DNA of 64,000 nt from the IMG/VR virus record IMGVR_UViG_3300043219_000566, positions 1 through 64,000 of that record. One strand, given 5' to 3'. The translations under genes and the position numbers were made by a program. The notes beneath the pieces were generated by a model that ran no database searches, was not told where the DNA came from, and saw nothing but the letters and a program-made list of their open reading frames with translations. Each line of letters starts with the position of its first letter. Within the stretch, counting starts at the first letter, position 1. Positions 1-64,000 of the stretch are shown in pieces.

Positions 1-210
1 GGCCAAGCACCCATCGCTGACGATACCGGCTAACCGCGAGTAGTTGGCTTGCTTGTTCTCCAGCAGACCTCGCGCGACAAACTGGTAGTACAACTGGCGC
101 AACGTCATCTTGTAACCGTTGGCCTGATACTCGTCGATGATCTCGTTCGCCTGCCGGATCAACTCCAGTGTCGCAGCGCGGAACGCAATGTACCTGTACT
201 TGATTTTCAT
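1..210 (-). CDS. N-terminal part of a Topo VI-A-like/DUF2399-type (WHD-Toprim) protein; runs off the window edge
   Basis: Hand translation from ATG at 210: MKIKYRYIAFRAATLELIRQANEIIDEYQANGYKMTLRQLYYQFVARGLLENKQANYSRLAGIVSDG. The TLRQLYY..V..G motif is typical of this family's N-terminus; the Toprim part is not visible. Confidence 0.5.
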   Translation of the reverse strand, partial: MKIKYRYIAFRAATLELIRQANEIIDEYQANGYKMTLRQLYYQFVARGLLENKQANYSRLAGIVSDGCLA

Positions 211-350
211 CAGTAGCTCCAGCAATACGAGCACCGCCGCCGCTGTAAACAGAGCCGGTAATCGCGCGGGTCCGGAGACCGCCGGAGACCACGCACGACT
301 ACCGTAAAGCGGAGTTACCGCCGACTCTGTTCAATGCCCCGTCAGCCGCG

Positions 351-1208
351 CTAGACGTCGATCGGATCGGGGTAAGGCGTTCCGGCCCTCCACGACAAGC
401 TCTGCGTCTCCTGGTTCTGCCGCCACAAGTTCCAGGCCTTGAAAGTCAACGCCAGTATGAACTCCTGCTTCAGATTGGACGTACGGCTGCCGCGGTTTTG
501 CTCCAACCGCGAGCGCAAGCGACGGATAGGGCTGTCCTCGCCGAGGTCCGCACCGTCGCCCAGCCTGGCAAAGAAAATATCCGCGGTGGGCTTGTCGGGC
601 TTGCTCAGCAGCCAGCGCGCGAACAAGCACAAGCCAGGAGGTAGCAGCCGCGGACCACGCGTCTGCGCACAAACCGCAAGCTCCGGGTACTTCTTCAACG
701 TCGCGAGAAGCTCGTGGATCAGCGGCGCATAACCGATGCGCATATGCGTCCGGTGCATACCGTTCAGGTAACGCCAGACCCAGCGCACGCCCGCCGCCAA
801 CGACGAGCAGTTGGAATGGCCCATCATGCCCAATACGTCCGCGAACGTGCGCCTTTTGCCGGTATCGAGCGTATGAAACGACTCCGGATCGGCCCCGAAA
901 ACCACGAAGCTCTCGATCGTCACCCCGCTGCGAACAATTGCTTCCAACCGATGCTGCCCGTCCATCAAACGGCATTTGTCCTTGTCGGGATAGCCGTCGA
1001 AAACGATGGTTTTGCCGTTCACCAACCACTCACCAGCAGTCATCGCCCGCGCGTAGGAATTAACCAACGACTCGGTCAGCTTACGATTTCTCGTGTTGTT
1101 CTTGAGCCAGAGCGACGCGCGGCGAGGGGAAATCGACATACACTTGCCAACAGCCTTCGTGACCTTCTCGTTCGCACTTCGAGACGCTCTCTTTGGTGTC
1201 TTAGACAT
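351..1208 (-). CDS. ParB N-terminal-like domain protein (phage type)
   Basis: YARAMTAGEW...LMDGQHRLEAIVRSG matches the DGQHRL motif of the ParB/Srx-like fold. Confidence 0.6.
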   Translation of the reverse strand: MSKTPKRASRSANEKVTKAVGKCMSISPRRASLWLKNNTRNRKLTESLVNSYARAMTAGEWLVNGKTIVFDGYPDKDKCRLMDGQHRLEAIVRSGVTIESFVVFGADPESFHTLDTGKRRTFADVLGMMGHSNCSSLAAGVRWVWRYLNGMHRTHMRIGYAPLIHELLATLKKYPELAVCAQTRGPRLLPPGLCLFARWLLSKPDKPTADIFFARLGDGADLGEDSPIRRLRSRLEQNRGSRTSNLKQEFILALTFKAWNLWRQNQETQSLSWRAGTPYPDPIDV

Positions 1209-1447
1209 TTCGTATTCCTCTCAACGACCACTCGCCAGCGTCCATCGCTCGCGAGTAGGTCCGAACCAACGACGCGTCCAGCTTCCGCTTTCTCAAATTG
1301 CGCTGAAGCCAGCGCGCCGCACGTCGTAAAGAAATCAACATCTTCTCGCGTTTCTTACTCGGCATTGTGTTCCTCAGACAACGTCAACATTGACGCAAGT
1401 TAGTGACGCACAACGCGCGCGCACTATCAGCAGTCGGAAACCAGCTG

Positions 1448-1879
1448 CTACCGACACACCGCATTGCGCTTACCGGCCCCCGTGGATTTCTTGCGATTGC
1501 AGACTTTGTCAGGCTCCGGCGGAACAGGACGATGAAGCGCTGTCCGCAGGACCAGAGTACCGTAGGCGAACTGCTTGATACCGCCCTTGTTCGCGTACAC
1601 CGGATCGATATGCTTCTGCAGCAACGCGTCATTTACGACCACGATGAACTGGTTCAGAGCAGCAATGCGCCGCCTGCCCGCTGGAACAGGGCTCCCCAGC
1701 AGCTGAACCATGATTGCCCCGTACATGTAAGCCAGACGAGGGCGATAACGAGACTTCACGAGCTTAGCAGCAATTTTGATCAGCTTCTCGCGATTTATGT
1801 GCAAGGACGCCCGCACAGTAGCCCCGTTACGCAGTGCAAATTCTCCCAGTCGATAACGCGCGACCTGGTTTCTGGCCAT
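1448..1879 (-). CDS. hypothetical protein
   Basis: ORF with GGAG RBS before MARNQV (ATG 1879). Confidence 0.55.
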   Translation of the reverse strand: MARNQVARYRLGEFALRNGATVRASLHINREKLIKIAAKLVKSRYRPRLAYMYGAIMVQLLGSPVPAGRRRIAALNQFIVVVNDALLQKHIDPVYANKGGIKQFAYGTLVLRTALHRPVPPEPDKVCNRKKSTGAGKRNAVCR

Positions 1880-1954
1880 ATTTTTCTCCAGCAGCCGGAC
1901 AAAACTCGTTCCCCTGCGCAACGGCCGCAAGACAGAGTCACCAGCTGATCAATT

Positions 1955-2152
1955 TCAACGTCCCGGCGGAACCGGGAACAGATCTTCTTCAGGCTTCTTA
2001 GCGTGCACCCGCGGGGACTTGACCCAGTAGAACTGAGATGACTCATCGCGACGCCGGAAACAGACCTTCTCGACCACCCCTATCTCGCGCGGGCCGTTGA
2101 GCGGCCGCACCATCACGCGCTCGCCAACCTGGTATATGGGATCGCTCGTCAC
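1955..2152 (-). CDS. small SH3-barrel-like (KOW/Tudor-like) protein
   Basis: YQVGERVMVRPLNGPREIGVVEKV...FYWVK; GTG start overlaps the stop of the upstream gene. Confidence 0.6.
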   Translation of the reverse strand: MTSDPIYQVGERVMVRPLNGPREIGVVEKVCFRRRDESSQFYWVKSPRVHAKKPEEDLFPVPPGR

Positions 2153-2523
2153 TATGCGTCCCCGCGCGCTGAAATTCGGACCTGCTTGCAACCGCGCCCG
2201 CAGGGCTCGTCCACCGCGGGCAAAGATACCTGGCCAGGAACGAAACCAATGCGCTCCCGCCAGCTATCGGCCATGCCGTGCAAGCCACCCACGTCGCTCG
2301 CCCGAATCTGCCCAGCAATCTTCTCCAAGTCGAACTCGATCTCGCGCTCGCAACGCGTGCCGGAAAACGCGTGCGCGCTGACCAGGTACCGCTGTTCCTC
2401 ATCAGGGTTCTTGCGCATTACACACGTGATCTGCGCTTTCACTCTCTTGCCATCCGACCTGACCACAAAGACGTGGTCGTTTCGGCGAAACTTCTTATCA
2501 GGTTGTTTCAGTTGCTCTAACAC
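2152..2523 (-). CDS. SH3-barrel-like domain protein
   Basis: KFRRNDHVFVVRSDGKRVKAQIT...RYLV; GGAGGAG RBS. Confidence 0.55.
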   Translation of the reverse strand: MLEQLKQPDKKFRRNDHVFVVRSDGKRVKAQITCVMRKNPDEEQRYLVSAHAFSGTRCEREIEFDLEKIAGQIRASDVGGLHGMADSWRERIGFVPGQVSLPAVDEPCGRGCKQVRISARGDA

Positions 2524-3151
2524 GGATCAACTCCTCCAAATCGCCGAGCTTCAGCAAACCGTGATGCGCAGCAATACGCTCGCTAGTACGCAGATCCAAA
2601 ATGTCGCAGAAGTCCAGCTGGGTCATCGCCTGGTACACAGGTCCGTCCTGCAAATCGTGCCCACGCCAAATCACAACCACGGTGCGCTCGTCCTCGAAAG
2701 TGTGCAGCACCAATTCCCCACCGCCGCAGTTCAAAATCGCGTGCAGCACAGTCGCGGCCGAGCCCAAGAGATTGCGGCGCACCTGGGGCTTGTTCGCCGT
2801 ACAGAGCGGCGGCACGTTTTCAGCCTGACCGTTGTAAGCCTCGATACGCCGGTACCAGCCGTTGAACAACTCCATCAGTTGCTCAAGCTTGTTGGTACCC
2901 ATATCGAGAACGTAGACCTCCGGTATCGACTGACCCGTGCTGCTAACTCGGCCGGAATGCGCAACACCGGAGGTCATGAATGCCTGTTGTTGAGGAAGAT
3001 TTTTAGCTGCCACCATACCTCCTGCTAGTCCGAGCCCACCGCCCGCAGCAAGCACGCTCGGCCGCCCCAGTGCTTGCTTCAAGGTTTTGCCAGACGTGCT
3101 GTAGCGCGCAGCAAATCTGGCCATTTTGCTCAATCGAACAAGCAAGTCCAT
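2498..3151 (-). CDS. hypothetical protein (alternative start 3016)
   Basis: 217-aa ORF with SD motifs before both ATG 3151 and ATG 3016. Confidence 0.55.
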   Translation of the reverse strand: MDLLVRLSKMARFAARYSTSGKTLKQALGRPSVLAAGGGLGLAGGMVAAKNLPQQQAFMTSGVAHSGRVSSTGQSIPEVYVLDMGTNKLEQLMELFNGWYRRIEAYNGQAENVPPLCTANKPQVRRNLLGSAATVLHAILNCGGGELVLHTFEDERTVVVIWRGHDLQDGPVYQAMTQLDFCDILDLRTSERIAAHHGLLKLGDLEELIRVRATETT

Positions 3152-3166
3152 CGTGACCTCCCCTGG

Positions 3167-3532
3167 TCAAGCGCACGCAGGTCCAGCTATCCGCTTACGC
3201 CGCACGTTACGGCGCTTCATCCAGCTCCGCTGCTCGTCGTCCCACAACACCTCGGGTACGCGCTCCTGCGCGAACGCGTAAGGCTTGCTGTCCACGAAAA
3301 GCATGAACTCCCAGGGTCCGCCGAACACCGAACTGCCGCCGATATTGTGCCAGCCACACGACAGCCTCTGACCCGCGGTATGGACTTCAGGGCACAATAA
3401 GCGCAACGCGATCAGCCGTTCAAGTCGCAGCAACGTCGCGGTCTGTCTCTGGTAGTTAGCACGCAGCTTTCCGAACTGATCTTGCAGCTCTGCGTACTTT
3501 TCGTCCGTCAACTGTTCTTTCTGTGCGCACAT
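3167..3532 (-). CDS. hypothetical protein
   Basis: 121-aa ORF co-oriented in the operon. Confidence 0.5.
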   Translation of the reverse strand: MCAQKEQLTDEKYAELQDQFGKLRANYQRQTATLLRLERLIALRLLCPEVHTAGQRLSCGWHNIGGSSVFGGPWEFMLFVDSKPYAFAQERVPEVLWDDEQRSWMKRRNVRRKRIAGPACA

Positions 3533-3702
3533 CGATCAAATCCTCCGGGTCGTGGACCCCGTTGCACTTGGCACACACAGCCAAGCGCATAACAAAAGTG
3601 AACGTGGCGCGGCAACAAGGTGTGCGCCAATCCGATATTCTGCTCATCGCCAGGCTCCTCAACTGATATTCCGGTCACGCCCACAACCGCCCCCATTCGG
3701 GA

Positions 3703-3915
3703 TCAACTCTTTTTCTGCGCCGCGCGCGCCTTGTGGTGCCTGCAAACGAACAGCGTAGGCTCGGAGACCGTGATCTTCGACCCGAACGTATCCGCCGCTT
3801 TGCACGTATTTGACTCCACGTAATGACTGCGACGACGTCGCCGCAACTTCGTGCAATTGGCGCACGAGCGCACTCGCTCGAAATGAAATAAAGCTTTGCA
3901 ATCCTTGGTATTCAT
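3703..3915 (-). CDS. small Cys/His-rich putative zinc-binding protein
   Basis: CANC...C...CRHH; CAGGAG RBS upstream. Confidence 0.5.
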   Translation of the reverse strand: MNTKDCKALFHFERVRSCANCTKLRRRRRSHYVESNTCKAADTFGSKITVSEPTLFVCRHHKARAAQKKS

Positions 3916-3945
3916 AGCTCACGTCTCCTGTAACTGCCCCCGCAA

Positions 3946-3978
3946 TAATGAAAGCCCCGGGGACTGGCCCCGGGGCTT
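3946..3978 (-). terminator. intrinsic terminator-like hairpin
   Basis: Perfect 11-bp stem AAGCCCCGGGG-5nt-CCCCGGGGCTT (3952-3978), followed on the minus strand by TCATTATT. Confidence 0.65.
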
Positions 3979-4020
3979 AGCGCTTCAACCCGCACCAAAT
4001 GCTTCAATCCACGCCGACAG

Positions 4021-4731
4021 CTACGGACCCGAGCCAGGACGCGCATTGATGCCGTTGGCATCCTTCAACTTGCGCTCCCAGCGCATCGGAACAGCATAGA
4101 CCGGGGGACACGGGTCGCAGTTCTCGTTGATGTCTTCATAGCACGCAAGCGTGTTAAACATGCAAGGAACTGTCCCATGCCCAGTACCGAGAATCAAAGC
4201 CTCGTTATCGAAAACCTTCTTGGCTCTGACCCTGATCTGATAAATGGTCTGGTAATCGCCGCTGGTGTCACACCAGACACACTCAGGGTATCCCGGAACG
4301 CCGCGCGCTACGAACGAGGCGTAATACCCCGTGTCATTGTCGAGCGTGTACACAGAGAAGTTGAAATCTTCGACAACGACCGTAGGCCCGGCATCCTCGA
4401 CCTCGAAATAGGTCGGATCGAAGTCGATCATTGTCTGGACGCCGTAAAGCGCATCGCTGTTTCCATGATCGCCGTCGCCGTCCCAATCGGCCTCGATCTC
4501 GACCCAGAACCACTCGCCGACAGTAACCACGCGCGGCGCGTCCAGTCCCAGCCGCGAGCAAGTTCCCGTGCACGTGTCCTCGCACGGCGGGTCATCTCCG
4601 TCCAGCGGATCGGGCAAATCGGGACCACCACCGAAAGTGATCACGTCGTCACCGCCAGCCTCCATGAAATCGAGCCCGTAAACTGCCGGAACTCCCAGCG
4701 CGAGTATCGCGCACAACAAAACGTACCGCAT
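4021..4731 (-). CDS. secreted protein with cohesin-like beta-sandwich domain
   Basis: Signal peptide MRYVLLCAILALGVPAVYG; VTVGEWFWVEIEA...LYGVQTMIDFDPTYFEV resembles cohesin-type strand patterns. Confidence 0.5.
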   Translation of the reverse strand: MRYVLLCAILALGVPAVYGLDFMEAGGDDVITFGGGPDLPDPLDGDDPPCEDTCTGTCSRLGLDAPRVVTVGEWFWVEIEADWDGDGDHGNSDALYGVQTMIDFDPTYFEVEDAGPTVVVEDFNFSVYTLDNDTGYYASFVARGVPGYPECVWCDTSGDYQTIYQIRVRAKKVFDNEALILGTGHGTVPCMFNTLACYEDINENCDPCPPVYAVPMRWERKLKDANGINARPGSGP

Positions 4732-4820
4732 GTCCAACTCCTTCAAACAGCCCGCAGAGCCACCACTGGCTCTGCAACTAAAGCGAAACGGCTACACGCC
4801 GCCTCGCCTCACTTACTACA

Positions 4821-5015
4821 TTAGCTCGCAGCCAGCGCCGGTCCCCACCACCAGATCCAACACGCGCTAACGGCAATCAACACCACAGATGCCAAAAGCG
4901 AGCCAGGCATTTTATCGAGCTTGCCGATCATCAAAGCAAAGAAGCACGCACTAATGTTAGCTACGAGCACGATCCAGGCGACAACCATAATCACAGTCAG
5001 CAAGAAACCGGGCAT
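4821..5015 (-). CDS. small two-TM membrane protein
   Basis: Two long hydrophobic segments in 64 aa. Confidence 0.5.
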   Translation of the reverse strand: MPGFLLTVIMVVAWIVLVANISACFFALMIGKLDKMPGSLLASVVLIAVSACWIWWWGPALAAS

Positions 5016-5031
5016 AGCGATCTCCGCAAGA

Positions 5032-5059
5032 AGCGAGGCGAGCCGAAGCCCGCCTCGCT
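5032..5059 (-). terminator. GC hairpin with cUUCGg loop, probable terminator or processing stem
   Basis: Minus strand AGCGAGGCGGGC-TTCG-GCTCGCCTCGCT, just after the stop of the 5083-5790 gene. Confidence 0.55.
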
Positions 5060-5082
5060 CGCGATTTCAACAACGTAGCGCG

Positions 5083-5790
5083 CTACGGTATTTCGAGCGC
5101 GTAGCACAGCAACAGCAGCGGATCGACCGGAGTCTCCTTCTTGTTCTTGATACAGCTACAGGTCCCGTGGCTGGAACAACTGCAGCGCGGATGAAACCCA
5201 GCCGAACAGCAGGCCTTGCACTTCCCGGTACACTCGCACGTGCCACCGGGGCACTTGTCCTCCGCAGGATGCGCGCCCATCGACCCGGCACGCGACTCCA
5301 AGCGCTCGTCGCCTTGCACAAACGTGAACTCGGCGTCGGCCAACGTGGCTGCGTAAACGAACTCGAAGTCGTGAATCGCATCGTCGGTCCAAACAGACAG
5401 GTACAGCACATCTTCTATCACGAGCGCGTCCACTACGCCAGTAGCGCGCCAGACGGTCTCGCCGTCGGCCGGAGCAATCGGCACGTCGTCACCCGCGGGA
5501 AACGACCAGCCGAGATTGGTACAGTCCCAGCCGTATGGCGCAGCGAACTCGACGATCCACTCGTGCTCCTCGCTATTGTACTCCAGCGCGCCATAGCCCA
5601 CGTAGGGCAGCTCGACACCGCCCAGCTTGTAGACCGTGATGTCGCACTGGAGCGCAGGAGACACAGCGCCCTTGGACATGTTCTGATCGAGCGGCATAAC
5701 ATGCGCTACAAAAATAGCAGACCAAGCGCACGCTACCCACCCTACCAGACACACACTTGCAACAAATCCACCTATCTTTAACATGACCAT
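5083..5790 (-). CDS. secreted/membrane protein with Cys-rich C-terminal domain
   Basis: N-terminal hydrophobic segment; C-terminal CPGGTCECTGKCKACCSAGFHPRCSCSSHGTCSC. Confidence 0.55.
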   Translation of the reverse strand: MVMLKIGGFVASVCLVGWVACAWSAIFVAHVMPLDQNMSKGAVSPALQCDITVYKLGGVELPYVGYGALEYNSEEHEWIVEFAAPYGWDCTNLGWSFPAGDDVPIAPADGETVWRATGVVDALVIEDVLYLSVWTDDAIHDFEFVYAATLADAEFTFVQGDERLESRAGSMGAHPAEDKCPGGTCECTGKCKACCSAGFHPRCSCSSHGTCSCIKNKKETPVDPLLLLCYALEIP

Positions 5791-5941
5791 TCTCCTTTAG
5801 AGGCTACCACCGAACGCCCGGCGACGCCGCCGGGTCATTACCGCGCTAACCTCGCTCGAAACCGGCGCAGGACGCGCCGATCAACCCACGTCAAATGATG
5901 CAAACGCGATCCTGTCCAGCCCTGCCCGGACGATCGCCTTG

Positions 5942-6499
5942 TCACGCCTGCTCGGCGATGCACTTCACCTGCGGAAGCTCAGCCCCGCTAGCTGGTTTAC
6001 ATAAAACCTTTCGGGCTTTAGGCTTGCGGGCTTTCCCTCGCTTCTTTGGGTTACGGGCATCACGCACCTCTTGAGGTACATCGGCAGTTACGCCGAGAGA
6101 ATCGAGGACTTTTGCGACCAGCGGCCCCAGCGCGGACAGTATCTTGGCCTGCCCGGATAATTCGAGCAGGGGATAATCAAGCTGGTTGTCCATGATGATA
6201 TGCCGCCTCTCGCGTCGCCCGGTAGCGACGTCCAACTCATACTTCACCTGATAGACAATGCGCTGGCCATCGCGAGACCCGTAATGCGCCTCGAAACGAA
6301 CTCGGGCATCTTGCTCAGTCTCGCCGTCGCGCCGGACAGTGATACCGTGCACGGATTCCAAGTGCTCGAACAGCGCCTCTTCGGTCTCGAACAACCCATG
6401 ACCGGAGACACCTCTGACCCCTTTGGTAGCAATGCAGTATTTGCATGCGATCATTCGTAACCTCCCCTGACACGTTAATGCACCAAACCTATTTCTCAA
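5942..6499 (-). CDS. hypothetical protein with N-terminal CxxC...HxxxxH zinc finger
   Basis: CKYC...EHLESVHG. Confidence 0.5.
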   Translation of the reverse strand: MRNRFGALTCQGRLRMIACKYCIATKGVRGVSGHGLFETEEALFEHLESVHGITVRRDGETEQDARVRFEAHYGSRDGQRIVYQVKYELDVATGRRERRHIIMDNQLDYPLLELSGQAKILSALGPLVAKVLDSLGVTADVPQEVRDARNPKKRGKARKPKARKVLCKPASGAELPQVKCIAEQA

Positions 6500-7401
6500 C
6501 GCCGCGCCGCCTGACGGTTCTCCTTGTACAGCTTACGCATGCGCTTGCGCAACCAGCTCTCCTGGTGATACGCATAGCGTCCCCAGTGCCGATGCAGCTT
6601 CTTCATGTCCTCGTAGTGGCGTCCGTCGATATCGGGCCAGATGTCGTGCCAGACATAGTCGAACTTGTACCGCCCGTTGGGCTTCCACACGTGAGCATCA
6701 GCATGAACCACGATCAGCTTGTCACCGTAGCGCGCCCGGTAGTGCCCAGCGACCAGCTTGATCACGTCGGCTTCTTTCTCGATCACCCAGACCTTCGTGA
6801 CCCGAGGATTATCGAGCGCAGCCTGCACCGCGACACCCAGGCCCAAGCCAGTAATGCACACAGTGCCGCTAACTTGGCCCAACCACCTGTGCTCGTGGAT
6901 CTCGGCAGGAGTGTCCGACATGATCACGTCGCTGCCTTCGCGACCTATTCGCGTATAACGCCCAGGAAAGATGAGCCGACCTTCGCGACGACCACGCACT
7001 GTGTTCTCCAGCGCAGCCGCGCTCTCGCTGACCTCAAAGCGCTCGACCACCCAACCACCGTGCTCGCCCTCTGGCACATCCACGCACCGCAGAAGACCAG
7101 GTCTCCAGCACTCCCACGAAGGATGCACCGTGCCTTGCCGCCCGCTCCGCTGCCCGTAGTAACGCCCGTGACTAGACCAGACCTCGACGTACCCGGGAAC
7201 AGAAAACGACTTCACGCGGCAACAGCGCGTATCGGCAATCACGCCGACGTTGATCGTATGGCCGACCACAAACCGGCTCCAGCCATCATTGACTTCGTCG
7301 TAAAACGCGTCACGCGCCGCGTGCGGGCGCATGATCATGCCGCCAGTACGCACGTACTTACCGTACTGGTCCTCCTTGATCTGAGTTTGAGCCATGATCA
7401 C
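6496..7401 (-). CDS. class I SAM-dependent methyltransferase (spermidine-synthase-like fold) with N-terminal extension
   Basis: VCITGLGLG (motif I), VWVIEKEADVI (motif II), VVHADA, FDYVWHDIWP. Confidence 0.75.
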   Translation of the reverse strand: MIMAQTQIKEDQYGKYVRTGGMIMRPHAARDAFYDEVNDGWSRFVVGHTINVGVIADTRCCRVKSFSVPGYVEVWSSHGRYYGQRSGRQGTVHPSWECWRPGLLRCVDVPEGEHGGWVVERFEVSESAAALENTVRGRREGRLIFPGRYTRIGREGSDVIMSDTPAEIHEHRWLGQVSGTVCITGLGLGVAVQAALDNPRVTKVWVIEKEADVIKLVAGHYRARYGDKLIVVHADAHVWKPNGRYKFDYVWHDIWPDIDGRHYEDMKKLHRHWGRYAYHQESWLRKRMRKLYKENRQAARR

Positions 7402-7421
7402 TCCAATAGTGCGCCTACTTC

Positions 7422-7781
7422 TTAGGCCAGCTTCCTGCGTCTGATCTCGTCCGTACGGCGAATATGCTTGATCACCTGCGTGAAACTGACCGGGTGCTGA
7501 CTCCGATGATCCGCATGCAGATCCTGGACTCGCTCGCGAGCAAGCGGCGAACGGATAGTACGGTACTTGTTGACGCCCGCGCCCATCTCACGGGCCAGCA
7601 CGCCCACGTGGTCGCGCTCGCCGTCGGTAATCTGGTCCTCGCGCAGCCCGTACAGCATGGCCGCGATCTGGCGGTAACCAAATCCCTCCGCAGCGTAGAA
7701 CTTGATCCACACCCTTTCCCAGTCGGTCGTGGACTCCTTCGCCCGACGGTGGCCGGGCGCGCGGGAGGTTACAGGTGGCAT
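7422..7781 (-). CDS. hypothetical HTH-like protein
   Basis: GFGYRQIAAML helix-turn-helix-like segment. Confidence 0.5.
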   Translation of the reverse strand: MPPVTSRAPGHRRAKESTTDWERVWIKFYAAEGFGYRQIAAMLYGLREDQITDGERDHVGVLAREMGAGVNKYRTIRSPLARERVQDLHADHRSQHPVSFTQVIKHIRRTDEIRRRKLA

Positions 7782-7784
7782 GAG

Positions 7785-8057
7785 CTAGACTCCTATCTCG
7801 TTGATCGACTTGGTGGCCAGCGCCAGCAGGTCCCGAACGTGCGCCAATCTCAGACGCAGTTCAGCAGCTTCAGTCTCGACCGGCCGCGACTCGGGCTCAG
7901 CAGGGGGACTCGCGATCTCTCCCTTTGAGGCCTGCGGCGGAACCGGGTACATGAAGCGCTGGCTCTTGAGTTTGCGCTTGCACGCTGCCTCGTGCTTACC
8001 CACACCATGGGGATGACACGGCCGGTAACAGAATTTGCAGTAAACGTTCTTGCACAT
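7785..8057 (-). CDS. small zinc-finger plus coiled-coil protein
   Basis: CKFC...HEAAC motif. Confidence 0.5.
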   Translation of the reverse strand: MCKNVYCKFCYRPCHPHGVGKHEAACKRKLKSQRFMYPVPPQASKGEIASPPAEPESRPVETEAAELRLRLAHVRDLLALATKSINEIGV

Positions 8058-8070
8058 TGGTTAATCCTCG

Positions 8071-8472
8071 TCACGAAGCACGTCGTTGGCGGGCTTTCCG
8101 GCGAGCGTGCCACAGCATGCCGTGGCCCGCGCTCCGTCCGGTGTAGTACACGCCTTGGATCAGCGCTTCGATCTGGTGGTAGTGGGAACTGACAAACGAT
8201 CGAGGGGTGCGCCAGCAGCCGGTAATCCAGCAATGACCCATGAACGAGCCGTCGGCGGCGTTGATCACACCGCATTGGCCGACATATTCAACGGGCCACC
8301 CGCGCTTGTCGCGCGGGAACTCTGGATAGCCGTAAGCCTCGGTGGGCGTCAGATATGCTCCGCCCGCCGTAAACTTCTGCCCCTGGAACTCGATCGTTAC
8401 GCTCTCCGCGAAGCCGACGGGCTCCCCGGTGCTGCGGCGCGTCACCACGCCGCGCTCAATCTCGATTTTCAT
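8071..8472 (-). CDS. hypothetical phage protein
   Basis: 133-aa ORF with normal composition, co-oriented. Confidence 0.55.
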   Translation of the reverse strand: MKIEIERGVVTRRSTGEPVGFAESVTIEFQGQKFTAGGAYLTPTEAYGYPEFPRDKRGWPVEYVGQCGVINAADGSFMGHCWITGCWRTPRSFVSSHYHQIEALIQGVYYTGRSAGHGMLWHARRKARQRRAS

Positions 8473-8711
8473 GGAATTGGAAGTGTAGAAACTCGATGGA
8501 AACCAGGAATACTACGTTTCGAGACGCTGTTTCAGCTGCGTAACGATACCACGCAGTCGTTCGCGCTGCGCTTCGTCGAGCGGCTCGTGTTCGGCTGCCT
8601 CGACCAGCGCATTAGCGCATAAAACCAACGTAGCCACCGCATCACCAAGCCTGCGAGATGCCTCTGGCTCTTGGGGCTCATCGTGAGTCTGACACATGTT
8701 GCTCTCCTTGC

Positions 8712-8921
8712 TCAAGAAATATGGAAAACCGGGTCGCCCTGCTCACCGTCGTAACGGTGAACATCGGCCGTCTCCAGCGCAGGCAACCGGCCTACGCCGA
8801 CAATGCTCTGCAAATCACGCATGACCTCCTTGGCTTTGATGCCAGGACTGAACACCAGCAACGCCCCGACACGATCACATTTCTCCGGAATGTCCTCATC
8901 GATGATTTTTACTTCGACCAT
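8712..8921 (-). CDS. hypothetical protein directly downstream of the TIGR array
   Basis: Strong AGGAGGAG RBS lying between the last array unit and the ATG. Confidence 0.6.
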   Translation of the reverse strand: MVEVKIIDEDIPEKCDRVGALLVFSPGIKAKEVMRDLQSIVGVGRLPALETADVHRYDGEQGDPVFHIS

Positions 8922-8942
8922 AGTGCTCCTCCTGCGAAAACA

Positions 8943-10462
8943 AACGCGCTTTTCCGAATCGGGTGTCTACAACCGGACGGCGCGCTCAACATGGGCGAGT
9001 GACTGAAGCAGAACGGCGCGCTAGTATTCGGCGGGTAACTGGGCACTCACGGCACGCTATCGTATGTTGGGTAACTAGGGTTCGGCGGCGCGCTTGTGCA
9101 AGTCGGGTGGCTACGTCCGGCCGACACGCTGACGTACAACGGATGACTGGCATCGCGAGGCGCGCTGCTGATCAATGGGGGGCTATCTCGGTATGGCACG
9201 CTAACCCGCTTCGGGTGTGACTTGCCGCGATCGGCGCGCTTCAACCATCTGGGTGACTGTTGCTATTCGGCGCGCTCTGACCCCACGAGTAACTCACACA
9301 CTCCGACACGCTCAGCTCATTCGGGTGACTGGCCGGATACGGCGCGCTGACGTTCACCGGATAACTAACATAAGGCGACACGCTTAGCTTGAGCGGGTGA
9401 CTAATCGGGGCTGGCGCGCTACGCCCGGAAGGTTAACTTTCTTGTCGCGGCACGCTGGGGACAAGCGGATGACTCGTTCTCACCGGCGCGCTAACTTGTC
9501 TAGGGTAACTGGGTCCGATCGGCACGCTAGCGTACAACGGTTGGCTCAGCCGATTCGGCCCGCTCATGCAGCTCGGAGGGCTAACCTGTAGCGGCGCGCT
9601 CTGGTGAACAGGGTGACTAATACTGGACGGCGCGCTTGGGCGACTCGGGAGACTAGATCCAAAACGGCACACTCATTCTCGTCGGGCAACTCCGGGTAAT
9701 CCGGCGCGCTTTCGAGCTAAGGGTAACTACACGAGTACGGCACGCGAATGTAACGCGGGTAACTGCTCCGCTGCGGCACGCTGCGGCACTGTGGGTAGCT
9801 TGATCGGCCTGGCACGCTTGGGCGACTCGGGCGACTGAAGTTGAGCGACACGCTGCGCCAGTACGGATGACTATATTCGTATGGCGCGCTGTTCACTGAC
9901 AGAGAGCTAAAACTGGTCAGCACGCTGCGCCAGTACGGATGTCTTGACACGTTCGGCACGCTGTTCCATCGCGGGTTACTATCCGTTGCAGGCGCGCTCT
10001 GCCTCCTAGGGTGACTGCCGCATGATGGCACGCTCCAACTACGCGGAGGACTACGTTGAAACGGCGCGCTATTGTGGTCTGGATAACTTCCACTATACGG
10101 CACGCTCCCACGACACGGGTAACTGTCCCACTCCGGCACGCTACCGCGTATAGGGTGACTTTCATCGACCGGCACGCTCAGTTTGCACGGATGTCTAATC
10201 TGCGCTAGCACGCTCCTGTTCCCCGGATGACTGGATACGTCCGGCACGCTTCTTCGCTTCGAGTTACTGTCAGCCGCAGGCACGCTACGTATTTCCGGGT
10301 AGCTAGTTTCGCACGGCACGCTCGTTCTTGCTGGATAACTCTCCTGTTCTGGCACGCTCCTGCGTCCAGGGTAACTTAGTCTGCGCGGCGCGCTCTGTTT
10401 CCGCGGATGACTGTTTCGCGACGGCGCGCTAAAACACTTCGGGTAACTGCCGTTCAGCGGCA
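8943..10462 (-). ncRNA. TIGR-like array, downstream half (about 42 units of 36 nt)
   Basis: Plus strand GG(C/A)(A/G)CGCT + 10 nt + GG(G/A)T(A/G)ACT + 10 nt, with a 36-nt period (9015, 9051, 9087 ... 10387, 10423). Minus strand reads AGYGYGCC(R)-N9-AGYYAYCC(R)-N9. Orientation is inferred from the co-oriented Nop-domain gene. Confidence 0.85.
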
Positions 10463-10474
10463 ACACACACACAA

Positions 10475-10501
10475 GGAGCCTGCGCGAATCGCGCAGGCTC
10501 C
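10475..10501 (-). terminator. 12-bp hairpin after the tasA stop (terminator or processing stem)
   Basis: GGAGCCTGCGCG-AAT-CGCGCAGGCTCC, followed on the minus strand by TTGTGTGTGTG rather than a U-tract. Confidence 0.5.
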
Positions 10502-10519
10502 CTGCATGGGCAGACAAAT

Positions 10520-11644
10520 CTACGCAGCCGCGCTGTCGCCGTGCTGCAGCTTGCGGTCCTGGTACGACGGGAAGACCGGCAGGCCTTCCAGCTTACGCCA
10601 CTGGCAGTAGAGATCCTTCAGGAACATCTTGACCATGTAACGCACCGACATCTGGTACCGACGGGCCGCACTGGTGATGTAGTGCAGCTTCCCGTCCTTA
10701 CCCTCTGCCTGCTTGCCATCGTTGTGCGTCCCGTACTGCTCGTGGTTGTTCATACGGTGCCGGTAATTGTAGTAGACCCGCGCGTACGAATCCTCCGGGC
10801 TGACCAGCACTTGCTTGCGCGGCCGCTTCCGGCGGTTCTTCTCGTCCTCGCGGCCCCAGAGCGTCGCGCCACAGACCGTCCACGTTCCTTCGACCTTGCG
10901 CTCCAGACAGCTCTTGATCCTCCGGACAACCTCGGGGGCCTCCTCGTACGTCCGCTCGTCGCAGTAATCCCACTTGCCCACCTTCAGCAAGTTGGGACCG
11001 AGCACGCCCATGAGCTTCGTCTTCAGCCACGGGTTGTACGTGACGCTGAGCCGCGTCACCTTATTGCCCGCATGGTTGGTGTACTCCCGATCAACCAGAT
11101 GCTCCTTGCGCTTGGAGCGCCCGCGGTGGTCTCCGGCGACATCGAGCCCAGCGTACTTCCACAGGCTAGACGCATACCTGGCCTTGCGGATGTCGAACTC
11201 GCTGATGATCACCGCTGCCGCAACTTCCCCGATCCCGTCGATCGAGTTCAGCCACGGCCAGATGGAGCACTCGCTCAACAGCGCAGGCAGCGATTTGACC
11301 AGCTCCTTCTCGGCCGCAAGCAAGCTGTCGAGTACCCCGAGCAGCGCCTTCTCCGCCCCGGTGGCGATCAGGCCCTCGCCCTCTTCGAGCGGAAGTTCGC
11401 TCGCCGCCGCATCCGAAAGCCGCTTGCAGCTCTCGCGGAGCGCCGCAAGGTACTCCAAGCTCTGCTTGCTCAGCTCCTTCTCGGCCTTGCCGGGTTCTTG
11501 CCCCAGCTTGAACTTGATCTCCCCCACCAGCCGGTTGCTGCACGCGATCCGCAAACGTTGCGCATCGTCGCGACCCCGGACCGCCAGGCGAACTGCTCGC
11601 CGGAAGAGATCGAAAGGGTCAATGTCTCTTACAGATGCTACCAT
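10520..11644 (-). CDS. tasA: TasA-like Nop-domain protein (IS110/Nop5-related, no recognisable RuvC or HNH domain), 374 aa
   Basis: Start MVASVRD at ATG 11644 after AGGAG. Coiled coil RDDAQRLRIACSNRL; Nop/IS110 C-terminal motif IWPWLNSIDGIGEVAAAVIISEFDIRKARYASSLWKYAGL...YNPWLKTKLMGVLG...RYMVKMFLKDLYCQWRKLEG. Flanked on both sides by 36-nt dual-repeat arrays. Confidence 0.8.
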   Translation of the reverse strand: MVASVRDIDPFDLFRRAVRLAVRGRDDAQRLRIACSNRLVGEIKFKLGQEPGKAEKELSKQSLEYLAALRESCKRLSDAAASELPLEEGEGLIATGAEKALLGVLDSLLAAEKELVKSLPALLSECSIWPWLNSIDGIGEVAAAVIISEFDIRKARYASSLWKYAGLDVAGDHRGRSKRKEHLVDREYTNHAGNKVTRLSVTYNPWLKTKLMGVLGPNLLKVGKWDYCDERTYEEAPEVVRRIKSCLERKVEGTWTVCGATLWGREDEKNRRKRPRKQVLVSPEDSYARVYYNYRHRMNNHEQYGTHNDGKQAEGKDGKLHYITSAARRYQMSVRYMVKMFLKDLYCQWRKLEGLPVFPSYQDRKLQHGDSAAA

Positions 11645-11690
11645 GGTACTTCTCCTGTGTGTGTGAATGAAACAATGTCTTCTTTCAAAG

Positions 11691-14300
11691 AAGACGCTTT
11701 TCTCAGTCGAGCAACTAGTGCTCGTCGGCACGCTTTGTTTTTCCGGATGTCTGGCCCTCGGCAGCGCGCTCCTTTTGCACGGATAACTACCTTCACTCGG
11801 CACGCTGTAGTCATCTGGATGTCTCGGCTCCGGCGGCGCGCTTAGTTACTCTGGGGGTCTAAGACCTAACGACACGCTAATTGCTGCTGGGAGACTTGTT
11901 CGTGACGGCGCGCTAGTCCCTTCTGGGTAGCTGTTTCGTGACGGCGCTCTATTAGTCCGTGGGTGGCTGCGTCTTCTCGGATCGCTAGGAGCGCGCGGAT
12001 GACTATCACGATACGGCGCGCTGAATCCCTACGGATGACTACCCGATCAAGGCGCGCTAGACGTCCACGAGTAGCTGTCACAAAGCGGCACGCTGCTGCT
12101 ACACGGATAACTAAATGCGGCAGGCGCGCTGTTCAAACATGGGTGGCTAGGGCGTGTTGGCGCGCTCAGGGCCTCTGGATTACTAAACGTTTCCGGCACG
12201 CTGTACGTCAACGGAAGACTCGTGTGATGCGGCACGCTGGGGCAATGCGGATGACTAACCAGGGCTGGCTCGCTCTCTTGTCATGGAGATCTAGGATGGA
12301 ACGGCACGCTCTGTCTTTCCGGGTGACTACCGCCGATTGGCGCGCTACTTCATCCTGGGTGACTGGACTACGTCGGCACGCTGCACGTTCGTGGGCAACT
12401 GGTGGATTGCGGCGCGCTCCGACTCACTGGGTAACTATCACCTGGTGGCGCGCTGGGGCAATCTGGGTGACTCGCACGATACGGCGGGTACGCGGCACGC
12501 TGAACTCGGCCGGGTGACTCATCAGGGACGGCACGCTCTTTTGTCGTGGGGATCTAGGCTGGAACGGCGCGCTCGGCCTTTCCGGGTGGCTGCGGTCGCG
12601 TGGCACGCTAAATCTAGGCGGGTATCTGGCCAAAAATGGCGCGCTTATGCAGCCCGGGTGGCTGACATTGCTCGGCACGCTGTACCTCAACGGAGATCTT
12701 TGTGAACGTGGCACGCTTATACGACACGGATGACTCTGGGTATGCGGCACGCTGAACTTGAGCGGGTGTCTCGCCCCGGTTGGCACGCTCCATCGTCCAG
12801 GGTGACTGGCGCGACATGGCACGCTGCACTTCTGCGGTTGTCTCCAGTCGCTTGGCGCGCTAGTCTTCTGCGGGCAACTTTAGTCGCACGACACGCTAGT
12901 CCCGCCTGGGTAACTCCGCCTTTTTGGCACGCTGGAGGAAGCTGGATGTCTACCTCGCCGCGGCACGCTAATTCCGAACGGGCGACTTATGACGCGCGGC
13001 ACGCTCCGCCCCGGCGGTTGACTGCGACTCCTTCGGCACGCTCAAGCGGTACGGGTTGCTGAGCGAACTAGGCGCGCTTTCGCGGAACGGGTGACTGTGA
13101 CTGTACGACACGCTCCGCTCGCTTGGATAGCTCCTTCTGTGCGGCGCGCTACGGTTGTTCGGGTGACTGCCACGATACGGCGCGCAAAGGCCCCTCGGGT
13201 GGCTGGCCAAAGACGGCGCGCTGGGACGGCTCGGGTGACTTAGTGGAGCTGGCGCGCTTATTGTGCGCGGAAGACTAACGCGACATGGCGCGCTCGTACG
13301 GTACGGGTGGCTATTTCGGAGCGGCACGCTAGGGTGACAAAGGAGACTTTGCTCACTCGGCGCGCTCATTCGATACGGGTGACTGAGCAAGCTAGGCGCG
13401 CTCTAAACAAGCGGTTGTCTCGTCCTGCTCGGCGCGCTGTAACCTGTCCGGGTGACTACCGCTTGTCGGCGCGCTCACTGCTTCTGGGTAACTGCCGTTT
13501 CTCGGCACGCTGAGTAGACGCGGGTAACTACCGCCTGCAGGCGCGCTATCGCTGACCGGATGACTCGGATGGAACGGCGCGCTGTGCACGTTTGGGCAAC
13601 TATTTCCGCATGGCACGCTGCACAAGCTCGGGTAGCTCGCATCATGCGGCACGCTGGTTCCTGACGGGTAGCTTGCAAGCTCAGGCGCGCTGCGCTCGCA
13701 CGGGTGACTTCTCCGCTGTGGCACGCTTTTGTCGTACGGATGACTTCTATCCTCCGGCGCGCTGATATTCTGCGGGTAGCTAACGGATGACGGCGCGCCT
13801 TCGCCGACTGGGTAACTAACGTGATACGGCACGCTGACTTCTGCTGGGCAACTTTCGACATACGGCACGCTCGACCAGCGCGGGTGTCTTGTAGCGCGTG
13901 GCGCGCTTTCTTCCCGCAGATGACTGTGCTGGTACGGCGCGCTATCTCCTTCAGGGGTGGCTAGAGCGATGCGGCACGCTATTACGGAACGGGTAACTCG
14001 GCCTAATTGGCGCACTGGACCGACACGGGTAGCTCGTGGCACGCGGTACGCTTATGTCCTACGGGTGTCTGGCATCTCACGACACGCTGTTCTTGCAAGG
14101 ATGACTTCCGCCAGACGGCGCGCTAAGTTGTCCCGAGTGGCTTCTATTGGACGGCGCGCTCGGCTGGCTCGGGTGACTGACAATGGACAGCACGCTAACT
14201 TCGTCGGGGTGACTGAGTTTCCACGGCGCGCTAATTGTGCCCGGATGACTAGCGTTGGACGGCACGCTGTAATCCAACGGGTAACTCCACTACTACGGCG
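11691..14300 (-). ncRNA. TIGR-like array, upstream half (about 72 units of 36 nt plus one truncated unit)
   Basis: Same alternating GGCRCGCT / GGRTRACT 8-mers with 10-nt variable gaps from 11691 to 14297; a few 37-nt units and a partial unit at 12483-12493. Confidence 0.85.
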
Positions 14301-15162
14301 TCGATCGAATCCGGTTGAGCATCTCCGACAAGTCGACTAGCCCAACCGCGCCATCACCGTCGGAATCGTACTCATCGTTCATCTCGCCGTAAACCGACAG
14401 CAACCCCGCAAGATCCGCCAGCGTAGCCGGAGCGCTCTCAATGATGATGATCGAACAACCGCGCCGCCCGGCAAGCAAGTTCCACCCACCATACTGTTCG
14501 TCGTAGATGGCGCTGTGTGAGTACATGTTGAACGAGAGCGGAATCTCGATCGTAGAGTTCGGCGCTATAGCAAGCGCCTCGAAGTGAAGCGTGTCGATCA
14601 ATAGGCCAGCCGGAGTTGCCTCTGGGAACGGACCCATACTGGCCCAGGCCTGGTAATCAGCAGTTCCATCCTCGTTGGTGTTGTTGATGCCGCCCAGCCC
14701 GCTGTCCGGCGGAAACCCCTGGAACATCCATTGACCACCGGACGTAGGATCAGGCGGCCAAGCCCCACCCTCGCCAACCAGCCGCAGCTCAGTCGGGTCC
14801 CACTGCAACAAGCAGTCGAGCAGGCAAAACGGTTCGTTCTGCCCAACCGCGAAGATGTGCACGTCGACGATGTCGCCTACGTGCCTCGTCTCGGCAGTGC
14901 AGCGTAGTTCAAGATCGACCGGAAGGTTGGCATTGGCCGGAACATCGTAGGCGAACACCGCGGTTGCAAAGGGCTCGTCGGTGCCCCACTCGTTGTCGTC
15001 CACCGCGTACAGCTCAACATAGACAGTGTCGCCTATTTCCGCGGCAGGAGTTTCAGTCCGCAGATCCAAATCAATAACCCGCCAGTCTTGAGCTTGCGCG
15101 CAGCAAACCGCCGCAACAGCTAGCACTGATGCAACCAGCGCCATTTTCCAAATCCGGGACAT
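14293..15162 (-). CDS. secreted protein with cohesin-like domain(s) and C-terminal dockerin/EF-hand-like motif
   Basis: Signal peptide ending AAVCCAQA; HVGDIVDVHIFAV...LQWDPTELRLVG; C-terminal LADLAGLLSVYG...YDSDGDGAVGLVDLSEML. Confidence 0.6.
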   Translation of the reverse strand: MSRIWKMALVASVLAVAAVCCAQAQDWRVIDLDLRTETPAAEIGDTVYVELYAVDDNEWGTDEPFATAVFAYDVPANANLPVDLELRCTAETRHVGDIVDVHIFAVGQNEPFCLLDCLLQWDPTELRLVGEGGAWPPDPTSGGQWMFQGFPPDSGLGGINNTNEDGTADYQAWASMGPFPEATPAGLLIDTLHFEALAIAPNSTIEIPLSFNMYSHSAIYDEQYGGWNLLAGRRGCSIIIIESAPATLADLAGLLSVYGEMNDEYDSDGDGAVGLVDLSEMLNRIRSTP

Positions 15163-15207
15163 GGCAAAATCTCCTTGTTTGACTAGAACAGCTACACGTT
15201 GGTCAGC

Positions 15208-15432
15208 TCACGCTAACACCGTCATCAGTTTATCGGACTGCAGCTTAGCGACCCGCTTTTCGTCGTCAAGAATCTCACGCCTGATGCGACGGATATTACG
15301 GCGCGCCCGAGCCAAGTTATCTTGCGCCCGGCGCAACTGCTCCTTCAGCTCCGATTGGCTGCCCAGATAATGCGCCGGGAGCCACGTTCCCTCCCGGTGC
15401 AGCAGCTGGACGCTCACCGCCGCAGCCTTCAT
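15208..15432 (-). CDS. small coiled-coil protein
   Basis: LKEQLRRAQDNLARARRNIRRIRREILDDEKRV. Confidence 0.4.
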   Translation of the reverse strand: MKAAAVSVQLLHREGTWLPAHYLGSQSELKEQLRRAQDNLARARRNIRRIRREILDDEKRVAKLQSDKLMTVLA

Positions 15433-16168
15433 CAGATCTCTCCTTCCCCCCAGCCGTTTCAAAAGACATAAGCTCGAAGTTGCACGCACCGACGAAGAAA
15501 TCTCCTTCGCTCGCGTACTCGACATCGAGCACCACCCAGAACTTCGTTACGTCGTTCTTGGGGTCGGTATCGGTGCAATTGCCCCAGACCTGCAGGCTGC
15601 AGCCCTTCGCGTTGCAAGCCCCGCCGCCGCCGACGCAGAACGTGCGTAGAACGTCGGCTTGCAGATACTTCAGCACCCCGGCATCCGGCCCCAACGACAT
15701 GCAATGCGGCGGATAGTGCGTGTCCTCGACCGACATCCACAGCATGCCCGACATGACGTAGGTTCCCTGCTCGACCTTGATCGGAGAGCAGTCCATCCCG
15801 TACGAGAAACAACCGTCCTGGCCGCCGTTGAACTCGCAATCTCCGCAATCACCAACGCAGTCCGAGTCGTACTCGAAGTGGTAATCTACGCGCGGGTAAC
15901 CAGGGTACAGACCGATCTTGGCGTGCACTTCGGTAAGCACGCCCAGCGACACGCCCTGCTCGTGATCGTACAGAGGCACGTCGAAGTCCACGTACGTATA
16001 GACCACGCCGTCCTTGTTGAACTTGCTCAACGGAACAACGAACTCAGCGTAAGCGTCGCCGTTAATCACGAAAAACCGAAAAGCCCGCGCAGGATCGTCC
16101 AACGTCGGGCCGTCTGCCGCAGCGGAACACACTAGCAGCAGCGCGCAAAGTAGACTGACAAGATTCAT
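15317..16168 (-). CDS. secreted Cys-rich protein
   Basis: Signal peptide MNLVSLLCALLLVCSAAA; many Cys and acidic residues. Confidence 0.55.
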   Translation of the reverse strand: MNLVSLLCALLLVCSAAADGPTLDDPARAFRFFVINGDAYAEFVVPLSKFNKDGVVYTYVDFDVPLYDHEQGVSLGVLTEVHAKIGLYPGYPRVDYHFEYDSDCVGDCGDCEFNGGQDGCFSYGMDCSPIKVEQGTYVMSGMLWMSVEDTHYPPHCMSLGPDAGVLKYLQADVLRTFCVGGGGACNAKGCSLQVWGNCTDTDPKNDVTKFWVVLDVEYASEGDFFVGACNFELMSFETAGGKERSDEGCGGERPAAAPGGNVAPGALSGQPIGAEGAVAPGAR

Positions 16169-16203
16169 TCGGACATCTCCTGTGCACGCGCCTGAAAGCG
16201 CGG

Positions 16204-17463
16204 CTAGGGCCAATACGTCGGGTGCGGGCGGTGCGCCACGCGCACCAGGTGCAACCCGTCCACGAACCGAAAATTATGCCGGTGGCCGTAGTCTACCAAC
16301 CGCCCGGATTGCACAAAAGAAATGTCGGCAAAGGTCACGCCGCGCGTGCTGCCGTCGAGCCGAATGAAGGTCCGCGCCGCCCAGGCCTCGTCGTGCAGAC
16401 AGCTAATCTGGATGTTGTTCGTCCCGCCGCCCAGCACCTCGTTGTCCCCGGAATCGCCCAACACGAACACCGCGTCGAGCCCCCCGGCGGTCTTGGCCGA
16501 AACGTAGACGTCGCGAATCCAGAGCGAGTGCGTGCGCGAGCCCAACTTGAACACGTAGCGCTCGGCCGGATCGGAGCCCGGTGGTGCAAGATCGCACGCG
16601 AAGAAACAGCTGCCGTCGATCACGCCTCCGGCGTTGCTAACCGCCTCGCTCGCCCCGGGTGTAAAGCCCCCCGCAATCGGCCCGTGCGGCGACGTGATCC
16701 GATAGTCGTTGTACGCACTGGTATAGAACGCCCCGCCCTTTTTGCCGGAAAACCGAAAGTAGCTCGCATCCGTGATTCGGTAAACTTCGCAGCCGATATT
16801 GACCACGCACGCGCCGCCGTAGGGGTTGGCGTCACCGTACCTCCCGCGGATCTTGCAGTGCCTGACGATCACGCCTCCGGAGCCCGCCATCGCAGCCGAG
16901 CGCCCCAGCAAGATTCCGCAGCCCGGTGGGGTGTAGGCCTCGTCCGGCCGAATGATCAGCCCTTCGAGCGTCGCCCAGTTGGAGCTGGCCATATCGACCA
17001 CCGGCGCGGTCGCCAGCTGCGGTGGAAACTGCACGTGCGCCAGGTAGTTGTGCTCGAAGCGCAAGTTCGTGCGCCCGGCATGGCGGAAGTCCAGCGTCTG
17101 AGGCCAGACCGTGTACGGCACGTACGGCACGTAGATGTCGCCGCCCGCGCGCTTGGCCCGGATCTGGGACTGCACGAACCAGAACTCAAGGTACATCTCG
17201 CGCAGAATCTCGTCGGGCAACAGCCCCGCGGTGGAGCGGAACTGCTCGGCCCGCGCCCGCGCTTCCGGCGTCGTCGGCGACAGCCCCTCCTTCTCCAACT
17301 GCTCCAAGAACTCCTGGATAGCCTTGTCGGGCGCGGGCGCTTGCTCATGCGGAAGCGGTACCGCGACACGCGCGGGTGCCTGTGGCTTTGTCTGAGGCGC
17401 GGCCTTCGGCTGCGCGCAAGCCACCACAGCCAACAGCGGCAACAACAACCAAGCTCTGATCAT
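16204..17463 (-). CDS. secreted protein or lipoprotein, possible beta-helix (pectin-lyase-like) repeats
   Basis: MIRAWLLLPLLAVVACAQ signal; beta-repeat-like segments such as VIVRHCKIRG, LWIRDVYV, IQISCL, VTFADISF. Confidence 0.45.
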   Translation of the reverse strand: MIRAWLLLPLLAVVACAQPKAAPQTKPQAPARVAVPLPHEQAPAPDKAIQEFLEQLEKEGLSPTTPEARARAEQFRSTAGLLPDEILREMYLEFWFVQSQIRAKRAGGDIYVPYVPYTVWPQTLDFRHAGRTNLRFEHNYLAHVQFPPQLATAPVVDMASSNWATLEGLIIRPDEAYTPPGCGILLGRSAAMAGSGGVIVRHCKIRGRYGDANPYGGACVVNIGCEVYRITDASYFRFSGKKGGAFYTSAYNDYRITSPHGPIAGGFTPGASEAVSNAGGVIDGSCFFACDLAPPGSDPAERYVFKLGSRTHSLWIRDVYVSAKTAGGLDAVFVLGDSGDNEVLGGGTNNIQISCLHDEAWAARTFIRLDGSTRGVTFADISFVQSGRLVDYGHRHNFRFVDGLHLVRVAHRPHPTYWP

Positions 17464-17620
17464 CAGCTTTCTCCTTTTTGTCTTTCGCAACAACAGAAAC
17501 GCTCCGGCGGTGAGAAACGACCGCATTTCCCACACATGGTCCAATGCCCAGTAAATTTTCGATCGATCCAGCGCAGCCAGCGCCGCCACCACGAATTGCC
17601 AAGAATGATCTGCGGGTTGC

Positions 17621-18028
17621 TCATCGCTTGCCTCGCTTTCGCTTCTTGCGGTAGCGCGCTACGATCGTCTTACGCAACGCCGCAACCTGAGCCGCAGTCG
17701 CGCGCACGCCGTGCTGCTCCCAGGCCTCCAGCTCAGCCACTTTATCCCATAGCTCGTTCTCGACGTAGTAGACGAACCAGCCCTCGCGATCGATCTGGCG
17801 CGGGATCTGGTTGACCACCTTGATGCGCCGCTTGTCCGAAGCGTTCACGGAAAAATCGAGATCGATACCGAAAGTCTTGAGCACCCGGTGGGCCAAACCC
17901 CGCAGCTGCAGCTCACAAATCAGCTTAGTTGTATGGACCGGATCGTGCATCCCGGTGACGTGGCAATCCTCGATGTACAGCGCTTCCAACACCTTCTCGA
18001 CCGTAGGGATCTTCGGCGGTTTTATCAT
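17621..18028 (-). CDS. hypothetical protein
   Basis: 135-aa ORF with AGGAG RBS. Confidence 0.55.
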   Translation of the reverse strand: MIKPPKIPTVEKVLEALYIEDCHVTGMHDPVHTTKLICELQLRGLAHRVLKTFGIDLDFSVNASDKRRIKVVNQIPRQIDREGWFVYYVENELWDKVAELEAWEQHGVRATAAQVAALRKTIVARYRKKRKRGKR

Positions 18029-18081
18029 GCTTCATGACTCCTTTTCGTTCGCCGCGTCACGAAGCTCGTGAGCCGCGACGG

Positions 18082-18717
18082 CTACTGATGCCTGATGCCG
18101 AACTGCCGCTCCCGGGGCAACAACGACATAACTTCGATGGCAATATCGTCCAGCTCATCAACGATGTTCCAGCCGCCATATTCGTCATCGTAAGCGCCGG
18201 CGACGGTCCAAAGATCAAACTCATCATGTATGACGAGCGTGGTCGCCCCGACACCCACGGCTTCAAAGATGAACGTCGTCACGTAGGTCCCGGCCGAAGT
18301 TGCTATCGGCAACGGGTTCCAGTAATTCGGCCAGGCATGATAGTCGCAGTCCCCATCCTCAAAAACCACATTCCATCCACCCATTCCGGAATCATCCGGA
18401 AAACCGGTGAACATCCAGTCGTAGTCGATATCGTCGCAGGGCTCAGCGTAGCCGTCTGGCGGCCATTCGGTCTCGCAGACCACGCCAAGTAACCGCAGAA
18501 CCGCCGAATCCCAGCGCAGGGGCGTAGTGACCATTGAGAACGGCTCATCCGTGCCCTCCCCGTTGTCGGCCACCGCGTACAGATCAACATACACGGTGTC
18601 GCCCACCTGCACCGCCGCCGTATCCGTTCGCAGGTCAAGATCGATCACGCGCCACGACTGAGCCTTGGCGGCAGCCAAGCCGCAACCCAAAACCAGAACA
18701 AGTAGTACAGCTCGCAT
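18082..18717 (-). CDS. secreted cohesin-like protein, paralogue of 14293-15162
   Basis: QSWRVIDLDLRTDTAAVQVGDTVYVDLYAV..GTDEPF vs QDWRVIDLDLRTETPAAEIGDTVYVELYAV..GTDEPF; both also share GFPxDSGxGG and YDxxYGGWN. Confidence 0.7.
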   Translation of the reverse strand: MRAVLLVLVLGCGLAAAKAQSWRVIDLDLRTDTAAVQVGDTVYVDLYAVADNGEGTDEPFSMVTTPLRWDSAVLRLLGVVCETEWPPDGYAEPCDDIDYDWMFTGFPDDSGMGGWNVVFEDGDCDYHAWPNYWNPLPIATSAGTYVTTFIFEAVGVGATTLVIHDEFDLWTVAGAYDDEYGGWNIVDELDDIAIEVMSLLPRERQFGIRHQ

Positions 18718-18814
18718 TTGTAGCTCCTTCGAGTTAGGACCAAAAACGCAGATAATCTTCTTGATTATCCTCGCGCGGCCCAATACTACCAGACGCTACT
18801 CCATGCGCAGAAAT

Positions 18815-19720
18815 TCAACGCTCCTTGGCGCGCCGCGCCAGCATCAACGTCTTGAACTCGTCGTAGCCCGGACGCGGCGTGAACTCCCCGGGCTCGTCGG
18901 TCTCCTGCAGGAGCCCGTAACCCGTTCCGTAATCGCACAAGCAGTACCAGAACACAGCCGAGATGCGCGGGTGCTCCAGATACTTGATTAGCGAGCCCCG
19001 CAGCGCCTGGTTGATAAACGCCCCCTTCTTACCGTCCTCGGTGATCCACAGCGGCTTGTCGGTCAGCTTCAGCACGTCGCGGACCAGCGTCCAGCCGCGA
19101 TCGTAGGGGTGGACCCCCACCGCATCGTAGCTGTCAGCCACTCCAGGCTGCTGCAACACGCGCCGCAGCCAGCCCACCGGTTCAGTATGCCCCAGCCCGG
19201 CCGTGATCACCGTGGCCTGCGGCTGTACCGCCTTGATCTCGCGGTAGGCCACCCGCAGCAACTCAGCATAACGCTCGGGAGACATGCTCTCGTTGTTGGG
19301 CTCGTTGCCGATCTCCCACAGGTGACAGCTGCTGCCGTAGTCCGTAACCAACGCGCGGCAGTAACGCGCGAAGCTCTCCAACGTAGCGCCCGTCGACGGC
19401 TCGTCGACGTTGATCAACCCCAGCGGCTCCATGTTGAACGCCCGCGTACCAATCAACCAGCGCCCCCGCACGTCGAGCCTGCCGCGGACGAAGTCACGCC
19501 AGCTGAGATCGATCCGCGCAGACTGCGCGCCCATCTCCCGAGCGATACGCAGCTTGGTAGCGCAGACCTCTTCGCCGTACTCCAGCGCGTCGATGTGCGA
19601 GATGACATGGTTAAGACCGACCAGGCCCGGCGGCACCGCCCGACGCACCCACACCAGCGGGCGCGCAGTACAGCCCACCGGCACCAACAGCAACAAAGCA
19701 AATAGTACGCTACGCATCAT
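18815..19720 (-). CDS. secreted or lipoprotein glycoside hydrolase, clan GH-A (GH5/GH39-like)
   Basis: Lipobox-like LLVPVGC; acid/base WEIGNEPN; DAVGVHPY; nucleophile LWITEDG; WYCLCD. Confidence 0.8.
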   Translation of the reverse strand: MMRSVLFALLLLVPVGCTARPLVWVRRAVPPGLVGLNHVISHIDALEYGEEVCATKLRIAREMGAQSARIDLSWRDFVRGRLDVRGRWLIGTRAFNMEPLGLINVDEPSTGATLESFARYCRALVTDYGSSCHLWEIGNEPNNESMSPERYAELLRVAYREIKAVQPQATVITAGLGHTEPVGWLRRVLQQPGVADSYDAVGVHPYDRGWTLVRDVLKLTDKPLWITEDGKKGAFINQALRGSLIKYLEHPRISAVFWYCLCDYGTGYGLLQETDEPGEFTPRPGYDEFKTLMLARRAKER

Positions 19721-20109
19721 AGTACTTCCCTCCATTTTTTGTTCGCCGCCCGCAGCTCCATCACCTCGTAAATGAACAGCGCCACCTCGGACGCGAGAGG
19801 CGTAGTACGCACCACTTCCAGCTTATTCGAGTCATACTTCCGCCGCTCCACGGTCCACACGCCACGTGCAGGCAAATAAGTCACCAAGTGCACGAGCGGC
19901 ACGTAGAGCAGAAGCCAGAGCTGCCGCTTGGTCAACGCGCGACAGCCAAACCGCGTCTGAACCCACTTATGCTCCTTCAGCTCGGAAGACACCACGAGCA
20001 AGTTGGGCAGCCCCACGGTATTCCGTCTGGGCGTCTCGACCGGAAACACCTGCAAGCCGCGGTCACTCAGAACTCGCTCCAACCTCCAGTTCATCTGCTG
20101 TTTGGTCAT
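19717..20109 (-). CDS. VRR-NUC-like PD-(D/E)xK fold protein with degenerate catalytic residues
   Basis: VGLPNLLVV...KWVQTR...LTKRQLW parallels GxPDL...xExK...LxxxQxxW, but with D replaced by N and ExK by QTR. Confidence 0.4.
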   Translation of the reverse strand: MTKQQMNWRLERVLSDRGLQVFPVETPRRNTVGLPNLLVVSSELKEHKWVQTRFGCRALTKRQLWLLLYVPLVHLVTYLPARGVWTVERRKYDSNKLEVVRTTPLASEVALFIYEVMELRAANKKWREVL

Positions 20110-20473
20110 GACGCTGCTCCTTACGCTTACGTCTGCGCAGGTACGTACTGAACTTCGCTGCTCGATGCCCCTGGCCCAGCGCCGGAGCGAAATGCCGCAG
20201 CAGCTCGATCGGCACCTCGTCCAAAGGGAACTCCCGCCGCGAGTCGTCGCCACGCTTGATCACGTACGACGAGCGCGTAAACGGGTAGTGAAACTCGATA
20301 TCGATCGAGATCCGTCCGTGCTCGAACACGTCCAGACAGAGCTTGGTGAGCAGCATGGACAACGTCAGCTCGACCAACAGCCCCCTGCGCTTGGTTTCGT
20401 TCTCGCGCCACTGCTTCGTAACTGCCTCGCCCAGCACGCTGAACTGGCGGACCCGCAAAAATCGGGCATCCAT
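20063..20473 (-). CDS. hypothetical protein
   Basis: 136-aa ORF with GGAGG RBS. Confidence 0.5.
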   Translation of the reverse strand: MDARFLRVRQFSVLGEAVTKQWRENETKRRGLLVELTLSMLLTKLCLDVFEHGRISIDIEFHYPFTRSSYVIKRGDDSRREFPLDEVPIELLRHFAPALGQGHRAAKFSTYLRRRKRKEQRHDQTADELEVGASSE

Positions 20474-21036
20474 ACGACACCTCCACTTACTCTCGAAAGA
20501 AATGAAAGAAAGGCCAGGCAGCGGTTTCCGGCTCGTTCTGAACCCGGTCGGGATTGGGTGAGCTACATAATCCGTCGCGGGCCGAAGCCTGTCATAGCCG
20601 CTCTCTGCGGTCGAGTCTCTACAAGAGAACCCAGCCTCTCTTACAACTCATGCTAGCGCCATTCAACCCTCTCGGCTAACCGCTGCACCCGCGCAACGAA
20701 GCGCTCCAACCAGCCAAGATCGTCGCGCTTCGGTGCTAGAAAGGAGAGATCGAGCGTGCCGCCGATGTGCGGCCCGTCGATCTCCTGCAGCCCCAGCTTG
20801 TCCAGCTTCTGCTTCAGCTGCTTCATGCCCTCGTCCATCTGTTGCTCCCCGGTACCGCCGCCAGCCGCTGGCAAAAAGTAGCCGTGCTCGGACTCGGGGC
20901 ACTGGAGCTGAAGCACAACGCCGACGACGTATACCGATGGTTTCATGATTCGCTCTCCTCGTAATTGCAGCCAGGAGTGGTACATGCCCATTCTGACTGC
21001 TCGGTGTCGTTATTACACGACCTCAGCGCCAGACCC

Positions 21037-21573
21037 TCACAGAGCCGGGCAAGGTCTGCCACTGATGTCGACTTCCGGCCGGTGCTTCGCCAACCAGGCC
21101 CGCGCCTCGTTCGCGTTGACCGCGACCTCGAAGCACAGCTGCTCTCTCTCGACGTAGGTCAATATAGCGCGCACATCGCAGTCGTAGTCAGCCATGAAGT
21201 GCGCTACAACATCGGCCCTGAAGTCGCCGCGGAAGCCGCACGCGACTAGCTGCAACAACTCGGGTTCCGTAGCTGAGTCCAGAAAGTGTGCACAGTCGAA
21301 GGTAGCGCTCATCGCGAAGTCGTCGCTGTACACTTCGGCCTTTACGGTATCGCCTCCGCACCACGAGCGCGTCGCACAGAGCATGAAAGAGCGCAAGTCC
21401 CTCGCTACTTCCTCGACAACCGTGAGCTGGTACTGGTCGAAGGGATAGGGCTCGACATGAAAGGGCGTCGACTCCCGGACCAGCCGCTTGACCGCCTCTT
21501 GAGCCAGCCGAGAGTTCCCCGCCAGCACCCGGCTGACCGGGCGTTGAGTCATCGCCAGCAAGTGTTCGTACAT
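21037..21573 (-). CDS. hypothetical phage protein
   Basis: 178-aa ORF with GGAG RBS. Confidence 0.55.
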   Translation of the reverse strand: MYEHLLAMTQRPVSRVLAGNSRLAQEAVKRLVRESTPFHVEPYPFDQYQLTVVEEVARDLRSFMLCATRSWCGGDTVKAEVYSDDFAMSATFDCAHFLDSATEPELLQLVACGFRGDFRADVVAHFMADYDCDVRAILTYVEREQLCFEVAVNANEARAWLAKHRPEVDISGRPCPAL

Positions 21574-21724
21574 CGGTTTGTTTCTCCATCTTCGCCCGCA
21601 GTTCAGCCAGCAGGCGGTTCGCGCAAAAGATCCGCATCTCGGCTACCAGCGCTTCGGAGAGCCGAGGCTTGGGCAGACCTATCCAGTAGTACATCAGCTC
21701 GTCCCCTTTCAGAAACGTAGCGCG

Positions 21725-22108
21725 CTACGCCTCGACGAGACGGCAGCGCACGAGGTAGCAGTCCGACTCGCTGAGCGAGAACTTGATCGGAATATCGAAG
21801 GTGAAAGAGATCCATACGGCCTCCATCGCGCCAACAAGCGTCCACGCAGGCTCGTCTTCGACTGTCAACGCTGGTATCGCGAAAAACTGCAGCTTGGCTT
21901 TCGACGTCGGCCCCTTGATCGCGAGCTTGCCCGTCGTGTTCAACCACACCACGCCTTCGTTAGTGGAATGTGGCCACCGGCCGGACTGGTCGGCGATACC
22001 GATGCGCCCGGAGTTATTGTCCTTGAAGAAACGGTGTTCGCCCGAGAAGTTCCGCAGCACCTCCCAGTCGTACAGTTTGTGATCGTGCTTGGCCGCCGCC
22101 GCGCTCAC
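21725..22108 (-). CDS. hypothetical protein
   Basis: 127-aa ORF overlapping the stop of the upstream gene. Confidence 0.5.
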   Translation of the reverse strand: MSAAAAKHDHKLYDWEVLRNFSGEHRFFKDNNSGRIGIADQSGRWPHSTNEGVVWLNTTGKLAIKGPTSKAKLQFFAIPALTVEDEPAWTLVGAMEAVWISFTFDIPIKFSLSESDCYLVRCRLVEA

Positions 22109-22737
22109 GAAGTCCCCGCGAGTATCGACAACGCGTCGAGAGGCTGCGCGTCAAGAGGCTGCGCATCGGACACCGGCGACTTGCCGCAAAGTATCGCCAG
22201 CTCCTGGTCAACGTCCGCCTGCACCCTGATTAGCTCCGCCTGGCGTCCGAGATCGAACGCCTGGCAAAGCAGCGTTTCGACCTCAGCAGGTCTTAGCCCT
22301 CCACGGTCGCGAATCGGCTTCATTAGTTCGTTAACAGCACAGATTTTAGAAATCATCAGTCGCTCCTTGTTTCAAGTCCCGTCTACGCTTGGTGAAGTGC
22401 GCAGCGGGATACCAGTCCCCGCAGCGCGTACAAAGCCACCAGCCGTTTGCCTGCAATACCAAGCGGCGCGAACACTCTGGGCAGCGGGGCTTCGTCGCCA
22501 GTTTCGGCGGCTTGGGTTTGCGCGACTTCATGTCGTGCCCGCCGAGCTTCGTACCCGCCTCCGCAGAAAGCGCACTCCGGTTTGTTTGATCCACCGCCGG
22601 ATCGTAGCTGGAGAGCGCGCAGCCGACTCGGCGATTTGTCGTGTAGACTGCCCGCTATCCCAGCATTGACGAGCTGCGATCATTTCGCAGATGTGTACGA
22701 ATGTGAACATCTCCACCTCCTCGCAACTTCCCCCGGC

Positions 22738-22998
22738 TCATTGGCCCTCAAGATACTCGTACAACTCGCCGAAGCTCGGCTCGTCTTCCGGAAACGATTC
22801 CTTGCCCGTCATGCTCTTGCGGATGCACATGCAGTAGATGCAGGTCTTGAAGCGCGACGGGCGACCGTCCCAGATCCCGCTGATCCGCTCGTACAGCCAG
22901 CCCTTCTGGATGATATTGCCGCATTCGCAGCAGCGGTGTTCTTTGCGCGCCCGCACCATTTTGCGCACGAATGCCTCGGGCATGGCCAGATCGCTCAC
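22738..22998 (-). CDS. small phage zinc-finger protein
   Basis: ARKEHRCCECG...GIWDG...FKTCIYC. Confidence 0.6.
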   Translation of the reverse strand: MSDLAMPEAFVRKMVRARKEHRCCECGNIIQKGWLYERISGIWDGRPSRFKTCIYCMCIRKSMTGKESFPEDEPSFGELYEYLEGQ

Positions 22999-23612
22999 GC
23001 CGTACGCTCCGCCCTGCGCTGGTTATCAAGTGGCACGAAGACCTCGTGTCCTAAGCGCCTGAGCGCACTGTAGATCGAGCTAGCGTGGCCAATGAACTGC
23101 TCGTACGGCAGGTTAGCCAGCCAGAACAGCTGCTTGACCGTCGTCGGCTCGGACTGCACCAGCAAAGCCTGTACCACATGGACAGCTTCGCTCTCGCCCG
23201 CCTCAATCAGCGTCGCGAAGATGTCGCAAACCTCGCCCTCGGGCTTAGGCAACAGCCGCGACTGCTGCGCGCGCCAGATATTGCCGCCCTCGTCGTAGAT
23301 CTCGGCATCCGGGTGGTCGCCGTCGATCTGGTAGATGTACGGCTCCTTACACTCAAAGCCCCAACGCACCGGATCGATGATCTGATGGTCGGGCGTGACG
23401 ATCCAGCCGTGCTGAACGAAACCGAGATGGCGGTACTTCACCCAGCGACTAGCCGGATGTAGCTTGCCACGATAGTGACCGTAAACAGCAACTCCGTCGA
23501 AGACTTTGATGCGCACCAGCGCGCTAGCTATCTCGTAACAATGTCCATTCCAGTCCGGCGGCTCGACGTCGAGCAGCTCGCCGAGCGCTTCGATATCGCA
23601 TTCTAGTCGCAT
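22995..23612 (-). CDS. putative papain/transglutaminase-like fold protein
   Basis: GHCYEIA (Cys), QHGWI (His), IIDP (Asp), in the order expected for a catalytic triad. Confidence 0.45.
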   Translation of the reverse strand: MRLECDIEALGELLDVEPPDWNGHCYEIASALVRIKVFDGVAVYGHYRGKLHPASRWVKYRHLGFVQHGWIVTPDHQIIDPVRWGFECKEPYIYQIDGDHPDAEIYDEGGNIWRAQQSRLLPKPEGEVCDIFATLIEAGESEAVHVVQALLVQSEPTTVKQLFWLANLPYEQFIGHASSIYSALRRLGHEVFVPLDNQRRAERTA

Positions 23613-23803
23613 GGCTTAATATCCTTGGGTGCCCGCGGCACAGCCGCGGGGTAACCATCGATCCGCACCCAAAGCGGAAAGTTAGAGTTGCTCGGGTTCT
23701 TCGACAACCTAGCAATCTTACCGGGCTTCCAGCTCAGTAAATCAGCGGACTTGACCAATACACGCTGGCCGACGTTGTAAGTAGGCAAATCAGTAGCTGA
23801 CAT
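23603..23803 (-). CDS. small SH3-barrel-like protein
   Basis: YNVGQRVLVKS...WKPGKIA...WVRIDG. Confidence 0.6.
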   Translation of the reverse strand: MSATDLPTYNVGQRVLVKSADLLSWKPGKIARLSKNPSNSNFPLWVRIDGYPAAVPRAPKDIKPCD

Positions 23804-24123
23804 CAGGACTCCTTCGGCAGCATGGCTGCCTGCCGACTCATCTCAGCTTGCTGCAGCACCGGGTCATACTCGTGATACTGCATCCAGGCGCTCAACACGC
23901 GCAAAACGTCCCCGGTAGCGATCTTGCAGACACTCGGCGGCGCGCGATCAACCGCCGAATTCACGTTTGCCAACGGCCGCTCAACCCCCGTAGTTACAAC
24001 ATACACGTTGCCGTCAGACGAGATGATGTCGATAACTTGGGCGCACGACACGCGGTGCGTATCGCCGTTAGCCGTATCGAATTGCAGTAACATCGTAGTT
24101 CCTCCTGTTGGACTTGCTCCGTC

Positions 24124-24576
24124 TCAATTATGCGCCTGTATTTCCCGCCAGGCGCGAATGAGCAACGTAGTAGTCGTGGGAATCAGCCGGTCGCAACGCA
24201 CGAAGAACCGATCGCGCAATACTGCGTTAAGCCCCGAAGTCATCACGTAGCCGCAGTGCCCGAATTCCTGCGTGAACCGGCCAGACACCTCGTAGTAGAT
24301 CACGGAATGCTGAACGCGTGGCGTCGGGCCGGTGTACCCGACCTCGACGAAGTAACCGTGCAGGGGCACAGACAGAGAACGGTGCGTGGGCGGACCGATG
24401 ATCTCAACCGGGCCGTACGCGTGCTTGAACACCGCCCGCTCGCCGAGCTGGAACCGAACGGCCGAGGGCACCCCACCTGGGGGCACCAAGAAACCGTCCA
24501 GCCCATTTATATGATTGCTGACGATCAGCTCCGGAGCGCGGTTGCTGTCGCTAACGCATGCTGCCTGACGGGTCAC
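24124..24576 (-). CDS. protein with SH3-barrel-like segment
   Basis: FQLGERAVFKHAYGPVEIIG...YFVEV. Confidence 0.45.
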   Translation of the reverse strand: MTRQAACVSDSNRAPELIVSNHINGLDGFLVPPGGVPSAVRFQLGERAVFKHAYGPVEIIGPPTHRSLSVPLHGYFVEVGYTGPTPRVQHSVIYYEVSGRFTQEFGHCGYVMTSGLNAVLRDRFFVRCDRLIPTTTTLLIRAWREIQAHN

Positions 24577-25101
24577 GAAGTATCCTCAGCAGAATTGTCA
24601 GCATCCCACGCCCCGCCAGACTCAGTAAGCCGAGAGAGTCTCCGCGCGCGAGAGCGCATCGCCTTCGTCGCCGCAACGTTGGGAGAACATCCCTCCGAGA
24701 TCAAGAACGCCGCCTCGGCGATCATGGCCGCCACCGTGGCAACGACGTACCCGCGGAGACACACCCGCGGAACGCCGCCGCTGGCGCTGATATAGCCGAC
24801 GTCGCCGCCGATCTCATCCGGACCGTACGATTCCTCTTTGTTCAAGTGCACCGTCAAAGTGCTCGCGTTGTCCCTAATAAGCCGCATGTCGTGCTCCTTT
24901 TTGAAATGAAAGAGATGTGGACCTGCTCACACAGGGCTTGTTCTTGGCATGAGCGCGATCTCGCCCCAGAACTGCGCCGCCGTGATTCGAGCGGAGTTGG
25001 CAGCCAGCGTAGCAACCAGCTCGCCCATCGTGTCGCGCTGATGTTTCAGCAACCCCAGCGTGTCGCTGTCCATCCGAACCAGCTGGTAAACGGCATCGTC
25101 A

Positions 25102-25332
25102 CTAGAACGTGCCATGTCGCAGCCAACGGATACCCCGGCGGCGTTCGTCTTCTTGCGCATCGCAACGCTCCGTAACCCTGTCCCAGAATTCCTTAGCCGT
25201 AATCGGCCCCTTGGCCATAATCAGCCCCCCAACAAAATCAGCCTTGTTGATCGCGGCCACGTTGCCGACGCACATGCCGATCTCCTCGTAGGCCAAGAAC
25301 CCACAATGGGTTTGTTCAGCGTGTTCGCTCAT
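25102..25332 (-). CDS. hypothetical protein with GPITAxEFWD motif
   Basis: KGPITAKEFWDRV; paralogue of the adjacent gene. Confidence 0.5.
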   Translation of the reverse strand: MSEHAEQTHCGFLAYEEIGMCVGNVAAINKADFVGGLIMAKGPITAKEFWDRVTERCDAQEDERRRGIRWLRHGTF

Positions 25333-25570
25333 CGATTCGCTTACACAGCTGGTCCCAGAACTCCCCGGCCGTAATCGGTCCGTAGAGCGCCGCATCATCC
25401 AAGATCGACCCGATGTCCACGTTGTACGTGTGCAGTGCCTTCACGTTCCGCATGAACTTGGGGGTCACGATCTTGCCGAACATGACTCTTGTCAGTGGTG
25501 CGCGAACGTACTCAAGGTGGTCAGCCATCGGCATCTCGTAGCGCGCTACGAATCTCGGCGTCCTCTTCAA
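25316..25570 (-). CDS. hypothetical protein with GPITAxEFWD motif
   Basis: YGPITAGEFWDQL. Confidence 0.5.
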   Translation of the reverse strand: MKRTPRFVARYEMPMADHLEYVRAPLTRVMFGKIVTPKFMRNVKALHTYNVDIGSILDDAALYGPITAGEFWDQLCKRIDERTR

Positions 25571-25749
25571 CCGCGCACGTCGGGCAAAGCCCCAGGTAGT
25601 TGGCGTGCGGCAGATCCGGAGTGTACTCGATGCCCTGCCACCCGGTGCTCAGCGCCTCGAAGATCGTCTCCACGTCCATCCCGGCGTCGCACATGGCGCA
25701 CGCCAGCGAGAAGGGTACGCCGAACTTGAACAGCACCCGCGGCGGCGGG

Positions 25750-26082
25750 TCATCCGCTGCTCGCGCTACCGCTTGCCGAGCTAGTTCGAGTATGTCCATG
25801 TCCATGTAGACCTCGTCTCTTCATCCACCGCGCCCGGTGCCGGGGCGATAAGCTATGTGCGTAGGGTGCAAGCGAAAGGCACCTCTCGCGGACCAGCCGT
25901 GCTGGGTCCTTCGGGTACAATACCGAAACAACCCACCACCTGCGTTCCTGCCCATACGGGTTCAGTCGAATCAGCTTCACGCGGTAAACCGAGCGGCTAG
26001 CACGAGTTAGCGAATCGTTGAGATAAGCGGTGTCGCCTGCCTTGAAGGTGTATTCGCCAGCGGGCACGTGGTGCTCCCTCAA
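25750..26082 (-). CDS. SH3-barrel-like protein
   Basis: YTFKAGDTAYL...VYRVKLI...WWVVSV. Confidence 0.5.
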   Translation of the reverse strand: MREHHVPAGEYTFKAGDTAYLNDSLTRASRSVYRVKLIRLNPYGQERRWWVVSVLYPKDPARLVRERCLSLAPYAHSLSPRHRARWMKRRGLHGHGHTRTSSASGSASSG

Positions 26083-26300
26083 TCGCCGTTTCTGGCCCAG
26101 AAACGCGGGCTTTCATCCGGTACATCGTACCTCGCTACAAGCCTGCAGCGCTAGCCTGCGGGTCTATCGGCGGCTTTTTCTTAGCACTTGGCGATTTTCC
26201 CCGACCGGAAAATAAATCCCGGATTCAGGCCAGAAATGGGGGTGCGCGGATGCCTAGTAACAGGGTTCAGTTACTTCGGGCGGATTCCAGCCAGTCTCCA

Positions 26301-26945
26301 TTACGAGCTTGAGCTGCGAGTCCCCCCGTCCCGCGTACCGAGCCAGCGTTTCTCAGCGCCAGCAAACTGTAGATCAGACATCGCCATGGGGCTCCAACGG
26401 TACGTGGCTGCAATCTCGGCCGCGGCGCTGACGACCAGCCTGATGTACTCAATGCTCTCGCTGTACTTCTTGCTCGTCACTACCAAGGCCCGCAGATGGA
26501 CAGATCTGGCCTGCAAGATGCGCAAAGCAGCCGAAGTCACGAACACGGACTGGCCGCTGTCCAGAGACAGCTCACAGACGCGGTAGAGCGGTTTCCCGGG
26601 GCTGTACGGCTTCACGTAGACGTCTGAGCCCACCGAAGGCAGCAAATCGCCGTCAGCACGCCTTAGCCGCTTCCTACGGCCCTTCAGGCCGGTCGGTCCA
26701 GCCTTCAGGAACCGCTCGGAGAACCAGTCGCCCCTGAGCTTGGCTTCGCCCCAGTGATCCACCGGCCGCACCTGGTGATTGACGTGATACCAGACGTACG
26801 GGGGAGTGAGAATGGCTCTGACCACCATGACAACCCCGATGGTCTCCACGCTGGTGCCGAACGAGTCCTTGCAGGCCCGATGCGGCTTGATCATGACCTC
26901 GTCGCCGGGGAAGAACCGGTGCCGGGGATTGGTGATGTCAGGCAT
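26301..26945 (-). CDS. protein with two SH3-barrel-like segments
   Basis: RFFPGDEVMIK...GVVMVV...WYHV, and PSVGSDVYVKP; GAGGAGG RBS. Confidence 0.55.
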   Translation of the reverse strand: MPDITNPRHRFFPGDEVMIKPHRACKDSFGTSVETIGVVMVVRAILTPPYVWYHVNHQVRPVDHWGEAKLRGDWFSERFLKAGPTGLKGRRKRLRRADGDLLPSVGSDVYVKPYSPGKPLYRVCELSLDSGQSVFVTSAALRILQARSVHLRALVVTSKKYSESIEYIRLVVSAAAEIAATYRWSPMAMSDLQFAGAEKRWLGTRDGGTRSSSS

Positions 26946-27200
26946 GATTCCTCCTCGTTCTGTCCGTTATGCCAGTTGTGCCAGCACCCCTGTGACAACG
27001 GGGGGGTATTTCGCAAGACAAAACAGGCGGTTTTTCACGTAAGTCCTTTACCGACAACGACATAGATGTCTGACAGCGCCGGTTCGCCAATTCAGTCGCC
27101 ATTTCCAGCCTATGAAAGGGGGGTCATCGTAACGCGCTACAGCGCACCCGCTCTGGCGGGCTTAAAACGAAGAAAGTACTGCCGCGCGCGAGCAAGGACA

Positions 27201-27503
27201 CTACGGCGCAGACCGGGACAAGTTGTAACGTGCCTGACGGCGACTCTGCGCCGCCGCCTCAAACGCGTCCACGATCTCCTGGCTTACGGTCTTCTGCATC
27301 TCGTCCTCGCGGAACCAGAAACGAAGGCTGCCGTCCACTTGCACGCAGTAACGCCTGCCGCGATCTCTGGTCAAACAGCTGAACACGTAGCCGAAGCACT
27401 CCACGATCGTAGGAGCAGCATTCCAGTCGCCCGAGAGACAACCACGCCGACAGCAACGAACGCGATCACCTATCTTGAACTTGCGCTGCTCGCCGAGCAT
27501 CAT
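27201..27503 (-). CDS. SH3-chain paralogue (last in the chain)
   Basis: KFKIGDRVRC...RYCVQVDG...FREDEMQKTVSQEIVDAF. Confidence 0.7.
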   Translation of the reverse strand: MMLGEQRKFKIGDRVRCCRRGCLSGDWNAAPTIVECFGYVFSCLTRDRGRRYCVQVDGSLRFWFREDEMQKTVSQEIVDAFEAAAQSRRQARYNLSRSAP

Positions 27504-27786
27504 CGTCTCCTTTCGGACAACCAGCGTTGAACCAGTCGCACAGCACCTTGGAGGCGCTGTAGGAGCGCAAGCGCGACTTGTGCATAGGCACCCAGCACCG
27601 CCTGACGAACGCGCTGCTGCAATTCACGATAGAGACCAGAGCTTTCTTCTGATCGAGCCACTCGATCTTGCAGGTCAGCCACACGTCGGAAGTCTGGTTG
27701 GAGCGGCACTGTACAATGTCGCCAGTGCGCATCAGCAACTCCCGCTCATCCGACCGCGGCAACGTCAGCTGCTGTATCGGCATCAT
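27466..27786 (-). CDS. divergent SH3-chain member
   Basis: MRTGDIVQC...CKIEW; GAGGAGG RBS. Confidence 0.55.
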   Translation of the reverse strand: MMPIQQLTLPRSDERELLMRTGDIVQCRSNQTSDVWLTCKIEWLDQKKALVSIVNCSSAFVRRCWVPMHKSRLRSYSASKVLCDWFNAGCPKGDDDARRAAQVQDR

Positions 27787-27788
27787 CG

Positions 27789-28214
27789 TCACCTCCTCGC
27801 AAGCAGCGGCGCACCACGCTTGCATCGCTTCTCCTTCCAGAACCGTACCAGCAACGTGGACGTAGTGGGTTTCAACGCATTGGGCCACACGAACTTCCGC
27901 GGCTGGGTAGCAGCTTCAGGGTGCATCGCCACGATTTTGGTGGAGAAGTACTCCATCTGCGGAACAACGTCGTCAGAAATCCCGGACACCTCGTAGTAAG
28001 CCGACGTCTGTCCGTGCAGCTTGAACGGGCCATCAATGATCGTCACCAGCACGTTCGCCGGAAGGAACAACGCGCGCTCGCCGCGAGTGAACCGATCTTT
28101 CTTCGGCAACGTCTGCAGATCGAGCCGCTCGTTTCTCGCAGGCCCGGTCTCGGACTCGATCAGAACTGGTTGCAGAAATATGATCGGCATGCGTCTGGTT
28201 TGCCCTCCAGGCAT
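27789..28214 (-). CDS. divergent SH3-chain member
   Basis: RFTRGERALF...VTIIDG...YYEV; starts at the junction motif ATG. Confidence 0.55.
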   Translation of the reverse strand: MPGGQTRRMPIIFLQPVLIESETGPARNERLDLQTLPKKDRFTRGERALFLPANVLVTIIDGPFKLHGQTSAYYEVSGISDDVVPQMEYFSTKIVAMHPEAATQPRKFVWPNALKPTTSTLLVRFWKEKRCKRGAPLLARR

Positions 28215-28425
28215 CAGCTATCTCCTGTGTAGTAGTTTTCTCCATTTCGTTCTCGGTGAACCACACTCGTTGAGAGCCGCCGTCTATCTGCACGACATAC
28301 CGGTGGTCGGTGAGGGTGCGAGTCGAGATATCAACCACGTGGCCGTAGTAGCGCTCGGGCAAGCATAGGCACGGGTAGCACAAAACGCGATCACCCACCT
28401 TGAACTTGGGCTGCACGCCAAGCAT
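28033..28425 (-). CDS. SH3-chain paralogue
   Basis: PKFKVGDRVLC...RYVVQIDG...FTENEMEKTTTQEIADAW. Confidence 0.7.
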   Translation of the reverse strand: MLGVQPKFKVGDRVLCYPCLCLPERYYGHVVDISTRTLTDHRYVVQIDGGSQRVWFTENEMEKTTTQEIADAWRANQTHADHISATSSDRVRDRACEKRAARSADVAEERSVHSRRARVVPSGERAGDDH

Positions 28426-28663
28426 CGACGACCTCCTGTCCAGCGGTCTTCTGCAACTCTTCTTCTCCGAACCTGTAACGACCGCCGCCGTCCAGCTGCA
28501 CGAAGTAGCGAGAAGCACCCCAGTTCCGGCGTAAGCTGACTACGTAACCGTAGCGATGCGGAACAGCAGCAAAAGCAAGGTTCCCGTGCTCCCGGCTCAT
28601 GAGAAAATACGTGCAGCACATAACCCGGTCACCCACCTTGAACTTGGGCAGCTCTCCAGGCAT
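28391..28663 (-). CDS. SH3-chain paralogue
   Basis: MPGELPKFKVGDRVMC...RYFVQLDG...EELQKTAGQEVVDAW. Confidence 0.75.
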   Translation of the reverse strand: MPGELPKFKVGDRVMCCTYFLMSREHGNLAFAAVPHRYGYVVSLRRNWGASRYFVQLDGGGRYRFGEEELQKTAGQEVVDAWRAAQVQGG

Positions 28664-28874
28664 CGGCGATCTCCTGTCCAACGGTTTTTTGCAGCTCGCG
28701 CTCGACAAACGCGCAGCAACCCCGGCCGTCTATCTGCACGTGGTAGATGAGCCTACCAGCGTATTCACAAATCCAGCTCACGTAACCGGTGCCCCAGGCG
28801 CGAATAGACAACCTGCGATGTGAGTCGCAAAAAACGCGGTCACCGATCTCGAACTTGGTCTGCATGCCAGGCAT
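28629..28874 (-). CDS. SH3-chain paralogue
   Basis: KFEIGDRVFC...YHVQIDG...ERELQKTVGQEIADAW. Confidence 0.75.
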   Translation of the reverse strand: MPGMQTKFEIGDRVFCDSHRRLSIRAWGTGYVSWICEYAGRLIYHVQIDGRGCCAFVERELQKTVGQEIADAWRAAQVQGG

Positions 28875-29094
28875 CGACGACCTCCTGCCCTACGGTTTTT
28901 TCCAACTCGCCCTCAAAGAACGGGCGGTGAGTAGCATTGCTCAAGTCCACGTAGTAAATACATGGGTTGTTCTCGTGCACTGAAACCATACGCACGCAAC
29001 CGCAGCCCCATGGCCGCGAAATCCGACCTGTCCGATCGCGCTCGTCGCAACGAACGCGATCACCTTTCTTGAACTTGGGCGGCTCTCCAGGCAT
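28840..29094 (-). CDS. SH3-chain paralogue
   Basis: MPGEPPKFKKGDRVRC...YYVDLS...EGELEKTVGQEVVDAW. Confidence 0.75.
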   Translation of the reverse strand: MPGEPPKFKKGDRVRCDERDRTGRISRPWGCGCVRMVSVHENNPCIYYVDLSNATHRPFFEGELEKTVGQEVVDAWHADQVRDR

Positions 29095-29299
29095 CGACGA
29101 TCTCCTGACTCGTGGTGAGCTGTAACTCGTACTCGTACACCCGGTATAACTCGCCGCCATCTGCACAAACTACGTAATCCTGGGGAAACGTGCATTCGCA
29201 CACGCGTCCGAAGCTCACACTCGTAGGACGTAGGTTTGGAAAAGCGGTATCGACGATAAAACGAACGCGATCACCCACCCTGAATCGCTTTCCAGGCAT
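29060..29299 (-). CDS. SH3-chain paralogue
   Basis: RFRVGDRVRF...YVVCADG...EYELQLTTSQEIVDAW. Confidence 0.75.
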   Translation of the reverse strand: MPGKRFRVGDRVRFIVDTAFPNLRPTSVSFGRVCECTFPQDYVVCADGGELYRVYEYELQLTTSQEIVDAWRAAQVQER

Positions 29300-29537
29300 C
29301 ACTAATCTCCTGAGACACTGCGATCTCTACGTGCTCCTTCTTGATTAGTATCGGATGACGCGTGCCGTTGAGCCGCACCTCGCAAATCGAGTTCATAAAC
29401 TCGGCAGATTGCCCAGAAAACGCGCGCCCGTCGCCGATCTCGGTAACCAGCCCGAACGCGGGCGCACCGAGCTGTCGGTAGCACAGGACCCGGTCACCGA
29501 TCTTGAGCGTCGGGAACTTGAGTATCTCGCCAGGCAT
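29271..29537 (-). CDS. SH3-chain paralogue
   Basis: TLKIGDRVLC...FGLVTEI...EVRLNG...IAVSQEISDAW. Confidence 0.75.
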   Translation of the reverse strand: MPGEILKFPTLKIGDRVLCYRQLGAPAFGLVTEIGDGRAFSGQSAEFMNSICEVRLNGTRHPILIKKEHVEIAVSQEISDAWKAIQGG

Positions 29538-29820
29538 CGACAATCTCCTGCGTCGCTGTCTTCTCCATCAGCTCCTCCGGGATCATGGCACCTGTGCCGC
29601 CGTTGCGGTAACGCACCATGTAGAAACCGCGCAACTCAGCAGACTTCGCTGGTGGGCTGCGCTCGCCCCGCGGATCGAGCGTAACGGCTGAGAAGCTGAT
29701 TACTATTTCGTTCTTAACCGTAGCAAAACCAGCACGATGAATCCCCCTGGTCGATTTCACCAAGACCTGATCACCGGGCTTAAAAGCGTGCTCGCCGGGC
29801 TTGAAGGTCGGGGAAAGCAT
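29494..29820 (-). CDS. SH3-chain paralogue
   Basis: FKPGDQVLVK...YMVRYRNG...EELMEKTATQEIVDAW. Confidence 0.75.
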   Translation of the reverse strand: MLSPTFKPGEHAFKPGDQVLVKSTRGIHRAGFATVKNEIVISFSAVTLDPRGERSPPAKSAELRGFYMVRYRNGGTGAMIPEELMEKTATQEIVDAWRDTQVPDAQDR

Positions 29821-30016
29821 CGATGATCTCCTGTGCCGCCGTTTTGCGCGCCCAGCACTTGCCATGCGTGCTGGGCCTCGAACAGCGGTCGAACTTGATG
29901 TCGATACAGCCGGGTACCATCGCCAACAGCACTCGGCCAAGCATCCAACGCGGCCGCGCGACGGAACCTACGTTCAAAGCAACGCGGTCACCGGGCTTGA
30001 AGATCGGAGAAGGCAT
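29780..30016 (-). CDS. SH3-chain paralogue
   Basis: FKPGDRVAL...LGRV...DIKFD...KTAAQEIIDAF. Confidence 0.7.
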   Translation of the reverse strand: MPSPIFKPGDRVALNVGSVARPRWMLGRVLLAMVPGCIDIKFDRCSRPSTHGKCWARKTAAQEIIDAFPDLQARRARF

Positions 30017-30269
30017 CGATGATCTCCTGTGTCGCTGTCTTGCACACCCGCGCCGGATGAACCGCGGTGGAGCTGCTGTAACCGTTAAATACAACGTCAA
30101 CAAGCTCTGGGTGCGCTTTGAGTTCCTGAACCTGGAAATCGAAAGGAGGAGTCGGCGGAGGCAGACAAGTCGCCGGGGCGCACACTCTCCCGAAAAACAG
30201 CCACGGGGTGTTGCCGGAGCCCAGGTTCACCTGCACACAGTCACCGATTTTTAAGGTCGGGGAAGGCAT
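29988..30269 (-). CDS. SH3-chain paralogue
   Basis: TLKIGDCVQV...FGRV...DVVFNG...KTATQEIIDAF. Confidence 0.7.
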   Translation of the reverse strand: MPSPTLKIGDCVQVNLGSGNTPWLFFGRVCAPATCLPPPTPPFDFQVQELKAHPELVDVVFNGYSSSTAVHPARVCKTATQEIIDAFSDLQAR

Positions 30270-30462
30270 CGATGATCTCCTGAGTCGCCGTTAGTTGTAC
30301 ATCGTGCTTGAAATGGAGACCGTGCCAGTTCTCCCCGTCGAACCGCACCAGCGCGCCCCACCCGTGTTCAAGCCCGGCTACATAGCCAAGCCGCCGTCTG
30401 TCCGGACGACGCGAAACGTAAACGATAACGCGGTCACCGATTTTTAAGGTCGAGGAAGGCAT
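30241..30462 (-). CDS. SH3-chain paralogue
   Basis: TLKIGDRVIV...LGYV...VRFDG...LTATQEIIDAF. Confidence 0.75.
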   Translation of the reverse strand: MPSSTLKIGDRVIVYVSRRPDRRRLGYVAGLEHGWGALVRFDGENWHGLHFKHDVQLTATQEIIDAFPDLKNR

Positions 30463-30664
30463 CGATGATCTCCTGCGTAGCTGTCAGAAAAACGTACTCG
30501 GCATGGACGAGAATCTCCTTTCCGTCGTTCAATCGCACGCGGACACTGTAGCAGCCACCGCGGATAATGCGCCCAAGGCCGCGCTGGCTGCCGTCCCAGC
30601 GCACACATACGACGTGATCACCCTCCTCGAACACCTTGAACGCTCTGTTCGTTCTTAAAAGCAT
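30434..30664 (-). CDS. SH3-chain paralogue
   Basis: FEEGDHVVC...LGRII...VRLNDG...LTATQEIIDAF. Confidence 0.75.
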   Translation of the reverse strand: MLLRTNRAFKVFEEGDHVVCVRWDGSQRGLGRIIRGGCYSVRVRLNDGKEILVHAEYVFLTATQEIIDAFLDLKNR

Positions 30665-30887
30665 TGATGATCTCCTGCGACGTCGTGCGCCACATCCAGT
30701 CCGCGAACACCCGGGGCGTTGCCACCGTCTTGCCCTTGATCACGCGCACGTCGTACATCGGCACGCGCTGGTTGTTCATGGAGGGGTCGCGAACTGTCCC
30801 GGCATACTTGATAACAGTGCCGATAAGCGCGTCGCCGAACAGCTGGATGAGCACGCGCTCACCGGGCTTGAACTTATCGAAGACCAT
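30618..30887 (-). CDS. SH3-chain paralogue
   Basis: KFKPGERVLI...IGTVI...YDVRV...RTTSQEIINAF. Confidence 0.75.
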   Translation of the reverse strand: MVFDKFKPGERVLIQLFGDALIGTVIKYAGTVRDPSMNNQRVPMYDVRVIKGKTVATPRVFADWMWRTTSQEIINAFKNEQSVQGVRGG

Positions 30888-31255
30888 CAGCTCAATCCGA
30901 ACTTGAGCAAGAGCTGCTCGGTGGCGGGCAGCTCCAGCTCGGCGCGGTAGGCAAAGACGAATTTACTGGCGTGCAACGACCGCAGTTTGAATAATCGGAG
31001 ACCGTGCTTGTCGTAGTCGTATTTAACCACCCGAGCAAAACCCTCTTCCCACCAATCTACAGAGTACCAGCAGCAGTAATAGACTCGTTGCCCGACATGT
31101 GGACACCACGGTTTCTGCGCCAGGTCGATTGGGGCGGTTGGCTCCGGCAACTGCACGGGCTTGGGTTCACGCTGATCAGACTCGGCAAGAGCCTGGAAAT
31201 CGATCGGGGAAGTTGGCGCGGGCGGGCAGACGGGTTTCGGCTTTTTCCCGAACAT
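30887..31255 (-). CDS. Pro-rich N-terminus plus SH3-barrel-like domain
   Basis: PHVGQRVYYC...FARVV...AELELPATEQLL. Confidence 0.55.
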   Translation of the reverse strand: MFGKKPKPVCPPAPTSPIDFQALAESDQREPKPVQLPEPTAPIDLAQKPWCPHVGQRVYYCCWYSVDWWEEGFARVVKYDYDKHGLRLFKLRSLHASKFVFAYRAELELPATEQLLLKFGLS

Positions 31256-31265
31256 GACGTAGCCC

Positions 31266-31541
31266 TCAGCTAGCAGCTGCATGCCGCTCGGCAGCCCAGG
31301 TCCGCACTAGCTCGTGGCTCGCCGAACGTACGATGCCCAGCTCCAAAACGTTACAAGTTGCTCCGGTATTCAACGAGCGCACCTGGTAGACGTTCCCGGA
31401 AACACCGTGTTTGCGCATGAGAATGCGCCAACGCTGGCTGATGTTGCCGCGGTAGTGCAAACAGACTTCCTCGCCGTGATCAAACCGAAAAGGACTGATC
31501 CGGCGGTGAGTTCGCTTCTTGGTAGCTAATCGTTCACTCAT
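31266..31541 (-). CDS. divergent SH3-chain member
   Basis: RFDHGEEVCL...VYQVRSL...RSASHELVRTW. Confidence 0.55.
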   Translation of the reverse strand: MSERLATKKRTHRRISPFRFDHGEEVCLHYRGNISQRWRILMRKHGVSGNVYQVRSLNTGATCNVLELGIVRSASHELVRTWAAERHAAAS

Positions 31542-31876
31542 GGTTCACCGTCCAATCTCGGAGAATGCAGCATGCGGGCGTGCGAGGCGAGCGTCTCGGC
31601 CCCGTCCAAACAAACCTCGTTGGCCGGAAGCGAGAGGGTACCTCGGTCCACAGGCGACGCCGCATCCAAGATTCTCAGCCAATACCACACCTGCCTGCCG
31701 CTCTGTCCCACTGAGTCTACGCGGGCACGGCAGCCTTCGAGCCGCCGATACTTGTGGGACCGGCTCGCGGTGGAAAGTGGCTTGCGGATGACGACAATGT
31801 CACCAGGCTGCAACACTTCCGTGGCCGGAGGGTCCTCACGGTCTTCGATCCAGTCCTGTAGCGACTTGGTTGTCAT
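31538..31876 (-). CDS. divergent SH3-chain member
   Basis: LQPGDIVVI...GCRARV...YWLRI; ATGA overlap with the upstream gene. Confidence 0.55.
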   Translation of the reverse strand: MTTKSLQDWIEDREDPPATEVLQPGDIVVIRKPLSTASRSHKYRRLEGCRARVDSVGQSGRQVWYWLRILDAASPVDRGTLSLPANEVCLDGAETLASHARMLHSPRLDGEP

Positions 31877-32145
31877 AGGTTTAGATGTCTTCTGTGGCCA
31901 GCGGCAACCTCTGCGCTGACCGCAATAGCCAGGTCCTGGTGACGTAACGACCACACCTTTCTGTGTTTGGGATGCACGTTCTCAAAAGTGACCCGCACGA
32001 TCCAGTAACCGGCTGCGCCATCCCCCTCGTACGAACACGACTGCACCAAGGCGCGCTTGCCGTGCATCGGGTGCGCTCTACTTACGGGCGTAACCCACTC
32101 GCCCTCAGTAAAGGGCGGTGGGTTACGGGTAGTTCGACCGCTCAT
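31873..32145 (-). CDS. divergent SH3-chain member (first in the chain)
   Basis: PFTEGEWVT...GKRALV...WIVRVTF...AIAVSAEVAA. Confidence 0.55.
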   Translation of the reverse strand: MSGRTTRNPPPFTEGEWVTPVSRAHPMHGKRALVQSCSYEGDGAAGYWIVRVTFENVHPKHRKVWSLRHQDLAIAVSAEVAAGHRRHLNL

Positions 32146-32157
32146 AGCAGTCCCTCG

Positions 32158-32742
32158 TTAGTCGATTTCGCTTTCGTCCACCTCGAAATCTGAGAGATCC
32201 GGCGGCTCAAAATCATCCAAGGACTCTAATTCTCCGACGCCGTCGTTGCCGCTCGCGATCAGCTCCTCGTAGGTCTTCTCCGTCGGTCCCTGCTTGATTT
32301 CGTCCGTAGTCAACGTGTGCTGATGCTCCACGTTGGGTTTTGATAGCTTGCTTCCCACCGATAATTCAGCCAGATCGACACCTAGCTCCTTGGCGATAGC
32401 GCCCAAGTTGATGTTCGCGTCTGGTTGTCCCCGCACCGGCCCCATCGAATGGACCTTGTTGGTCTCCGTGTCTTTGGCCAGAATGCAGCCGGTCGTCGAG
32501 TCGTAGCGGCAGATGAATTTATCAGTGTTCTGGGGGCTGACTTTGACAGTATCTTGCAGAGCGACGAGGTACAGCTGACCTTCCTCGTTACAACACAGCA
32601 TGTTGATGCCGTTACTACGGACCAAGCGGGTCTCGTGAATACCGACCACCGACGATTGACCAGCTGACAGACGTACGGGCTTTGCAAAAAATACGCTGAT
32701 TTTGGGTAATTGTGCGATCAACTCCTGAGAGAGGTTTTTCAT
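32158..32742 (-). CDS. hypothetical protein with acidic C-terminal tail
   Basis: AAGGAG RBS before MKNLSQ; ends DDFEPPDLSDFEVDESEID. Confidence 0.6.
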   Translation of the reverse strand: MKNLSQELIAQLPKISVFFAKPVRLSAGQSSVVGIHETRLVRSNGINMLCCNEEGQLYLVALQDTVKVSPQNTDKFICRYDSTTGCILAKDTETNKVHSMGPVRGQPDANINLGAIAKELGVDLAELSVGSKLSKPNVEHQHTLTTDEIKQGPTEKTYEELIASGNDGVGELESLDDFEPPDLSDFEVDESEID

Positions 32743-32776
32743 CGCCACTGACTCCTTGCTTGTGCATCGATCGTCC

Positions 32777-33040
32777 TCAAGTGAGGTCGACGCTCTCGCG
32801 CGCGGGAGCGTGGTAGCGCGTCTCTTCGCCCGGCTGGTAGACTTCGATGTCCTCGACAGTAACGTTGAATAAAGGGCAACCGTCTTCAGGAATCCTGCCG
32901 ATTGCCTCGTGTTTACTGTCGACGAGCTGGAACTTAACGCAGGCCGCTGCGACCTTCCTGGCAGCATCGTTCCTGTTCTCAGCACTTATGCGCAACCGCA
33001 CCCAGCCATCTACCGTGATGCCGACGTCATAGTCTGGCAT
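32777..33040 (-). CDS. small hypothetical phage protein
   Basis: MPDYDVGITVDGWVRLRISAENRNDAARK. Confidence 0.5.
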   Translation of the reverse strand: MPDYDVGITVDGWVRLRISAENRNDAARKVAAACVKFQLVDSKHEAIGRIPEDGCPLFNVTVEDIEVYQPGEETRYHAPARESVDLT

Positions 33041-33087
33041 GACTATCACCAAAAAAGAGAGCGAGCATCCCTGCTCGCCCGGTTGCG

Positions 33088-33816
33088 CTAGACCAATTTC
33101 TCACACTCCGCAATCGTCGATTTCAGTTTTGCCAGCGCAGCTTTCATCTGCTTGACCGCATCGCGCACCGCAGTACGCGCTTCGCGGCGCTGCACGGTGT
33201 CTTCGATCGCCTGCAGGTTCTTCGCTGCCTCGGGAACCCGCTCCAGGTGAGCCACCATAGTGGCCGCTTCAGCGCCGATGCGCTTGAAGGCCTGCGGAGC
33301 GTTCTTTACCGCAATCCGCGGCTTTTTAGGCCCGCGCTTCAGCAGCTTCCGCACGGCGTCGTCGAACCCGGCCGGTCCGAGATTCCCCGCCAAAATCTCT
33401 TTCAGCACGATCACGCGGTCGCTGTCCGAAAATCCGGTCCACTTGCCCATCATGCGCCAACTCGGTGGCTGCGGCAAAGCACGCAGCTCCTCCAGAGTAG
33501 CCGTGCTGATGTGATTATGGAACTTGATGCACTGCTGAAGACTCAGCCGCCCGATGCCCAAGTCTGCGGCGATACAGTCGACGGAGACCTCGCCGTACGT
33601 CTCCTTGTTCTTCTTGGACAGCAGCTTGCGCGCGTGACCCCCGCGGTGGTAGCTGTGCCGCAGCCAGTAGGCTCTGCCCGCGGATTCCATCTCCCCCATC
33701 TTGCCGATGAGCTTCCTATACTCGCGCTGCTGCGCACTAGTGCGCTCCAGCTTGCCACGCGGACTTGCGCCCGCTGCAGGCGGGTTCATACCGCTCGCTC
33801 GCGCCTTCTTCGCCAT
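33088..33816 (-). CDS. DUF1016 (YhcG) N-terminal-like DNA-binding protein
   Basis: YGEVSVDCIAADLGIG..SLQQCIKFH...PPSWR echoes the YG..i..LA..L....L.....FY...LSW pattern; AGGAG RBS. Confidence 0.4.
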   Translation of the reverse strand: MAKKARASGMNPPAAGASPRGKLERTSAQQREYRKLIGKMGEMESAGRAYWLRHSYHRGGHARKLLSKKNKETYGEVSVDCIAADLGIGRLSLQQCIKFHNHISTATLEELRALPQPPSWRMMGKWTGFSDSDRVIVLKEILAGNLGPAGFDDAVRKLLKRGPKKPRIAVKNAPQAFKRIGAEAATMVAHLERVPEAAKNLQAIEDTVQRREARTAVRDAVKQMKAALAKLKSTIAECEKLV

Positions 33817-33831
33817 GAGAATTCTCCTCTG

Positions 33832-35328
33832 CTATTCGGGAAAGATTTTCCGGACCTGATCATCAGACACGGTTGAAGCCCTCGCAACAATTGCAGCCCA
33901 GTCGAGATCGAGGATGTCACCAGCTACCTGTTCCAGCTGGATCTGCCGCACCGTGTCCTCGATCGCTTGCGACATTCGCGTAAGACCATTCTGAAGGGTG
34001 AAGGCGCTGAGGGCAAGACCCGCAACCATGTTTCTCTCGGTCGCCACGCCGATTTGCCACAAACGCAGGTCCTGGTTCGAGAAAAACGACCGGTACGAGG
34101 AGCCAATCGCGATGAGCAAGCGCTCGATCGTCAGTGAGTCATCCTCCTTGAACTGGATGTGCTGCAAGGCGAGCAAGCGGTCCAGATGGGCGGTTACCAG
34201 CGGAATCTGGGTGTGAACAAACTTGGTCAGCTTGCCCTCCAGGTTGTCCAGATCCACCTTCCCGGCGTGAGTGACGCCCCAAGCATCGGCAGCGAACAGA
34301 GTTATGCCGCGAGTAAGCGCGCGGTAGATGAACGGCAGCACCCCGCAGCGCCGGTTGCCGATCTCGCCCGAGAAGAAGAACAGGCCGCCGCCGTAATCGC
34401 TGTCCCGCTCAGTCCGCGAAATCGAGGGCATCAGCACCGCGCCCTTGAGCAAATCGCCGTCGAAGAACCCGCGCTCAGTGACGCCGGTAGGCACCAGCCT
34501 GGCCAGAAGCCGCATAAGCCACTGGTGGCTGATATCGTCCCGGTAGTTCTTGTGCAGAATCGCCCGGCAGGTGCGATAAGCGGGCCAATCGCCGCTCTTG
34601 TGGTCGGGGCGCAACGTGCGCAGCATCACCGTCTGCGGCTCGAACTCGTCCAACGCGTTGAGACTGCCGTACTTATCTCCGATCAACCGGAGCGCGTAGT
34701 TGACCAAATCCTCGGCGTGACTCCACGAGGACCGCACCTCTTCCTTGGGAGCGCCCCAGATCAGCGATTTCAGCAGCCCGCCGGTCAGCGAACGGAGATG
34801 GGTCTTGTCGCTCGCGTAGCGCGCTACGGCTTGCAGAAAGGAGCCCGCAGGAGCCATCCGCAGCCGTCGCATCTCCTGCGGCGAGCAGGTCTCCGGCCCG
34901 GGGTCATAGGGCGACGGCGTCGCCGGAAGCGGTGGACCGTAGCACACGATCACGAACCTGTGTTCCGCGCCATGCTGGTGCTGCAGCCCTCCCTGCGAGG
35001 CACGCAGCTGCCGGAATGTGATCAAGCGGTCGTCGATCAGCTTGGTGAAATACTCCACCTTGGCCAACAAATCGGTGATTGGCCGTCCGTGCTCGCGCAA
35101 CCGGCGGCCCAGCTTCCTGATCGTGCCATGCGAAACCTGGGCCTGGATCGCGGCCGAGCGCACCTCGAACGCGGTCTTGGGCTTGGTCGCCTCGGTCTTG
35201 GTAGCCCGCTCGCGTTGACGCTGAGCCTGCTGCTCCAACGTCCCCATCCCTGCGATCGGATCGTGGGGCTCGGGCGCGGAGACCTGGGGAGTGGTATCGA
35301 AAGTCTGGGGGGTAGTCATGACGCTCAT
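33832..35328 (-). CDS. DUF932-like domain protein
   Basis: FFFSGEIGNRRCGVLPFIYRALTRGI resembles the DUF932 NSExG...l.pf.yr..C.NG motif, followed by HAGK. Confidence 0.5.
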   Translation of the reverse strand: MSVMTTPQTFDTTPQVSAPEPHDPIAGMGTLEQQAQRQRERATKTEATKPKTAFEVRSAAIQAQVSHGTIRKLGRRLREHGRPITDLLAKVEYFTKLIDDRLITFRQLRASQGGLQHQHGAEHRFVIVCYGPPLPATPSPYDPGPETCSPQEMRRLRMAPAGSFLQAVARYASDKTHLRSLTGGLLKSLIWGAPKEEVRSSWSHAEDLVNYALRLIGDKYGSLNALDEFEPQTVMLRTLRPDHKSGDWPAYRTCRAILHKNYRDDISHQWLMRLLARLVPTGVTERGFFDGDLLKGAVLMPSISRTERDSDYGGGLFFFSGEIGNRRCGVLPFIYRALTRGITLFAADAWGVTHAGKVDLDNLEGKLTKFVHTQIPLVTAHLDRLLALQHIQFKEDDSLTIERLLIAIGSSYRSFFSNQDLRLWQIGVATERNMVAGLALSAFTLQNGLTRMSQAIEDTVRQIQLEQVAGDILDLDWAAIVARASTVSDDQVRKIFPE

Positions 35329-35576
35329 GTTTCTCCTTGCTCACGCCAAAAAGGCTCCAACGCCTTCTCGACGTCTGCGATAGGCGTGGTCTTGGACAAG
35401 AACTCGATCTGGGCGTGCCAGCCCTCGCCATTGGTCAGCGACGCCTGACGCGCGGCCGCGTTGCAAACTAGCTCATTGAGTTTGCTGACCATGCCCTGGG
35501 GATCTTTGATGTTACGTGGCGGACCCATCCGCTTGACCAGTTTCATGAATTCGGGACTCATGCTTCCTCCAATCAA
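35325..35576 (-). CDS. hypothetical protein
   Basis: 83-aa ORF with ATGA overlap. Confidence 0.5.
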   Translation of the reverse strand: MIGGSMSPEFMKLVKRMGPPRNIKDPQGMVSKLNELVCNAAARQASLTNGEGWHAQIEFLSKTTPIADVEKALEPFWREQGET

Positions 35577-36010
35577 CTACTCTTCTTGCGCCGCGCCTCG
35601 AAGAACGCATCGTGGAACGCCACAATGGCGTCCTGGCGCTCACGGACATTCAGCAAACTGTGCGCCACGCCGAGCAACTCCAGCGTGATCCCGGACTTCT
35701 CCAGCTGCTGCAACCCGCTGTTCTCAGCCGCGCTCAAGCCCCCGTTCAACACGTAGCTAAAATCACGGCGGGCCAGGTGCCCAAGCACCTCGCGCAAGTT
35801 GCGGGACAGCCGGAACTGCGGCAACGTGCTCGCCAGCCCAGCGAACAGCTTCTGCACACCCGCGTCGCAGTGACGTTGCATGAGCCTCTGCAGCGCGCGC
35901 TGATTCGCCGCGGTCAGCTCCACGCGCGGAGCAGACCAGCGGCACGCAGCTGTCTCCGTCGGCCGAGACCGGCGTGCAAACGGCCCCTTGCCCCGCTGTT
36001 GCTCCGGCAT
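35573..36010 (-). CDS. hypothetical protein
   Basis: 145-aa ORF in the operon. Confidence 0.5.
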   Translation of the reverse strand: MPEQQRGKGPFARRSRPTETAACRWSAPRVELTAANQRALQRLMQRHCDAGVQKLFAGLASTLPQFRLSRNLREVLGHLARRDFSYVLNGGLSAAENSGLQQLEKSGITLELLGVAHSLLNVRERQDAIVAFHDAFFEARRKKSS

Positions 36011-36024
36011 AGGTGCACCTCGAT

Positions 36025-36603
36025 TTAGGGATCAAACGTCCACTGCCAGTGTGAACGCAACACGCTCATCAGGTCGCGCAGATACTGCAGGATCACATTG
36101 CCCTGCCCAGTCTGCCAGACCAGCATGCCGCCACGCACCGGATGGTCCTTGCTCGGGAAGTGGGAAATGACCTCGGTGTAATTGTGAAGCGCAACGATAT
36201 GTTCAGCCCAGGCGGGACGAAAGCACACGGCCAGGTGGCGACTTGTCGCACCAAAACGCTCGCGTGTCTCCTCCCAGAGCTGCGCCCACAACTTCCGAGT
36301 CTTGGGTCCGTCGATCCGATGAGCCAACATCCAGTTCGGGTCGGGAAACCCGGCCATCTTCTTGGGATTGAACGCTTGCTCAACCCGGAAATCACGCACC
36401 GCGCGAAATGTGATCGGGCAGCTCGTGTAGTCGCTGAACCATTCCGGAGTGAAACACTCGGGGTCTCCGGCTTGACCGCGGAAATAGACCGCCGTCGTTG
36501 AAGCCAACCCCAGCCCCTTGATGATCGCGCGGCAGACCCGGTGCTCGAACGTTCCCTGTTTCTGGCTGTCCAGCTCGTCGAAGAACTTATCGTAGTCGCT
36601 CAT
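36025..36603 (-). CDS. hypothetical protein
   Basis: 192-aa ORF with ATGA overlap. Confidence 0.6.
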   Translation of the reverse strand: MSDYDKFFDELDSQKQGTFEHRVCRAIIKGLGLASTTAVYFRGQAGDPECFTPEWFSDYTSCPITFRAVRDFRVEQAFNPKKMAGFPDPNWMLAHRIDGPKTRKLWAQLWEETRERFGATSRHLAVCFRPAWAEHIVALHNYTEVISHFPSKDHPVRGGMLVWQTGQGNVILQYLRDLMSVLRSHWQWTFDP

Positions 36604-37016
36604 CTCTTCTTTTTGCCGAGTTTCTGCTCAGCGATACGCTGCTGGACGATCTGTGGCACGTTATCCGGGATCATCGGCACGCCCGGCGGCCAGCAAGTAA
36701 GCGCCGTCTTCCCCGTCACCGTGCATCGACGTTTTGGACCGTAAAGCAGGGTACCGTGGCGCTCGCAATCCCGCGCGCGCTTATGAAACTGGTCATAATC
36801 CAGCTGCACGCCGTGCATCTGGCCGATCTCGCGCGCGGTCAATCCGGGCCACATGACCACCATCCCGGCTGCCAGAGATTCGTTTCTGCTCTGCATGCCG
36901 GATTCTTGCAGCTCTTTGGCTGACTTCTTGGATGTGGATGGGTCAGTTGTACGAGCAGCAAACGTTGACCTTCTATCCATTCTATTTCTCCTCTGCTCCA
37001 TTGTCTCCGCCAGCAC
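36600..37016 (-). CDS. winged-helix-like protein
   Basis: GLTAREIG...FHKRARDCERHG...KRRCTVTGKTA. Confidence 0.5.
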   Translation of the reverse strand: MLAETMEQRRNRMDRRSTFAARTTDPSTSKKSAKELQESGMQSRNESLAAGMVVMWPGLTAREIGQMHGVQLDYDQFHKRARDCERHGTLLYGPKRRCTVTGKTALTCWPPGVPMIPDNVPQIVQQRIAEQKLGKKKR

Positions 37017-37404
37017 CTACCAGCTGGCGACAACGGGTCAGCACGTAGTTGTAACCTACGTCAGGGAACCGACGTGATCGATCCGGCTCGCACGGCACCG
37101 CTCGATCGTCGACGTAAGCACTGGCAATCGGCTTGCCCGCGCCAGTCCAGATCTCGTCATAGGGCAAATTCCAGCGTTTCAGCCAAGCAGCCACTTTGGC
37201 TTCCAGCGCCTCGGATGGAAACTCGTCACCATGCGCGGATTCGCTGGCTCGCGTCGTGAAGATAGTGACCTTCGCGATCTTGCGTAAACCTGCTAGAAAC
37301 TCACGCGCTCCTGGAAACGGGTCGTCGAAGTGATCCACACCCTTGTAACTCGTGTACTGCGCCAATACACCGTCTAAGTCGACGCAGACTGTTTTCTTGG
37401 CCAT
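36982..37404 (-). CDS. HAD-superfamily phosphatase
   Basis: Motif I VCVDLDGVLA, motif II IFTTR, motif III/IV GKPIASAYVDDRA. Confidence 0.8.
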   Translation of the reverse strand: MAKKTVCVDLDGVLAQYTSYKGVDHFDDPFPGAREFLAGLRKIAKVTIFTTRASESAHGDEFPSEALEAKVAAWLKRWNLPYDEIWTGAGKPIASAYVDDRAVPCEPDRSRRFPDVGYNYVLTRCRQLVGAGGDNGAEEK

Positions 37405-37440
37405 ATCCGCTTCCTCCGCTACGAACCGAGCGAGAAAACA

Positions 37441-37474
37441 ACGAGGCGAGCCCAACAGACAGGCCCGCCTCGCT
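37441..37474 (-). terminator. hairpin sharing its stem with 5032-5059
   Basis: Minus strand AGCGAGGCGGGCC-loop-GGCTCGCCTCGT then TGTTTT, just after the RecA-like gene. Confidence 0.5.
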
Positions 37475-37494
37475 TTCGACTCCCGCCAGGGATA

Positions 37495-38766
37495 CTACGA
37501 TTCGCTCGGCGATTTCTTGTCAGGTTCTGGGGGTACGATAACAGCCGGGTCGAACGTCTGCCAGCGCGCGATATGGAAGTAGTCCTGCAGCGCCTTGTAG
37601 AGCGTCGTCTCTTGCCGCACCGCCAATCCCAGATCCTGCCCAGTCACGTCTTTCAGCCCAAGCTGCTTGCAATTGAAACGCGGATCTGGCTTGGTGCCAC
37701 CCTGCACCACATGGCACAGATCCTTGATGTCGGCGTGATCCCAGCCTGCTAAGAACTCGGCCGTAGCCAAGTCCCATTCCCAGCGCGGGACCTGGAGCGG
37801 CGGCGCTCCGCCGCCGGGATCGACCCACTGCCACGAGAACCGCACGGCGCAACGCAAGCGATCGACCCCGAAAGCGTTCTTGTTCAAGACCATGCGGACC
37901 AGGTTGTAACCGCGGCTGTTGTTGTCGCTCTTGTAGCGATCGACCACCGCGAAACGAAAATCGTATCCGCCCATGAAATCGGGAGCCTTGCCGCCCGGCG
38001 TCTGCTTCTCGGCTCTCCCGGCCATAAACGACGACTGCATCCCACCCGGCTTCTCGTGGCGCACCATGACGATGTACCAGGGCGTATACGTGAACGTCTG
38101 AATCTGCAACCAGTCGCTGATCGACTTGGCTGTACGCATACCCTGAGTATTAGAGGCCTGTCCGTCCTTCATGGCAGACCTGATATTGGTCTCCGTGGTA
38201 CGGCCAGTGAGCGAGTCGACAATCATCGCAGCGGGCAGCAGCGGCATACGCTGCTCTTTCTTCTTGAGGCGGCGTCCGATAGCAAAAGTATCCCGGTACT
38301 TGCGGAGATCGCGCCCGAAGAGTTCGGACCATTGATCCAAGGTCTCGCATACCCGCACCTGCCACGAGTTCGTTCCCAGCACCGTGTGCGCCAAGTCTCC
38401 GATCAGATTCTCGGCCAGGCCGGGAGAGTACTTACCCTCGGTATCGTACAGCCGGGCAAATCCGCCACCGGGCTGCATGATGCACCAGCGCGCCAGCTCG
38501 AAAGCGAAGCTCGACTTGTGGCTAGCCGGGCGGCCAGCCAACATGATCAAATGCTCCATGAACAATACGTTGTTCTGCGTCACGTATTGCAACGCCAACG
38601 ACGGTAGCTCGACGCCGTACTTGCGCGCCTTGGTCTCGTCGCCCACCAGCACGTTGTGCCGCCCCATGATCTTGGTTGCCTCTCTCATTTCAGCGTCGAA
38701 AAACGAGGCGTATTGTTCATCCTCCGGGGGGACGTCAGCCGGGAGGTCAGTAGTCTTTTTGGCCAT
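37495..38766 (-). CDS. RecA/UvsX-like recombinase
   Basis: Walker A variant AGRPASHKSS; YDTEG; Walker B MIVDSLT; PGGKA..F. Confidence 0.8.
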   Translation of the reverse strand: MAKKTTDLPADVPPEDEQYASFFDAEMREATKIMGRHNVLVGDETKARKYGVELPSLALQYVTQNNVLFMEHLIMLAGRPASHKSSFAFELARWCIMQPGGGFARLYDTEGKYSPGLAENLIGDLAHTVLGTNSWQVRVCETLDQWSELFGRDLRKYRDTFAIGRRLKKKEQRMPLLPAAMIVDSLTGRTTETNIRSAMKDGQASNTQGMRTAKSISDWLQIQTFTYTPWYIVMVRHEKPGGMQSSFMAGRAEKQTPGGKAPDFMGGYDFRFAVVDRYKSDNNSRGYNLVRMVLNKNAFGVDRLRCAVRFSWQWVDPGGGAPPLQVPRWEWDLATAEFLAGWDHADIKDLCHVVQGGTKPDPRFNCKQLGLKDVTGQDLGLAVRQETTLYKALQDYFHIARWQTFDPAVIVPPEPDKKSPSES

Positions 38767-38780
38767 CGGTCGTCCTCATC

Positions 38781-38815
38781 AAAAAGCAGGGGGCCGGATA
38801 TCCCGACCCCCCGCT
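38781..38815 (-). terminator. intrinsic terminator
   Basis: GC stem (GGGGGTCGG-GATAT-CCGGCCCCC) followed by TGCTTTTT on the minus strand. Confidence 0.6.
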
Positions 38816-38836
38816 GATCTAGTTGGAGGCTTACCC

Positions 38837-40279
38837 CTAACTGCCCGGAGTAGGCGGCGCGGAGTTAGCTTCGCCTGGAGTAGCCTCCTTCCGCGCGTGG
38901 TCCAGCGCGTCCATCATACCTTGCATATTGTCCGTATCGGTACCAACCGGTTGTGACCCCGCCGGAGCCGCTGGCTCAGCGGAAGAAGCCGGATCGCTGG
39001 GCGGCACAGCTGCAGAAACAGGAACCGCGGATGCAGGAGCGCCCGGCAAAGGAGGCGCAGCCCCCTGAGCCCACGGCAGAGTCGCGGCTGTGCTTGCCGC
39101 CGGAGCAGCAGCAGCAGGAGCGCCGGGCGGCGGCGGTGTAGCCGCAGTTGGCGTAGCCGGGTCGGGCGGAGTAGGTGGAACCGCCGACGCAGGAGCAGCC
39201 GCAGCCGGAGCCGGAACACTGCCCACCGCTGCTTCGGTCAGCTTGCGTAACTTGTTCTGCAGCCGCGGGCTTAGCAGCTCGGTCTCGTCCCGAAAGGCCT
39301 CGATAAGCAGATCGTCGGGAAAGCCGACTTCGAGAGCTGCGACCAGATCGTGTTCGTCTTTCCATATCTGCAGGATCTCGTCCCACGGAGTCATGCAGTA
39401 CTGCTTGAGATACTGGTCAGGAACCGGGCAGGGATGCTTCTCCAGCAACGTAGCTTCGACTCGGTACTTGTCGCGGTCGTCGCTCGCGCCCTGAGCCGTG
39501 CCGCCGAAAGACACTGGACCTGCCGCCTGTGCAGTTTGAGCAGCCCGCGGATCGGACTGGCCCGGACGTCCGAAGTTGATCAAGCACCCAGTCTGCGGGT
39601 GAACGAGCTTGCCGTGGTAGCGAAACACCTGCGACCAATCGTCGCCGTTGTAGTTCTTCGCAGTCTCCAGCTCAGCCATGGTTAACTCGACCAGAGCCGT
39701 TTGCGCTGCCGGAGGAGCGAAGAAGATGCAGTTCAACTTGGGGTTCTGGTGGCTGACTCGGCGCAGCGGACCACTGGAGGTCATGTACCACGTCAGCATA
39801 CCCCTGAAGAAAACGAACGTCTTGGCTTTCGACTTCTGCGTAGTACCAAACACGACGTCCCGCTGGTCTGCGGCCCACGGAGCCCAATGACTCGGCGCAG
39901 TCCCGCTGTTGAGCCGGTGATACAGCGTGTTCCGCACCTGGTCCCAGATGCGCAAGCCACGCCGTTGCGACGGGTCAGCGAGCTTGTCGTCACCTTCGAT
40001 GGTAAGGAGCAGCGTTACCTTCTCTTTCCCGGGATCTCCACCGCCGAGGTACTGAATACCATAGTGATTGCCGTTCACCCAGTTCCCTACGTCCGGGATG
40101 TCACGGCCGGTCCGGGCGGGCAACGCTTGTCCGTTGGCGTCCAGCTCGGGGTAGATCCGCAACTGGATACCGGACTGCGTCACCCGAAACAGATCAAAGG
40201 TACTGCGCGCCCCGGTCTGAGCGTTTAGCACCATGATCCCACGTGGGGATTGACTCCCCGAGGGGTCTGAAAAACCCAT
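38837..40279 (-). CDS. putative single-stranded DNA-binding protein with Pro/Ala-rich C-terminal tail
   Basis: Lies between the polymerase and RecA genes and ends in a long low-complexity tail; function inferred from context only. Confidence 0.4.
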   Translation of the reverse strand: MGFSDPSGSQSPRGIMVLNAQTGARSTFDLFRVTQSGIQLRIYPELDANGQALPARTGRDIPDVGNWVNGNHYGIQYLGGGDPGKEKVTLLLTIEGDDKLADPSQRRGLRIWDQVRNTLYHRLNSGTAPSHWAPWAADQRDVVFGTTQKSKAKTFVFFRGMLTWYMTSSGPLRRVSHQNPKLNCIFFAPPAAQTALVELTMAELETAKNYNGDDWSQVFRYHGKLVHPQTGCLINFGRPGQSDPRAAQTAQAAGPVSFGGTAQGASDDRDKYRVEATLLEKHPCPVPDQYLKQYCMTPWDEILQIWKDEHDLVAALEVGFPDDLLIEAFRDETELLSPRLQNKLRKLTEAAVGSVPAPAAAAPASAVPPTPPDPATPTAATPPPPGAPAAAAPAASTAATLPWAQGAAPPLPGAPASAVPVSAAVPPSDPASSAEPAAPAGSQPVGTDTDNMQGMMDALDHARKEATPGEANSAPPTPGS

Positions 40280-40302
40280 CTTTTCTGTCCTTTCTACTTA
40301 TT

Positions 40303-40569
40303 TCACGATCCGCCCGTACGCCAGGCTTCGTAAGCGAGCATCATACGCTCTAATTTATCAACGTACTCGAAGATCATTTCCTGGTTCTCAGTCAACACAA
40401 CACGGGTTTCTGGGTCGACAGCCCTCCATCTCTCGGGCTGGATACGAGTCAGTTCCGGACGTTCTGGCAGCGTCAACGCAGGTGCCCGAGCATTCACTCC
40501 GTTGCACCCTGCCAGAAACATCAAACTAACGACGCTTGCGATTCCAGTGTTCAACGCCCATCGGGTCAT
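40303..40569 (-). CDS. lipoprotein, o-spanin (Rz1)-like
   Basis: Signal peptide with lipobox FLAG-C followed by the Pro-rich APALTLPERPEL; overlaps the upstream gene in another frame. Confidence 0.55.
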   Translation of the reverse strand: MTRWALNTGIASVVSLMFLAGCNGVNARAPALTLPERPELTRIQPERWRAVDPETRVVLTENQEMIFEYVDKLERMMLAYEAWRTGGS

Positions 40570-40768
40570 CGGTGTCTTCCGAACTATCCAGATTCGGACG
40601 CTCAGCCTCGTTGGCTGCGTCTCTGATCTTCTGCTCCGCGTCGCGGGCAGCCTGTTCCTCGCGCCTGCGGCGATCTGCCGTAGCCGCTTGTTGATCTTTC
40701 TTCTGAGAGCGCCAGATGCCAAGTGCTTCCAGCACTGCTCGAAGTATGAAACTAAGCCACTTCATCAC
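40526..40768 (-). CDS. i-spanin (Rz)-like protein
   Basis: N-terminal hydrophobic helix followed by the charged coiled coil RRRREEQAARDAEQKIRDAANEAE. Confidence 0.45.
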   Translation of the reverse strand: MMKWLSFILRAVLEALGIWRSQKKDQQAATADRRRREEQAARDAEQKIRDAANEAERPNLDSSEDTDDPMGVEHWNRKRR

Positions 40769-43700
40769 GCCGTCCTCGGCAAGTACGGTTCCGGCACGCC
40801 CATCTTCTCTAACTTGGCACGCAGCTCGGCTGCGGCCTCGGGCTCCTTCTTCGGATCAGGCTTCTCGTCCCAGCGCAGGAACAGCTCCTTGTCGACGTCG
40901 ATGGCGTAGCCACCGTTAGCAAACTTGCTGTCGTCAACGAGATCGTAGAGCCCGTTACACACGCCCTTCGGCGGCAGTGGGATACGAGCCAGATTGCTCA
41001 TGCACCAATCGATGAGGCAGTTCGTCCGCATCATCAAATCGATAGAGCCCACGGCTACCTCGAAGATCAAAGCGTCATGCACACCCAGAGCAATACGGAA
41101 GTCGAGCGAGTAATTGCGCTGCACGCGATACTGCTCGCGCGCATCACGGCAATTATACACCGCCTTGTTCAAACATTCCGCTACCGTGCTCTGAATCGGA
41201 AAATTGCAAGCCTCTCGCTCCTGCTGTGACATCACGGACGAGTCGTCTACCGTGTGGAACCGCCGATAACGCCAGCACGGGTTGATCAAATAGCCCGGAG
41301 AATGAACTGCCTGGCGACACAGATCCAAGAACCGCGACACCTCGACAAACTCGCTGTGGAAACTGTTGATCATCGCCTGGCAATCGTCGGTCGTAACCTC
41401 GACGCCCTCCTGCTTTAGCTCGCGGGCAATCGCCCCGGCCGAACGGCCGTAAGGGATGCCGAAATTGACGGTTTTGGCCGCCACGCGCTTGTCCTTACCG
41501 ATGCTCTCGACGTAGCCCTTGGGCGGGCCGTGCATAACGGCGCAGTACGGCAGCTTGAAACCGCTGATCGCGCGCTCGGCGTGCAGGTCTCGCTTCCAGG
41601 GAATCATCTTCACGGTGGTGTCCACCGCAGTAGAGAACACGTGCCATTGCCCAGCACGATCCTTGTACTCCCCGTAACGCGTACCGGACGGGATCTCGTC
41701 GCCCTCCCTGACGGCGATATCACGCACCCAATCCGGGTGCAGCCAGCGGTACGGCTCGCCTAGCGCGTCAACCAGCACCGGGTAAGGCGGACGCTCTGTC
41801 AGCACGTTCCAGAATTGCAGGTCCCCGGACAGCAGAGCCAACACGATCAGCTCAGCTTGGCAGTAGTCGGCTTCGACCAGCACATAGCCGGGCTGCGCCA
41901 TAAAAATAGAACGGATCTTGGGCGGAGCCTGCTCCCACTTGGCGAACATAGCGTGCAGCTCAGGCTCGCGGCGTTTGGGCAAGTTCTGAAGATTGGGCTT
42001 TCGGGAAGCCCAGCGACCGGTCTCCAGTATCTGCAGAATATGAGTGCGCACCCGCCCGTCAGGGTCGACGTGCTGCATCAATCCGCCCTCGGTAATCTCG
42101 TGTGTATCCGGGTCGATTACCGGCAAGCTAGTGAAGTTCTTGCAGACCTGATCCACGAAACGCAGTTTACGCAGCTGGTTGGCCACCGGGTCCTCGGGAG
42201 ACAAAATCCCCAAGGTTTCCTTGTCGGTGCTGGGCGCACACTCCAGCTGACGTCTATCGCGCAGCACCCGATCCCAGTCGATCGGTGGCTTATCGGTGCT
42301 TTTGATCGGAGTCAACCCGCAGCAGTAGGCCCCCGCGGGCCGAAGGCGGATCGGCACGAGCGGCGTATCCCGCTTCTTGCCATTGAACGCCTCGCCGAAC
42401 AGTAGCTCGCGCACGTGCTGGATCGAGCGAAAATTGAAAGCTGGCCATTCGATCTGCTTGCGCAAGTAATCGAGCAACTCCGTTTTCTTGCGATCGTAAG
42501 TAATCGCCAGCTCGGTGATCCGATCCCGGTCTGCCAGCAGACCGGTTTCCTCGATCTCCAAAATGCCCACGCACGAACGCATCTCTTCGGACAGTAGCTC
42601 AGCCAGCTTCGCGCGATCCTCGTGGCACATATTGTCCTGCTCAGCGTACCGCTCATCGAGCCGCTCGTCGCAGCGCCAGGTCACGTCGGCATCGAACAGG
42701 GCGTAGAGATACAACACGTGCTCCGGGATCAATCCGAAGCCCTTGGCAGCTGGCACCGCGAGTTCGTCGAGCCATCCCTGCAGCTCGGTTTCGTACCGAT
42801 CCACGTCGGTGTACTTGAGCATCAGCGAGGACAGATCCTGCTTGGCACTCTCGTACAACAGGTGGTGCTTCAGCATGGTGTCGAAGCCGTCGGCGTACTT
42901 GTCGATAAAGTCGATGCCCAGCGATTTCACCCACGGATAATCAGCCCGCAAATTGTGTCCGCCGATCCGCGTGCCAGGATGCAGCAGTAGCCGCGCCAGC
43001 TCTTTGCTGACTTCCGCCATCTCCGCGTCGGTGAAATTGGGCACCAGAGCGTTGAGCACCTCGACGCCCATCTCCGGGACTTTGTTGCCAGCCGCATCAG
43101 TCCACACGTAACCCAAGGCAGGCTGTCCGTCGTCGTCTACGTACTCCATGTCGTACGCCAGCGCCTGCGAAACAGTGGGCTTGGGGAAGCTAATGAGATT
43201 GGGATGCCCGTTCACGGAAGCGTAATGCCGCGGAAAAGGTACCCGCGCGTGGCGGTGGAAAGGAATCAACACCGCGTGCCCGGATTTGTACGACAACTGC
43301 AACGTCAACAGCTTGCCGTCGGCCCACGGGCTACGACCAGACCACTCGCAGTCCAACGCGAGCTTGTTCTCGCTCTCCTGCAACCGCTGGTCTACGTACT
43401 CACGTACCTGATGAACCGAGCGCAGTACACAAGCATTGTTGACCTGCCCGTCCACGTCCTGATACTCCCGCGGAATCTGTTTGCGTATCGTGCCGCAGGC
43501 AAAACTCGACGCTCGCGCCAGATCGTTGGACAGCCCGTCCCGCATATTCGGCTCACGAGCTACCGCAGCCGGGTGCATGGTCGGAAAGGTGTTGATGACG
43601 ATCTCTTCGGGCACCTGCCCGGCGATATCGCACTCTTCGGGCTCCTGCCCACTGCTGTCGCATTGACGCGGCAAATGCGTCGTCCAGAGTCTTACCGACC

Positions 43701-44349
43701 CGCGGCTCTTGGTCACCGATGAGCCCCTGCCGTGAAAATGCTTGATAGCCTCGGTGCCCAGCAGAATCACTAGCTTCGGCCGGATGATAACCAGTTCTGC
43801 CCACAGCAACCAGGCACATTCCTTGACCCAGGCCTGCTTGAACTTACCACCCGGCGGAGGCTGGAAACGGCAAATGTTGGTAAAGTAGGCATCGTCGAGA
43901 AAGTCAGCGATACCCTGCTCGATCAAGCAACGCTGCAGCTCGCGTCCGCTCTCGCCGACGAACAGATAATCTGTGTCGTACTCGGTGCGGCCAGGATGTT
44001 TGCCGACGACCACGACCTTAGCGCAGCCGGGCCGCGGGCCACGAGGAAAGGCTTGCGCGGCCGTGCCCCGATTCGCATCGCGGGCAATCGGCTTGAACCC
44101 CGTGTGCCCAGGAATGAACTTCGCCGTATAAGGCAACCCGACGCCGATCGCGTCGGGGATCGGGCGGTTGTACACGTCACATAGCAAGTTCCAGAGAAAC
44201 GCCATGAAGTCGAAACGGTTCCGAAACGAATCTTCGAGAATGCTAGCCAACGCCGGACCCAGCGGAGGACCGTACGGGCGCTGCTCCTCGACGTTGCGCA
44301 ACGCCTCGACCCACGGCGGCAACCTCGGGTCGATAATCACTTGGCACAC
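40765..44349 (-). CDS. polA: family A DNA polymerase with N-terminal uracil-DNA-glycosylase-like domain and 3'-5' exonuclease
   Basis: UDG-like VGKHPG...FVGESG...YFTNIC...MHPAAV; Exo I LDCEW, Exo II HNLRAD, Exo III YALFDA; Pol motif A EADYCQAE, motif B RVAAKTVNFGIPYG, motif C VHDAL. Confidence 0.93.
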   Translation of the reverse strand: MCQVIIDPRLPPWVEALRNVEEQRPYGPPLGPALASILEDSFRNRFDFMAFLWNLLCDVYNRPIPDAIGVGLPYTAKFIPGHTGFKPIARDANRGTAAQAFPRGPRPGCAKVVVVGKHPGRTEYDTDYLFVGESGRELQRCLIEQGIADFLDDAYFTNICRFQPPPGGKFKQAWVKECAWLLWAELVIIRPKLVILLGTEAIKHFHGRGSSVTKSRGSVRLWTTHLPRQCDSSGQEPEECDIAGQVPEEIVINTFPTMHPAAVAREPNMRDGLSNDLARASSFACGTIRKQIPREYQDVDGQVNNACVLRSVHQVREYVDQRLQESENKLALDCEWSGRSPWADGKLLTLQLSYKSGHAVLIPFHRHARVPFPRHYASVNGHPNLISFPKPTVSQALAYDMEYVDDDGQPALGYVWTDAAGNKVPEMGVEVLNALVPNFTDAEMAEVSKELARLLLHPGTRIGGHNLRADYPWVKSLGIDFIDKYADGFDTMLKHHLLYESAKQDLSSLMLKYTDVDRYETELQGWLDELAVPAAKGFGLIPEHVLYLYALFDADVTWRCDERLDERYAEQDNMCHEDRAKLAELLSEEMRSCVGILEIEETGLLADRDRITELAITYDRKKTELLDYLRKQIEWPAFNFRSIQHVRELLFGEAFNGKKRDTPLVPIRLRPAGAYCCGLTPIKSTDKPPIDWDRVLRDRRQLECAPSTDKETLGILSPEDPVANQLRKLRFVDQVCKNFTSLPVIDPDTHEITEGGLMQHVDPDGRVRTHILQILETGRWASRKPNLQNLPKRREPELHAMFAKWEQAPPKIRSIFMAQPGYVLVEADYCQAELIVLALLSGDLQFWNVLTERPPYPVLVDALGEPYRWLHPDWVRDIAVREGDEIPSGTRYGEYKDRAGQWHVFSTAVDTTVKMIPWKRDLHAERAISGFKLPYCAVMHGPPKGYVESIGKDKRVAAKTVNFGIPYGRSAGAIARELKQEGVEVTTDDCQAMINSFHSEFVEVSRFLDLCRQAVHSPGYLINPCWRYRRFHTVDDSSVMSQQEREACNFPIQSTVAECLNKAVYNCRDAREQYRVQRNYSLDFRIALGVHDALIFEVAVGSIDLMMRTNCLIDWCMSNLARIPLPPKGVCNGLYDLVDDSKFANGGYAIDVDKELFLRWDEKPDPKKEPEAAAELRAKLEKMGVPEPYLPRTA

Positions 44350-45407
44350 TCCTGCTGCTGTTGCTGATTCTTGGACAACGCGTCCTGCTTAGCAATGAAG
44401 TCCCAGAGCCAAGCGCGAGTATGGCTGCCAGGATCACCGTCGGGCAACGGCACGTAGAACGCCCCGCGGTCCAGCCGCAAGCTGCCCAACGCGCCGCTAT
44501 TGAGCTGCTGCGTCACTAGCCAACCAACAGCCTTGGCATCGGCGTCCACCATGACAGCCACACGAGCATGTTTGCACTCGCGGAACAGCAGCCCCATCTG
44601 GTGCATCGACAAGCTCTTGCCCAGCATCGCTGTCGCTGCGTCGCCGACGCGCGCAACATCGGTAACGCCCTCGGTAAGCACGACGATATCGTGGCATTTC
44701 GCCCGATCCAGATTGTAGAGCACCTGGCTCTTAGCGAACCCCGGCAAGGTCCAGTACTTCGGTTCCTCGCAAACACTGAGCCCCGGAACCGCGCGGCTTT
44801 GATAGCCGACCAAGATGCGCTCGTCGTGCTTGACCTGCAGAATAGGAATGAAGATGCGCCGAGCCAGAAAACGTTCTGGGCTGTCGTGGTAATACATCCA
44901 GTAGTACCGCTCGCTCAGCTCAACGCAATCGTACCCACGCCGCTCCAGATACGCGCGCGCAGGATGTGTAGCTGGAAGATCCGCCAGAAGGCAATACTGC
45001 CCTTCAGGCAACTCCCGCGGCTTCAGCTCGGGGGGCTTATCGAGCACCTGCGGCGCGGCTAGTGCGCGGATCTGCCCGAAGTGCGGACGAATCATGTCGG
45101 CCAGATATAGATCCCCGGCATTGGCGTTGCAATGGTAGCACACTGCCGGATGCAAGATACGCGTCCTCGTGCGCGCGTCGAACGTACCAAACATGTACGA
45201 AATCCACAGCCGCGGCCGGTGGTCTTTGCAAAGCGGGCAACAAACACAGTAATACTCGCAATGATGAATTCGCATGCGAGTATGACCTTTCGAGCGGTAG
45301 TACGTGATCTCACCCCGCGCGCCGGGGCTGGAGATCACGACTTGCGTAAAACGAGCTTTCAGCGTACGGTACAAAACCGGATTGAGAACAGTAGGTTCCA
45401 TGCTCAC
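44337..45407 (-). CDS. DNA primase (Zn-binding plus TOPRIM)
   Basis: CCPLCKDH...CYHC; GYQSR, KYWTLPG, LYNLD, LTEGVTD, MVDAD. Confidence 0.85.
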   Translation of the reverse strand: MSMEPTVLNPVLYRTLKARFTQVVISSPGARGEITYYRSKGHTRMRIHHCEYYCVCCPLCKDHRPRLWISYMFGTFDARTRTRILHPAVCYHCNANAGDLYLADMIRPHFGQIRALAAPQVLDKPPELKPRELPEGQYCLLADLPATHPARAYLERRGYDCVELSERYYWMYYHDSPERFLARRIFIPILQVKHDERILVGYQSRAVPGLSVCEEPKYWTLPGFAKSQVLYNLDRAKCHDIVVLTEGVTDVARVGDAATAMLGKSLSMHQMGLLFRECKHARVAVMVDADAKAVGWLVTQQLNSGALGSLRLDRGAFYVPLPDGDPGSHTRAWLWDFIAKQDALSKNQQQQQECAK

Positions 45408-46885
45408 GTATCCCTCGTCTCCGCAGCTACGCTCGGGCGGGTCCCGCCGGAAGCAGTGTTAGTCCCGGCCGGGCGACCCAGCTGACCATGTTCTTCGTCG
45501 GTCACCTGCCGCCCAAGTTCCTGTTCGTCTGTTCGGACCAGTTCTCCTCGATCATTGAGTACGTAACCAGCAACTTCCACCCGACAGCGCCAACCGTCGA
45601 TACGCACCCAGATTGCTTTCTCCGGGTTAGAGCGCGAGGCCGATAAGTTCAGATACGCGATCGGCTTGTCCTCAGCGCATTTCACGCCCAAGCACAACAC
45701 GTCGTGCATGTACTGCGCGAACAGCTTGCACTCGGCCGCGTCCATGTGACTAGGCTTGCGCATCGCATTTCGATTCCCCGCCGCATCCATCTGGTGCGCC
45801 AGCACAATACAGATCCCTAAGCGACCTACCAGCATCTTCACTTTCTCGCACACCGCTTGAACCTGGTGGCGCATGTGGCGACTGGGATCGAGGCCCATCA
45901 TACCCATGTGGGCAGTTACCATCGGCAATACGTGATCAACGATAACCAGCTGGCCTAACGCTTTGTTACGTTGCAAAGTCTCCAGCGTAGTTTCCAACTC
46001 GCCCGCGCCACCGTAGCCTTGCCCCTCTTGAGCGCCCGACATATCCACCAACGTCAGCTGCCGCACCAGCGCAGCATGCGCTACTTTTAGATCCGGTAGA
46101 ATCTCCAGGTCGATCTCGCTGGCTTTCTTGCCTTCCAGCTTCTCACGGTGGTACTTGTTCATGAACGATATCAGCAACTTGGGCCACTGTTTTCGTGTGG
46201 ACTCTTCGTACGTGATGTAAGTCACACGGTGGCTGGGATCGCGCTTGATAAAGTCGCAAGTCAACGAATGACACAAGCTCGTTTTGCCACCCTTCATCGG
46301 CCCGAGCAGCCCAATTGCTTCGCCAAGGCGAATACCACCCATGGTTGCGTCGACCGGCCCGCAGCCAGTCTTGAGGCGCACCTCTTCAGTGAACGCATCG
46401 ATTCCCAGCCCTGCTAAATCCTCGACTTTCACCGCGCTGACGCGCGACGCAGTCAGTGCTCGGTGCATCTCCTCGACTAACTCGGTGGTAACGCCCATCT
46501 GCAACATGCTCTGCATGTGCGGCTCGGCCCGCCGAGTGAGCACGAATTCCCCTAGCAGGGGCGCGATTAGCTGGTGATTGAGCGCGGAAGCAGGATAAGC
46601 GAAAACGAGACTCAACGCCTGCGCGATAGAGTCATCTGTCAGCCCGTGGTAAGGAAACTGTTCCTGCAGCAACCGCATGACTGCTGGTGCAAAATGCTCT
46701 TTGGGAGTAAGCGCTCCGTGACGTCGGAAGTTATCCCGCGAAACAACCCAGAATGCCATGTCCAGAATCTCGGATTGCGAGTTGAACAAGGCTTCGTCAA
46801 CGCGGGACTCCGCGGCCCGGATCGTATCCGGATCTCGAACTAAGTGGATTATCAGCAACTGGCGTTGCTGCGGGGTCATTGCCAT
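45404..46885 (-). CDS. DnaB-like replicative helicase (SF4)
   Basis: GPMKGGKT Walker A, TYEE, VIVDHV Walker B, LAHQ, and a C-terminal SR arginine-finger region. Confidence 0.85.
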   Translation of the reverse strand: MAMTPQQRQLLIIHLVRDPDTIRAAESRVDEALFNSQSEILDMAFWVVSRDNFRRHGALTPKEHFAPAVMRLLQEQFPYHGLTDDSIAQALSLVFAYPASALNHQLIAPLLGEFVLTRRAEPHMQSMLQMGVTTELVEEMHRALTASRVSAVKVEDLAGLGIDAFTEEVRLKTGCGPVDATMGGIRLGEAIGLLGPMKGGKTSLCHSLTCDFIKRDPSHRVTYITYEESTRKQWPKLLISFMNKYHREKLEGKKASEIDLEILPDLKVAHAALVRQLTLVDMSGAQEGQGYGGAGELETTLETLQRNKALGQLVIVDHVLPMVTAHMGMMGLDPSRHMRHQVQAVCEKVKMLVGRLGICIVLAHQMDAAGNRNAMRKPSHMDAAECKLFAQYMHDVLCLGVKCAEDKPIAYLNLSASRSNPEKAIWVRIDGWRCRVEVAGYVLNDRGELVRTDEQELGRQVTDEEHGQLGRPAGTNTASGGTRPSVAAETRDT

Positions 46886-47423
46886 CGTCCAACACCTCTG
46901 CGAACGTCATCGGCAACATGCGTCCCAACAACGTTTTCATCTTGGGCCGCAACCGCAGCTCCGCGCGTGCAGCTTCGCGGAACTGAGACGCGATACCTGG
47001 TAACCCGGCCCGGACTGCAACGCAGAAACGAAAAGAGGGCGAGAAGCCGTTGTGTGAATTGGTCAAGATACCGACGAGATTTTCACCCACACGCAGGCAG
47101 CCCTGGAGCCGTGCTAAATAGGACTCCAAGAGCATCAACTCGTCCCGGGCTTCCGTTCCCATGAAAGCACGCGTTCTAGCGATCGCACGTTCGCCCACGA
47201 GCATGTTGGGATACGAGTTCTTCTGCTGCTCGATAAGGGCGCGTACGTGCAGATCCGGGTCGAATCCGTGTCTGAGGCAGATCGACGCAGCCTCTTGCCA
47301 AAAACCGTTCTGGCGGGTGCCTGGCGTGTACTTTCGCCAATGGCCACCCTTGACACGGACCCTCATAATGTAGCTCGCCCGGATAGCCGTTGCAACCAGG
47401 TCGAGATCAACTTCGTGGTCCAT
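46797..47423 (-). CDS. hypothetical protein upstream of the helicase
   Basis: 208-aa ORF overlapping the helicase start. Confidence 0.55.
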   Translation of the reverse strand: MDHEVDLDLVATAIRASYIMRVRVKGGHWRKYTPGTRQNGFWQEAASICLRHGFDPDLHVRALIEQQKNSYPNMLVGERAIARTRAFMGTEARDELMLLESYLARLQGCLRVGENLVGILTNSHNGFSPSFRFCVAVRAGLPGIASQFREAARAELRLRPKMKTLLGRMLPMTFAEVLDDGNDPAATPVADNPLSSRSGYDPGRGVPR

Positions 47424-47616
47424 TTGGTCACTCTGGGGTCATTGGTGCCATTCTACCACACTCCCTCAGCCACCGTAGCCTCCGGCAGCCGTCGGACTTC
47501 GCCGTGACTCCTTCGCCCCGGCCAACGGGATGATCAGTGGATTGCGTGCAAACCTTCCACCTCGGCGTCGGTGCACTCGCGATAGCAGTCCTGGCACCTG
47601 TGCATTTTCGGCTCCT

Positions 47617-49086
47617 TTACGGATAGTGAATTGTCCAACCCTTACCGCGGTAGTGGCGCAAGCGAGCGTTCGAGCGCGTCTTAAACCGCTTATCGAAGCC
47701 GTCGTCGAAGTCGACCAGTAGCCCCGTCTGACCGCGCGACAACCTTCCGGGGATCTGAGTGTTGGAAATAGGGGCCGACCTACCATCGGCTCGAACCAGA
47801 ACGTCCAGATGACGGAAATCGACTCCCTGGCTCCAAACGCCGGTAGCGATCGCGAACTTCATCGTGCCGCGCTCAAAGCGACGGCGGTACTGTTCGCGAT
47901 GCTCGGAAGTACACAGCCAACCCGGACCCTGTGGCAACAAGCCAAGCGAGCGGAAAGTCCGGACCTGCTCGGCCTGTACCGGCCCGTGGACCAACGGCCA
48001 CTGCGGCAAGAAATTGGCCTTGAGATGCAGAGCGTGCTCTACCTTGTCGACCATGATCAACACCTGCTTTTCCTGCATCGCATGTGTTGAAGCAGCGTGG
48101 GCGACCATCTGGTTACGCAACTGATTGCGCCAGACCCCGTAGCGAAACTGGGCTACGTCGTTGTCGTACGAAATAGGTACGCCTGGCACGCGGTAGACAT
48201 GCACGGTAATCGTAGCTACGCGGCCCTTGGACTCGGCCTCCTGGTACGGCAACACGTAGATCACCGGGCCGAACATGGCCTCGATCGCTAGATCCGCACC
48301 GTCGCTTCGGCCTTCGGGACTGGCGCTGAAACCAAACATGCGGCAATTACGCAAACCCCCGATTTTGCGCATGCGCTCCTCGGCCGCAGCCTCATGTACC
48401 TCGTCGTAAAGAAACAGTCGGCACTTGTCGACCGCGCAACGCTGCAACGAATCGATAGTCGAGACCGTTACACGCCGAGGAGAGTTAAAACCTCCGCCAA
48501 CTCGACCCAGCTCCTGCGGGGGTACGTGGCCGTTCAATCGCTCGAACAGCGAATTCACCACGTCGCGCCGGTAGGTACAGACAATGATGTTGCTGCTGGG
48601 ATAAGCACGCGCCAGTTGCTCTATCAAGAAAGTCTTACCCCAAGCAGTAGGCGAGTCGATCACGCCCATGTCAGCTGCAAAAATCGTGGCTAAACACTTG
48701 TTCTGGTCATCGCGGTCTTTGAGCAACTCGTGCTGCAAGCAATCCAGACGCGGGGGCGGCAGAATTAAAGGGCGCAAATCCTGAATGTCCCAATCGATAC
48801 CGCACTGCTGAAACAACTTGGTCGCGCGGTGCGTAAGCCCCGCGGTAAAGACGACACTAGAGTGCGTAGGACCCTGCTGCAAACGACACAAGTACCGGGG
48901 CTCGGTACGAAACTTCTGCCCGGTAAGGTTGACTATCCGGCGATCGTTCCGCAGCTTGAGCCCGTACTTGAAATGGCGACGTAGCAGCTCGTGCAACCCG
49001 CCGATCGTTATCCCCGCCTGGGGAATAGCCTCGACCAGGTTGCCCGAGCGCCGCATGAGTATTTTGGACATTAGCTTCTCGCTCAA
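47617..49086 (-). CDS. SF2 DEAD/DEAH-like helicase (UvsW-like)
   Basis: SPTAWGKT, DEVH, SASP, GVWSQGVD, QIPGRLSR. Confidence 0.88.
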   Translation of the reverse strand: MSEKLMSKILMRRSGNLVEAIPQAGITIGGLHELLRRHFKYGLKLRNDRRIVNLTGQKFRTEPRYLCRLQQGPTHSSVVFTAGLTHRATKLFQQCGIDWDIQDLRPLILPPPRLDCLQHELLKDRDDQNKCLATIFAADMGVIDSPTAWGKTFLIEQLARAYPSSNIIVCTYRRDVVNSLFERLNGHVPPQELGRVGGGFNSPRRVTVSTIDSLQRCAVDKCRLFLYDEVHEAAAEERMRKIGGLRNCRMFGFSASPEGRSDGADLAIEAMFGPVIYVLPYQEAESKGRVATITVHVYRVPGVPISYDNDVAQFRYGVWRNQLRNQMVAHAASTHAMQEKQVLIMVDKVEHALHLKANFLPQWPLVHGPVQAEQVRTFRSLGLLPQGPGWLCTSEHREQYRRRFERGTMKFAIATGVWSQGVDFRHLDVLVRADGRSAPISNTQIPGRLSRGQTGLLVDFDDGFDKRFKTRSNARLRHYRGKGWTIHYP

Positions 49087-50090
49087 GACAAAGCGGCCCG
49101 GTAAGACTCCTCGGCCGCGCTCTTATCTCCCAGGAAGAACCGCGCTTCGTCGAAATGCTGGGGCGGCGACTCGTGCATCACCTCCATCCAGTTCAGCCAA
49201 ATGAAATTGGCAAGCTTGACGTTATGTCGCCAGTTCGCCAGGAACAGCGCTTCCGCAGCCTCTGCGCCGTCGTCCAGGTACAGCTGCATCCAGCGCAGCG
49301 CGTAGCGGCAGAAGAAGAACTTAGGGGCGTTCAACGAAGAGGCTTTGATCCCCTTTAGCTGTATCATTTTCGCCATAGGCGCAGAGAGAATGCGCCAGAC
49401 CGGCCCGGAAATATGCGTCCCAGCCGTAGCGTCCTCTGCGCTGTATATGCCGCAGCGCTCCTTGAACAACCCGGACCGGCGCGGGTCCGCCGTGTTCACG
49501 TACCAAGTCGGGTCTACCAGATCACCGATGATGTGAAGGGCCACCACCGGATCTAGGCCGAAAATCCAACTCAGCCGCTTCCACAGCGGATGAGCCGAAA
49601 CCGTAGCGACGATTTCTCCCGGGTTAGAGAACGCCTCGACGTAGCCCGCCTTGATGGCTTTGATCACATCCGCCGGGCTATGCGATTTCAACGCTCCGGT
49701 TTCACGCATAATCGCCTGCTGAGCACGCTGGTACAGACTCACGATACGCACGTTGGTGTAGTCCACCGGCCGCGCCCTACGAATGCCCCCGTGAATCGGG
49801 TGCGGGTTCTCAAAACACAGCTGCCGAACAAGAAGTTTGGCATCGTCGAACTTCTTGAAACCGTAAACGGGATCACCGCTCGCCGGACAAGCTGTCATCA
49901 AAAAACGCGTGTGCTTGCCGTCGTTCAACTGCTTGTACAAATCTGCAGCCAGAGCTGAGTTGTGACGCGTAGCAAATACGACGTGATACTCGCTTGGCAC
50001 ATCTCCCATGTCGAGAGGAATGCCGCTGCTAAACTCGTCGACGTGAGTCTTTCCGTCGGGATCGACGAAGTGATGCACAATCTGCGGCAT
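49083..50090 (-). CDS. divergent Nop/IS110-like domain protein
   Basis: HPLWKRLSWIFGLDPVVALHIIGDLVDP...LFKERCGI and the terminal KLANFIWLNW parallel TasA IWPWLNSIDGIGEVAAAVIISEFD...LWKYAGL and KMFLKDLYCQW. Confidence 0.45.
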   Translation of the reverse strand: MPQIVHHFVDPDGKTHVDEFSSGIPLDMGDVPSEYHVVFATRHNSALAADLYKQLNDGKHTRFLMTACPASGDPVYGFKKFDDAKLLVRQLCFENPHPIHGGIRRARPVDYTNVRIVSLYQRAQQAIMRETGALKSHSPADVIKAIKAGYVEAFSNPGEIVATVSAHPLWKRLSWIFGLDPVVALHIIGDLVDPTWYVNTADPRRSGLFKERCGIYSAEDATAGTHISGPVWRILSAPMAKMIQLKGIKASSLNAPKFFFCRYALRWMQLYLDDGAEAAEALFLANWRHNVKLANFIWLNWMEVMHESPPQHFDEARFFLGDKSAAEESYRAALS

Positions 50091-50613
50091 CGTGGTCTCC
50101 TCTTGTGACCGGGGCGACGATCATTCCGCCCCGGATGTAAGCATGCTTGAAAATACACCGGACCTCGGGCAAATAGCGTTTCAGCGGGCGATTCAGCTGG
50201 CAGTTCTTGCTTCGGGAACGCGCGTGTATCCACGTCCGCAGCTTACCACGCCGATCGCCCCCGCAGGTAGTAATGTAAACGACGCCGCCTGGACACGCGA
50301 CAGTTCGAGCCAACACTAGCGCAGCTCGGCGCTTCGCGCGAGTTGAAATCACATTGAGCACGTTGGACAACGTCACAGTGTCGACTTGCTCAGCAGCGTC
50401 CTTGAGCGCTTGATCGTTGCGCGCTGAATCGAACCAGCCCGGATCGTACTCGATGTTGCCTACGTCTACCGTCTTCAATTTACCGGTCAACATCCTGTAG
50501 GGTCCGCTGCCCAGATCAAAATTGACCGAGCCAGCGCACCAACCGAAGGTGCGCTGAACTCGGTAGAAGATCTCAGGCGTCGCTCGACGAGCCGTGAACT
50601 TAGAGGCGCTCAT
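50029..50613 (-). CDS. small class I SAM-dependent methyltransferase
   Basis: NFDLGSGP (motif I), EYDPGW, DTVTLSNVLNVI. Confidence 0.7.
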   Translation of the reverse strand: MSASKFTARRATPEIFYRVQRTFGWCAGSVNFDLGSGPYRMLTGKLKTVDVGNIEYDPGWFDSARNDQALKDAAEQVDTVTLSNVLNVISTRAKRRAALVLARTVACPGGVVYITTCGGDRRGKLRTWIHARSRSKNCQLNRPLKRYLPEVRCIFKHAYIRGGMIVAPVTRGDHDAADCASLRRSRRKDSRRRV

Positions 50614-52928
50614 GCTGCCAGCTCCTCCACCTGCCCTCCTTTGCGCAGGACAATAGCCTGATCGAACGACCCCAGCAGCTGCGGAGAGTGCGTAATCAAG
50701 AAGATCTGCACCCCGGCGCTGTGGGCATACTGCTGAACGTGGCTCAGCACGCCGACGAAGTACTGGATGTTGTCCTCGTCGAGCTGGGCCGTCGGCTCAT
50801 CCAGCGCCAAAATACCCAGCCGAGCAGACATGACCTCGTTGACCGCCAGCAGAAAGCTGACGCTGAACCTGACCTTCTCGCCGCCCGAGAGCGACGAAGC
50901 GTCTCGGTCGGACGTGTCGGCGAACGTGCAGCGGAAAGAGTAGTTACCCGCATGCTGCTCCAGCGCAGCAGTGAAATCGGACTGCATCAGGTCCAAGAAG
51001 CGCTGGATATGCAGGTCAATGGCCTGCAGGAACCGGCGCGCCAGCAGCTGAGGCAACTTGCCACGATGGAACAGATCACGAGCGTCGTCCAGTGTGCTGC
51101 GCACAACGTTCACGCGATCGATTTGCTCCTGCAGCCGCTCGGCCCGCTCGATCCTAGTCAGCAACGCAGTAATCCGCAGCTTGACTCCGGCGTGCTGCTC
51201 CTCGGCCCGCGCCAGTTCAACGCGCTTGTCGGAAGCCAGCTTGATAACCTGACGACAACGCTCGATGCTGTCGAGCGTAAGCTGCGCCAGTTCGGGCACA
51301 AGCGCGGTCAACTGCCGGTTCAGCTCGCTGCGAGCTGTCGTAGCGGCATCCAACGCTTCCTTGGCCAGATTGACTGCGCGTGAACACTGGTCGGAGTTGC
51401 GCTCGGCTGTGATCTTAGAACCAGCCAGCCCGTCGTACTCAGTGATGACGCTGCGCCGCTTGCTCCGCTCCGCGTCGCTGTAGACCAGCTCAGGTTGCTC
51501 AGGCAAACCACCGACGACCCGCTGGTAGTCCTCCATGATCTTCTTGCCGTCCCGCTGCAGCCCGCTGCTCTCGGTGTCATACGCAGCGCAGGCTCGCTCG
51601 TAGTCAAGTCGCTGAGCCGCGCGCTCGCGCTTGTTTGACACCAATTCGCGGTGCCGCGGCTCAGCATTCTCACGGCGTGCACGGAACTTCTCGATCTCCT
51701 TCATCAGATCCGGAATAGCCTGACCGCACGTCGGGCAAGTCGCCTTCACGTTGCTGCCGTCCACCAACCCCCTGTAGCTGCTGATGAACGTGTCGGCCTC
51801 GCGCAGCGTGCTGCCGACCCCCTGCAGCTCAGTCTCTTCTTTATCGGTCCAGATCTCGGACAACGCTACAGGAGGCTTCAGAGCCCGGAGACGTATTGCA
51901 ATCCGGCCTGCTTCTGCATCCAAGTCATCCCGGCGAGACAGCGCGATCTGCACCGCGTTTGCCTTGGCCAAGAACTGATTGGCTTCGTCGTACTGGAGCT
52001 GCAGCGCCACGATCTGCGCAATGAGAGCCTGCACGCCGGAATCAGCAGTGGTATGCTGCTGTTGCTGCGTCGCCCAATGGCTCTGGCCGTTGACACAGCG
52101 TTCTTCAGCCTGAACGATCTTGTCCCGCAGCTCCTGGGCGCTCTCCCACCAATCGATGTCCCGCTGCGCACCCTCGGCGTCGATTTTGCTCAACTCGCCC
52201 CGTCGGTTGCTCACCGACTGCGTAGCTGCAGTCTCCTCGTGCTGCAGCCCTTCGCGCTCCTGTTTGAGCGCATCCAGATCCTCCGTGGAACGCAACTCGG
52301 GCACACCGCGCAGCTCCTCGCCCAGCATGGACCAGATCCTCTCGAATTGGTCCAAGCCGAACAGCCGGTGCATGGCCTTGGTGCGCGTGCTGTCGTCGCT
52401 GTCGACAATGGCACTGATCTGGTTCTGCTCGATGAAAGCGTAATGGCCCAAGAGCGCGAGGTCGTCGCCCAGCAACTCGCGCAACCGCTCGTCGGCCGCT
52501 TTGACACCAGAAATCTCGTGCCACTCCTCGTCGGACCCGACCCGGCGCGACTTGACCATTGCCGTCTGAGATCCCTTCATCTTAGAGCGGCGCTCGGCTA
52601 GCTCGGCTGCGGTGTACTCCTGCCCCGGAGAACTGGGCGGACCGGTGATGGAAATGGTGCGCCTGACCACGATCTCCATGTTGTCGTGCTGCAAGCCCAC
52701 CTCGAACGAACCGCTCTTGGCTTTCTTGCCGCCCGGCAGATCGCGGACGAAGTCGGCCAGGTTGCTGTACTTGCGAAAGTCACCCGTGGGAGCCGTGTAG
52801 AGCACCTCGATCAACGTGGACTTGCCGACGCCGTTGGGGCCTACAACGCCGATCAACCCGTTGGAGAAATCGAAGCGCGCTTTGGCAAACGGGCCGAGGT
52901 TTCTTAGCTTCGCGTAGGTGTATATCAT
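50610..52928 (-). CDS. sbcC: SbcC/Rad50-like ATPase
   Basis: GPNGVGKST, coiled coils with a CPTCG zinc hook, LSGGE signature, LDEPT, ITH; start MIYTYAKL at 52928. Confidence 0.92.
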   Translation of the reverse strand: MIYTYAKLRNLGPFAKARFDFSNGLIGVVGPNGVGKSTLIEVLYTAPTGDFRKYSNLADFVRDLPGGKKAKSGSFEVGLQHDNMEIVVRRTISITGPPSSPGQEYTAAELAERRSKMKGSQTAMVKSRRVGSDEEWHEISGVKAADERLRELLGDDLALLGHYAFIEQNQISAIVDSDDSTRTKAMHRLFGLDQFERIWSMLGEELRGVPELRSTEDLDALKQEREGLQHEETAATQSVSNRRGELSKIDAEGAQRDIDWWESAQELRDKIVQAEERCVNGQSHWATQQQQHTTADSGVQALIAQIVALQLQYDEANQFLAKANAVQIALSRRDDLDAEAGRIAIRLRALKPPVALSEIWTDKEETELQGVGSTLREADTFISSYRGLVDGSNVKATCPTCGQAIPDLMKEIEKFRARRENAEPRHRELVSNKRERAAQRLDYERACAAYDTESSGLQRDGKKIMEDYQRVVGGLPEQPELVYSDAERSKRRSVITEYDGLAGSKITAERNSDQCSRAVNLAKEALDAATTARSELNRQLTALVPELAQLTLDSIERCRQVIKLASDKRVELARAEEQHAGVKLRITALLTRIERAERLQEQIDRVNVVRSTLDDARDLFHRGKLPQLLARRFLQAIDLHIQRFLDLMQSDFTAALEQHAGNYSFRCTFADTSDRDASSLSGGEKVRFSVSFLLAVNEVMSARLGILALDEPTAQLDEDNIQYFVGVLSHVQQYAHSAGVQIFLITHSPQLLGSFDQAIVLRKGGQVEELAA

Positions 52929-53350
52929 GTTCCGTCCTTTTTGAGAATGCCCGCTGCAATCGCGCAGATCTCGGCACTGGCTATCGGCTCGGTCACGACC
53001 CGGTAGATGGCAATCTGCTCCCGGCACATATCGGGATCTTGTAAAGCCTCCAGGAAGCCGCGGTGGTCGCCCCACTCCGCCTCGTAATCGCTACCAAGGC
53101 CCAGCGCCAGAAACACTAAGCGCAAGTTGAGCCCCCAGACCGCGACCTGGTATTTATCGTCCGGAGCCTCCAGCTTGATTTCGTAGCGCGCTACGCTGCG
53201 ATCGAGCTTGTCCCACGTGGCTACGCTGAACGTTTGCCCCTCCACGAAAGCCACGATCATATTGCGGTCGGTGTCTACCACGGTGCCGACCGCGCCTTCG
53301 TCCAATCCGTACTCCTTGGCTGCGCCAAGACAAGACACTCGTACATACAT
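52925..53350 (-). CDS. hypothetical protein
   Basis: 141-aa ORF in the operon. Confidence 0.55.
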   Translation of the reverse strand: MYVRVSCLGAAKEYGLDEGAVGTVVDTDRNMIVAFVEGQTFSVATWDKLDRSVARYEIKLEAPDDKYQVAVWGLNLRLVFLALGLGSDYEAEWGDHRGFLEALQDPDMCREQIAIYRVVTEPIASAEICAIAAGILKKDGT

Positions 53351-53588
53351 GCGATTTCCTATCCGGGTAGAGGTCTAATCAGGAGCATTGTTCATAAAAT
53401 CGCGCAGGTTCATCGTGAACGTCGTCGTCACGCTCCCAGCCTCGATCTTCAACGATCCCACCGAACAATCTACGCCAAGCCGAGCGCCGAGTATGTCGGC
53501 GAAACCCCGCCGGACGGATTCAGGATCAGGCTGGTTCTGAACTATCTTTTTGATTGCTGCAATCTTGGCAGCGTCCATCACTGTCTCC

Positions 53589-54749
53589 CTAAGCGGCCGT
53601 CGGATCGTCGACAACCTGGTGCCTATGCTTCAGAGCGTGCACGACTTCCTTGGGGCTAGCCGCCGCCGCCAGCTCGCTGACAAAACCATGTAGCTCGGGA
53701 GCAACCTCCCGGTCCACCAGCTCGTCGATAGCGTCCTGCACGGACACAGTGGCGCTCAGCTCAGCGTCCACGTCCTGCTCGGGCATCAGCGCCCGGTTGG
53801 GCATGGGATGAAAGATGAGCTGGCCCTTCTCGATCGCAGACCCGAGCTTGTCCATGATCAACTGGTACGCGTCGGGGATAGCCACGTTGTAACGCAGCGC
53901 CACGAACGGCACCGCCACCGTCGTCGGAACACCTGCGTCGTCGGCCGCAGCCGCGGCCTGCTGGTAGGCTCCTTCGATCTTGCCCAGCCACTCGGTCAGC
54001 TCGTTCTCCCAGCGGATGTCGTTGAAGATGAACGGACGGGTCAGCAGCGAGATACGCTCGAAGTTGAAAGCACCTTCCGACGCGGTCCCCGGCTTACCCC
54101 GCCGACAGACCAGAAAAGACTTGGACGGCGGCTCGGACACCGAGCGCATCGTCGCGGAACCGGTATAGAGCCACTTGCGCCCTTCGGTCTCGCCGGACTG
54201 CGGCAAGCCGTGCCAGTCGCCGAGCACGGTGCGCTTCACGTGCTCCGGGACCCAGCTCATGTCGATGTGCCAGGCTTCCTCGATGCCCATCACGTCGCGA
54301 GTCAAGCCGTGCATGACCAGGATCTCGCAGTCGTCGGGAACACTCTTCAAGCGCTCCTGAACAGAGACGCGTGGCGTGTAGTCGAGCCCGGACACCCGGA
54401 TAGCGTCGCCGAAGGTGAACTGCTGCTGGTGTAAATGCAGCCGGGCGCTGTCGGAGTCCGGCGGCACACCCGGCCAGGCATAACCGTCCTGGCGATCGTG
54501 TTGCCCCTGGACGCACCCAACCCGGAGCCCAGCGATAGCCTCGTAGAACTCACGCAGCGTAGCAGAGTCCGGAAAGCGCTTGTCGAAAGTATCCCCCAGG
54601 AAAATCAGATCCAGCTTGTGCTCGCGGCAGTAGTCCGTGATCTGCCGCAACGCGAAGGACGTGTCCCCGACCATGTTCGGGTGAGTAGCGTACGTCGTCT
54701 TCGCGTGGTGTAGATCGCCCGCGAAAGCGATGCCGGTTGCGTCTTTCAT
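53589..54749 (-). CDS. sbcD: SbcD/Mre11-like metallophosphoesterase nuclease
   Basis: GDLH, GDTFD, GQHD, MHG, GDWH, YTGS motifs. Confidence 0.9.
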   Translation of the reverse strand: MKDATGIAFAGDLHHAKTTYATHPNMVGDTSFALRQITDYCREHKLDLIFLGDTFDKRFPDSATLREFYEAIAGLRVGCVQGQHDRQDGYAWPGVPPDSDSARLHLHQQQFTFGDAIRVSGLDYTPRVSVQERLKSVPDDCEILVMHGLTRDVMGIEEAWHIDMSWVPEHVKRTVLGDWHGLPQSGETEGRKWLYTGSATMRSVSEPPSKSFLVCRRGKPGTASEGAFNFERISLLTRPFIFNDIRWENELTEWLGKIEGAYQQAAAAADDAGVPTTVAVPFVALRYNVAIPDAYQLIMDKLGSAIEKGQLIFHPMPNRALMPEQDVDAELSATVSVQDAIDELVDREVAPELHGFVSELAAAASPKEVVHALKHRHQVVDDPTAA

Positions 54750-54766
54750 TTGTGTGCTCCTCGGCC

Positions 54767-55105
54767 TCATTCAGACCACTTGCTGTCGTCTTCGAGCGTC
54801 GACCACGCGCCGTTGAAGGCTTCCCAGCCCGCTGCAAGCAGTCGAGTAGCCGCTATCTCCACGCGCTCCTGGTCGCCATTGAGAAAGCCCTTCGCGCGCA
54901 TCCGGACAGACTTCAGCACGCCGTGCTCGCCGATTACGCCGATGACATCCACGATCTCCAGTTGACGCGGCGCGCCTGGCACGCGCAAAACGCTGCCGAT
55001 CGGCAAAATCAGATCCTCGACCGACAACACACGCTTGCCGAAATCTCGCTGCTGCCCTTGGCGAGTGTCGCGCGTGGTGAAGCGGCAATAGATCCTGATA
55101 CGCAT
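54767..55105 (-). CDS. hypothetical protein
   Basis: 112-aa ORF with GGAGG RBS. Confidence 0.55.
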   Translation of the reverse strand: MRIRIYCRFTTRDTRQGQQRDFGKRVLSVEDLILPIGSVLRVPGAPRQLEIVDVIGVIGEHGVLKSVRMRAKGFLNGDQERVEIAATRLLAAGWEAFNGAWSTLEDDSKWSE

Positions 55106-55109
55106 TGAA

Positions 55110-55691
55110 TTATCCTCCTGCAGCCATCAGATCGCTGATCAAATGACGCATCAAGCGGTAGTGCATGATGTGAGCCAACGGGTCGACAGCCTCGTCGAGA
55201 TTCACGTGCCAACGGCACTTGGCCGCGCCCTCCGTCTGTGACATGGTACAAAGCGCTGCGACCGGCTCCTTGCGCGACACGTCGAGCGCGAACAAAGCGA
55301 ACTTCGAGTCAGTCAGCTGGTTGCAGAAACAGGCCCCCAGACTGAACAACTCATGCGCCTCAGCCACGTAGCCGGTCCTGGCCTGCAGCTCCGCCAGCGC
55401 GGCCGCAACAACGAAGTCAGCCCGGCGCGTCACGGGCGCATCCGGGTCGAAGTTTTCGACGCTGCCGGTGATCGAACTGACCAGCTGGCGTGTATCCCAG
55501 GGCACAACCACTTCGTGCTGTAGCAAAACCTCTAATGCCACGAACCCGGGAACCGGGCGGTAAGGCAGCACCGCCAATTTGTGGCCAGCGCAGTGCGTCT
55601 CGTGTAGGTAAGCGTGAGTGCTGATTCCAGACTTGGAGCGCAGCTCGCGCAACTCGACCCGCCCGGTTCCGCACACCGTGTGGATTTCCAT
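55110..55691 (-). CDS. Nudix-fold protein (degenerate Nudix box)
   Basis: TGSVE...AALAELQARTGY: the box lacks the canonical RELxEE glutamates. Confidence 0.55.
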   Translation of the reverse strand: MEIHTVCGTGRVELRELRSKSGISTHAYLHETHCAGHKLAVLPYRPVPGFVALEVLLQHEVVVPWDTRQLVSSITGSVENFDPDAPVTRRADFVVAAALAELQARTGYVAEAHELFSLGACFCNQLTDSKFALFALDVSRKEPVAALCTMSQTEGAAKCRWHVNLDEAVDPLAHIMHYRLMRHLISDLMAAGG

Positions 55692-55707
55692 ATTGTCCTC
55701 CGCTGCG

Positions 55708-55878
55708 TTAGAAACGTCCTACGTTGAAGAATCCACCCTCCTCGTCTTCGTCAGACTCATCCTGACACTCGTCGTAGGCGGCGGCGTCGTCGAATTCGTC
55801 GTCGGAGTCGGTAGACTCGCAATCCTCGACTAGATCATCATCGTCGTCGTCGAACTCATCCTTTGGCCTTATAGCCAC
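55708..55878 (-). CDS. 56-aa hyper-acidic protein (not in the ORF track), possible DNA mimic
   Basis: GGAGG 6 nt before GTG 55878; MAIRPKDEFDDDDDDLVEDCESTDSDDEFDDAAAYDECQDESDEDEEGGFFNVGRF; 26 of 56 residues are D or E. Confidence 0.6.
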   Translation of the reverse strand: MAIRPKDEFDDDDDDLVEDCESTDSDDEFDDAAAYDECQDESDEDEEGGFFNVGRF

Positions 55879-56899
55879 GACTTGCCTCCGCTGCGGGAAG
55901 ATCGGGCCTCACCAAAACAGGCTTGAACCACAGCACCTTGGCCTGCGACCGACCTTTGCCGTACAGGACCGTGTGAAAATGACCGCGGCGCAGATGGCTA
56001 CGCGTCAGCTCTCCACGCTGCTCACCGGACTCGTCTCTCGCTGGACGCAGTGTACTGGGCAGCGAGATCTCCCGGCCCACCAGCCATCCGAACTTGCCGC
56101 GGTGCTTGGCCCGCTCGAATAGCTCCTCGCGCACATGCGGATCGGCGGAATGCCGGTAACGCTCAACATGCCGGTTCAGCACGTCAGCTTCGATTACCTT
56201 ATCGGCATTGGTCGCCAGCAAGCAAGTTCCCAGGGCCAGGCGAATCGCCGACATCAATGAAGCGTCGGAGATCGTGCGCCCCTTGTCCCAGTCATAGCGT
56301 TCCCGGCCCAGCCAGCGCTCCAGCACCGTCTCGAATAACTCGTCCTCGTCAGTGATCTCGATCACCTGGAAAGCCACGATCGGCAGCCGTTTACCAGCGT
56401 GGATCTGGAAGCCCTCGCCCCAGTCGAACCAGAAAATCAAGCGGCGCGTGTTGGGTAGCGCGGGCTCCAGTATCTCGCTGACGCGGCCCTTCTCGCCTGG
56501 GTAGATCTCGTCCACCAGGATGGCGCGCAGCATGTAACCCGCGTCGTCGCACAACGCAGGTATCTCTTCTTCGCCCAGCCGGAACAGAATAGTGGACAAC
56601 GGCGCATGCACGTATTTGCACGGCACCTTGATGTCGGTGTGAGACAGCATGCGTGTGATTGCTGAGTAGAGCTTGAAGTAAGGACAGCGCGCTCGGTACC
56701 AGTTGCCTTCGACGTGCGCCTGGTTGTAAGCCACGCATTCCATGGTGGCCGTGTAAGCGGGGTCCTTCTGCTTGGCCTGCGTGATCCGCGCCATGATGTC
56801 GAGTAGTAGCTGGCCGTAGAAGCGCAGCGGGTCGTCGGTCAAGGAGGACTGCTCGGCGCGCAGCGCCTGAAACTGCGTCAGCCAGTTATAGAACTTCAT
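55856..56899 (-). CDS. AcrVA2-like protein
   Basis: C-terminal SHLRRGHFHTVLYGKGRSQAKVLWFKPVLV resembles the HxRRGHxH...G.G......W...V tail recalled for AcrVA2; similar size (347 aa). Confidence 0.55.
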   Translation of the reverse strand: MKFYNWLTQFQALRAEQSSLTDDPLRFYGQLLLDIMARITQAKQKDPAYTATMECVAYNQAHVEGNWYRARCPYFKLYSAITRMLSHTDIKVPCKYVHAPLSTILFRLGEEEIPALCDDAGYMLRAILVDEIYPGEKGRVSEILEPALPNTRRLIFWFDWGEGFQIHAGKRLPIVAFQVIEITDEDELFETVLERWLGRERYDWDKGRTISDASLMSAIRLALGTCLLATNADKVIEADVLNRHVERYRHSADPHVREELFERAKHRGKFGWLVGREISLPSTLRPARDESGEQRGELTRSHLRRGHFHTVLYGKGRSQAKVLWFKPVLVRPDLPAAEASRGYKAKG

Positions 56900-57877
56900 G
56901 GCTCGGTTCCTCGCCCAGCGGTCGCCCCGGTCACTCGATGTCCTGGTCGAAAATGGAGCGAGCAAACTCGCGGAGCAGTTCCCATTGCCTATCGTCCAGT
57001 ACGATCGACGCGTGCGTAGCCAGGTCCTCGTGGTAGTCGTAGATGTCGAGTTGGAGAAGGCGCGGCTTAGCTGCGACGCCGTAAAACAGCTCTGTAGCGG
57101 TCAAGCGCGAGCGGATCTCGCTGGGGTTGTCTGGGCTGCCGATGTCTTGCACAACCACCATGGCCCCCTCGTCGCCGCAATCGAACGGCGCGGGGCGCGA
57201 GCAGACTAGGTCCAGAGGCGGGGTGGGTGAATCGTTCGAGTCGGACATGATAATCTCCTGAGCAAAATGGGCTTTGAGAAAGGCGTCATAGGCTCCTAGA
57301 AAAACGGCCGCGCCCGAGAGCGCGGCTGCCATGATACGGGGTAGTGGACTGCGGTCGCGCCTACGGGTCGCGCGGACTGGAATCGAAATCCTGGCAAGAA
57401 CGGGGCGCACCGGGCTTTTGTTCCTCGGCAGAAGCTGCGCAAGGCTGGATCGCCTTCGTAGCAACGTGCGTCAGATACAGCAAAGCACCCGTGCCCACGC
57501 ACTCCAGAACTTCTTCGCTCTTGCGCATAAACACCTCCTGGAAAAGAGCGTTGTCGGGACAGTCAAATACTGGAGTAGATACTCTGATCGGGTCGTGATC
57601 GACAGGCTCAATGATCAGTTCTACGCGTGCTTTCATTTCGGTTCTCCTTCGGAGTGTGTGTAGAAAAAAGCAGGGCGGCGTCGGCGAGGCGTCGGGGGAA
57701 AACGCCTGCTGCCGAGCTGCCGCCCGCGGTCTGCTGAAGCTGGCTCGCGCGTCGTTCGAGTCAGCTCCACAAGAGTGTTGGACGTGCCAAAGCGTCGAGT
57801 TCAGCAACGCCGACCCACGTGTGGGATACTTGACTGTACAATTGTTGAGTTCTGAGTCAACCCCGGTAACAAAATTT

Positions 57878-58201
57878 TTAGCTATCGAGCACTTGCACAG
57901 CGTGCTGCAACTCGTGCCCGGGTGCGCTCGTGAACACGGCGTTGTTGAAAGTTGCGTCGCGTTTGAGCAGGGGGTCAGCGAACGGGAAGTCATCGGGCGG
58001 CAATGCCGCAGGTTCTTCCAGAATCTGTAGCGGAAACGCAGCCGGTTGAGCAGTGTTGGGCCGAGTTACGAACTGGCGCGACTGGCATTGTGCTCGGCCG
58101 CCAGCCAAAGCCCGCTGGGCTTCGTCTCGGTCGGCAGCGTCGGCTACGTAGATCTCTTGGTACACCGCAGGAAGAGTTCGGATCATTTTGAAGCTAGGCA
58201 T
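57878..58201 (-). CDS. hypothetical protein
   Basis: GGAG RBS; MPSFKMIRTLPAVYQEIYVADA. Confidence 0.5.
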   Translation of the reverse strand: MPSFKMIRTLPAVYQEIYVADAADRDEAQRALAGGRAQCQSRQFVTRPNTAQPAAFPLQILEEPAALPPDDFPFADPLLKRDATFNNAVFTSAPGHELQHAVQVLDS

Positions 58202-58212
58202 GAGCTTCTCCG

Positions 58213-58803
58213 TTACGCAGTTAGCACAACGTAATTCGGCGTCAGAAAGCGCTTGTTAGCCCGCGCCAACACGGAGCGCATGAAGCTCCGGATCTCTGGC
58301 AAACGCTGCGCGAGGTCGCGGAGGATATTGAGATTCTCGTTTACCACCCAGCGGAACCGCGTCAGCATCTCAGCTAGCCCGTCGTCCGGAGACCGGTCGA
58401 CCAGAATGAGGTTGTCCTCCATCCAGTCGAGCGTGGCCCGGACGCGCACATAGAACATGACTGCGTCATGCGCGCATACGCTGCCGCGCCGCAGAGCTTC
58501 CAGGTAGATCTCCAGGCTGGGCGTCAAGAAGCACTTGAGCGCTAACCGGATCAGCTGGCCACGGTTCATCAAGGAGACTTGCGCATCTACCTGGTCGTAC
58601 AGGTAGCGGTTCACTCCGAACAAGCGCGCAGTTGCCAGCGTCTCGACGAAGTGCCAAAGCGGCTCCAACTCGGAAACGCGGAACTTGCGTCGGCCACGGT
58701 GAAACGCGCAAATCTCGCGATACGCGGTCACTAGACGCTCAGCGTAATGAATCGCAGGCGCAGGACCTCCGTCCCGAAACTGGTCGCATCGGATGTAACT
58801 CAT
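58213..58803 (-). CDS. hypothetical protein
   Basis: Helical ORF, probable start MSYIRC. Confidence 0.55.
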   Translation of the reverse strand: MSYIRCDQFRDGGPAPAIHYAERLVTAYREICAFHRGRRKFRVSELEPLWHFVETLATARLFGVNRYLYDQVDAQVSLMNRGQLIRLALKCFLTPSLEIYLEALRRGSVCAHDAVMFYVRVRATLDWMEDNLILVDRSPDDGLAEMLTRFRWVVNENLNILRDLAQRLPEIRSFMRSVLARANKRFLTPNYVVLTA

Positions 58804-58869
58804 ACAGAACTCTCGACTACACCTCGTTTGAGAGGTGTGCTGCAAAACGTCAGAGGGCGTAACGCGTCC

Positions 58870-59739
58870 CTAATAGCGCTCGTCTACCTGCTCTGGGTCG
58901 AGCTTAGCTGAGTCGACGGACACGTCTTGTTCGGCTCCTGGCGGCGGGGCAGTCGGTGCTTTGAACGGCGGCGCGGACGGCGGCAGCTCAGGGGGTGCGG
59001 ACGGCGGAACTGCTTCTTCCGCCGCCCGCGGCTCTGGAGAAACATTCGTGTTGTCCGCCGGGAGCGGTTCCTCGGTCGGCACGTTCTCTGGCGAAGAAAC
59101 CGGCAGACTCGTGGTCTCGACGGGGGCCTCCACGGGCTCTGCCGTCCGAGCGGTGGACACGTCAGCGCGCAGCACGGAGGAAGTCGCCCCTGTCCGAGCG
59201 ATGAACAAGCTGCCATGACGCTGCAGACTGAGTTGCGACATGTGCTGGGTCAGGATGTCTTCCAGCTGCGTAGCGGTGGCATCGCTGCACTGGTGAGCGA
59301 CGAAGATCGCGCCCTCGGACAGCAAAGGCACCAGCAAGTCGACGATAGCTTGAAGCCGATGCGTGGGATAGCGATCGGCGCGCAGAAGTCGGATCAGGTC
59401 GTACTGCTGACGAGTGATTGTGGCGTGCAACCCGGTCAGCATAATCCGGCGATGCTTGTGGCGGGGGCTAGGAACCACGACTCCGTCCGGGCAGCCCGCG
59501 GCCTTGAGTTCCTCGACGAAGATCTTCGTGAAGCGGTGCTTGGGCACGGCTACACGGCTGGCAGCGCGGTTGGAGTGGTTCAGCAACGTCAGCGCCGTCA
59601 AGTCTGCGCCAACGTCCAGGAAAACCGGATTGTCCAGTTCGCCCAGCAGCTCCTCGATCTGGTACAGCTCCTGCATCGGAACGAGATCCGGCTGAATGAC
59701 GGCCCAACGCTTGTACAGCGTAATTGCGTTTTGGTTCAT
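58870..59739 (-). CDS. methyltransferase-fold protein with Pro-rich tail
   Basis: VFLDVG, YDLIRL and LVPLLSEGAIFVAH follow the class I MTase strand order; the glycine loop is degenerate. Confidence 0.45.
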   Translation of the reverse strand: MNQNAITLYKRWAVIQPDLVPMQELYQIEELLGELDNPVFLDVGADLTALTLLNHSNRAASRVAVPKHRFTKIFVEELKAAGCPDGVVVPSPRHKHRRIMLTGLHATITRQQYDLIRLLRADRYPTHRLQAIVDLLVPLLSEGAIFVAHQCSDATATQLEDILTQHMSQLSLQRHGSLFIARTGATSSVLRADVSTARTAEPVEAPVETTSLPVSSPENVPTEEPLPADNTNVSPEPRAAEEAVPPSAPPELPPSAPPFKAPTAPPPGAEQDVSVDSAKLDPEQVDERY

Positions 59740-59832
59740 AACCGTGTTCTCCGTCGGAGTTAGGGCTGCATTGTGAACTTTTTCGCCGTGCGCTGCAAGT
59801 CGAGCCCTACGAATCGTAGCGCGCTACGCAGT

Positions 59833-60081
59833 TCAGCAACCGAGATCCCATATGCTGCGGGTGCCGTAACCGTGTTCGGTGCCCTCGGCTAAGTACACCA
59901 CGTTCTCTCGGGTAGCGTTAGTGCCACTGGGCTTGAAGTGCTCGTCCAAGTCGGTACAAGGCGCAATAATCTCGACGCCGTATTCGATCGGGTGACGTGC
60001 TTGAGACATGATGCGCAGCTTCGCATCAGGGTCTTGGTCCTGAAGAATTTCCAGTGCTTCCCTCACGGTCATGTCGGGCAT
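59833..60081 (-). CDS. small hypothetical phage protein
   Basis: CAGGAG RBS; MPDMTVREALEILQDQDPDA. Confidence 0.6.
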   Translation of the reverse strand: MPDMTVREALEILQDQDPDAKLRIMSQARHPIEYGVEIIAPCTDLDEHFKPSGTNATRENVVYLAEGTEHGYGTRSIWDLGC

Positions 60082-60116
60082 AGCTCGCTTCTCCTGTTCG
60101 AGTTTGGACAGTCGAT

Positions 60117-60353
60117 TCAGCCCGCCTGGTCCTCTTCGTTGAGCATTCCCATCTCTGTTCCATCCGTGCTGGGAACGCCCGAGAGTAGGCCGGGAGCGCG
60201 AGCTGGCCTGCCAGTGTGTTCCGTTCCACGTCTTGCGAGCGTTCGCACCGGGGCTGACTTGGCTCGGTTTCCGCACCGACACTTCCGACAGGTCAAGTTC
60301 TCGCTTGCCTCCATCGGAGCCATTGGTTCACTACATTCTACGCACTCGCTCAT
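60117..60353 (-). CDS. small zinc-ribbon protein
   Basis: CVEC...CRKC; CAGGAG RBS. Confidence 0.5.
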   Translation of the reverse strand: MSECVECSEPMAPMEASENLTCRKCRCGNRAKSAPVRTLARRGTEHTGRPARAPGLLSGVPSTDGTEMGMLNEEDQAG

Positions 60354-60485
60354 TACTGTTCTCCTGGTTATTCACGTAGTTCATAGCCTAACACGATCTT
60401 GCTTCATCGGCTGCTTAACAGTTTCAGGAACCACCGTTAGCTCTTTGGTTTGGCCCCGCTTTCTCTGGCGAGGACAACGGCGAAG

Positions 60486-60543
60486 CCCGCCGAAGGCGGG
60501 AGCGCCGGTAGACACTACTACCCTAAAGGGTAGTAGTAGCTAC
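60486..60543. promoter_or_regulatory. intergenic inverted-repeat cluster (possible origin or regulatory site)
   Basis: CCCGCC-GAA-GGCGGG (60486-60500) and a perfect ACTACTACCCT-AA-AGGGTAGTAGT (60514-60537) extended by GTAG/CTAC. Confidence 0.4.
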
Positions 60544-60625
60544 GGTCACAAACGTCTAACTCACGTAGGTTACGCTAGAAAACCGGCTGTAAGTGCTTGT
60601 CAGCGCGTGTGTTGTAACCGCGTGT

Positions 60626-61414
60626 TCACTTCATGACGTGAAAGCGGAACGCTCGGTTCCAGTCGACTACCCAGCGGCCGACGGTCCAATCGACGTCGAT
60701 CCAGCCGGGACAGTACCTCAGTGCGCCGAGCGCTTGAGCAGGAGGTAGGTGGAGCCGCTCCAACGAGTGAGGAGCAACCATATCGGGGTCGTCTCGCATC
60801 TGTCCCCGCAGATCCGGTACGCGGGGACCGATAACGCAGAACTGGTGAAAGTACCGCGCCACCTTGTTCTCGACCTCGACCCAGAGACGGCTGGCATGAA
60901 GCCCAGTCACGCCGGAGAGATGCGGCAGCAACCGCTTCCGCACGTAGGCGCACGGGTAGTGGCGGGTCTGTAATGCACGCACCTCGTCCAGCACAGCATC
61001 TTCGACGATCTCGATTTGCCAAGACAGCAGAATCAACTCGTCGGTATCAGCCCAGGCTTTGATCCGGGGCAACAGCCGCCGAATGTAGCGGTAGTAGCAG
61101 TAGGGGCAGAAACGATCTCCGCACGAGTAGCGTGCGTTCGGCCGGTTCAGCTTGACCCCGGCTACACGACAGTTGCGCATCTGATGGGCTCGCTGCTCCG
61201 ACAAGTGCTCGGATTTCTCAGCAGACGTGACGTACTGGTTCCACCGGTAACGAGCTGCGGCAAACTGCCCGGCTAGTTCCCGACGATCGCTCTGAACGGC
61301 TACAGCCTTCACCCAGCCGCGTGCTTTGTCGCTTCCCAGGGAGCCATAGACGAGCGAGTACGCGATAGAGTCGGCCCAGGACTGCTCCCAGACTTTCTGG
61401 ACCCTCGTTAGCAT
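60626..61414 (-). CDS. hypothetical protein with weak resemblance to HUH replication initiators
   Basis: MRNC...SCGDRFCPYC Cys cluster and FHQFCVIG; the canonical HUH motif is incomplete. Confidence 0.35.
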   Translation of the reverse strand: MLTRVQKVWEQSWADSIAYSLVYGSLGSDKARGWVKAVAVQSDRRELAGQFAAARYRWNQYVTSAEKSEHLSEQRAHQMRNCRVAGVKLNRPNARYSCGDRFCPYCYYRYIRRLLPRIKAWADTDELILLSWQIEIVEDAVLDEVRALQTRHYPCAYVRKRLLPHLSGVTGLHASRLWVEVENKVARYFHQFCVIGPRVPDLRGQMRDDPDMVAPHSLERLHLPPAQALGALRYCPGWIDVDWTVGRWVVDWNRAFRFHVMK

Positions 61415-61458
61415 CGGTCCTCCATGACGTGGCTTCTACCGTTTTGGGGCACAGGACG

Positions 61459-63732
61459 TCAACCGGACTTGCCGAACAGCAACTCCAACTGCTCGGGGCG
61501 CGAGCGCTCAGGGCGCGGACGACGGCGCACGGTTTCACGAGCAGCTAGGACGCCAAGTGTGCGCAGCGCATGGAGATAGCTCGCTACGGAGTAGAACCGC
61601 GAGTACTCGGCGCGATCTCCCGCTACTAATCTCAGCTCGTTGTTTTCGGCATGCCGGTCGAACTCGATCACCAGGCTCATCACCTGCGAGCGAATATGAC
61701 TGCTGCCAGACAACTCGATGCGCTTGTTGCGCGGGTAGCACCCACCGCATGACTCGGCGTAGCCGATGGAATCGTAGCTCATGCTGAAAGTACGGTCGAA
61801 CAGTAGCAGCATGGGGTATGAATCGTGCAGCAGATTGGCAATTGCCAGATGCACCTGCGGAGAAACAAAAGCCGTCCACGTCAAGTCGTCCCAGTCGCGC
61901 ACGACCGGAAGACTGACTAGCTGCGTCCACTGCCGATAGCTGACGACCACGAAGTCGCTGGAGATCTTCTGGGTGTCTTTCTGCAGCACGACACACTGCC
62001 GCGCGGATTTGGCCGCGTCCGAGAACTCGACGTTCGTCATTCGCGCCTCGGAAGTATCGACCGTTTTGGTATCCAGCGGGCGACAGGTCCGCCAAGGCGC
62101 GCGCAGGTTTTTCATCCACGGGAAAAGCGGAATCAGCTGCTCGACGTCGATGCTGCCGCGAGAAGAACCCACCTCGCGCAACACCTGGTACTGCCAGGGC
62201 TCGATACCCGTGCGCCGCTTGTCGATTGCGCATTGAACTTCATTTGCGAGCGCAGGGCCACGGCAACGGTCAGGGCGCGTGCCGCAATCGTAACGACCGT
62301 AGTGGAGAGGATCTCTGTTATTGCTGTAAAGGAAGCACGACGGGCAGAGCAGTCGGCGAAGCCGCCGGAGTCGCCCGCCCTGTTGCGCAGATAAACTCCG
62401 AGCTTCCCGCAGACTCTCGTTGTTTTCCACATCGTTGCTGAGGTTATTGGCCAGGTAGGGCTCGAAGTGCATCCGCAATATAGCAGTTCGCGGCTCGCCG
62501 TACGTTTGGCTCGGCAACAAAGCCTCCAACAACGGCTCGGCGCAAGTGAGCATTTTCGGAAACAGATCTGTCCCAGCGATGCAGTTGTACGTCATAAACT
62601 GACACTCGCCGATCGACCAGTTTATCCGCCGCGGGCAGCTCTGCATGCACACGTCTCGGTAAGTAAGTATTCGAGACTGGTGCGCAACAATGGTGCGGCG
62701 CGGATAGATCACATCGACTGCCTTAGCCTCGTGCGCACGAGCTGTACGTACTGCGCGACGCCACCAGTGCGCAGAACTGATTCGGCGGCCGTAGACGTAA
62801 TAAGCCCGGAAATCGGACTGGTTGTAACCACCCGGCTGGATGAGCAGCCGCGCCGCCGCGGCTAATATCGGCAACGGGTAGATGTGTACAGCTAGTTCGT
62901 TGGGATCTGCTCGCAAATCGTAGTGGGTGTGCTGATCCATGTTGCTGCGCGGCAGCACGAAAACCGCGGCGTTGACGAGCTTTTCCCAAGGAATCCGGTC
63001 TAACTCCTCCTTCTTGATGTAAGTTACGCCCAGTTCCCCGCGAGACAAGCCAGCTCCCAGCGCAGTGCGGAGCAGCGGAAAAATATCCTTTACCGGCTGG
63101 TGGTCTTCGATCTCGACGCACGTGTTTTTTAGATCTACGAGATCGTTCACAACCGGCAACGTTAGCGGGTTGCTGTTGGGTCCCCGAACACAAGTCGACA
63201 TGCTCCAGCTGCGCTTGTCCATACTAGCCAGAGGCAAGCACGTCCAAATAGGAAATCGGCTCATTCTAGGTACTCTTGTAAGGCTTGGTTCGTACCGATT
63301 TGGCGACAGCGCTCGAAGAAGCGCTGCGTATCGAGTCTGGTGAACTTCTTCTTGGTAGGCTCGACAATCACGCGCTTGAGCGCAGCATTCTGCGCACGGC
63401 GCTCGCGCGGTATCAGATTGCGCTTGCAGTACGCATAGAACTCGTCGGAGCTGGTAAGCCGCCAAGTATAGCGATTGTGCGGACCGGTGTAGTGCCTGGT
63501 CATCGAGTCGTCTTTGATCGTGTAGAACGTTGATAACCAGCGCCCCACGAAATTGAGCAGTTCCAAGTTGATCGCGAGGCGAACGCGCATACTCCACTTG
63601 CGGACCTGCGGAAAGACCTTGACAACTTCGGCTTCGGAGTCCATTTGCGCGCAGCCTCGCATCTCGCACAACTCGGCATACGTGATCATGTAGCCCCGAT
63701 GCGGATACTTGCTGCGCACAAGCCATACCCAC
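61459..63732 (-). CDS. large hypothetical protein (true start probably near 63264)
   Basis: Long ORF with Cys clusters (CPSC, CGGC); its N-terminal part overlaps the next gene. Confidence 0.55.
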   Translation of the reverse strand: MGMACAQQVSASGLHDHVCRVVRDARLRANGLRSRSCQGLSAGPQVEYARSPRDQLGTAQFRGALVINVLHDQRRLDDQALHRSAQSLYLAAYQLRRVLCVLQAQSDTARAPCAECCAQARDCRAYQEEVHQTRYAALLRALSPNRYEPSLTRVPRMSRFPIWTCLPLASMDKRSWSMSTCVRGPNSNPLTLPVVNDLVDLKNTCVEIEDHQPVKDIFPLLRTALGAGLSRGELGVTYIKKEELDRIPWEKLVNAAVFVLPRSNMDQHTHYDLRADPNELAVHIYPLPILAAAARLLIQPGGYNQSDFRAYYVYGRRISSAHWWRRAVRTARAHEAKAVDVIYPRRTIVAHQSRILTYRDVCMQSCPRRINWSIGECQFMTYNCIAGTDLFPKMLTCAEPLLEALLPSQTYGEPRTAILRMHFEPYLANNLSNDVENNESLREARSLSAQQGGRLRRLRRLLCPSCFLYSNNRDPLHYGRYDCGTRPDRCRGPALANEVQCAIDKRRTGIEPWQYQVLREVGSSRGSIDVEQLIPLFPWMKNLRAPWRTCRPLDTKTVDTSEARMTNVEFSDAAKSARQCVVLQKDTQKISSDFVVVSYRQWTQLVSLPVVRDWDDLTWTAFVSPQVHLAIANLLHDSYPMLLLFDRTFSMSYDSIGYAESCGGCYPRNKRIELSGSSHIRSQVMSLVIEFDRHAENNELRLVAGDRAEYSRFYSVASYLHALRTLGVLAARETVRRRPRPERSRPEQLELLFGKSG

Positions 63733-63989
63733 TGGTCTGAGTACTGTATGTCCGGGCTATAGCGCACCGTCTTCATCCACTTCTCTTTTCTGGTCTGCGC
63801 GTCGAGCGCCAGCAGCGGCCGGACGATGTAATCCGGGCACTTGGAGCGCGCATGTCCGCTGAACCAGCGCTCCAGATCGCAAGTGTCTACCTCTGTTTTG
63901 GACAATGCGAACACGTGTAATATCCAGGGGTCAGGCAATGCTACGGGAATATCGGTCTCGCTGAACGGCCCAGCGCAGCTCTCCGCCAC
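63261..63989 (-). CDS. hypothetical protein
   Basis: 242-aa ORF, co-oriented. Confidence 0.5.
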   Translation of the reverse strand: MAESCAGPFSETDIPVALPDPWILHVFALSKTEVDTCDLERWFSGHARSKCPDYIVRPLLALDAQTRKEKWMKTVRYSPDIQYSDQWVWLVRSKYPHRGYMITYAELCEMRGCAQMDSEAEVVKVFPQVRKWSMRVRLAINLELLNFVGRWLSTFYTIKDDSMTRHYTGPHNRYTWRLTSSDEFYAYCKRNLIPRERRAQNAALKRVIVEPTKKKFTRLDTQRFFERCRQIGTNQALQEYLE

Positions 63990-64000
63990 CCGCTTGCAGT

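What the first reader, a model, noticed from the sequence alone, without database searches (positions are those of the whole stretch)
8943..14300. Very large phage TIGR-Tas-type RNA-guided locus: about 114 dual-repeat/dual-spacer 36-nt units around a Nop-domain gene
Seen: two different conserved 8-mers alternate every 18 nt (minus strand AGCGYGCC and AGTYAYCC, both AG-N4-CC and usually followed by a purine), separated by variable 9-10 nt segments. About 72 units lie upstream and about 42 downstream of a Nop/IS110-related gene, and no cas genes are present. Established: TIGR-Tas systems use 36-nt tandem interspaced guide RNAs with edge and loop repeats and two short spacers that pair with opposite DNA strands, bound by Nop-domain Tas proteins. 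Inference: this is such a system, with a large guide repertoire, in a phage.
Basis: partly seen in the sequence, partly recalled or inferred. Interest (0 to 1): 0.93.

Follow-up and report, generated by a model that had tools for sequence, protein, structure and literature searches.

The report
Giant TIGR-Tas guide array in jumbo phage
A 216-kb uncultured phage carries a known kind of RNA-guided DNA-targeting system (TIGR-Tas, nuclease-less TasA type) with about 114 guide units on both sides of its gene, roughly seven times the usual array size; the system itself is ordinary, and its targets remain unknown.

Summary

**Arrays.** On the minus strand, AG-CGYG-CCR and AG-TYAY-CCR alternate every 18 nt, with 9-nt variable spacers between them. 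There are 72 loop repeats upstream of the gene (11695-14300) and 42 downstream (8945-10461). A strict half-unit pattern matches 79 times, against 0.09 expected by chance.

**Gene.** The gene at 10520-11644 (374 aa) passes NCBIfam's TIGR-Tas model. Its AlphaFold model matches only solved TasH and TasR structures at high confidence. It has no N-terminal HNH or RuvC domain, so it is TasA-type, and it carries a clade-specific insertion of about 58 aa. It keeps the Tyr/His pair that processes pre-tigRNA in SpTasH.

**Context.** The window is the start of a 216.5-kb IMG/VR contig with a phage replication module.

**Not coding.** The arrays show no codon signature, and their reading frame is broken by 13 in-frame stops and 6 frameshifting spacers.

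**Relatives.** Related loci carry the same repeat type and also have large arrays: at least 83 (the array runs off the contig end), about 57, about 56, about 41, and about 37 units in Ralstonia phage phiRSL1. A phage whose Tas is 74% identical shares no spacer with this one.

**Targets.** None were found in the window, in the fetched relatives, or in phiRSL1's own genome.

**Verdict.** This is a new, unusually large member of a known family. Interest is moderate.

The parts
11695..14300 (-). Upstream TIGR dual-repeat array, 72 units. It begins with a degenerate, 5'-truncated edge repeat that overlaps the stop codon of the preceding ORF. It ends with a degenerate loop repeat and a 3'-truncated edge repeat (AGCG).
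   Evidence: Motif walk, (142 motifs plus terminal copies). Sequence. Pattern test.
12473..12493 (-). 21-nt discontinuity inside the upstream array, holding a broken extra edge repeat. It lies between the two copies of a diverged segmental duplication of about 2.5 units (half-units 12584-12530 and 12321-12267).
   Evidence: The duplicated blocks differ at 8 of 36 spacer positions; the 1st percentile of the null minimum is 12.
11677..11695 (-). Terminator-like hairpin (8-bp stem, T-rich tail) directly after the upstream array's truncated edge repeat.
   Evidence: folded.
10520..11644 (-). tas gene, 374 aa. TasA-type: N-terminal coiled coil plus Nop domain, no HNH or RuvC. Predicted wedge hairpin about residues 184-200, clade-specific insertion about 222-285, Tyr361/His368 processing pair. 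An AGGAGA ribosome-binding site lies upstream of the ATG at 11644.
10468..10508 (-). Strong 19-bp hairpin between the tas stop codon and the downstream array (-37.6 kcal/mol, z -5.7), running into a (UG)5 tract.
8945..10461 (-). Downstream TIGR dual-repeat array, 42 units. [quoted passage not shown]

Best explanation
This is a dual-repeat TIGR-Tas locus of the nuclease-less TasA type, carried by an uncultured jumbo phage.

**Shown**
- Two arrays, 72 and 42 units of 36 nt, flank a Tas gene and run in the same direction as it.
- Each unit reads: edge repeat AG-CGYG-CCR, 9-nt spacer A, loop repeat AG-TYAY-CCR, 9-nt spacer B.
- The protein has the Tas/Nop fold and no nuclease domain.
- The protein keeps the Tyr/His pair that cleaves pre-tigRNA in SpTasH.
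- The arrays are not coding.
- Spacers turn over completely between related phages while the repeats stay the same.

**Inferred from the published mechanism**
- The arrays are transcribed on the minus strand with the surrounding operon.
- Tas cuts the transcript in the middle of each edge repeat into about 114 different 36-nt tigRNAs.
- A Tas dimer holds one tigRNA through the AG (box D) and CCR (box C) motifs of both repeats.
- Spacer A pairs with 9 nt of one DNA strand and spacer B with the adjacent 9 nt of the other strand.
- With no nuclease, the complex binds and bends DNA. It would block transcription or replication rather than cut.

**Inferred here**
- The targets are foreign DNA (host or rival mobile elements), not the phage's own genome.
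- The arrays grew at least partly by internal duplication followed by spacer divergence.
For: **Protein**
- NCBIfam TIGR_Tas_endo scores above its cutoff.
- The AlphaFold model has pLDDT 89. Its top 11 Foldseek hits in the PDB are TasH and TasR at probability 1.0.
- The N-terminal 125 residues are all helical, and the profile match starts at residue 19, so there is no HNH or RuvC domain.
- Tyr361 and His368 align with SpTasH Y289 and H296. Those are the published catalytic residues for pre-tigRNA processing (PMC13421893). Tyr361 is at least 90% conserved among 60 homologues.

**Array anatomy**
- Position-by-position conservation matches the published layout.
- The edge gap has complementary end bases (C...G); the loop gap does not. 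This is the rule TIGRFinder uses to tell edge from loop.
- Both arrays have truncated edge repeats at their ends, and the upstream one is followed by a hairpin.

**Not coding**
- The only repeat-compatible frame has 13 in-frame stops.
- Six spacers shift the frame.
- GC at the third codon position is 0.555, against 0.84 in tas.
- JGI called no gene there on the array strand; its only call is a 43-aa ORF on the opposite strand.

**Guide-like variability**
- No spacer is shared within 1 mismatch with the array of a phage whose Tas is 74% identical. Chance predicts 2.9.

**No self-targeting**
- None of 103 guides, tried in two geometries, matches the 64-kb window with 2 mismatches or fewer. The 3-mismatch hits are at or below the level of permuted-pair controls.
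- phiRSL1's 24 cleanly parsed guides have no target in its whole 231-kb genome.

**Repression by TasA**
- This is published for MbTasA (bioRxiv 10.64898/2026.09.09.750476).

**Duplication**
- One diverged block duplication is present.
- Near-identical spacers are in excess.
Against: - No RNA data exist for this locus. Transcription, 36-nt processing and loading are inferred.
- No sigma-70-like promoter was found.
- A very strong hairpin sits between tas and the downstream array, so expression of the 42 downstream units is uncertain.
- No target was identified for any guide, so whether targets are foreign rather than self or host rests on negative evidence. That evidence covers 30% of this genome plus one relative.
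- The 58-aa insertion has no recognisable fold or family. An unrecognised catalytic role, or recruitment of a nuclease in trans, cannot be excluded.
- The published dyad histidine aligns one or two positions off in many homologues.
Confidence: 0.8

Rival explanations
1. The system is a DNA-cutting effector after all. Either the clade-specific insertion of about 58 aa (residues about 222-285, three cysteines and a basic KNRRKRPRK stretch) supplies or recruits a nuclease, or a neighbouring gene of unknown function does.
For: The insertion is shared with the 74%-identical relative and partly with one other homologue. It is modelled with moderate confidence, mostly pLDDT 57-92, as a small beta-rich module. 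All flanking ORFs lack any family assignment. The NCBIfam family name says endonuclease.
Against: There is no Pfam match even at E 10. No HNH or RuvC signature is present. The cysteines are not conserved in the third homologue that has part of the insertion. Most relatives with equally large arrays lack the insertion. The NCBIfam profile covers only the Nop part.
Confidence: 0.1
2. The guides regulate the phage's own genes, acting as a programmable temporal repressor, rather than acting on foreign DNA.
For: TasA represses transcription when aimed at a gene. The locus sits inside a long same-strand gene block of the phage.
Against: There is no match with 2 mismatches or fewer in the 64 kb available, which is 30% of the genome. 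If 10 or more guides were self-directed and evenly spread, the chance of seeing none would be under 3%. phiRSL1 guides have no target in its complete genome. Spacers turn over completely between close relatives. Spacers are less GC-rich than the genome.
Confidence: 0.05
3. The arrays are decaying relics, or a structural or recombinogenic repeat region, with no guide function.
For: The repeats show scattered point variants. There is one broken unit (12473-12493) and a degenerate terminal loop. phiRSL1's array has many indels.
Against: Box D (AG) and box C (CC) are kept in 97-100% of about 216 repeat copies, while the spacers are near background composition. Variation is concentrated at the gap positions that make no protein contacts in the solved structure. 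The register holds over 2.6 kb. The protein keeps its conserved core and processing pair.
Confidence: 0.04
4. The repeats encode a Ser-x-Pro repeat protein, or the gene is an IS110-type transposase with its bridge RNA.
For: The minus strand has ORFs of up to 266 aa with an S-[AV]-P...S-[YH]-P periodicity. Stops in that frame are fewer than mononucleotide shuffles predict: 13 against 25, P 0.006. There are weak IS110 and Transposase_20 hits and an old 'transposase' annotation.
Against: The frame has 13 stops plus 6 frameshifts. There is no third-position GC signal, and a second spacer frame is depleted in stops as well. The IS110 model scores 29 bits against a cutoff of 140 and covers only the shared RNA-binding part. 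No DEDD or Tnp domains are present.
Confidence: 0.01

Closest known systems
Dual-repeat TIGR-TasA systems (FpTasA of Flavonifractor plautii; Faure et al. 2025, PMC12045711)
   Same: A solo Nop-domain Tas protein, a 36-nt unit with edge and loop repeats and two 9-nt spacers, arrays upstream and/or downstream of tas, and truncated edge repeats at the array ends.
   Different: Box D is AG rather than UG, and box C is CCR (mostly CCG) rather than CCA. The protein has a 58-aa insertion. There are 114 units, against 'most often 5 to 15' and a catalogue mean of about 16 per dual-repeat array (65,635 tigRNAs in 4,126 arrays).
SpTasH of Salicola phage CGphi29 (PDB 9W04, 9W03)
   Same: It is the best structural and sequence match in the PDB. 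It is phage-borne, has a dual-repeat array, and the Tyr/His processing pair aligns.
   Different: SpTasH has an N-terminal HNH nuclease and cuts DNA. This protein has none. Structural-alignment identity is about 14%.
Ralstonia phage phiRSL1 ORF034 and the 1.4-kb 'empty' stretch after it (NC_010811.2)
   Same: A jumbo phage (231 kb) with a Tas homologue (33% identity) and the same repeat types (AG-YG..-CC edge, AG-WCAY-CC loop). The array of about 37 units follows a hairpin after the stop codon.
   Different: It is annotated as 'transposase' and its array is not annotated. The array lies on one side only and is more degenerate, with indels. The protein lacks the insertion.
IS110 bridge-RNA recombinases and archaeal box C/D Nop5
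   Same: A shared Nop-type RNA-binding domain and split-guide logic.
   Different: This protein has no DEDD or Tnp catalytic domains and no fibrillarin-binding domain. Family scores are far below their cutoffs, and the guide arrangement is an array rather than a single RNA.

Membership tests
TIGR-Tas | Tas protein recognised by a curated family profile | tested here: met
   NF052498 scores 103.1 bits against a cutoff of 100, E 2e-29, covering residues 19-350.
TIGR-Tas | Nop-domain fold with a coiled-coil dimerisation region, as in solved Tas structures | tested here: met
   The AF2 model has pLDDT 89. Its top 11 Foldseek PDB hits are TasH or TasR at probability 1.0, with target-normalised TM 0.55-0.74. 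Nop5 comes next at E 0.3.
TIGR-Tas | Array of two different short alternating repeats with spacers of about 9 nt and a 36-nt unit, next to tas and in the same direction | tested here: met
   All 79 strict matches are on the tas strand.
TIGR-Tas | Box D and box C motifs shared by edge and loop repeats | tested here: met
   AG at positions 1-2 and CC at positions 7-8 are kept in 97-100% of both repeat types; position 9 is a purine in about 90%.
TIGR-Tas | Edge repeat has an extra base pair across its 4-nt gap; the loop repeat does not | tested here: met
   The edge gap is CGYG, with C and G ends in 105 of 107 copies. The loop gap is TYAY, with non-complementary ends.
TIGR-Tas | [quoted passage not shown] | tested here: met
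   Both arrays have truncated edge repeats at both ends. The upstream array is followed by a hairpin with a T-rich tail. The downstream array is followed only by a T-rich stretch.
TIGR-Tas | Precursor processed into 36-nt tigRNAs bound by Tas | not testable with these tools
   Indirect evidence only: Tyr361 and His368 align with the SpTasH Y289/H296 processing residues.
TIGR-Tas | Tandem-spacer recognition of an 18-bp DNA target | not testable with these tools
   No natural target was found in the sequence available.
TasH / TasR (nuclease-bearing Tas) | N-terminal HNH or RuvC domain | tested here: not met
   The profile match starts at residue 19. The N-terminal 125 residues are helical only. 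There are no Pfam nuclease hits.
TasA | Nop domain alone, with no accessory nuclease domain | tested here: met
   As for the TasH/TasR row. The 58-aa insertion has no family match, and its fold could not be determined when modelled alone (pLDDT 46).
IS110 RNA-guided transposase | Full-length match to the family, including the DEDD and Tnp catalytic domains | tested here: not met
   NF033542 scores 29.2 bits against a cutoff of 140, over residues 15-179 only.
CRISPR-Cas | One repeat of 25-36 nt, spacers of similar size, and cas genes | tested here: not met
   The locus has two 9-nt repeats and 9-nt spacers. No Cas family turned up among the scanned ORFs.

The most novel reading that the evidence does not exclude
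In this jumbo-phage clade, guide libraries may be built largely inside the array, by duplicating units or half-units and then mutating the spacers, rather than by capturing pieces of targets.

The traces that fit this reading:
- A diverged 2.5-unit duplication in the window.
- Exact or near-exact spacers paired with unrelated partner spacers.
- Spacer 'families' of 4-6 members in the closest relative.
- A purine preference at spacer position 5.
- Spacers that are less GC-rich than their genomes.

If true, this would answer the open question of how TIGR arrays arise and expand. It would also mean that these 100-guide arrays are pre-diversified libraries aimed at families of related sites.
Probability: 0.15. 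Interest if true: 0.8.

Novelty: new member of a known kind. Interest (0 to 1): 0.5.

Why it matters
**Open questions in the field.** The natural targets of TIGR-Tas systems and the way their arrays grow are stated open questions (PMC12045711).

**What this locus offers:**
- A locus with 114 guides gives far more chances to find real targets than the usual 5-15 guides.
- A close relative with a fully different guide set makes it possible to study spacer turnover.
- The distant cultured relative phiRSL1 gives a laboratory route to testing function.

**Annotation.** The finding flags that 'transposase' annotations in jumbo phages can hide TIGR-Tas loci.

**Tool use.** A compact, self-processing, nuclease-free Tas with a naturally multiplexed array is a candidate scaffold for multi-site repression.

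Tried and rejected
- **Rfam.** Nothing was found in the locus at E up to 1 or in the whole window at gathering scores.
- **Tandem Repeats Finder.** It missed the arrays almost entirely because the spacers differ. A motif walk was needed.
- **Promoter scan.** No sigma-70-like site was found.
- **Self-target search in the window.** None of 103 guides matched with 2 mismatches or fewer. Both half-site orders (rc(A)+B and B+rc(A)) were tried on both strands. The eight 3-mismatch hits were at or below permuted-pair controls.
- **Cross-target search.** Window guides against 11 related loci, and L012 guides against the window and their own contig, gave only single 2-mismatch hits, as chance predicts.
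- **phiRSL1 self-target search.** 24 cleanly parsed guides against the complete 231-kb genome, read in five pieces: one 2-mismatch hit, equal to the control.
- **Collection-wide target scans.** Not attempted. An 18-mer is expected to match about 17 times by chance in 596 Gb, and only one pattern can be scanned per call.
- **The insertion alone.** Pfam found nothing at E 10. The single-sequence AlphaFold model was unusable (pLDDT 46), so no fold search was run on it.
- **Clustering of repeat variants along the array.** None was found, so there is no sign of CRISPR-like polar growth.
- **Similarity or complementarity of spacers A and B within a unit.** None was found.
- **Supplementary tables of Faure et al.** They were searched for this contig and for phiRSL1. 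Nothing was found, but Table S1 is stored truncated, so this says nothing.
- **Coding hypothesis.** Rejected.
Full report
**1. The observation**

Read on the minus strand, the region 8945-14300 consists of two short conserved elements that alternate every 18 nt, with a gene in the middle.
- Loose + strand patterns for the two elements occur 99 and 80 times in the 64-kb window. Of these, 98 and 78 lie in this region.
- A strict half-unit pattern, AGCGYGCC-N10-AG-N4-CC, matches 79 times. All matches are on the minus strand and inside the two blocks. Dinucleotide-preserving shuffles give 0.09.
- Walking from motif to motif gives 83 motifs in 8961-10448. It gives 42 + 100 motifs in 11727-14286, split by one 21-nt break at 12473-12493.
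- The step between motifs is 18 nt in 79 of 82 cases in the downstream array. It is 18 nt in 96 of 99 cases in the larger upstream block and in every case in the smaller one. The remaining steps are 19-20 nt.
- Counting loop repeats, including one degenerate terminal copy at 11709, gives 72 units upstream of the gene and 42 downstream.
- Tandem Repeats Finder sees almost none of this, because the spacers differ.

**2. Anatomy of the unit**

Position-by-position counts give this layout on the minus strand:
- A-G, then a 4-nt gap, then C-C, then a purine (G about 68%, A about 23%), then nine positions close to background composition.
- In one repeat the gap is CGYG. In the other it is mostly TYAY.

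This is the published dual-repeat TIGR layout. Each repeat starts with a 2-nt box D, has a 4-nt gap, ends with a 3-nt box C and is followed by a 9-nt spacer, and the box motifs are the same in both repeats (PMC12045711).
- Here box D is AG rather than UG, and box C is CCR rather than CCA.
- The CGYG gap has complementary end bases, which marks the edge repeat. TYAY does not, which marks the loop repeat. This is the rule TIGRFinder uses.
- The upstream array is followed at once by a hairpin with a T-rich tail (11695-11677), as the original description says is typical.
- The first, degenerate edge repeat of the upstream array overlaps the last codons of the preceding minus-strand ORF (14293-15162). 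No sigma-70-like promoter is present. Co-transcription with the surrounding minus-strand gene block is therefore likely. This is an inference.

**3. The gene**

The gene at 10520-11644 (minus strand, 374 aa) has an AGGAGA site before its ATG.

Family and fold:
- It passes NCBIfam NF052498, the TIGR-Tas model, with 103.1 bits against a cutoff of 100 and E 2e-29.
- The IS110 model scores only 29 bits against a cutoff of 140.
- Pfam sees just the shared Transposase_20 segment. PHROGs calls it 'transposase'.
- The best sequence match among solved structures is TasH.
- An AlphaFold model built on 60 homologues has mean pLDDT 89.
- Its top 11 Foldseek matches in the PDB are all TasH or TasR chains at probability 1.0. 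Archaeal Nop5 follows at E 0.3.

Domain layout:
- The profile match begins at residue 19, and the first 125 residues are helical only. There is no N-terminal HNH or RuvC domain, so this is TasA-type architecture.
- Compared with the roughly 300-aa homologues, it has an insertion of about 58 residues after 'LKVGKW' (about 222-285).
- The insertion is shared with a 74%-identical relative and partly with one other homologue.
- The insertion has no Pfam match. Modelling it alone failed.

Processing residues:
- The C-terminal Tyr361 and His368 align with SpTasH Y289 and H296.
- Those are the published metal-independent catalytic residues for pre-tigRNA processing (PMC13421893).
- The pair is described as typical of dual-repeat systems.

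Start codon:
- The JGI gene call starts 30 codons later. The aligned N-termini of homologues support the longer form.

**4. The arrays are not coding**

The only frame that the repeats leave open reads S-[AV]-P-xxx-S-[YH]-P-xxx.
- It contains 13 stops in 636 spacer codons, and 6 spacers of 10-11 nt shift the frame.
- GC at the three codon positions of the spacers is flat (0.53, 0.54, 0.56). In tas it is 0.62, 0.42 and 0.84.
- Stops are fewer than mononucleotide shuffles predict (13 against 25). A second spacer frame is depleted too, so this looks like composition, not selection.
- JGI called no gene there on the array strand; its only call in the arrays is a 43-aa ORF on the opposite strand.

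**5. Carrier**

- The window equals the first 64 kb of IMGVR_UViG_3300043219_000566, which is 216,501 bp.
- Nearly all long ORFs are on the minus strand, and there are no tRNA genes.
- Positions 37-55 kb hold a replication and recombination module. It has a family-A DNA polymerase fused to a UDG-like domain, a primase, a DnaB-like helicase, a second helicase, SbcC with an SbcD-like phosphoesterase, and a UvsX-like recombinase.
- The polymerase is only 24% identical to the nearest cultured phages.
- 'Jumbo phage, host unknown' is well supported. No structural genes lie in the window.

**6. Relatives**

- Ten IMG/VR loci encode relatives of the Tas protein, one of them this phage's own contig. 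All have same-strand AG-N4-CC arrays, mostly of 5-23 units.
- A Logan contig encodes a 74%-identical Tas. It has the same repeats and arrays on both sides, about 25 + 32 units.
- Ralstonia jumbo phage phiRSL1 encodes a 33%-identical protein, ORF034, annotated 'transposase'. An unannotated array of about 37 units follows it.
- Scanning IMG/VR for the repeat pattern found four more contigs with Tas homologues of 35-47% identity. Their arrays have at least 83 units (running off the contig end), about 57, about 41 and about 20 units.

Very large arrays are therefore a trait of this clade. The literature gives 'most often 5 to 15' units. It also gives 65,635 tigRNAs in 4,126 dual-repeat arrays, a mean of about 16. 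The published maximum could not be read, because it is only in a figure. At 114 units, this locus is the largest seen here, but it is not alone.

**7. Spacers**

- The window's 218 spacers and the close relative's 109 share none within 1 mismatch. Chance predicts 2.9. Turnover is complete while the repeats stay the same.
- Composite 18-mers were built in both possible half-site orders. None matched the window outside the arrays with 2 mismatches or fewer. The 3-mismatch hits numbered 8, against 4-17 in controls that pair spacers from different units.
- No cross-targets were found among the related loci.
- phiRSL1's 24 cleanly parsed guides have no target anywhere in its own genome.
- Self-regulation is therefore unlikely as the main role. 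Foreign DNA is the inferred target, but none was identified.
- 18-mers are too short for meaningful single-pattern scans of the large collections.

**8. Traces of array history**

- One block of 4-5 half-units (12584-12530) is a diverged copy of another (12321-12267). They differ at 8 of 36 spacer positions, and the 1st percentile of the null minimum is 12. The 21-nt break lies between the two copies.
- Spacer pairs at Hamming distance 0, 1 and 2 number 2, 8 and 63, against 0.1, 3.9 and 42 expected. The excess is much stronger in the close relative, with 14 pairs at distance 1 or less against 0.7 expected.
- Some of these are whole-unit duplicates. Others are identical spacers with unrelated partners.
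- Repeat variants are scattered at random, so there is no sign of polar, CRISPR-like growth.
- Spacer position 5 is a purine in 73-80% of cases, here and in two relatives.
- Spacers are less GC-rich than the carrier genome in 5 of 6 loci.

These points are unexplained. They motivate the 'in-array diversification' reading, which I rate at 0.15.

**9. Mechanism and verdict**

The best explanation is a functional dual-repeat TIGR-TasA system.
- The arrays are transcribed and cut by the protein's Tyr/His pair into about 114 tigRNAs.
- Each tigRNA is held by a Tas dimer and directs binding to an 18-bp site through split pairing to both strands.
- The result is binding or repression rather than cleavage, as shown for another TasA.
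- The sequence-level features are shown here. RNA processing, DNA binding and the nature of the targets are inferred.

The strong hairpin between tas and the downstream array (-37.6 kcal/mol, z -5.7) leaves expression of the 42 downstream units open.

The finding is real and correctly interpreted. It belongs to a family described in 2025 and since catalogued at scale, so it is a new and unusually large member of a known kind. Its value lies in target discovery and in studying how such arrays grow.

Noticed in passing
window 10468-10508 (-): A 19-bp perfect hairpin (-37.6 kcal/mol, z -5.7) lies between the tas stop codon and the first unit of the downstream array. It may terminate, attenuate or stabilise the transcript. 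phiRSL1 also has a hairpin at this place.
   Followed up: partly
window 11651-11660 and 10462-10474 (-); L012 about 1613-1622 and about 2786-2795: A (CA)5 tract sits just before the tas ribosome-binding site and a (TG)5-6 tract sits just after the gene. Both are conserved in the 74%-identical relative. The two tracts are complementary, but the TG tract is partly used by the hairpin.
   Followed up: partly
window 12473-12493 and 12267-12584: A 21-nt break in the array register, with a broken extra edge repeat, lies between the two copies of a diverged duplication of about 2.5 units.
   Followed up: yes
both arrays; L012 647-3940: Spacer 'families': identical or 1-mismatch 9-mers recur with unrelated partner spacers. 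In the window these are TACTGGCGC x2, AGTCGCCCA x2 and TTCCAKCCK x3. In L012, GAAGYGCYT occurs 4 times and AGCGGTNNA 6 times. No family is shared between the two phages.
   Followed up: partly
spacer position 5 in all units; also L012 and phiRSL1 (L011): The fifth spacer base after box C is a purine in 73-80% of spacers of both kinds. In nuclease-bearing Tas proteins this position marks the cleavage site (the 'C - 5 rule').
   Followed up: partly
arrays against the rest of each locus: Spacers are less GC-rich than the genome that carries them: 0.54 against 0.595 here, and 0.44 against 0.58 in phiRSL1. This holds in 5 of 6 loci.
   Followed up: partly
window 14293-17592 (-): Three consecutive ORFs of 289, 298 and 462 aa lie just upstream of the array, with no Pfam or PHROG match. 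Their N-termini look like signal peptides by eye. The 289-aa protein ends in a DSDGDG calcium-binding or dockerin-like motif, and its stop codon lies inside the first spacer of the array.
   Followed up: no
window 40765-44349 (-): A 1194-aa family-A DNA polymerase has an N-terminal uracil-DNA-glycosylase-like domain and a 3'-5' exonuclease domain. It is only 24% identical to the nearest cultured phage polymerases (T5-like).
   Followed up: partly
NC_010811.2 13180-15600 (L011, L014): phiRSL1 ORF034, annotated 'transposase', is a Tas homologue. The 1.4-kb stretch after it, which has no annotated gene, is a TIGR array of about 37 units that the GenBank record does not annotate.
   Followed up: yes
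window 10520-11644 (-): The public (JGI) gene call for tas starts 30 codons downstream (344 aa). Homologue N-termini and the ribosome-binding site support the 374-aa form.
   Followed up: yes
window 6496-7401 (-): A 301-aa ORF four genes downstream of the array matches a phage methyltransferase family (phrog_15480, E 1e-36).
   Followed up: no
both arrays, S-x-P frame: In-frame stop codons in the spacers are about half of what mononucleotide shuffles predict (13 against 25, P 0.006), although there is no codon-position signal. The likely cause is dinucleotide composition, but this was not resolved.
   Followed up: partly

What the first reader, a model, noticed from the sequence alone, without database searches (positions are those of the whole stretch)
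10464..11695. Inverted repeat brackets the tas gene and overlaps its ribosome-binding site
Seen: 10464-10478 CACACACACA-A-GGAG and 11652-11665 CTCC-TGTGTGTGTG are reverse complements with a 1-nt bulge. In the minus-strand RNA the 5' arm contains the tas SD (AGGAG). The 3' arm overlaps a local 12-bp hairpin (10475-10501) that competes for CTCC. An 8-bp hairpin (11677-11695) closes the upstream array. Inference: long-range pairing could loop out the gene, bring the two array halves together and occlude tas translation, acting as a switch or processing stem. Alternatively these are the ends of a cassette inserted into one ancestral array.
Basis: partly seen in the sequence, partly recalled or inferred. 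Interest (0 to 1): 0.7.

Follow-up and report, generated by a model that had tools for sequence, protein, structure and literature searches.

The report
Complementary CA/UG tracts bracketing phage tasA
A guide-RNA-binding gene (tasA) that sits between two very long TIGR guide arrays of a 216-kb phage is bracketed by a real complementary (CA)5-GGAG / CUCC-(UG)5 pair, kept in its only close relative, that probably ties the two ends of the tas mRNA together, though pairing is unproven.

Summary
The two (CA)5/(TG)5 10-mers are the only ones in the whole 216.5-kb contig, and they sit at the two ends of one gene. The gene is a nuclease-less Tas (TasA-like, 374 aa) on the minus strand. It lies between two co-directional dual-repeat TIGR arrays of about 72 and 42 units of 36 nt.

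The only close relative found (L010, Tas 74% identical) keeps both arms. It shares no spacers with the window, and the adjacent hairpins differ. In L010 the arms form a contiguous 14-bp helix that needs three G·U pairs, so it works only in the sense RNA, and it buries the ribosome-binding site. In the window the strong local hairpin holds CUCC, so only the (CA)·(UG) clamp is predicted and the ribosome-binding site stays accessible.

Three results count against over-reading:
- There are only two loci and no true compensatory change.
- Random fragments of this genome often give equally good predicted end-to-end helices.
- 24 other complete tas loci show no significant flank complementarity.

Best reading (about 0.4): a clade-specific 5'UTR–3'-flank RNA clamp on the tas mRNA, analogous to the icaR and hbs interactions. 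It is a new variant of known kinds and of moderate interest.

The parts
11695..14300 (-). Upstream dual-repeat TIGR array, about 72 units of 36 nt. On the sense strand the edge repeat is AGCGYGCC(G), the loop repeat is AGUYAYCC(G), and spacers are 9 nt. It starts with a 5'-truncated edge and ends with the half edge AGCG (11698-11695).
   Evidence: 36-nt parse. Spacer lengths (195 of 200 are 9 nt). Orientation follows the AG...CC(A/G) box D/box C pattern on the tas strand in other tas loci and in PMC12045711.
11677..11695 (-). 8-bp A/U-rich hairpin that overlaps the last half edge by 1 nt and is followed by AUUGUUUCAUU. It is a terminator-like end of the upstream array.
   Evidence: L010 has a different, GC-rich hairpin plus a long U-rich tail at the same place.
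11652..11665 (-). 5' arm: (CA)5 followed by GGAG. AGGAG (11656-11652) is the tas ribosome-binding site.
   Evidence: Conserved in L010 as ACACACACA...GGAGAA.
10520..11644 (-). tas gene, 374 aa, TasA-like. It has a Nop/IS110-type RNA-binding domain, no nuclease domain was detected, and it carries a clade-specific insertion of about 70 aa with three conserved Cys.
   Evidence: Pfam PF02371, E = 2.4e-5, the only hit at E <= 1. PHROG 4285, E = 5.6e-30. PDB TasH E = 6e-5 and chain 9mty (IS116/IS110/IS902 C-terminal domain protein) E = 4e-3. Homologues next to dual-repeat arrays. Alignment with P0003.
10475..10501 (-). GC-rich hairpin of 12 bp (up to 19 bp with G·U pairs) just after tas. Its 3' strand ends in the CUCC of the 3' arm. 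It acts as a terminator-like element or 3' stabiliser and lies within a 42-nt stretch that L010 lacks.
   Evidence: (I1), (z = -4.99).
10464..10478 (-). 3' arm: CUCC-U-(UG)5, that is, an anti-SD-like CUCCUU followed by the UG tract. One U separates it from the first half edge of the downstream array.
   Evidence: Conserved in L010 as CUCUUGUGUGUGU directly after the stop codon.
8943..10462 (-). Downstream dual-repeat TIGR array, about 42 units. It begins with the half edge UGCC(G) (10462-10458) and runs without a terminator into the next small ORF (8921-8712).

Best explanation
The two arms are cis-acting RNA elements of the tas transcript. The (CA)n-GGAG leader and the CUC(C)UU-(UG)n tract just downstream of the stop codon pair with each other. 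This closes the tas mRNA into a panhandle inside a long array-tas-array transcription unit.

Shown:
- The arms exist, are unique in the genome, and lie on the tas sense strand together with both arrays.
- Both arms are conserved in the only close relative, while neighbouring non-coding sequence is not.

Inferred:
- The arms pair in the RNA.
- The conserved core function is the (CA)·(UG) clamp. It holds the 5' leader to the 3' end of the tas message and thereby sets its stability and/or how it is cut out of the poly-tigRNA precursor.
- The anti-SD-like CUCCUU adds translational repression where it is free, as predicted in L010. In the window a later-acquired local hairpin, whose 5' strand is an SD mimic (GGGAGCC), captures CUCC and relieves that repression.
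For: 1. Non-random placement. The only two (CA)5/(TG)5 10-mers in 216.5 kb flank one gene in inverted orientation. The conserved upstream block is unique in the genome, so it is not a reiterated promoter motif.

2. Conservation. L010 (Tas 74% identical; 63% identity at fourfold-degenerate sites) keeps ACACACACA and GGAGAA upstream and CUC-UUGUGUGUGU downstream. If flank sites diverged like fourfold-degenerate sites, runs this long would survive with probability of about 0.63^9 and 0.63^13. Meanwhile the upstream hairpin is replaced, the 3' hairpin is absent, and no spacer is shared.

3. Strand specificity. The best L010 helix is 14 contiguous pairs and needs three G·U pairs, so it exists only in the sense RNA. 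The two differences from a pure CA repeat (C to U and A to G) are both wobble-compatible.

4. Folding. The MFE and centroid structures of both full-length RNAs contain the long-range helix. Mean pair probability is 0.68 in the window and 0.82 in L010. SD accessibility in L010 drops from 0.29 to 0.011 when the 3' arm is present.

5. The 3' arm contains CUCCUU. From general knowledge, not a tool result, this matches the anti-SD core at the 3' end of 16S rRNA.

6. Precedent. The icaR 3'UTR pairs with its SD (PMC3868564). The hbs mRNA has a 14-bp 5'/3'-UTR interaction that modulates RNase cleavage (PMC5737220).
Against: - There are only two loci, and no pair changes on both sides. Conservation of two simple repeats does not prove that they pair.
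- Predicted end-to-end helices are common. 7 of 36 random 1281-nt fragments of this genome score at least as well as the window, and 1 of 36 at least as well as L010.
- Total duplex energy of the flanks is unexceptional. 1687 of 2042 pairs with the same geometry are equal or better.
- In the window the SD is not predicted to be sequestered, so translational occlusion is not a conserved outcome.
- Terminator-like hairpins on both sides of tas in the window may end transcripts inside or before the arms.
- 24 other complete tas loci, including ones with arrays on both sides, have no significant flank complementarity, so it is not needed for TIGR-Tas function.
- No RNA data exist for this phage.
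Confidence: 0.4

Rival explanations
1. The arms are two independent single-stranded elements whose complementarity is incidental. The CA-rich, structure-free leader promotes ribosome loading on tas. The UG-rich tract serves the downstream array, as a leader or spacer before its first half edge, or as the U/G tail of the terminator-like hairpin in the window.
For: - Each arm sits next to something it could serve: the SD/ATG on one side and the first half edge of the downstream array on the other.
- The CA tract is unpaired in local folds.
- Thermodynamic closure is not exceptional.
- SD occlusion is not conserved.
- CA repeats have been reported to enhance translation in E. coli (my recollection of Martin-Farmer and Janssen 1999; not checked here).
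Against: - It needs two separate functions for two sequences that happen to be exact complements and the only such tracts in 216 kb.
- L010 has no hairpin before its UG tract, so 'terminator tail' cannot be the conserved role.
- Other tas loci start their downstream arrays directly after the stop codon with no such leader.
- The CUCC/CUCU next to the UG tract complements the SD in both loci.
Confidence: 0.3
2. The arms are a DNA-level relic: inverted ends left by the event that placed tas inside, or built arrays around, an ancestral edge repeat (cassette insertion or inverted duplication). They were inherited by both phages and have no present RNA role.
For: - The half edges on either side (GGCA 10459-10462 and CGCT 11695-11698) add up to exactly one edge repeat.
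- The 3' arm lies one base from the half edge.
- Tas is related to IS110-family transposases (Pfam PF02371; PMC12045711).
Against: - The 5' arm lies 29 nt inside the upstream boundary, so the repeats are not terminal on both sides.
- There is no target-site duplication.
- No recombinase or RuvC/DEDD domain was detected.
- The element is single-copy.
- Truncated half edges at array ends are a general TIGR feature (PMC12045711).
- The arms are better conserved than fourfold-degenerate sites while neighbouring sequence turned over, which argues for present selection.
- The L010 helix depends on G·U pairs.
- No locus with an uninterrupted array was found.
Confidence: 0.15
3. The arms form an RNase III-type processing stem, like the stems that flank 16S and 23S rRNA, which excises tas mRNA from the array precursor.
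For: - The long-range helix brackets the gene exactly.
- In the window it can stack on the 16-bp local hairpin to give a quasi-continuous helix of about 25 bp.
- The icaR 5'-3' duplex is an RNase III substrate (PMC3868564).
Against: - The helix is only 9-14 bp, which is short for RNase III.
- Dual-repeat arrays are reported to be processed by the Tas Y/H dyad itself (bioRxiv 10.64898/2026.09.09.750476), so no extra nuclease is needed to free the flanks.
- The host is unknown.
Confidence: 0.1

Closest known systems
Dual-repeat TIGR-Tas loci (Faure et al. 2025, PMC12045711; TIGRFinder survey, bioRxiv 10.64898/2026.09.09.750476)
   Same: - A Nop-domain Tas protein.
- A 36-nt unit of edge repeat, 9-nt spacer A, loop repeat and 9-nt spacer B.
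- Box D/box C-like AG...CC(G) motifs shared by both repeats.
- Arrays on both sides of tas, beginning and ending with truncated edge repeats, with a terminator-like hairpin after the upstream array.
   Different: - The arrays total about 114 units, against 5-15 described as most common.
- tas is bracketed by a conserved complementary (CA)n-SD / anti-SD-(UG)n pair. Neither paper's main text mentions inverted repeats, UTRs or autoregulation, and none of 24 other complete tas loci examined shows such a pair.
icaR mRNA 5'UTR-3'UTR pairing in Staphylococcus aureus (PMC3868564)
   Same: A C-rich anti-SD-like motif downstream of the stop codon is complementary to the gene's own SD. Pairing is predicted to block initiation (L010) and would create a duplex.
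   Different: - Here the anti-SD motif is extended by a 9-10-bp dinucleotide-repeat clamp.
- The gene lies between guide-RNA arrays rather than in an ordinary mRNA with a long 3'UTR.
- In the window the anti-SD motif is locked in a local hairpin.
- Nothing has been tested experimentally.
Bacillus subtilis hbs mRNA 14-bp 5'/3'-UTR interaction (PMC5737220)
   Same: A long-range helix of about 14 bp joins leader and trailer of a short mRNA. It is proposed to control access of ribonucleases rather than translation alone.
   Different: The sequences and the organism are unrelated, and there is no evidence here for RNase Y or RNase J sites.
Terminal or subterminal inverted repeats of insertion sequences (IS110/IS1111 relatives of Tas)
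   Same: [quoted passage not shown]
   Different: - No catalytic recombinase domain.
- Single copy.
- No target duplication.
- One arm is not terminal.
- The arms include the SD and an anti-SD mimic.

Membership tests
TIGR-Tas, dual-repeat type | Tas protein with a Nop / IS110-type RNA-binding domain | tested here: met
   Pfam PF02371, E = 2.4e-5, above its cut-off. PDB TasH chains E = 6e-5 and chain 9mty (IS116/IS110/IS902 C-terminal domain protein) E = 4e-3. 370 homologues were found, and those examined lie next to dual-repeat arrays.
TIGR-Tas, dual-repeat type | Array of two alternating 8-12-nt repeats separated by spacers of about 9 nt, with a period of about 36 nt | tested here: met
   Edge AGCGYGCC(G) and loop AGUYAYCC(G) on the tas strand. 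195 of 200 parsed spacers are 9 nt.
TIGR-Tas, dual-repeat type | [quoted passage not shown] | tested here: met
   Both repeats begin with AG and end with CC(G). Compare UG...CCA for TasR in PMC12045711.
TIGR-Tas, dual-repeat type | Arrays are transcribed and cut at mid-edge into 36-nt tigRNAs that bind Tas | not testable with these tools
   No RNA run was listed for this DNA.
TasA subtype (no nuclease domain) | Absence of an N-terminal HNH or RuvC domain | tested here: inconclusive
   No HNH or RuvC Pfam hit at E <= 1, and the N-terminus aligns with nuclease-less relatives. No structure was predicted.
5'UTR-3'UTR anti-SD interaction (icaR type) | A motif downstream of the stop codon is complementary to the gene's own SD | tested here: met
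   CUCC(U) against (A)GGAG in the window, and UCUC(U) against GGAGA in L010.
5'UTR-3'UTR anti-SD interaction (icaR type) | The pairing is the favoured structure and occludes the SD | tested here: inconclusive
   Predicted in L010 (SD unpaired probability 0.011 with the arm, 0.29 without) but not in the window (0.52 with, 0.39 without). The random-fragment control shows that such predictions are weak evidence.
5'UTR-3'UTR anti-SD interaction (icaR type) | Both arms lie on one transcript, and mutating them changes translation or stability | not testable with these tools
   This needs RNA end mapping and reporter assays.
Structured RNA supported by covariation | Compensatory (two-sided) changes in homologous loci | tested here: not met
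   Only one homologous locus exists. Its changes are one-sided and wobble-compatible.
Insertion sequence or mobile cassette with terminal inverted repeats | Repeats at both termini, target-site duplication, own recombinase, several copies | tested here: not met
   The 5' arm is 29 nt inside the boundary. There is no duplication beyond the shared edge repeat. No catalytic domain was detected. The element is unique in the contig.
Intrinsic terminator (hairpin 10475-10501) | GC-rich stem followed directly by a U tract | tested here: inconclusive
   The stem is very stable (z = -5). The tail is UUGUGUGUGUGUU, the simple scan does not call it, and the hairpin is absent from L010.
RNase III processing stem (rRNA type) | A duplex of about two helical turns flanking the excised RNA | tested here: not met
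   The helix is 9-14 bp. It approaches 25 bp only by stacking on the local hairpin in the window.

The most novel reading that the evidence does not exclude
tas behaves like an intervening sequence inside one edge repeat of a single guide array of about 114 units. Tas's own Y/H ribonuclease activity cuts at the two half edges that flank its message. The (CA)·(UG) clamp holds the two cut ends together, juxtaposing the end of one array with the start of the other. The released tas mRNA is then a panhandle whose translation and lifetime depend on how much Tas is available to process the precursor. This would be a built-in feedback between effector level and guide maturation.
Probability: 0.1. Interest if true: 0.75.

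Novelty: new variant of a known kind. Interest (0 to 1): 0.42.

Why it matters
How Tas protein is expressed from loci where the gene lies inside, or between, arrays that are themselves diced into guides is an open point. The 2026 survey only speculates that guide maturation and Tas translation may be linked.

A conserved leader/trailer clamp with an anti-SD mimic would be a first concrete cis-element for that coupling. It could be tested directly with compensatory mutants in a heterologous host. It would also extend bacterial 5'-3' UTR pairing to a phage RNA-guided system.

If the arms turn out not to pair, the finding shrinks to a clade-specific pair of leader elements in an unusually large phage TIGR locus.

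Tried and rejected
1. Total RNAduplex energy of the two flanks against same-geometry pairs across the genome. It does not discriminate: 1687 of 2042 pairs are equal or better. I dropped it as evidence.

2. Partition-function closure against 36 random 1281-nt fragments. Such helices are common, so fold predictions are reported only as 'compatible'.

3. A general property of TIGR loci. None of 24 other complete tas loci has significant flank complementarity; the best is L016 at p = 0.09. None has CA/TG flanks.

4. More clade members. Protein scans of IMG/VR, JGI metagenomes and GTDB genomes, an alignment-based scan, a repeat-pattern scan, arm-pattern scans (117 or more unrelated hits for the 5' pattern with no tas, and none for the 3' pattern), a search with the clade-specific insertion and a neighbouring-gene search all gave nothing closer than about 43% apart from L010.

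5. RNA evidence. No RNA run was listed. The one DNA run holds only the source contig, with no inversion, deletion or repeat-length variant.

6. Guide-directed autoregulation. No spacer pair matches the phage's own genome beyond the roughly two loose hits expected by chance, and none lies near tas.

7. A reiterated phage promoter motif. The conserved upstream block is unique in the contig, and no sigma-70-like promoter was found in 8-16 kb.

8. Phase-variable microsatellite. The tracts are only 5 units long and show no length variant, so this is not supported.
Full report
**What is at the coordinates.** Window 10464-10478 reads CACACACACAAGGAG and 11652-11665 reads CTCCTGTGTGTGTG. They are reverse complements apart from one extra A (I4 and I11). 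The 12-bp hairpin at 10475-10501 and the 8-bp hairpin at 11677-11695 are also there. The 10-mer CACACACACA occurs twice in the window against 0.10 expected. In the whole 216,501-bp contig these are the only (CA)5/(TG)5 10-mers on either strand.

**Context.**
- The contig is phage-like: it carries a DNA polymerase, an SbcC-like protein and DnaB-like and other helicases. It has 59.7% G+C and is held by a marine-sediment metagenome run.
- The bracketed gene is window 10520-11644 on the minus strand and encodes 374 aa.
- The protein hits Pfam PF02371 and PHROG 4285. In the PDB it matches TasH chains and chain 9mty, an IS116/IS110/IS902 C-terminal domain protein.
- No nuclease domain was detected, so I call it TasA-like.
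- Both sides carry dual-repeat TIGR arrays with a 36-nt period.
- On the tas strand the repeats read AGCGYGCC(G) (edge) and AGUYAYCC(G) (loop), with 9-nt spacers.
- The same AG...CC(A/G) layout lies on the tas strand in other tas loci. It corresponds to the box D and box C motifs of Faure et al. (PMC12045711).
- The order on the minus strand is therefore: an array of about 72 units (14300-11695), a hairpin, the 5' arm with the SD, tas, a GC hairpin, the 3' arm, and an array of about 42 units (10462-8943).
- Arrays on both sides of tas, truncated half edges at array ends and a terminator after an array are all described features (bioRxiv 10.64898/2026.09.09.750476).
- A tas-bracketing inverted repeat is not described. 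Neither paper's main text mentions inverted repeats, UTRs or autoregulation.

**Comparative evidence.** All searches together gave a single close relative, L010, a Logan contig whose Tas is 74% identical. The two genes are 63% identical at fourfold-degenerate sites, and the two loci share no spacer.
- The upstream hairpin is a different sequence in L010.
- The GC hairpin after tas lies in a 42-nt stretch that L010 lacks.
- Both arms persist. Upstream, L010 has ACACACACA, then a 10-nt insertion, then GGAGAA before the ATG. Downstream it has CUCUUGUGUGUGU directly after the stop codon, abutting the first half edge of the downstream array.
- The best L010 helix is 14 contiguous pairs, ACAUGCACAGGAGA with UCUCUUGUGUGUGU, and includes three G·U pairs.
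- That helix exists only in the sense RNA. The two departures from a pure CA repeat are both wobble-compatible transitions.
- This is conservation with one-sided compatible changes. It is not covariation.

**Folding and its controls.** Full-length folds of both loci (about 1.27-1.28 kb) contain the long-range helix in both the MFE and the centroid structure. Mean pair probabilities are 0.68 (window, 9 bp of CA·UG) and 0.82 (L010, 14 bp).

In L010 the 3' arm lowers the unpaired probability of the SD from 0.29 to 0.011. In the window it does not (0.39 without the arm, 0.52 with it), because the local hairpin holds CUCC.

Two controls limit what these folds can show:
- Among 36 random fragments of the same length from this genome, 7 have an end-to-end helix scoring at least as well as the window and 1 at least as well as L010.
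- The raw duplex energy of the flanks is unexceptional.

The folds therefore show compatibility only. The weight of the case rests on uniqueness, placement and conservation.

**Generality.** Among 26 tas loci with complete flanks, only the window and L010 show a significant complementary pair, and only they have CA/TG tracts at the gene ends. The feature is specific to this clade. The clade is also marked by a roughly 70-aa insertion with three conserved Cys.

**Interpretation.** The most economical reading is one function for two exactly complementary, genome-unique, conserved tracts on one transcript. In that reading they form a leader-trailer clamp that closes the tas message. An anti-SD-like CUCCUU adds translational repression where it is free (L010). 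In the window it is neutralised by a hairpin whose 5' strand mimics an SD.

Known analogues are the icaR 3'UTR-SD pairing (PMC3868564) and the 14-bp hbs 5'/3'-UTR interaction that controls RNase access (PMC5737220). I put this reading at about 0.4.

The rivals are:
- Independent leader elements whose complementarity is incidental (0.3).
- A DNA-level relic of how tas came to sit in an edge repeat (0.15). The two half edges do sum to one edge repeat, but the element fails the tests for a mobile cassette, and half edges are generic array ends.
- An RNase III-type processing stem (0.1; overlaps with the best explanation). The helix is short, and dual-repeat arrays are reported to be cut by Tas itself.

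**What could not be done.**
- No RNA run was listed.
- The single DNA run shows only the source contig, without variants.
- No further clade member was found.
- Guide-directed self-regulation and a reiterated promoter motif were checked and rejected.

**Verdict.** This is a real, conserved, clade-specific pair of complementary tracts around tasA in a very large phage TIGR locus. RNA pairing is plausible but unproven. It is a new variant of known kinds and of moderate interest.

Noticed in passing
window 8943-10462 and 11695-14300 (minus strand): The two TIGR arrays together hold about 114 units of 36 nt, of which at least 100 are well formed. PMC12045711 units most common. No spacer pair matches the phage's own 216-kb genome beyond chance, and none is shared with the related locus L010.
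   Followed up: partly
window 11555-11644 (minus strand): The public gene call for tas (P0002, 344 aa) is 30 residues shorter at the N-terminus than the ORF that starts at ATG 11644. That ATG has an AGGAG SD, and the 30 extra residues are conserved in the 74% relative. The longer ORF is probably the right one.
   Followed up: yes
window about 10775-10980 (P0001 residues about 222-290): A clade-specific insertion of about 70 aa in the Nop domain carries three Cys conserved between the window and L010. It is absent from the roughly 40%-identical TasA relatives. It may bind a metal or contact RNA.
   Followed up: no
L074 3932-6340 (Ralstonia phage phiRSL1, NC_010811 13180-15590): ORF034, annotated 'transposase', is a Tas homologue (31.5% identity, E = 2e-22). 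It is followed by a GC hairpin and then a degenerate dual-repeat array of about 1.3 kb. So another jumbo phage has a hairpin between tas and its downstream array.
   Followed up: partly
window 9637/9819, 9855/9927 and 11875-11951: Identical spacers recur within the downstream array: on the + strand, TGGGCGACTC occurs twice and GCGCCAGTAC twice. Two neighbouring units of the upstream array are 78% alike. This suggests the arrays grow by local duplication.
   Followed up: no
window 12483-12500: One irregular unit (GGCGGGTACGCGGCACGCT on the + strand) shifts the 36-nt register of the upstream array.
   Followed up: no
window 10449-10463 and 11699-11726 (minus strand): The array units next to tas look degenerate or self-structured. 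The first half edge plus spacer A of the downstream array folds into a 5-bp hairpin (UGCCG/CGGCA). The last unit of the upstream array has a poor loop repeat, and its spacer B pairs with the tail of the 8-bp hairpin.
   Followed up: no
window 8921-8950 (minus strand): The downstream array ends without a terminator. It runs straight into the SD and ATG of a 69-aa ORF (8712-8921) that is syntenic in L010, which suggests read-through from the array into downstream genes.
   Followed up: no

Follow-up and report, generated by a model that had tools for sequence, protein, structure and literature searches.

The window analysed here is the first 64 kb of a phage of 216,501 bp whose virus record is rated complete. 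The sole public run that contains this DNA is a marine-sediment DNA metagenome, which is probably the origin of the record; in a search of public runs, no RNA run contained the tasA locus. The window carries a phage replication module, with a DNA polymerase, a primase, two helicases, SbcCD-like proteins and a UvsX-like recombinase. The tasA locus consists of one tas gene with a guide array on either side:

11693..14299, minus strand: dual-repeat TIGR array upstream of tasA, with about 72 units, each 36 nt long
11677..11695, minus strand: terminator-like hairpin where the upstream array ends, just ahead of the tasA ribosome-binding site
10520..11644, minus strand: tasA, encoding 374 residues (P0001), a coiled coil plus a Nop/IS110-type C-terminal domain, on the evidence of an ATG with a ribosome-binding site, Pfam, NCBIfam and a structure model
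10475..10501, minus strand: GC-rich hairpin followed by a T/G-rich run, between the tasA stop and the downstream array, read from the sequence
8945..10461, minus strand: dual-repeat TIGR array downstream of tasA, of about 42 units; repeats as in the upstream array

The initial annotation placed tasA at 10520-11644, and these limits are right. An AGGAGA ribosome-binding site precedes the ATG at 11644 by 7 nt, and 10520 is the last position of the stop codon. The longest formal open reading frame extends in frame to a GTG at 11803, adding 53 codons; because these codons traverse TIGR repeat units and the terminator-like hairpin, we take the ATG at 11644 to be the true start. The public gene call (P0002, 344 aa) begins at residue 31 of P0001 and so loses conserved residues. 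The GC-rich hairpin at 10475..10501 was missed by the hairpin and terminator scan and was seen by direct reading of the sequence only.

P0001 is a dual-repeat TIGR-TasA, TasA being by published definition a solo Nop-domain Tas protein (Faure et al. 2025, PMC12045711). The NCBIfam model NF052498 ('TIGR-Tas system RNA-guided endonuclease', 215 positions) matches residues 19-350 with 103.1 bits against a cut-off of 100, and the only Pfam match at E ≤ 10 is Transposase_20 (PF02371) at residues 132-181. Searches of PDB sequences with P0001 retrieve TasH and TasR. An AF2 model built from an alignment of 149 relatives (pLDDT 89.9, pTM 0.87) matches the same two among solved structures (TasH, Z 18.7; TasR, Z 18.2, rmsd 2.3), with lower matches to the IS621 recombinase (Z 13.6) and Nop5/Prp31 (Z ~7.7). 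The model consists of a coiled-coil hairpin, a helix-hairpin-helix, a wedge β-hairpin and CTD helices, and nothing more. Its main parts, leaving the insert for below, are:

11276..11617, minus strand: coiled-coil hairpin (residues 10-123), with model helices at 10-46 and 96-123; predicted dimer interface
10979..11260, minus strand: Nop core part 1 (residues 129-222), with the helix-hairpin-helix (CTD1), the wedge β-hairpin (residues 184-200) and the CTD2 helix (residues 205-222)
10523..10789, minus strand: Nop core part 2 (residues 286-374), with the CTD3 helix, insertion 2 (residues ~300-325), the long CTD4/5 helix and the C-terminal tail

The coiled coil, helix-hairpin-helix, wedge hairpin and CTD helices are common to P0001, SpTasH (PDB 9w03/9w04/9vzx) and TaTasR (PDB 9mty), both of which, unlike P0001, have an N-terminal HNH or RuvC domain and cut DNA. 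FpTasA of Flavonifractor plautii and other dual-repeat TasA proteins (PMC12045711) share with P0001 the solo coiled coil and Nop domain and the lack of a nuclease domain. The stem-loop proteins MbTasA and PlTasA are likewise nuclease-free and dimeric, the P0001 dimer being a predicted one; by contrast with them, P0001 has dual repeats and keeps the residues Y361 and H368 discussed below. More distantly, the coiled coil and C-terminal RNA-binding fold are common to P0001, the IS110/IS621 recombinases and Nop5/Nop56/58/Prp31. P0001 is without the RuvC-like recombinase domain and Tnp serine domain of the former, and without the fibrillarin or L7Ae partners of the latter. An IS110-family RNA-guided transposase was considered and rejected: for the NCBIfam IS110 model NF033542, whose cut-off is 140 bits, the score is 29.2 and the match is limited to the coiled-coil/helix-hairpin-helix part, and the P0001 model has no N-terminal domain.

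P0001 is predicted to form a homodimer through its coiled coil. The prediction scores 0.42 against 0.00 for the best control, although it may reflect likeness to known Tas dimers. The mark for this score is attained by 21 of 30 solved homodimers and by none of 23 single chains, and the prediction runs have at least 85% of contacts in common, with a pLDDT of at least 68. All confident contacts lie in residues 8-46 and 95-118. The coiled coil itself is altered relative to FpTasA and other dual-repeat TasA proteins, departing at residues that are otherwise at least 97% conserved (Y26D, G36S, F87E, Y105L).

P0001 has no DNA nuclease domain. The initial annotation had noted that the protein starts directly with the coiled coil, leaving no room for an N-terminal RuvC, and that no HNH motif is visible. 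We confirmed both observations. The coiled coil begins at residue 10, with nine residues ahead of it; Pfam at E ≤ 10 finds no nuclease, and neither Pfam nor the AF2 model detects an HNH. Even the non-coding in-frame extension would supply only 53 residues at the N-terminus. Moreover, in the structural comparison that had been suggested as a check, TasH and TasR align with P0001 only downstream of their nuclease domains, and the model holds a coiled coil and a Nop domain alone.

Lacking a DNA nuclease domain, P0001 nevertheless probably retains some nuclease chemistry, because it keeps a Tyr/His dyad:

10562..10564, minus strand: Y361 of the putative processing dyad, by alignment with SpTasH Y289
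10541..10543, minus strand: H368 of the putative processing dyad, by alignment with SpTasH H296

The Y-x6-H spacing is identical in the two proteins, and each residue is conserved in at least 90% of the 149 relatives. SpTasH uses Y289 and H296 to cut its own pre-tigRNA without needing a metal (PMC13421893). By this alignment, P0001 probably cleaves RNA, namely its guide precursor, and not DNA.

The two arrays lie on the tasA strand and together hold about 114 units (108 under a strict parse) with a period of 36 nt. Within each unit two repeats alternate with two 9-nt spacers: the edge repeat AGCGYGCCR precedes spacer A, and the loop repeat AGYYAYCCR precedes spacer B. Both repeats have an invariant AG start and CC near the end; information per position is 1.6-2.0 bits in the repeats and <0.3 bits in the spacers. 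Truncated edge repeats stand at the array ends (14296-14299, 11693-11698, 10458-10461 and 8945-8950). This is the described layout of dual-repeat TIGR arrays (Faure 2025, PMC12045711), and it identifies AGCGYGCCR as the edge repeat. FpTasA and other dual-repeat TasA loci, which are often phage-borne, have the same 36-nt dual-repeat arrays with truncated end edge repeats. By comparison, the arrays that flank P0001 on both sides, with about 72 and 42 units, are unusually long.

P0001 differs from those same proteins in a further way: it has about 60 extra residues in the Nop domain. The initial annotation described an insert of about 60 residues with three cysteines and a basic patch, and all of these features, together with the sequence motifs that it quoted, are present in P0001. 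The insert comprises:

10790..10975, minus strand: insert (residues 224-285) at the 'insertion 1' site, a small β-rich element, on the evidence of alignments, the model and omega
10820..10900, minus strand: lineage-specific sub-insert (about residues 249-275), modelled as a β-hairpin with a flexible basic arm, found only in this phage and in P0003

The insert lies in a known variable loop. There are 70 residues between the anchor residues G216 and Y287 of P0001, an excess of ~58-60 residues over most relatives. The insert joins the CTD2 helix to the CTD3 helix, and in a profile alignment to solved chains it maps to TaTasR Q247-T249. This site between CTD2 and CTD3 is 'insertion 1' (Xu et al. 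2026, bioRxiv 10.64898/2026.09.09.750476), which in SpTasH and TaTasR is a turn of three residues. K221, at the end of the CTD2 helix, aligns with K211 of SpTasH, a lysine also shared with TaTasR, and the insert starts three residues later. In SpTasH, K211 reportedly inserts into double-stranded DNA and unwinds it (PMC13421893).

The model of the insert has five strands (residues 224-227, 241-244, 248-251, 254-257, 277-282) and two helices (230-235, 265-271). It is well defined at its base (pLDDT 94-96) and less so for residues 241-270 (53-72), with the lowest values at residues 259-264. The N-terminal half of the insert is acidic and the basic stretch spans K269-K277. The three cysteines, C228, C246 and C258, each come after a predicted β-strand. 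The predicted dimer interface excludes the insert. In a search for language-model look-alikes of the insert alone, the best score was 0.87, which is under the lead threshold, and no named family was retrieved.

The insert is not a universal feature of the family. Two database searches gathered 265 relatives of P0001. In 216 of them the gap between the G216 and Y287 anchors is 9-12 residues; it is ≥30 residues in 28 and ≥55 residues in 7. The initial annotation's reading of the element as something extra in this protein would have failed had the insert proved universal among TasA homologues, and it stands.

Neither is the insert unique to P0001. It has two layers. About 15 cluster representatives carry a homologous core module of ~33 residues, in whose core a basic residue precedes Trp, an aromatic residue comes a few positions later, and Pro-Glu, Arg-Arg-(Ile/Leu)-Lys and a returning strand follow. 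To the middle of this module P0001 and P0003, a protein of the related phage L002 that is 74% identical to P0001, add ~27 residues that include C246, C258 and the basic stretch K269-K277. This addition is missing from the ~15 relatives with the core module, where the stretch matching the K269-K277 region is mixed in charge rather than strongly basic. Other large inserts at the same site (59-83 residues; P0127, P0159 and P0143 are examples) have sequences unrelated to that of P0001. In a tree of 263 relatives, from which the insert columns were left out, 118 of 260 forks are open and the insert-bearing proteins are scattered, so that gains of the insert are indistinguishable from losses. From these alignments, the P0001 insert is a lineage-specific enlargement of the variable loop insertion 1.

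The insert is under purifying selection, less tight than that on the Nop core. Between P0001 and P0003, omega is 0.44 over the 64 codons of the insert, compared with 0.18 in the Nop core and 0.30 in the coiled coil. The 64 insert codons contain no indels at a dS of ~0.7, and P0003 retains all three cysteines, the Trp and the basic residues. These observations speak against the idea that the insert is decoration, tolerated in a variable loop and lacking any specific function. That idea would fit a site that is evidently a hot spot, with several unrelated 59-83-residue sequences in other relatives, the scatter of insert bearers on a poorly resolved tree and the low confidence with which the lineage-specific part is modelled. 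In view of the constraint, we consider it quite improbable.

The cysteines might be taken for a metal- or redox-sensitive regulatory site, given their placement after predicted strands and their retention in both P0001 and P0003. However, there are three cysteines only, with no conserved fourth ligand, and none of the three is conserved outside the two phages, the ~15 core-module relatives included. We find such a site hardly credible.

Could the insert instead be an adaptation to the guide RNA, one that fills the spacer loop, separates the two spacers or fits an unusual tigRNA? The tigRNA spacer loop houses insertion 1, and in stem-loop Tas clades insertions co-vary with features of the tigRNA (Xu 2026, bioRxiv 10.64898/2026.09.09.750476). 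By contrast, the tigRNA encoded here is standard, with a 36-nt dual-repeat unit, 9-nt spacers and a 9-nt loop repeat. Moreover, a period of 36 nt and repeats that are almost identical (AGCGNGCC and AGNNANCC) are found in the insert-free relatives L008 and L009, in L003 and L006, which have the shorter ~33-residue module, and in the related phage L002. L007, with its unrelated 72-residue insert, also has a 36-nt period and nearly the same repeats in a degenerate array. Because period and repeats are alike with and without it, the insert does not co-vary with tigRNA architecture. We therefore think a guide-RNA adaptation unlikely; a role in separating the spacers would overlap with the contacts at the unwinding junction that we favour below.

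The initial annotation also raised the possibility that P0001 recruits another effector through the insert. For this we found no evidence. The arrays flank the gene directly, and nine neighbouring open reading frames that we scanned have no Pfam or NCBIfam match, with no ParB-like protein and no nuclease among them; the only neighbour match is that of the reading frame at 6496..7401, three genes further on, to a PHROG methyltransferase family. A ParB-like partner (tasParB, Faure 2025) was considered and dropped, as no family match to one was obtained among the neighbouring reading frames. In the published survey, TasA shows no clear protein association, an occasional ParB-like gene excepted (Faure 2025, PMC12045711). 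The core-module relatives, too, sit among unrelated genes (in L004, for example, M10 peptidases and an integrase). The insert itself occupies a known variable loop, one that is in contact with nucleic acid in solved Tas complexes. A docking platform through which a separate effector, or a factor of the host, is brought to the bound target would be consistent with an element that is surface-exposed, outside the predicted dimer interface, under purifying selection and bipolar (an acidic helix and a basic arm), with three cysteines kept in both phages. With no candidate partner in a gene bounded by arrays, we regard it as improbable.

On balance we lean towards an explanation in which P0001 is a tigRNA-guided, non-cutting dual-repeat TasA whose enlarged insertion 1 adds contacts at the unwinding junction. 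A P0001 dimer, held together by the coiled coil, would bind 36-nt tigRNAs from both flanking arrays, the guides probably being cut from the arrays by the protein's own Y361/H368 dyad. In each tigRNA the two 9-nt spacers would anneal to an 18-bp target, one spacer to each strand. The complex would then keep the DNA unwound without cutting it, and may in this way act as a roadblock or repressor against DNA of the host or of competing elements. The β-rich base of the insert and its flexible basic arm (K269-K277) may contact the DNA backbone, the displaced strand or the spacer-DNA duplex, and such contacts would steady target binding where no RuvC or HNH domain supplies them.

Much of this mechanism has precedents in other members of the family. 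Tas dimers carry a tigRNA that unwinds an 18-bp site, its two spacers base-pairing with one strand each (PMC12045711). MbTasA binds DNA in a guide-dependent manner without cleavage, as seen by EMSA, and represses a reporter (bioRxiv 10.64898/2026.09.09.750476); RNA-guided DNA binding and repression have likewise been reported for PlTasA and FpTasA (bioRxiv 10.64898/2026.08.11.744272). In these published members, repression of transcription by TasA is guide-dependent and reversible and involves no cutting. The repressor or roadblock role proposed for P0001 in the initial annotation matches these experiments on other TasA proteins, and since it has been shown for MbTasA and PlTasA/FpTasA, the idea is a published one rather than new.

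Further contacts to nucleic acid at the unwinding junction are the most likely contribution of the insert. We base this reading on three published observations: the position of insertion 1 inside the tigRNA spacer loop, an accessory hairpin at the junction in PlTasA, and DNA contacts made by inactive RuvC domains. In the PlTasA cryo-EM structure, a hairpin that extends from helix α4 arrives at the DNA unwinding junction and sets an Arg against the backbone at the point of strand separation (10.64898/2026.08.11.744272). Helix α4 is the helix that bears W203 and K211 in SpTasH (PMC13421893). By description, the PlTasA hairpin and the P0001 insert share this region, the insert far exceeding the 11-residue hairpin of the stem-loop TasA comparison. 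In TasR repressors, inactive RuvC domains still provide DNA contacts. The mixed charge of the shorter module suggests that a DNA-contact role may apply to the P0001/P0003 lineage only.

A bolder version of the hypothesis would make the insert an autonomous, Cys-containing basic mini-domain that adds an activity of its own, as a clamp on the displaced strand or as a site where a factor of the phage or the host docks. Together with the changed coiled coil (Y26D, G36S, F87E, Y105L) and some 114 guides, it would define a distinct jumbo-phage subtype of TasA that silences DNA of the host or of rivals on a large scale. We give this version little chance of being right. Were the clamp real, it would turn transient binding into a long-lived roadblock.

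The guides do not appear to be directed at the phage itself. When 103 spacer pairs were compared with the whole 216.5-kb genome with the arrays masked, in both possible strand arrangements and with shuffled spacers as control, there were no matches at 0-1 mismatch, and matches at 2-3 mismatches were at the level of the shuffled spacers. The related phage L002 has no spacers in common with this one, and no cross-targeting was found at 0-1 mismatch in the available sequence.

The TIGR-Tas system, its nuclease-free subtype, the repressor activity and the insertion site are already known, and for this reason the advance here is incremental. P0001 stands out, as a dual-repeat TasA, by the size of insertion 1 and its two layers, by the altered coiled-coil surface and by the very long arrays. 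According to published surveys, the Nop core of dual-repeat Tas proteins is compact and nearly invariant, which is a stated trend and not a membership criterion. P0001 departs from this trend, with an insertion 1 that is ~60 residues longer than in the 216 relatives of 265 with the short loop. This locus and its relatives indicate that insertion 1 is recurrently expanded in dual-repeat TasA proteins too, with the guide RNA unchanged. TIGR-Tas proteins are under development as very small, PAM-free programmable DNA binders, and natural elaborations at the TasA unwinding junction could guide efforts to give such binders higher affinity or a longer dwell time.

As to where the insert came from, we considered array DNA or intragenic tigRNAs as a source and rejected both, there being no chain of repeat units within tasA. 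The only tandem repeat inside the gene is a weak 15-nt match of 2.1 copies.

The two TIGR arrays flanking tasA together comprise about 114 tigRNA units (window 8945..10461 and 11693..14299, minus strand), and their guides occupy about 4.1 kb of the phage genome. By comparison, dual-repeat arrays have a mean of about 16 units each across 4,126 arrays and 65,635 units (Xu et al. 2026, bioRxiv 10.64898/2026.09.09.750476). The upstream array is not uniform. An irregular part at window ~12390..12501 (minus strand), with degenerate repeats and a 47-nt spacing, divides it into blocks of about 49 and about 20 regular units, and five further units are 37–38 nt long.

The same locus is present in a related phage (L002:649-3976, on a Logan contig of 40,991 bp), with syntenic neighbours and with arrays on both sides that carry the same repeats. 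Its TasA is 74% identical to P0001, the TasA of our phage, and has the same insert. Despite the shared repeats, the arrays of L002 and of this phage have zero spacers in common. On this comparison of sequences, spacer turnover between the two is fast, while the repeats are conserved. In our phage, a handful of spacers are found more than once in the same array (TACTGGCGC and AGTCGCCCA, twice each; units 9962/9890 and 9854/9673), and the L002 arrays contain families of near-identical spacers. Together, these observations hint that arrays grow partly by unit duplication followed by divergence.

Three genes lie near the arrays:

Genes neighbouring the arrays (window coordinates)
14293..15162, minus strand: gene just upstream of the upstream array; N-terminal hydrophobic, signal-like segment
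15317..16213, minus strand: next gene upstream; N-terminal hydrophobic, signal-like segment
6496..7401, minus strand: phage methyltransferase (phrog_15480, E 1e-36)

The upstream array opens within the 3' end of the preceding gene: its first unit overlaps that end at window 14293..14299, and the gene's TAG stop codon supplies bases 1–3 of spacer A. A promoter scan of window 8800..14500 found no sigma-70-type promoter-like site, and co-transcription of the upstream array with gene 14293..15162 would fit this result. The product of that gene ends in an Asp/Gly-rich stretch that, by eye, is dockerin- or EF-hand-like, and its L002 homologue has a similar ending. Neither this product nor that of 15317..16213 matched Pfam, PHROGs or NCBIfam. 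The methyltransferase gene lies downstream, separated from the array by a few small genes.

Because the 36-nt period equals 12 codons and the repeats contain no stop codons, the arrays can be read as long open frames (window 9717..10517, 13392..14042 and 12968..13390, minus strand, among others). The products are repetitive ('SYP...SVP'), reach at most 266 residues, and could be annotated as proteins by gene callers.

NCBIfam NF052498 bears the curated name 'RNA-guided endonuclease', yet the model is confined to the coiled coil and the Nop domain. Nuclease-free TasA proteins such as P0001 would receive an endonuclease label. The public protein call for the gene, P0002 (window 10520..11554, 344 aa), starts at residue 31 of P0001 and is missing the conserved N-terminal segment of coiled-coil helix 1. 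Within the coiled coil, the lineage of P0001 carries Y26D, G36S, F87E and Y105L (window ~11330..11569) at residues that are 97–100% conserved among 147 relatives. The coiled-coil tip region around residue 87 is modelled with low confidence (aa 81–90 block, pLDDT 58). Residue 105 is Phe in the L002 TasA (P0003) and Leu in P0001.
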